The notes: a model not told the origin generated them from the sequence alone. Counted from the first letter of the stretch, positions 1 through 17,109 are shown. The stretch: 17,109 bases of DNA from Octopus sinensis (GCF_006345805.1 NW_021825040.1:1-17109), one strand, 5' to 3'. Program-made: numbers and translations.

Positions 1-357
1 CCCAAACTTTCACGGAAAACAAATACAGCATTTAGAAATAAAAATCAATTGAACCACACGCGTATTTATCGTATGGTAAAATCTGGCGTGTGATTGAGTG
101 GATTTCATCCAGATAGTTTTGGCTGACGAGCTACAAATGGATTTTTTTTGTAAGTTAAAATTACATTTAATTCATTAATAGCGAAACAATTGTCCCAAAA
201 TAATCTGTATTGTTGTTATTTTTTATTTGCCCTGTCCGTGTGAGCTAAAAATCGTACTGACTTTCATGGGAAACATGTATTTTCGCGGTTGAAACCTTTT
301 GGATTAACTGGTGCTAGAGTGGCCCATATAGTGACCACTCTCTTATATTTATTTTTA

Positions 358-470
358 TCTATATATATATATATATATATATATATTCAGGAACTGAAAA
401 CATGTTATAATGTATATATAAAAATTAAAATTGTATAATATAGCAGCATTTTCGAACTTCATTTTTTACA

Positions 471-523
<53 letters not shown>

Positions 524-551
524 ATATATATCCTATATATATATATATATA
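358..551. repeat. (TA)n/(CA)n microsatellites (358-386, 469-551)
   Basis: Visible dinucleotide runs; they explain ORF 431..676. Confidence 0.95.
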
Positions 552-753
552 ATAGAAATATTAAAATTACTAAGTCTTCTCTAAAGAAGATTACGGCAGC
601 GTTACTGGAAATTAATAGTTATCGCCATATAATATGGCAGTCTTATAAATATAAGACTAAAGCTGTCGTTGATTAGCTCCAAGAGGCCACCGCCTCAAGC
701 TAGGTTATTTGACACACAAACCTGCGTCCATTATAAACCTTCGACAGGACACT

Positions 754-756
<3 letters not shown>

Positions 757-788
<32 letters not shown>

Positions 789-806
789 TAATATGTATGT
801 ATGTAG

Positions 807-837
<31 letters not shown>

Positions 838-868
838 GTGTGGTGTGTGTGTGTGGGTGTGTGTGGTG
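757..868. repeat. Compound (TA)n/(TG)n microsatellite
   Basis: Visible runs. Confidence 0.95.
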
Positions 869-882
869 TCATATGTTTGTGT

Positions 883-1055
<173 letters not shown>

Positions 1056-1159
1056 CGGTTAGAGAAGAAACCATATTTGAATGAAAGTTATCAACTGACT
1101 GATACAACTGTTCTCACAGATACTCCTCACTTTTTTTAGCTTCGTTGTGGGCCGCTTCT

Positions 1160-1815
1160 GGATTGTTAAATGTTTGATGTAATCTATGATTGTTCCATTC
1201 AAATAAAAAGAAATAAAACTATAAACGATAACACTTTTTAAGCTGTCTTCTGTTTCTATTCATCGATTATAGATTAATCCATTATGAAAATCTCGGCTAA
1301 GGAGATTAACATTTATACCAGATGAAACGGTGTTTTAAATATTCATTTTTCTTTTCATTTTATGCAAAAAATACAAATTATTTTTGCTATTTAAAAGTAT
1401 AGATCTAGATAGATCCCAATGTTTTATTGTCGTTATGCAGCAAAAATTCATGATTAGGACAATTCCCACCGTTTACATCGTATTTATGGGGTACAAATTC
1501 ATGAAAAATATTTTGATATTTACCACTAAAGAAATATTCTTGCTTTTGTACTTGTTTTGTAAGATTTTTGATATGAAATTGTGTGTTGAAATTAATATTT
1601 CTGTAATTTGGGAAGGTTGTATTGACAATAAAAGCACACGCGCTGATTATGTTTCGTTTCAGCTTCATTACCACCCAGTTTGATGATTAATCTATTGTTC
1701 AAAGGGTTAGTCGATTAGGCTGTCAAAAGTCTTTTCATCGCAATTTGCTACTATAATCATCTCATCAATTCTTATGATGTCCCTCAAGCACCTCTTTCTC
1801 TTCATTACTTATTGC
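1160..1815 (-). pseudogene. Possible very decayed Penelope-like RT relic
   Basis: Minus-strand peptides in PLE-like order: ISNEEKEVL (~1813-1787), FHEFVPHKYDV (~1500), SLAEIFIM (1303-1280), IDYIKHL (1187-1167). Each match is weak and the frames differ. Confidence 0.25.
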
Positions 1816-2308
1816 ATGTTTACTGTTCGTATCACAGGTTATTATATTTTTGAAACTTCTTTATATAGATACAGGTGGTTGGAGCTCAGCTATTGATAAA
1901 ATACAAATTGAAGTATTTATAGCATAGAAAATCTACTAAGAAACAGCTTCATAAAAAAATGACCTCAATAAAGTCACCTGAATAAATCTAACTTTAATTT
2001 CCATATTAAATTTTAAGGAAGTCCTTACCGTAAAGAGAAAACCTTACCGAAGAGAAAACCATGAATCTGGAGATAGTTGATGTAAAATATATATTACTGC
2101 ACAGAAAGGAGAATGATGCTACGTTCGTGCTATGGAAATGCTGTCATAGGTAAATAGCTTTACAATTATAAAGTTCGTGAGATGAGATATACTCACAGAT
2201 CGCAGGGAGAAGAGGAATTCGAAATTTCGTAGCTGCCTCTTTGGCGGAAAGAGAAAGAACTAACCAACAATGGTCTGTTTCTAGGGAATCTAGTTTTCAT
2301 GTAATTAT

Positions 2309-2522
2309 TGGTTTCAAAGTTTGGCACTAGGCCAGCAGTTTTGAGGGAGGGGTTATGTCGATTAAATCGCCCCCAGTACTCAACTGGTACTTATATTATC
2401 GACCCCGGAAGGATAAAAGGCAAAGTCGACCTTGGCAGAATTTGAACTCAGAATGTAAAGATGGACGAAGAGCCGCTAAGTGTTTTGCCCGGCGTTTTAA
2501 CGATTCTACCAGCTCGTCGCCT
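2309..2522 (-). mobile_element. SINE family B (tRNA-derived), full length, tail type 2
   Basis: Minus strand reads GGCGACGAGCTGGTAGAATCGTT...CTGAGTTCAAATTC (B box)...GGGGTCGATAA; aligns by eye to 16491-16815. Confidence 0.9.
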
Positions 2523-2762
2523 CCATTTTTCATATGATTATTGACAAGACTGACAAACTATATTAAAATTTCTCGTCACTCTTTAATCAATTTGGTTTTA
2601 AAGTTGTCTGCTTTGTTTTTCGTGACAAGAATTATCGTCAATGCTAACTCATTTTTTTTTTTGTTTCATTACGTAATTTTGATTAATTAAGCAGTTTCTT
2701 GGTATACTACACGAATTATGCTACCTCTAACTTAAATATATATTAAGATATTTGTATACTAC

Positions 2763-3400
2763 GTGGAACTGATCCTGGACATGTCTATCAGGTCCTGTCA
2801 GACGATAAGACTTGATGAGATTAAATCTACTCAACTAACGAAACTTGACCAGAACAATATCGAAAATGACAAACTTCATAAAGAAGAATTAAAGTTAGTA
2901 TTTGACAGCAGAATGGAAATGTTAATAACGGTTAATTTTTATCAGAGATGTATCAGAAAGGACAGCCATGGGGATTTATTATTGCTACTTATATCTAATA
3001 TCTATGAGAAAGTGTTTGCCCAAACGGCTAAGATAAATCCTTTAGCTTGGCTCAGACATATGGATAGCTCCTATTAACAACAGCAGGAAAATAACAGAGA
3101 TTTACTGAATTTTATAAACTCCAATGGAAACAAATACAATACACAGAAAGAAAACTTCACTCGCCATTCCAAGTTGTAGCAGTTCAACGCACAAAAGTAA
3201 GGTGAAAGCATATATAAAATCCTGTTCTTTTGTGACAGAACGAACTCCAAAATATTAGAATCGCAGAACGTCGACCATTCTATTCATTCTATTCAGATGA
3301 GAAACAAAAAAATCAGGGATGACAGAGCATGTACAATGTAAACAAGGAAATCATATTCTAGAAAATGATAACCTTACAGAACAAAGAACCACAAATGATA
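2763..3400 (+). pseudogene. Decayed Penelope-like element reverse transcriptase (palm/thumb)
   Basis: Colinear motifs across frameshifts: NFYQ (2934), TAMG (2962), ISNIY (2991), NPLAWLRHMD (cf. PxxWxRYVDD), LLNFINS (3102), IQYT (3134), PF (3164). These follow the PLE pattern FYxQxxGxAMG..ANIYM..WxRYVDD..FLNxLNS..IxFT..LPFLD. The catalytic YxDD is destroyed. Confidence 0.6.
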
Positions 3401-3941
3401 TCATGGAAATTAAAAGAAGCAATGGTTATAGCTTTAGCTGAGAAATCAATTAACAGAGCTAGCTACATCTCAATATAGTTCAATATTATTCAAAATAAGT
3501 ATTGAAATAACCCCCCAAATCGATTGATACTTAAACTAATTAAGCTAATTAACAACAGAAGCATATAACTGTGCTTTATCTGTTTTACTTTCTTTCGTTA
3601 CTTCTTTTTAGTTTTTTTTTCTTATATAAGAAATATTATATACCTTTCTCATTCTGTCATGGCTCCCCAGCTTTACAAGGATGTTTAAATTGATCTGGTA
3701 AATAAATATCCATCACAGAGTGGACGAGAGTTGCACGATTTCACACGTATTAAACTGTTTGAAGTTAAATCTCAATCGCATATATATATTTGCATCAAAC
3801 AGCGATAAGTCCCACAGTCTTGTGTAACCTTGTTTTCTTATCCAAAATGGAGGCAATTATCAGCATTTTAAAGTGAAAATTGTGGATATTCGTTCCACAT
3901 GAAGACATTGGTAACATTGCACAAATAAGTGTATATATATG

Positions 3942-4059
3942 TTTTGCGTAATAAGATAAAAAAAACCAAGGCTGTATCCTAGAAACAGCTGTAAGACCTG
4001 CTATCTATAAATGCTCTAATAACTATACAGCCTTGGTTTTTTTATCTTATTACGCAAAA
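3942..4059. repeat. Inverted repeat, ~36-bp arms, 47-bp spacer
   Basis: 3942-3977 is the reverse complement of 4025-4059 except for one base in the A/T run. Confidence 0.95.
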
Positions 4060-4213
4060 AATTCTTATATACACATGCTGACATAGAACCAACGATGAAC
4101 CCTTTATTCGCAATATTACCGAATCTTGAACTTAACTATGGTCTGTCTATAGCACTTATTCAGCATTACCTGACACATTTGGGTCTCAATGACACCATTA
4201 TCTCTTATAACCT

Positions 4214-4216
<3 letters not shown>

Positions 4217-4249
<33 letters not shown>
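4217..4249. repeat. (TA)n microsatellite
   Basis: Visible run. Confidence 0.95.
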
Positions 4250-4252
<3 letters not shown>

Positions 4253-4311
4253 AAGATACATGTATAGTATTACATACACCCCCACCACATATATATAAAT
4301 AATTTATGTCA

Positions 4312-4390
4312 CTTTGAGACCGCGACCTGTTCACTGACAATATTCTGTGCTGCACGGAATTTTGTCAGTGAACAGGTCGCGGTCTCAAAG
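4312..4390. repeat. Near-perfect 79-nt palindrome
   Basis: 4312-4350 vs 4352-4390: 39-bp arms, 2 mismatches, 1-nt centre. Confidence 0.97.
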
Positions 4391-4756
4391 CGAAGAAAAT
4401 ATTTTGGCAAATTAAATTTAAATGTTGAAGTGAATCTAACGGTTTTTGTGTGTTTTTTAATGGCTTATAAATACCTTCCACGCTGCAATTGTTTTCGTAT
4501 ATATAAAAAACAAAACAAAAATGGAACAGGAACGTAACAGGCGATAACAAAATATAGGGACAGTTAGACGATACAAAAAGGAGAGGAAAAAACAAGGATG
4601 GGCTATTTGGAGCTTCCTATCCTCGGTTGAGTTACAGATCATCTCTGCAGTTTCAGCCGGTTACACTCGAGATCGCTCCAATCTGGCCTACCCCAAGAAA
4701 ATCGAAGCTAAGAGCACTAGACTCCTTGGAAGAAAGCAAGCGAATGTATAATTATA

Positions 4757-4916
4757 TACGACGGGCTTCTTGTAGTTTCCGTCTACCAAATCCACTCACG
4801 AGGCTTTGGTCGGCGCTAAGCTACAGTAAAAGACACTTGCTCAAGATGCCATGCAGTGGGACTGAACCCGGAATCATGTAGTTGGGAAGCAAACTCATTA
4901 CAACGCAGCCACTCCT

Positions 4917-4920
<4 letters not shown>
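4757..4920 (-). mobile_element. SINE family A, 5' half
   Basis: Minus strand GCGCAGGAGTGGCTGCGTTGTAA...CCGGGTTCAGTCCCACTGC (A/B boxes); ends at the internal TA tract. Confidence 0.9.
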
Positions 4921-4953
<33 letters not shown>

Positions 4954-4957
<4 letters not shown>

Positions 4958-5374
4958 TGTGTGGTAAGTGGCTTGCATACCAACTACATGCTTCTGGGTT
5001 CAGTCTCACTGCGTGGCGCCTTAGGCAAGTGTCTTCTACTATAGCCTCGGGCCGACCAAAGCCTTGTGAGTAGATTTGATAGACGGAAACTGAAAGAAGC
5101 CCGTCGTATATATGTATATATATGTATGTATGTGTGTATATATGTTTGTGTGTCTGTGTGTATGTTTGTGTGCCTGTGTTTGTCCCCCCAACATCGCTTG
5201 ACAACCGATGCTGGTGTGTTTATATCCCTGTAACGTAGCGGTTCGGCAAAAGAGATCGATAGAATAAGTACTAGGCTTACAAAGAATAAGTCCCGGGGTC
5301 GATTTGCTCGACTAAAGGCAGTACTCTAGCATGGCCGCAGTCAAATAACTGAAACAAATAAAAGAGTAAAAGAG
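4954..5374 (+). mobile_element. SINE family A, near full length (tRNA-derived head, CORE-like segment; resembles octopus OR-type SINEs)
   Basis: A box TGGCTGTGTGG, B box GGTTCAGTCTC, CCTTAGGCAAGTGTC (cf. CORE CCTTGGGCAAGT), internal TA/TG tract, (TAAAAGAG)2 tail; several other copies in the window. Confidence 0.92.
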
Positions 5375-5380
5375 TATATA

Positions 5381-5416
<36 letters not shown>

Positions 5417-5417
5417 C

Positions 5418-5448
<31 letters not shown>

Positions 5449-5500
5449 TGTATGTATGCATGCATGTACGTATGTATGTATGTAGTTAGGTAGGTATACA
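5375..5500. repeat. (TA)n/(TATG)n microsatellite
   Basis: Visible runs. Confidence 0.95.
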
Positions 5501-6200
5501 TAACATGGTATCTGATGACGAGCGTAAACTAAGACACTCGAGACGTTGTGTTAGAAACTAATAGATTATCATTCTGGAAATGTTTCTAGCTGCACCTACT
5601 TGAAACTTATAATATTCTTTTTTCTTTTTCTTCGTTCTTCGAAAACAAAAGATTTTTCAAATGCTTTTTTACAGATTACAACGGCTTTGAGCTAATCAAA
5701 TCTGAATTTATTGAATAAATTAATATTTTAATTGTTAGCCTAAAGTGACATGAATAGCAGACGCAAAAGTGTGAATAATTTGGACATTAATTTACATTAG
5801 CCAATAATGCATGCATACATAAAAATTAAAATGGAAAAGACATGGCTGTGTTGATAAATAGTTGAATGAAGACATATGTCAGGGTTTCAAATTGCGCTGT
5901 CATCATTTCATTTTTTTTCCTTCTGCAAGGGAATCAAACGTCAAGGAGCTCTACACAAGACAACCGTTTAGCAAAGCTGTTAGAGCCTCGGGTGGAATAG
6001 TTCAAGGTAATTATTCTGATTCTGCACTCAGTACTGATGGAATATTGTTTTTAAACTCAAAGAAAACTATGGATGAGTTGTGGCATCGTCTTCTTAAAAT
6101 ATTATATTTCGGGATGGTTATTTTATTTTCCCAAATAAATACGCCCTGTATACTCGTTCTTCATTTCATATTTATTATTACTCTTATTTTACTGTCCTTT

Positions 6201-6243
6201 GTCTTAAATCTTTCGTCACACGTCCTGTGACCTCTTCAGCAAC
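6201..6243 (-). ncRNA. Minimal hammerhead-ribozyme-like motif
   Basis: Minus strand CTGAAGA-G-GTCACA-ggacg-TGTGAC-GAAA-GATTTA: both core boxes and a perfect 6-bp stem II; stems I and III are weak. Confidence 0.45.
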
Positions 6244-6501
6244 TCTCCACCCTGCGTGTCTCTTCCTGTTCTGTTTAGTCCATTCTATCTTTCTCTGGTG
6301 TGTATTCTTAAAATGCTTGATTTAGTTACTTACCCGTAACTTACTGTCTGGCGAAGACGATTCGCAATCTTTCATCCGTAACATATATTTTCCGTTTCTG
6401 GAAATACATTATTAACGAGAACGAAGACCAAATATTTAGCAAAAATTACAGCGATTCATTATATCTTCCCAACTGAAACTTTACACCAAAGATAACGTTA
6501 A

Positions 6502-6556
<55 letters not shown>

Positions 6557-6574
6557 TTAATAATAATAATAATA

Positions 6575-6605
<31 letters not shown>

Positions 6606-6620
6606 TGATAATAATAATGA
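6502..6620. repeat. (TAA)n microsatellite; further tracts at 7016-7073, 7280-7317, 7855-7881, 8318-8336, 8385-8402, 8819-8833
   Basis: Visible runs. Confidence 0.97.
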
Positions 6621-6621
6621 T

Positions 6622-7015
6622 ATAGGAAGCCAGACATAGTCTTAATTGAGAAAGAAAAAAACTATGCTGAATCATAAATATAGCATGCCAAGCTGACAAC
6701 AAGGTATGCGATAAGGAAGAGAGAAAAGTCGAGAGATATGACGTGTTAGCTTGGGAAGTTAAGCAGTCGATGAAATAGGTAGTAGAAATAACAATAATTG
6801 TCGGAGCCCTTGGAACACTGAGAAAAAAATCTCGAGAAGTATGTGGAACAAATAGGGGCTGCAAAAAGGGTGGAGCACTTGCAGAAAACAGCACTGCTTG
6901 GAACCGCTCGTATACTCTGGAAGGTGCTCGAAAAATAAGAGGTGTTACATTAGTTCACTGGCAGTGAACAGCTGACACTGTAGTACATCTCCAGCGTTAG
7001 AAGCTGTGCAAAGGC
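6622..7015 (+). mobile_element. 5'-truncated R4/Dong-clade non-LTR retrotransposon, family 1 (RLE C-terminus plus 3' UTR)
   Basis: RKPDIVLIEKEK/LC*IINIACQADNKVCDKEERKVERYDVLAWEVK..IIVGALGT/NLEKYVEQIG..HLQKTALLGTARILWKVLEK* (stop 6936-6938) is a PD-(D/E)xK-type RLE tail. The 3' UTR has a hairpin GTTCACTG-G-CAGTGAAC at 6953-6969. TAA repeats flank both sides. Confidence 0.88.
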
Positions 7016-7073
<58 letters not shown>

Positions 7074-7279
7074 GGGCTACTCAACCTGAAGAAAATTCTA
7101 ATTGGGCCCCACCTGCAAGGTCATGTGCTGTTTATCTTGAAATGAGATCACCATGTCGCGCACATATGGTTGTATGCATGTGCTGGTGTACCCTTATCAG
7201 ACGGGTAGTCATGATGGGTATATGGGCTTCGTATATTTTACCCCGTGTCACTTTGATGGCATGAACTGCTCTCTCACTC
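7074..7279 (+). mobile_element. TAA-tailed non-coding retroposon 3' end, short copy
   Basis: Near-identical to 7650-7854 with the same 3' end CTCACTC+(AAT)n. Confidence 0.8.
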
Positions 7280-7317
7280 AATAATAATAATAATAATAAT
7301 AATAATATAAAATAATA

Positions 7318-7854
7318 GTACCAGCAGTGGCTCTCATGGCTTCTGATCTTAACTGATTGGAAGTGTTATCATGTACATTGTTTTGTCTTGGTATAAAAGA
7401 TGGGCTACAGCAAATATTCTGCTAATACCACAGATTTGCTTGTCAGTTGTTTGACCTTAACCAGTTGAGCATGTCCTTTAGTGGCTGACGATATGTGCAT
7501 CTCTGATCACGAACAGAAGTAGTGGGGGAGCATCATAGCCATGTGTTGAGAGGGATTCTTTGGGGTTTCAATGATTCACCTCTGGAAACATGGGTGTTTC
7601 ATTCAACATCCTTAAACAACCCTTATTCAGGGACCTTTTGAGCGGGATGGGTTACTCGATCTGAAGAAAATCTAACTGGGCCCCACCTGAAGGTAATGTG
7701 CTGTTTATCTTGATATGAGATCACCATGTCGCGCACAATGGTTGTGATGCATGTGCCTGGTGTACCTTATCAGATGGGTAGTCATGATGGGTATACTGGG
7801 CTTCGTATATTTTACCCCAGTGTCACTTTGATGGCATGCTCTGCTCGCTCACTC
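7318..7854 (+). mobile_element. TAA-tailed non-coding retroposon 3' end, long copy
   Basis: Shares its 3' ~205 bp with 7074-7279 but has a different 5' end; flanked by TAA repeats. Confidence 0.8.
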
Positions 7855-7881
7855 AATAATAATAATAATAATAATAATAAT

Positions 7882-8316
7882 GTGAAAGACCAAAACAATA
7901 AGTTTGCTTATTGATCGACATGAGCATCCCCTGTGATCATAATATCTCAGCGAAAGAGTTGACAAGCTCAGAAAATATAAAGACCTACTCATTGAAATTG
8001 AAAAATGTGGCATCTCAAGGCGGTTACAATACCAGTGATCGTAGGAGCACTAGGAACGATCAAGAAGGGAACCGAAAATTATATGAGAATGATCCCTGGC
8101 TTACCATTCCTGCAGAAGTGCAAAAGATTGTCTTAACTGGTACATCACACGTATTGAGAAGAGCATTGTCGATGTGAGAACTGTTGCTGCTCATGTATTT
8201 TAATTTAACTTAAAAAAAAAAAAAAAAAAAAAATGAACGAACTACTGAGTTTGCCCTAGGAGTCGGGAAGACACTCGGCAAGAAATGTAAGCAAATTTGA
8301 AAGAAGAAAAAAAAAA
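7882..8316 (+). mobile_element. 5'-truncated R4/Dong-clade non-LTR retrotransposon, family 2 (RLE C-terminus plus 3' UTR)
   Basis: With four 1-nt repairs it reads VKDQNNKVCLLIDMSIPCDHNISAKEFDKLRKYKDLLIEIEKMWHLKAVTIPVIVGALGTIKKGTENYMRMIPGLPFLQEVQKIVLTGTSHVLRRALSM* (stop at 8177). Confidence 0.9.
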
Positions 8317-8336
8317 GTAATGATAATAATAATAAT

Positions 8337-8384
8337 GTCGGGAAGACACTCGGCAAGAAATGGAAGCAAATTTGAAAGAAAAAA
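8337..8384 (+). mobile_element. Very short 3'-terminal copy of R4/Dong family 2
   Basis: GTCGGGAAGACACTCGGCAAGAAATGGAAGCAAATTTGAAAGAA repeats 8262-8305 with 1 mismatch, between TAA tracts. Confidence 0.85.
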
Positions 8385-8403
8385 TAAATAATAATAATAA
8401 TAT

Positions 8404-8617
8404 TTTTCTTGTTTCAGTCATTTGATTGTGGCCATGCTGGAGCATCGCCTTTAGTCGAGCAAATCGACCACAGGACTTATTCTTTGTAAGCCTAGTACTT
8501 ATTCTGTCGGTCTCTTTTGCCGAATCGCTAAGTTACGGGGACGTAAACACACCAGTATCGGTTGTCAAGCGATGTTGGGGGGACAAACACAGACACACAA
8601 ACACATACACAGACACA

Positions 8618-8655
<38 letters not shown>

Positions 8656-8819
8656 TATATATATACACACACACAAATACATATATACGACGGGATTCTT
8701 TCAGTTTCCGTCTACCAAATCCACTCACAAGGCTTGCCGAAGGTACCACGCAGTAGGAATGAACCCGGAACCATGTGGTTGGTAAGCAAGTTACTTACCA
8801 CACAGCCACTCGTGCGCCT
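8404..8819 (-). mobile_element. SINE family A, full length, with a 32-bp internal deletion
   Basis: Aligns to 15920-16319; the deletion near 8735 lies between CTT microhomologies; TAA tracts on both sides. Confidence 0.92.
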
Positions 8820-9379
8820 AATAATAATAATAATTAAGAATACCGTATTGAGAAAATAAAGTTATTTAGAAATCGAAATACACTTCTCAGTCGCGGTTCA
8901 AACATTAATTAACAAGAACTTATTGTCCACATCATCGATGGTTGCAAAGAAATGAATCAATAAAACAACTGTTTCATGATAACTTACCATAATAATTATT
9001 AAGCCGAGCAAGAATTCCAGAAGTATTTGAGTACTATGATGTTGTTTCTGACAGAATTTATTATTAACCTTAATGAGTTCATTACTTCATTAAGATTACA
9101 CTCTCAATTTGCTTATCGGTAGGTAAAGTATGATTTAGTTATATTCCTGAGATTGAGTAACTTAAGACAAGCTCTTTAAACTTCGTGGCTCTACTACAGT
9201 TTCTTTGATACAGGCACATGACAAGGATGTATTAACTTAGACGAGGAAAGAAATTAATTCGGCGAAACATTGTGTGAAAACAAAGTATATATAGCATGAT
9301 CCAAAGGACATATTCCTGACACTTTGATTCATCAGAACAAGAAGAATCTCTTCATTAGAGAAAACGCTAAAATCATAGA

Positions 9380-9609
9380 ATATACATGTATACTTATATA
9401 ATATATATACGTGTATATATATATACATACTTATATATATATACGTATATATACACATATATACGTATATATATACGCACACACATATATAGAAGTATAT
9501 ATATATATATACATATATACACACACACACATATATATATACACAAATATATATATATATGCATATATATACGTGCATTTATATATTCGTATATATATAT
9601 ATATATACG

Positions 9610-9657
<48 letters not shown>

Positions 9658-9687
9658 TATACTTATATATATATACACACATACATA

Positions 9688-9728
<41 letters not shown>

Positions 9729-9806
9729 CATATATATATACATACATATATATATATATGTATATACATACATATATATATACACGTCTATATATATATA
9801 TATACG

Positions 9807-9868
<62 letters not shown>

Positions 9869-9913
9869 GCATACATAATACACACACATACACATATATA
9901 CACACACGTATAC
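9380..9913. repeat. ~530-bp compound (TA)n/(CA)n microsatellite
   Basis: Alternating purine-pyrimidine tract; source of the eight IY-rich ORFs. Confidence 0.97.
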
Positions 9914-10934
9914 ATTCTTTTAATATCGGCCTTAACAACACTAACTTTGATTACCGAATCGAGAAAATGATATAATCTATTATTTCTACTTAACTAAGTA
10001 CAGACCATTCTTTAAATTAATCCATTTGACTCTAACTGCCGAAGGAAAATGTCGAGCTATCAAATAAAGTTAATTTAATATCACTGGAAGCAATGGCTAA
10101 TCTTAATTTTCTGACTTTTGCGAGCAATGTAAACCGATTGAAGATTACTCAGTATATTTATGGTACAAGTATATTATAAGCATCATGATATATTCACGGT
10201 AATAGGGTATGCGTATTGTAGCATATGCTAGTAACCACTGTCGTCTTAAAGTAGTTACCCCGGGCCTCGTGTGTCTACGAACCGAATTCTGATCTATGTA
10301 TGCAGCGGGTTGCTGTTAATAAATTTTATAGGGCCCTGTGCATTGATTTGCCTGGAGACCTACAATGGTGCCAAGATGGTTCTGTTAGTGACTCATAAAA
10401 ATTTGAAACAAATGAATTTTTAATGTTTCCCAAATACAACTTCAGTTCAGAAAACAATACGATGTTTACCAGACAAAAGCTAATGTTAATATCAAAATCA
10501 TGACTTAGCTTTACAAAGGAACACTATGAAGGGTGCCGTCGGATTACAGGAATGCTGGTGACCTATTAAACCAGTACGGTGTGGGCAGACTGGAGCTCTT
10601 CAGCTGACAGAGAACTTTTGTCCAAAGTTAGGTGTCTCCGTGTTACGATTCTTCCCCTATCCTTTCTTTTTGTGTTCCCAAGAGTTGCTCTGTGTGCATT
10701 CTGGAAGAAGGAGACAAACTGGCGGATAGTATGTCGTCAAGTCTCACAATAGTTGACCACCATTAGGTCACTGACGATGGACATCAGATTTCTTCAAATT
10801 AGTTGCAAATGACAAGCAACACTCCTTTCTGAAGGAAGAGAATAGTGTCACGCTGATGTACTCAGGTTACAAATGACGGAACGAGAGGCAGCGCAGGTCA
10901 CGTGTCTCATGCAAAGTGCAAGTTGCGGTGAGTA

Positions 10935-10979
10935 GACGACGACGACGACGACAACGACGATGATGATGATGATGATGAT
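10935..10979. repeat. (GAC)n(GAT)n microsatellite
   Basis: Visible run. Confidence 0.95.
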
Positions 10980-11208
10980 AGAAAATACGACAAATCAATA
11001 ACTTCTATTAATTTTTCAAATATAATGACTAAATTGTATAAATTTTCATTACGATCAATATAAAGAGCTCGGACTCGATTAATAATGAAATTATTATAAA
11101 TAGAAGAATTGTCAATAAATCGCGTAAAGAAAGAAAAAAGAAACTTGTAGCGTATTAATTCCCAAATACTCTACAAGAATTCTTTCATTATATCTCTTAT
11201 AGTAAAGT

Positions 11209-11439
11209 ACTGGGTTACTCGGTTTCCATGATGGATAAGTGACAGAGATTACAACATACCTACCCACTGAACCGGACACAAGTCCGTAGCAGAGCTACTC
11301 ATTTACAAGAAAGTCGACTGAAGGAACGTGAAATGAACTATTTAGCTTACGAACTCAATGCAACACTTGGTCCAGGAATCGCAACGATGATATTGAAATT
11401 GTGAGCGCAACACCCTAACCATAATGCTACGCTAGGCCT
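11209..11439 (-). mobile_element. Old, decayed tRNA-derived SINE of a third family, possibly with a V-like domain
   Basis: Minus strand TAGCATTATGGTTAGGGTGTTGCGCTCAC (A box), GTTGCGATTCC (decayed B box), then CTGCTACGGACTTGTGTCCGGTTCAGTGG, which resembles V-domain CTGCGATGGACTGGCRTCCCRTCCAGGG. Single copy in the window. Confidence 0.5.
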
Positions 11440-12028
11440 CGTATCTCTTATAAATCTGCATAAAATATAGTGATTTTTCAAAATAAAAGACATTAATCTG
11501 AAGAAAATATTTCGTTTTTGGATTTGGTTTGCAAGATTCTTTATATGAGTTCGTGTGTTGAAGCATATTCTATTGTGTCTGGGGAGAGTTATTTTCTTTT
11601 TGTGCCTTATAATATAACACACTTACCGGTAAAATTTCCACTTTTTTCTTATTTTTATTTTCCCATAATTTTCGTTGCGTCTACCTTTTGAATAGTTTTG
11701 ACTCTCAACTGAAGAAAATAATTACCCACTTCAAAGATGTCCTTTTCCCTTTCTGGGACATCGATTTCCGATACCAACATTCCGGCATAAGTTAAGGACT
11801 TTTCCTCAGACCTAAACTTCTTTACAATTTCATTTGTATTTCACTACTTTACTCGACGTTATGTATTCTCTTACTGTCCTGATTCATCCAGTAATACTTA
11901 AAGTCGTTGGAAGTTGAGGTGTCGGAAAGAACATTTCTATTTTCACTCTTTTTTTATGATTTCAAACACTGTTTCGGTCTAACCACAATGAAAACTGCAT
12001 GCTCATCGTTAATTCGTGTCAAACGACC

Positions 12029-12150
12029 GCTCTTCTCGGTCAATTCTTAAAAAAAACTCTATAACAATGCAACCATTCCACATTTCTCACGGCTCTTCTC
12101 GGTCGATTCTTTAAAAAATTCTATACCGACACAACCATTCCATTTTACAG
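12029..12150 (+). repeat. Diverged tandem duplication, period 63 bp
   Basis: GCTCTTCTCGGTCRATTCTT..CTATA..CAACCATTCCA begins at 12029 and 12092. Confidence 0.9.
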
Positions 12151-12666
12151 GAATACACACAGTCCCTTACGTAGGCGACTTTCTCATTTTCTTCTTTTTC
12201 AGGCAACTACTTCAGATATTGATGCACAATTACTGCAGCCCTACATCAAACACCTTGAAACCTGGTCCAATCTGACAGATTTTAACCAACATCAACAAAT
12301 GTACGAAACACATCTTGGGTAGGGGTGGAGGTGGGAAATAATCAAAATTACTAGCAACGCAAAGAGAACCAAGTGTTATATTGTTATGCTTAGAATAATA
12401 TACACCCCTGCCTACACACATGTATACACACAGAGGATACAAAAGTACGAAGGATTACACAAAACATATCCATAACTCTCACAGTACACATAGAAGAAAG
12501 TAAAGAAAACAAACCGATACGTAGATATATTTAAAGCTCGTACAGATATCTCATTCTCATCGATACACAAGCATTCACATACAGCACTTCTGTAACTGTT
12601 GAATTTTTTTCTACTTCCCGCTGAGTTGATTTTGCATTAGATCTGCTAAAGGCCGACATTAAAATA

Positions 12667-12940
12667 TACCTGGTATAATCAATAAGTAACCGGACTGTTG
12701 CAATAGTAACAAAGCTAATGTACGCAGACTAAAGTCGCTTGGCCTAAATTGACCTTAAACTCTGCTGTGCATGCGTACTAAGTTTTAACGTTCTAGCTCA
12801 CTTCCGCTGTTTGCAGCAGTTCTTGGAAGGAAAATGTGTAGCGTGTGATCGTCGCATTGACCATGACAGAGTTGAGCAGAAAGCCTGCGTCAAATTTTGT
12901 CAAAAGCTTGGCGATACCTACTCAGAGGCCTACGCAAAAT
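12667..12940 (+). mobile_element. Mariner (Tc1/mariner) 5' end: TIR-like start, 5' UTR, transposase N-terminus
   Basis: TA|TACCTGGTATAATCAATAAGTAACCGGACT is TIR-like; ATG at 12863; VEQKACVKFCQKLGDTYSEAYAK (cf. EQRxxIKFCxKLG). Confidence 0.8.
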
Positions 12941-13318
12941 TTTCAGAAATTTTTCATCGTTCTCGACACAATCGAGGAGATCTTGTGCAACTGAAACCCG
13001 AATGTCTTTTTGGTCAGATGAGAGCAGTTTTGGCGCAAACTTGGCAGACACGTGTCTCATACACAAATCTTCAGTAATAATGGACTGAACTGAACCGTAA
13101 CTAATCTGCATCACATTTGATAACACACGGATGGGGATTCGACGATTTCCCCTCACAGCTGCATGCACATCTCCGACGTTTTTCCTAGTTTTGCTGGTTA
13201 GAAGTCTCCTAGAACATACGTCAATATCGACATTTTTCGGTCATCTTGGAAACGTCTGAACCACTCGTGCGGCTCATACACTCCTCTCCATACACTTTCT
13301 ACAACTTTAGCCTCTGAG
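12941..13318 (-). pseudogene. Mariner transposase continuation (HTH plus linker), inverted
   Basis: KVYGEECMSR/EWFRRFQD..VHAAVRGNRRIPIRVLSNVMQISYGSVQSIITEDLCMRHVSAKFAPKLLSSDQKDIRVSVAQDLL..ENDEKFLK; FAPKLL is the WVPHEL-equivalent linker; stops before the DDD domain. Confidence 0.9.
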
Positions 13319-13371
13319 CGGGTATCATCATGACAACATGATGATACCTTCTTGACCCCTCTATGTGTAGT

Positions 13372-13590
13372 CCCACAAAGGGCTACACATAGAGGGGACA
13401 AACAAGGACAGACCAAGGGATGAAGTGGATTACATCGACCACAGTGAGTAACTGGTACTTAATTTATCGACCCCGAAAGGATGAAAGGCAAAGACGACCT
13501 CCGCGGAATTTGAACTCAGAACGTAATGGCAGACGAAATACGGCTACGCATTTCGCCCGGTGTGCTAACGCTTCTGCCAGCTCACCGCCT
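13372..13590 (-). mobile_element. SINE family B, tail type 1, 3' tip replaced by a fold-back
   Basis: Minus strand GGCGGTGAGCTGGCAGAAGCGTTAGCAC..GAGTTCAAATTCC..GTCCTTGTTTGTCCCCTCT. Confidence 0.92.
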
Positions 13591-13622
13591 AAATGACTAC
13601 ATATTATTACCAAAGTTTTTAA

Positions 13623-13866
13623 GGTGGCGAGCCAGCGGAATCGCTAGCACGTTGGACGAAATGCTTAATGGTATGTCGCCCGTCGTTACGTTCTGGGTAG
13701 TAAAGAAATAGGTATTTCATGTGCCGCTACGTTCTGAGTTCAAATTCCGCCGTGCCAGACTTTGCCTTTCATCTTTTCGTGGTCGATAAAATAAGTACGA
13801 GTTGAACACTGCGGTCGATATAATCGATTCCTCCCCCAAGCTGCACTTGTGGCAACAAATTTGAAA
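13623..13866 (+). mobile_element. SINE family B (tail type 2) with a 15-nt type-1 tail tip inside its head
   Basis: Head 13623-13695, GGTAGTAAAGAAATA at 13696-13710, body resumes at GGTATTTC 13711. Confidence 0.88.
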
Positions 13867-13881
13867 TAAATATTACAATTT

Positions 13882-14362
<481 letters not shown>

Positions 14363-14373
14363 TGTTTTCATCA

Positions 14374-14536
14374 GGCGGTGAGCGAGCAGATTCCTTGCCG
14401 CATTGACAACAATACTTAGCGGCATTTCTTCCAACCTCACATTCTGAGTTCAAATGTCGCTCAGATTATATCTGAGGTCGATATAATCGACTTGATCCCT
14501 CGTCCGAAATTGGTGGCCTTGTGCCAAAATTTAAAA
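14374..14536 (+). mobile_element. Decayed SINE family B with internal deletion
   Basis: GGCGGTGAGC..TTCTGAGTTCAAAT..GGTCGATATAATCGACT..GGCCTTGTGCCAAAATTT. Confidence 0.8.
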
Positions 14537-15404
14537 TTAATATTTTGTATCATTATTTTTTCGTTTTCGTTTGTCACTGACAAAACAGGATTGCTACCCT
14601 CACTGGAGAATCTCACTATCACCACCACAGTTTTATTCCACCCTTTCAATAATCGATAATGCCAATACAAATGTCTTCCGCTAGGGCAGTGATTATCAAA
14701 TGACAAATACTCACGCCCCCAGCAAAATATTAGCGATATTTTTTGCCTTCTTGCTTCATTTTATTAATGAGAAGACACCATTGAGCTGGCATCCCAACAT
14801 TTTTTCTTTCTTCGCCATGGTGTCGGAAAAGTTTAAAAAAGTTGAAAACCATCTTTATTTTTATTAAACATAGCAATTTGTTCGCTTCCCCCTTCTTCAA
14901 TCCTCACAGCCTATTGGAAACTTTGTGTAACAGGGAAGATATCCACTTTTCACTCCACCCCTCCACCCATTTTCCCATTCAGTTACTAAATATGTTATAA
15001 ATTTAATGAGTCATTAAAAATTAATTTACAACTAATAAAATTAACCACCAACCAATGAAGTACCTCTGCGTGGTCTCTCGATCTGTTAGAAATAGCAGTC
15101 AAAACCATTTTTAGAATTACATTCTGCCGCCTTAAAGACAGAAAGGATACACTGGATTAATGTTGACTTAGGAATACCTCTAGAAAGACGGAATATTCAT
15201 GTTTGAAACATCTTTAATCATAGGTTTGCTCAATAGGAGTTGACTGGAGGACAGAGGAGCTAAACATATACAATTTCTTCACAAGTTATCAAAGCTAAAC
15301 TGAGCCTAACTCACTGAATCGATAATTATTGACAATAACGGATTTCTGATATAAGCCAATGAGCGCGCCATTTGGGGGAGGATAAAGAAACAGCCGAATG
15401 TGTC

Positions 15405-15751
15405 TATTTCTTTACTACCCACTAGGGGCTAAACACAGAGGGGACAAACAAGGACAGACAAATGGATTAAGTCGATTACATCTACTCCAGTGCGTAACTG
15501 GTACTTAATTTTTCAACCCCGAAAGGAATGAAAGGCAAAGTCGACCTCGGCGGAATTTGAACTCAGAATGCAGCGGCGGACGAAATACCTATTTCTTTAC
15601 TACCCACAAGGGGCTAAACACAGAGAGGACAAACGAGGACAGACAAACGGATTAAGTCGATTATATCGACCCCAGTGCGTAACTGGTACTTATTTCATCG
15701 ACCCCAAAAGGATAAGAGGCAAAGTCGACCTCGGTGGAATTTGAACTCAGA
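15405..15751 (-). mobile_element. Head-to-tail dimer of headless SINE-B type-1 units (15405-15589, 15590-15751)
   Basis: TATTTCTTTACTACCCAC starts at 15405 and 15590 (period 185); the minus-strand junction is AAAGAAATA|GGTATTTCGTC. Confidence 0.92.
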
Positions 15752-15760
15752 GGTTGCTCG

Positions 15761-15859
15761 TTTATTCTTTTCTACTCTTGGTACAAGGCTCGAAATTTTT
15801 GGGGAGGTGGGTGCCCAGTCGATTAGATCGACCCCAGTTCGATACTGGTACTTAATTTA
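15761..15859 (-). mobile_element. SINE family B type-2 tail fragment
   Basis: Reverse complement aligns with 16724-16815. Confidence 0.8.
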
Positions 15860-15919
15860 AGGTGGTTCGTTTATTAATTCAACCGAATACTTTATTTTAT
15901 CCACTTTTTATTCTTATTT

Positions 15920-16319
15920 CTTTTATTCTTTTACTTGTTTCAGTCATTTCACTGCGGGCATGCTGGAGCACCGCCTTTTAGTCGAGCAAATCGACCCGGA
16001 GACTTATTCTTTGTAAGGTTAGTACTTATTATATCGGTCTCTTTGGCTGAACCATTAAGTTACAGGGACGTAAACGCACCAGCTTCGGTTGTCAAGCTAT
16101 CTTCAGGAGACAAACACAGACACAAAAACACACACACATATATATGTACATATATACAACGGACTTCTTTCAGTTTCCGTCTACCAAATCCACTCACAAG
16201 GCTTTGGTCAGCCCGAAGCTATAGTAGAAGACACTTGCCCAAGGTGCCACGCAGTGGGACTGAACAAGGAACCATGTTGTTGGTAAGCAAGCTACATACC
16301 ACACAGCCACTCCTGCGAC
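15920..16319 (-). mobile_element. SINE family A, full length
   Basis: Reverse complement of 4954-5374 and 13882-14362; TAAAAGAA-type tail repeats. Confidence 0.93.
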
Positions 16320-16326
16320 TAATTCT

Positions 16327-16483
16327 TTTTACCGACTCTGGAAGTATGAAAGATAAAGTTGACTGCAGCGGGATTTGAACTCAGAACGTAAAGCGCTGTA
16401 ACTAAATAACTGTTATAAGAAAGGCACAGGGTCTGAAATTTGAGTAAATGTCAGTCGATCAGACCGACTGCAGTATGTAACTA
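16327..16483 (-). mobile_element. Decayed SINE family B fragments (body 16327-16393, tail 16422-16483)
   Basis: GATTTGAACTCAGAACGTAAAG; AGGCACAGGGTCTGAAATTT..GTCGATCAGACCGAC. Confidence 0.65.
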
Positions 16484-16490
16484 GAACGGA

Positions 16491-16815
16491 GGCGGCGAGC
16501 TGGCAGAAACGTTAGCACGCCCGGCGAAATGCGTAGCCATATTTCGTCTACCGTTACGTTCTGGAGGTCGATGTAATCAACTTAATCCGATTGTCTGTCC
16601 TTGTTTGTCCCCTCTGTGTTTAGCCCCCTGTGGGTAGTAAAGAAATAGGTATTTCGTCTGTTTTTACATTCTGAGCTCAAATTCCGCCGAGGTCGACTTT
16701 GCCTTTCAACTTTTCGGGATCGATAAATTAAGTACCAGTTGCGGACTGGGGTTGATCTAATCGACTAGGCCCCTCCCACAAAATTTGGTGCCTTCGCCTA
16801 AAGTAGGAAAGAATA
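16491..16815 (+). mobile_element. Chimeric SINE family B: head, 84-nt type-1 tail, type-2 body and tail
   Basis: Head to 16563, tail 16564-16647 ending GGTAGTAAAGAAATA, body resumes at GGTATTTCGTC 16648. Confidence 0.9.
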
Positions 16816-16881
16816 TAATATTTAATTTTTAAGGCCGAAATATATTTTTAGGTGAGCAGAGGTATAAACGGTTAAAAAAAC

Positions 16882-16958
16882 CGGTACGCGACTGATACTT
16901 ACCTTATCAATACAGGATGAGGAAAACAAAGTCGCCGTTAGAGGGATTTTGGACTCAG
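16882..16958 (-). mobile_element. Highly decayed SINE family B fragment
   Basis: GTACGCGACTGATACTTA..CAAAGTCG..GGATTTTGGACTCAG parallels 15675-15750. Confidence 0.5.
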
Positions 16959-17109
16959 CTGTTGACATAAGAGGGCGTAAGTATATAACACAAATCATTT
17001 TATTGGACGCTCTACTGGTTCTGTCCATCTACAAATCTGCCTCCAAAACATTTTATTTCATGCTTAACGATTCTGATAATCCATCTACTCCAATCTCCTA
17101 TTATAATAG

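Follow-up and report, generated by a model that had tools for sequence, protein, structure and literature searches.

The closest described system is that of the R4-clade Dong elements (Bombyx Dong, DongAg, DongBg, the ostracod Dong1 and Dong2, and the octopus 'Dong-R4'; PMC7998251, PMC3812793, PMC3774820, PMC9115989, PMC13282606). In the portions of these sources that treat them, they encode a reverse transcriptase (RT) followed by a restriction-like endonuclease (RLE), as do the elements analysed here. In insects as well as in molluscs and cnidarians, Dong is reported to insert into (TAA)n (PMC7998251, PMC3812793). In an octopus, Dong-R4 elements are reported to be abundant, with recent activity (PMC13282606), and PMC9115989 also gives their abundance in octopus. 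The (TAA)n target, the 5' truncation, the high octopus copy number and the lack of visible N-terminal zinc fingers are common to Dong and to the elements at our locus.

Three other systems are useful for comparison, as far as the sources describe them. The R1 arrays of the Drosophila 28S genes, with their R2/R1 SIDEs, form the same head-to-tail mixed stacks at a regenerating target, and these SIDEs are rare and have a recognisable R2 ribozyme and R1 3' segments (PMC3414825). For the crocodilian SINEU/Tx1-Mar pair the same inference was drawn as is drawn here, from a common target and overlapping age, and there too the insertions are tandem and sequential and the transcription is unexplained; the heads of SINEU derive from snRNA, its partner is of the APE type and its target is a transposon (PMC4494074). 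The Entamoeba element EhSINE1 is likewise non-coding, 500-600 bp long, of unknown RNA origin and dependent on an R4-type LINE, EhLINE1, with which it has about 70 bp of 3' end in common, and it is not site-specific (PMC2996970). SINE pairs with R4-type LINEs are tabulated in PMC3747384. Within the literature as compared here, which leaves repeat libraries aside, the passages that treat non-coding partners of R4-type LINEs give them for Entamoeba only, with no animal Dong case.

The present locus lies on an unplaced contig of 17,109 bp in the 2.72-Gb assembly of Octopus sinensis; this contig as a whole was analysed and is called the window below. With a probability of roughly 0.78, we read the array that it holds as a (TAA)n microsatellite in which five retroposon copies, unequal in age, lie in one orientation and were likely inserted by Dong/R4-type proteins: three are the ends of two Dong families (F1 and F2), and two are copies of a 558-bp element likely borrowing a Dong protein. 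This element differs from the SIDEs in having no detected parent (in an incomplete family catalogue), thousands of copies and a dispersed microsatellite as its home, from SINEU in its head without an Rfam match, its likely RLE-type partner and its (TAA)n target, and from EhSINE1 in being TAA-specific with no significant common tail among eight Dong families. TAA targeting by Dong, the abundance of Dong in octopus and mixed stacks at regenerating targets are already known, and the abundant non-coding hitchhiker is the less ordinary part.

Layout of the array

The array spans 6502-8834, where six inserts alternate with seven (AAT)n tracts, as follows.

6502-6622, plus strand: (AAT)n, about 40 units, a few of them variant triplets; the target's upstream portion
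6623-7015, plus strand: F1, 393 bp; 5'-truncated 3' end (endonuclease region and 3' UTR) of an older Dong/R4-type family
7016-7073, plus strand: (AAT)19 tract
7074-7279, plus strand: short copy of the non-coding element, 206 bp; element positions 349-558, 5'-truncated, subfamily type B
7280-7317, plus strand: (AAT)n tract
7318-7854, plus strand: long copy of the non-coding element, 537 bp; element positions 15-558, near full-length, subfamily type A
7855-7881, plus strand: (AAT)9 tract
7882-8317, plus strand: F2, 436 bp; 3' end, truncated at its 5' side, from a young Dong/R4-type family
8318-8336, plus strand: short (AAT)n tract
8337-8386, plus strand: F2 tip, the final 48-50 nt of F2
8387-8402, plus strand: (AAT)5 tract
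8403-8818, minus strand: SINE, abundant; A- and B-box-like motifs on reading the sequence
8819-8834, plus strand: (AAT)5 tract; the target's downstream portion

Repeat detection and self-comparison of the contig bear out the order and lengths of the inserts given in an earlier note on this DNA. Its remark that the duplicated families share their 3' ends and differ at their 5' ends holds as well: the 3' 206 nt of the two non-coding copies are 91% identical and finish on the identical base, and the F2 tip agrees in 46 of 48 positions with the 3' end of F2. The array copies carry single-base deletions, six in the long non-coding copy and three in F2, which may be assembly errors of the 17-kb unplaced contig, and the F2 copy is without about 40 nt of 3' UTR that its relatives possess. 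Elsewhere in the window there is a possible short exon at 5930-6010 (plus strand), with an open frame and acceptor- and donor-like flanks; if it is real, the array is intronic and in sense orientation. A decayed frame at 12750-13240 (minus strand) presumably resembles a mariner/Tc1 transposase.

The SINE had also been taken for a TAA-site insertion, and this we reject. In the random sample its 5' ends are chiefly in ordinary AT-rich DNA: 21 of the 27 sampled lie on other sequence, three on dinucleotide runs and three on loosely AAT/TTA sequence, and none of the 38 sampled 3' ends is in AAT. The array SINE, which is 6-7% from its nearest sampled copies, is a passenger that landed independently in the last tract. 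A second SINE of about 230 bp with an (ATT)n tail is often found within AAT tracts, sometimes stacked (L131, L134, L018 and others), and may seed Dong targets.

Two Dong-type families and their (TAA)n target

Translated across frameshifts, the F1 and F2 inserts run into the C-terminal endonuclease region of an F2 protein, P0001 (tblastn E-values of 1.5e-4 and 1.3e-22, respectively). When the genome was searched with each insert, the best 40 of 462 candidates for F1 and the best 40 of 3,452 for F2 were scored, and these showed identities of 89-91% and 97-98%. Recovery of full-length relatives had been proposed as a check on the nature of these families, and extending 20 matches upstream did recover them, with F2 copies of up to about 5.5 kb. 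One F2 copy (L098) holds 355 and 886 aa in two overlapping frames, and the best homologues of the F2 protein, about 60% identical to it, have some 1,200 aa in a single protein. Full-length F2 copies encode an RT (Pfam RVT_1, E 1.8e-30). Downstream of it a zinc knuckle can be seen by eye in P0001, followed by a motif that we take to be that of a PD..D..K-type endonuclease. The order RT, zinc knuckle, restriction-like endonuclease is present in F2, and for F1 it is read from tblastn only, at 35% identity to F2 over 876 columns. Sequence matches to the F2 protein in the PDB are R2 proteins only. Its homologues include 1,825 at E 1e-50 or better among 7,991 scored, and no named Dong or R4 protein appears among the 120 matches listed.

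The match of F1 and F2 to R4/Dong follows from an architecture and a target that are as PMC7998251 describes them in its relevant part. On sequence grounds we therefore assign both inserts as the ends of RT- and RLE-encoding retrotransposons of the Dong/R4 type, by architecture and target rather than by a tree with named references. The earlier reading of F1 and F2 as 5'-truncated elements of this kind stands. Five more families have proteins 40-75% identical to that of F2. Unlike Dong as the sources cited above portray it, the families that stack here on one target number at least eight, with proteins 35-75% identical to that of F2, and the 5' UTR of F2 is long (about 1.6 kb) and includes two to three tandem units of about 450 bp each (L093:1976-3100).

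The predicted N-terminus of the F2 protein contains a confident helical domain (residues 83-174) with a conserved Trp. Myb/SANT-type DNA-binding domains and the R2 protein are among its best fold matches, all of them weak and below a safe level; these matches include Sap1 (Z 6.8, rmsd 7.4, 86 residues aligned), Zeste (Z 5.6, rmsd 2.8, 67 aligned) and residues 149-215 of an R2 protein (Z 5.0, rmsd 3.8, 67 aligned). The Pfam search found no Myb match in this N-terminus, and Foldseek with the domain returned nothing at E 0.001. An HDV-like 5' ribozyme is known for Bombyx Dong from the accounts cited above; here none is established: a loose HDV-like descriptor matched two of four F1 and none of two F2 5' ends, 2 of 60 shuffles were equally good, and Rfam gave no ribozyme match in the F2 5' end. 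Other features of the 5' ends are a short GGACGT-containing motif common to F1, F2 and a further family, F3, and inverted 5' parts in two F1 copies (L102, L104).

A TAA tail by itself would not make these elements site-specific, and the two sides of the inserts were therefore considered separately. Across 218 loci of eight Dong-type families and the non-coding element, 190 of 203 3' ends run into (AAT)n; these loci were mostly picked around the best matches and thus favour young, long copies. By automated call, the 5' junction falls on an AAT or variant triplet run in 22 of the 27 F2 junctions determined (29 examined), in 25/29 for the non-coding element and in 15/29 for F1. Among the 14 F1 junctions not called AAT, several on inspection are broken by later inserts or filler, and some F1 copies have no AAT at all at the 5' junction. 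Within 200 nt of full-length 5' ends, (AAT)3 is found in all 12 F2 copies, 10 of 14 F1 copies and all 12 of the F3 loci that hold a 5' end (out of 19). In a background sample of 40 evenly placed 10-kb stretches (399.8 kb), (AAT)3 occurs within 60 nt upstream at only 0.95% of positions, so the AAT upstream of the inserts is not a matter of chance; the same sample has 49 (AAT)5 tracts and nine detected family ends, all nine on AAT. With AAT on both sides and 5' junction counts well above background, copies do not mostly lack TAA on the 5' side, and the proposed (TAA)n targeting is supported over a mere TAA tail.

Orientation is not random either, since neighbouring elements are on the same strand in 74 of 77 pairs. 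Three or more elements are stacked at 19 of the 218 loci. Such stacks being common across the genome, the array is typical and ordinary rather than special.

Insertion also seems to create new microsatellite variants, (AAG)n runs among them, because full-length Dong copies have reiterated 5' segments between the AAT tract and the element (16 nt in F1, about 23 nt in F3) and (AAG)n lies at the 5' junction of 6/12 full-length F2 copies. Some Dong target sites are supplied by a tRNA-headed repeat with internal (AAT)n (L133, L140, L144, L145, L052, L119).

The 558-bp non-coding element

The earlier note saw several site-specific families competing for the tract. This was right for F1 and F2, which are TAA targeters of the Dong type, but the SINE is not TAA-specific and the third family is not an autonomous LINE: it is a non-coding, non-autonomous retroposon of fixed length. 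It forms a discrete unit of 558 bp with a fixed start. Its 23-nt 5' core has 6,289 exact matches in the genome, and the four to five copies seen in 400 kb of sampled sequence suggest about 30,000 copies in total, with a wide error. The sequence AATAA lies 1-5 nt upstream of 2,182 of 3,026 core matches on the reverse strand, the one used as the forward count double-counts; this criterion is weak because the element itself begins with AAA. Of 32 core matches without AATAA (30 fetched loci), 19 still have (AAT)3 within 60 nt and five more have it beyond repeated 5' units, and no common non-repeat upstream sequence was found among the 32. Among 36 neighbour copies other than the query (81-98% identity), the 15 of full length are all on AAT; the other 21 are 5'-truncated, with 13 on AAT and eight without upstream AAT. 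At least half of the element's words occur in each of twenty public runs with six organism labels from 11 studies; among the runs listed, none is recorded as RNA.

The longest stop-free frame of the element is 59 aa, and it has no match among 122 LINE proteins. It is SINE-like in being short, in its fixed 3' end, its 5' truncations and its subfamilies. The head of a canonical SINE (tRNA, 7SL, 5S or snRNA, with an internal Pol III promoter) is not what it has: no Rfam family matches it apart from one chance match at E 5.9, and on reading the sequence T4 runs occur at three internal places and the region near the start lacks a B box. The HDV-like descriptor found no match in either of two copies. 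One copy folds with a z of -3.9 against 100 shuffles, yet a structure is not established, since an alignment of 22 copies gives no covariation support (two-sided change in 5 of 161 pairs, covariation term +0.21). We could also set aside a retrozyme or Penelope-dependent element, as a search at E up to 10 gives no hammerhead family and single units are bounded by AAT, and a MITE or solo LTR, as there are no inverted termini and the element has 5'-only truncation and a polarity.

What the element has in common with the Dong families is its footprint. At its 5' junctions the first 19-139 nt are often present as head-to-tail repeats, and over the element and the Dong families together such repeats take in the first 16-139 nt, with 6/14 F1 and 9/12 F3 copies having them; they could be the work of the same polymerase re-priming at the template 5' end. 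A Dong protein likely mobilises the 558-bp element in trans, and the question becomes how its RNA would be recognised.

One answer, which we regard as tentative but well worth keeping in view, is that the element is an internally deleted derivative of a Dong family that is unsampled, diverged or dead, or shares such a family's 3' tail, with recognition as stringent as for the R2 SIDEs and the Entamoeba SINEs. By eye, the start of the F1 3' UTR matches the 3' part of the element at 19 of 25 positions, but this likeness is not significant (50-62 of 1000 shuffles). Nor do the last 125 nt of the element score better than shuffles against ten 3' UTRs of eight families (best 50/1000), and internal windows score as well as these 125 nt. 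The comparison covered the 3' ends of eight Dong families plus two singletons and the 5' ends of three, and the element has no match in the 5' ends of F1, F2 and F3. An octopus library is given as holding 51 Dong-R4 consensus families in the part of PMC13282606 that reports it, against the eight and two singletons sampled here, and the hybrid R2/R1 SIDEs are described in PMC3414825 as keeping just six short conserved R1 3' segments, a pattern that our test could miss. Against this derivation, LINE coding sequence as a common extension is absent from all 36 neighbour copies and from the 32 atypical 5' junctions, and these 32 junctions also show no longer parent upstream of the 5' end. In four public runs, the best-supported loose ends among the matches listed join no alternative upstream sequence to the 3' part.

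The other answer is that the 558-bp element is a parasite of RLE retrotransposons, with neither a LINE-derived nor a Pol III-derived segment, and that its UAA tail or RNA fold is all that several Dong families need to pick it up. Recognition would then be relaxed, as for L1 and Alu, in a clade that is regarded as stringent, and would yield tens of thousands of copies. We hold this, too, to be tentative, and less likely than not.

Mobilisation by another enzyme altogether, an APE-type LINE or a Penelope-like element favouring (TAA)n and having only the site in common with Dong, is improbable. Microsatellite targeting is reported for other LINE clades in the pertinent parts of PMC3812793 and PMC4494074, and the second SINE is often in AAT tracts, with 8 of 35 5' ends on TTA-type runs. 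The polarity of that SINE is opposite to that of Dong; the non-coding element, by contrast, lies in the Dong polarity and shows repeated 5' junctions like those of Dong, and no hammerhead or other Rfam family is found in it. Moreover, every TAA-tailed coding family recovered has an R4-type endonuclease region (F5 and the singletons being seen only in part).

An older inverted-repeat element (209 exact matches, 29-nt end motif) carries positions 108-274 of the retroposon. It was considered as a parent and turned out to have apparently captured that piece, because a microhomology with the uncaptured form marks where the common part begins (L136). The captured piece is filler in 20/20 of the inverted-repeat loci checked (L125:291-469; L169-L188; L136), which suggests that it was captured during gap repair and that the retroposon is old.

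Growth of the array and its meaning

The inserts differ in age when judged by substitutions to their nearest relatives: 6.5% for F1 (43 matches), 1.5% for the short non-coding copy (66), and 0.6% for both the long non-coding copy (50) and F2 (42). The short and long copies are also of different subfamily types, common to nine and six of 54 typed copies, respectively. Given these differing ages and types, at least four events built the array, in agreement with its earlier interpretation as a record of successive insertions. That it arose in only one or two events, through template jumping, co-mobilisation in a read-through transcript or local DNA duplication, is very improbable. Template jumping by the R2 RT in vivo is documented in the part of PMC3414825 concerned with it, and F2 and its tip adjoin and are of the same age (TRF reports them as a 75-bp tandem pair), which makes a single event plausible for this pair. 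The divergence of F1 is ten times that of F2, the two non-coding copies are of different types, and no other top match shares the 5' junction of the window's F1 or F2. As for the pair itself, the first 42 nt of the tip are identical to other young F2 copies, and the tip does not have the private base change of the adjoining F2, its own base being that of 25 of 27 other copies and its neighbour's that of none. A template jump may have produced F2 and its 48-bp tip in one event rather than two, and separate insertion fits too.

An assembly chimera of repeat reads is hardly credible: the contig is indeed small (17 kb), unplaced and likely to have indel errors, and no second copy of its flanks is in the assembly, but arrays of the same build are found on chromosome-scale contigs and the right flank of this one is single-copy. 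A search of the assembly with either flank gave no allelic or empty site.

For successive insertion by Dong/R4-type proteins, the observed basis is the polarity, the AAT on both sides, the 5' truncation, the several ages and families, and a non-coding family with the same footprint; target duplication is not measurable inside a microsatellite. The steps of nicking, target-primed reverse transcription and mobilisation in trans are taken from the known biology of RLE elements. A Dong protein would bind (TAA)n, probably through its N-terminal three-helix domain, and would nick the TTA strand, with reverse transcription primed at the RNA 3' end; early termination would produce the 5'-truncated copies. 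Because (AAT)n remains on both sides, each insertion would leave targets for the next, with constant direction. The SINE would have arrived in the last tract independently, as at other AT-rich sites.

The array itself follows from published Dong behaviour. More important is the non-coding element, which probably figures already among the unclassified repeats of de novo libraries. Should Dong proteins copy a 558-bp element with no common tail, this would define the minimum RNA for site-specific insertion by an R2-like enzyme, a question that bears on the use of R2-like enzymes for targeted gene insertion. In the large animal genome of the octopus, these elements would make up a microsatellite-targeting guild that expands and regenerates its own target sites, new (AAG)n runs at 5' junctions among them.
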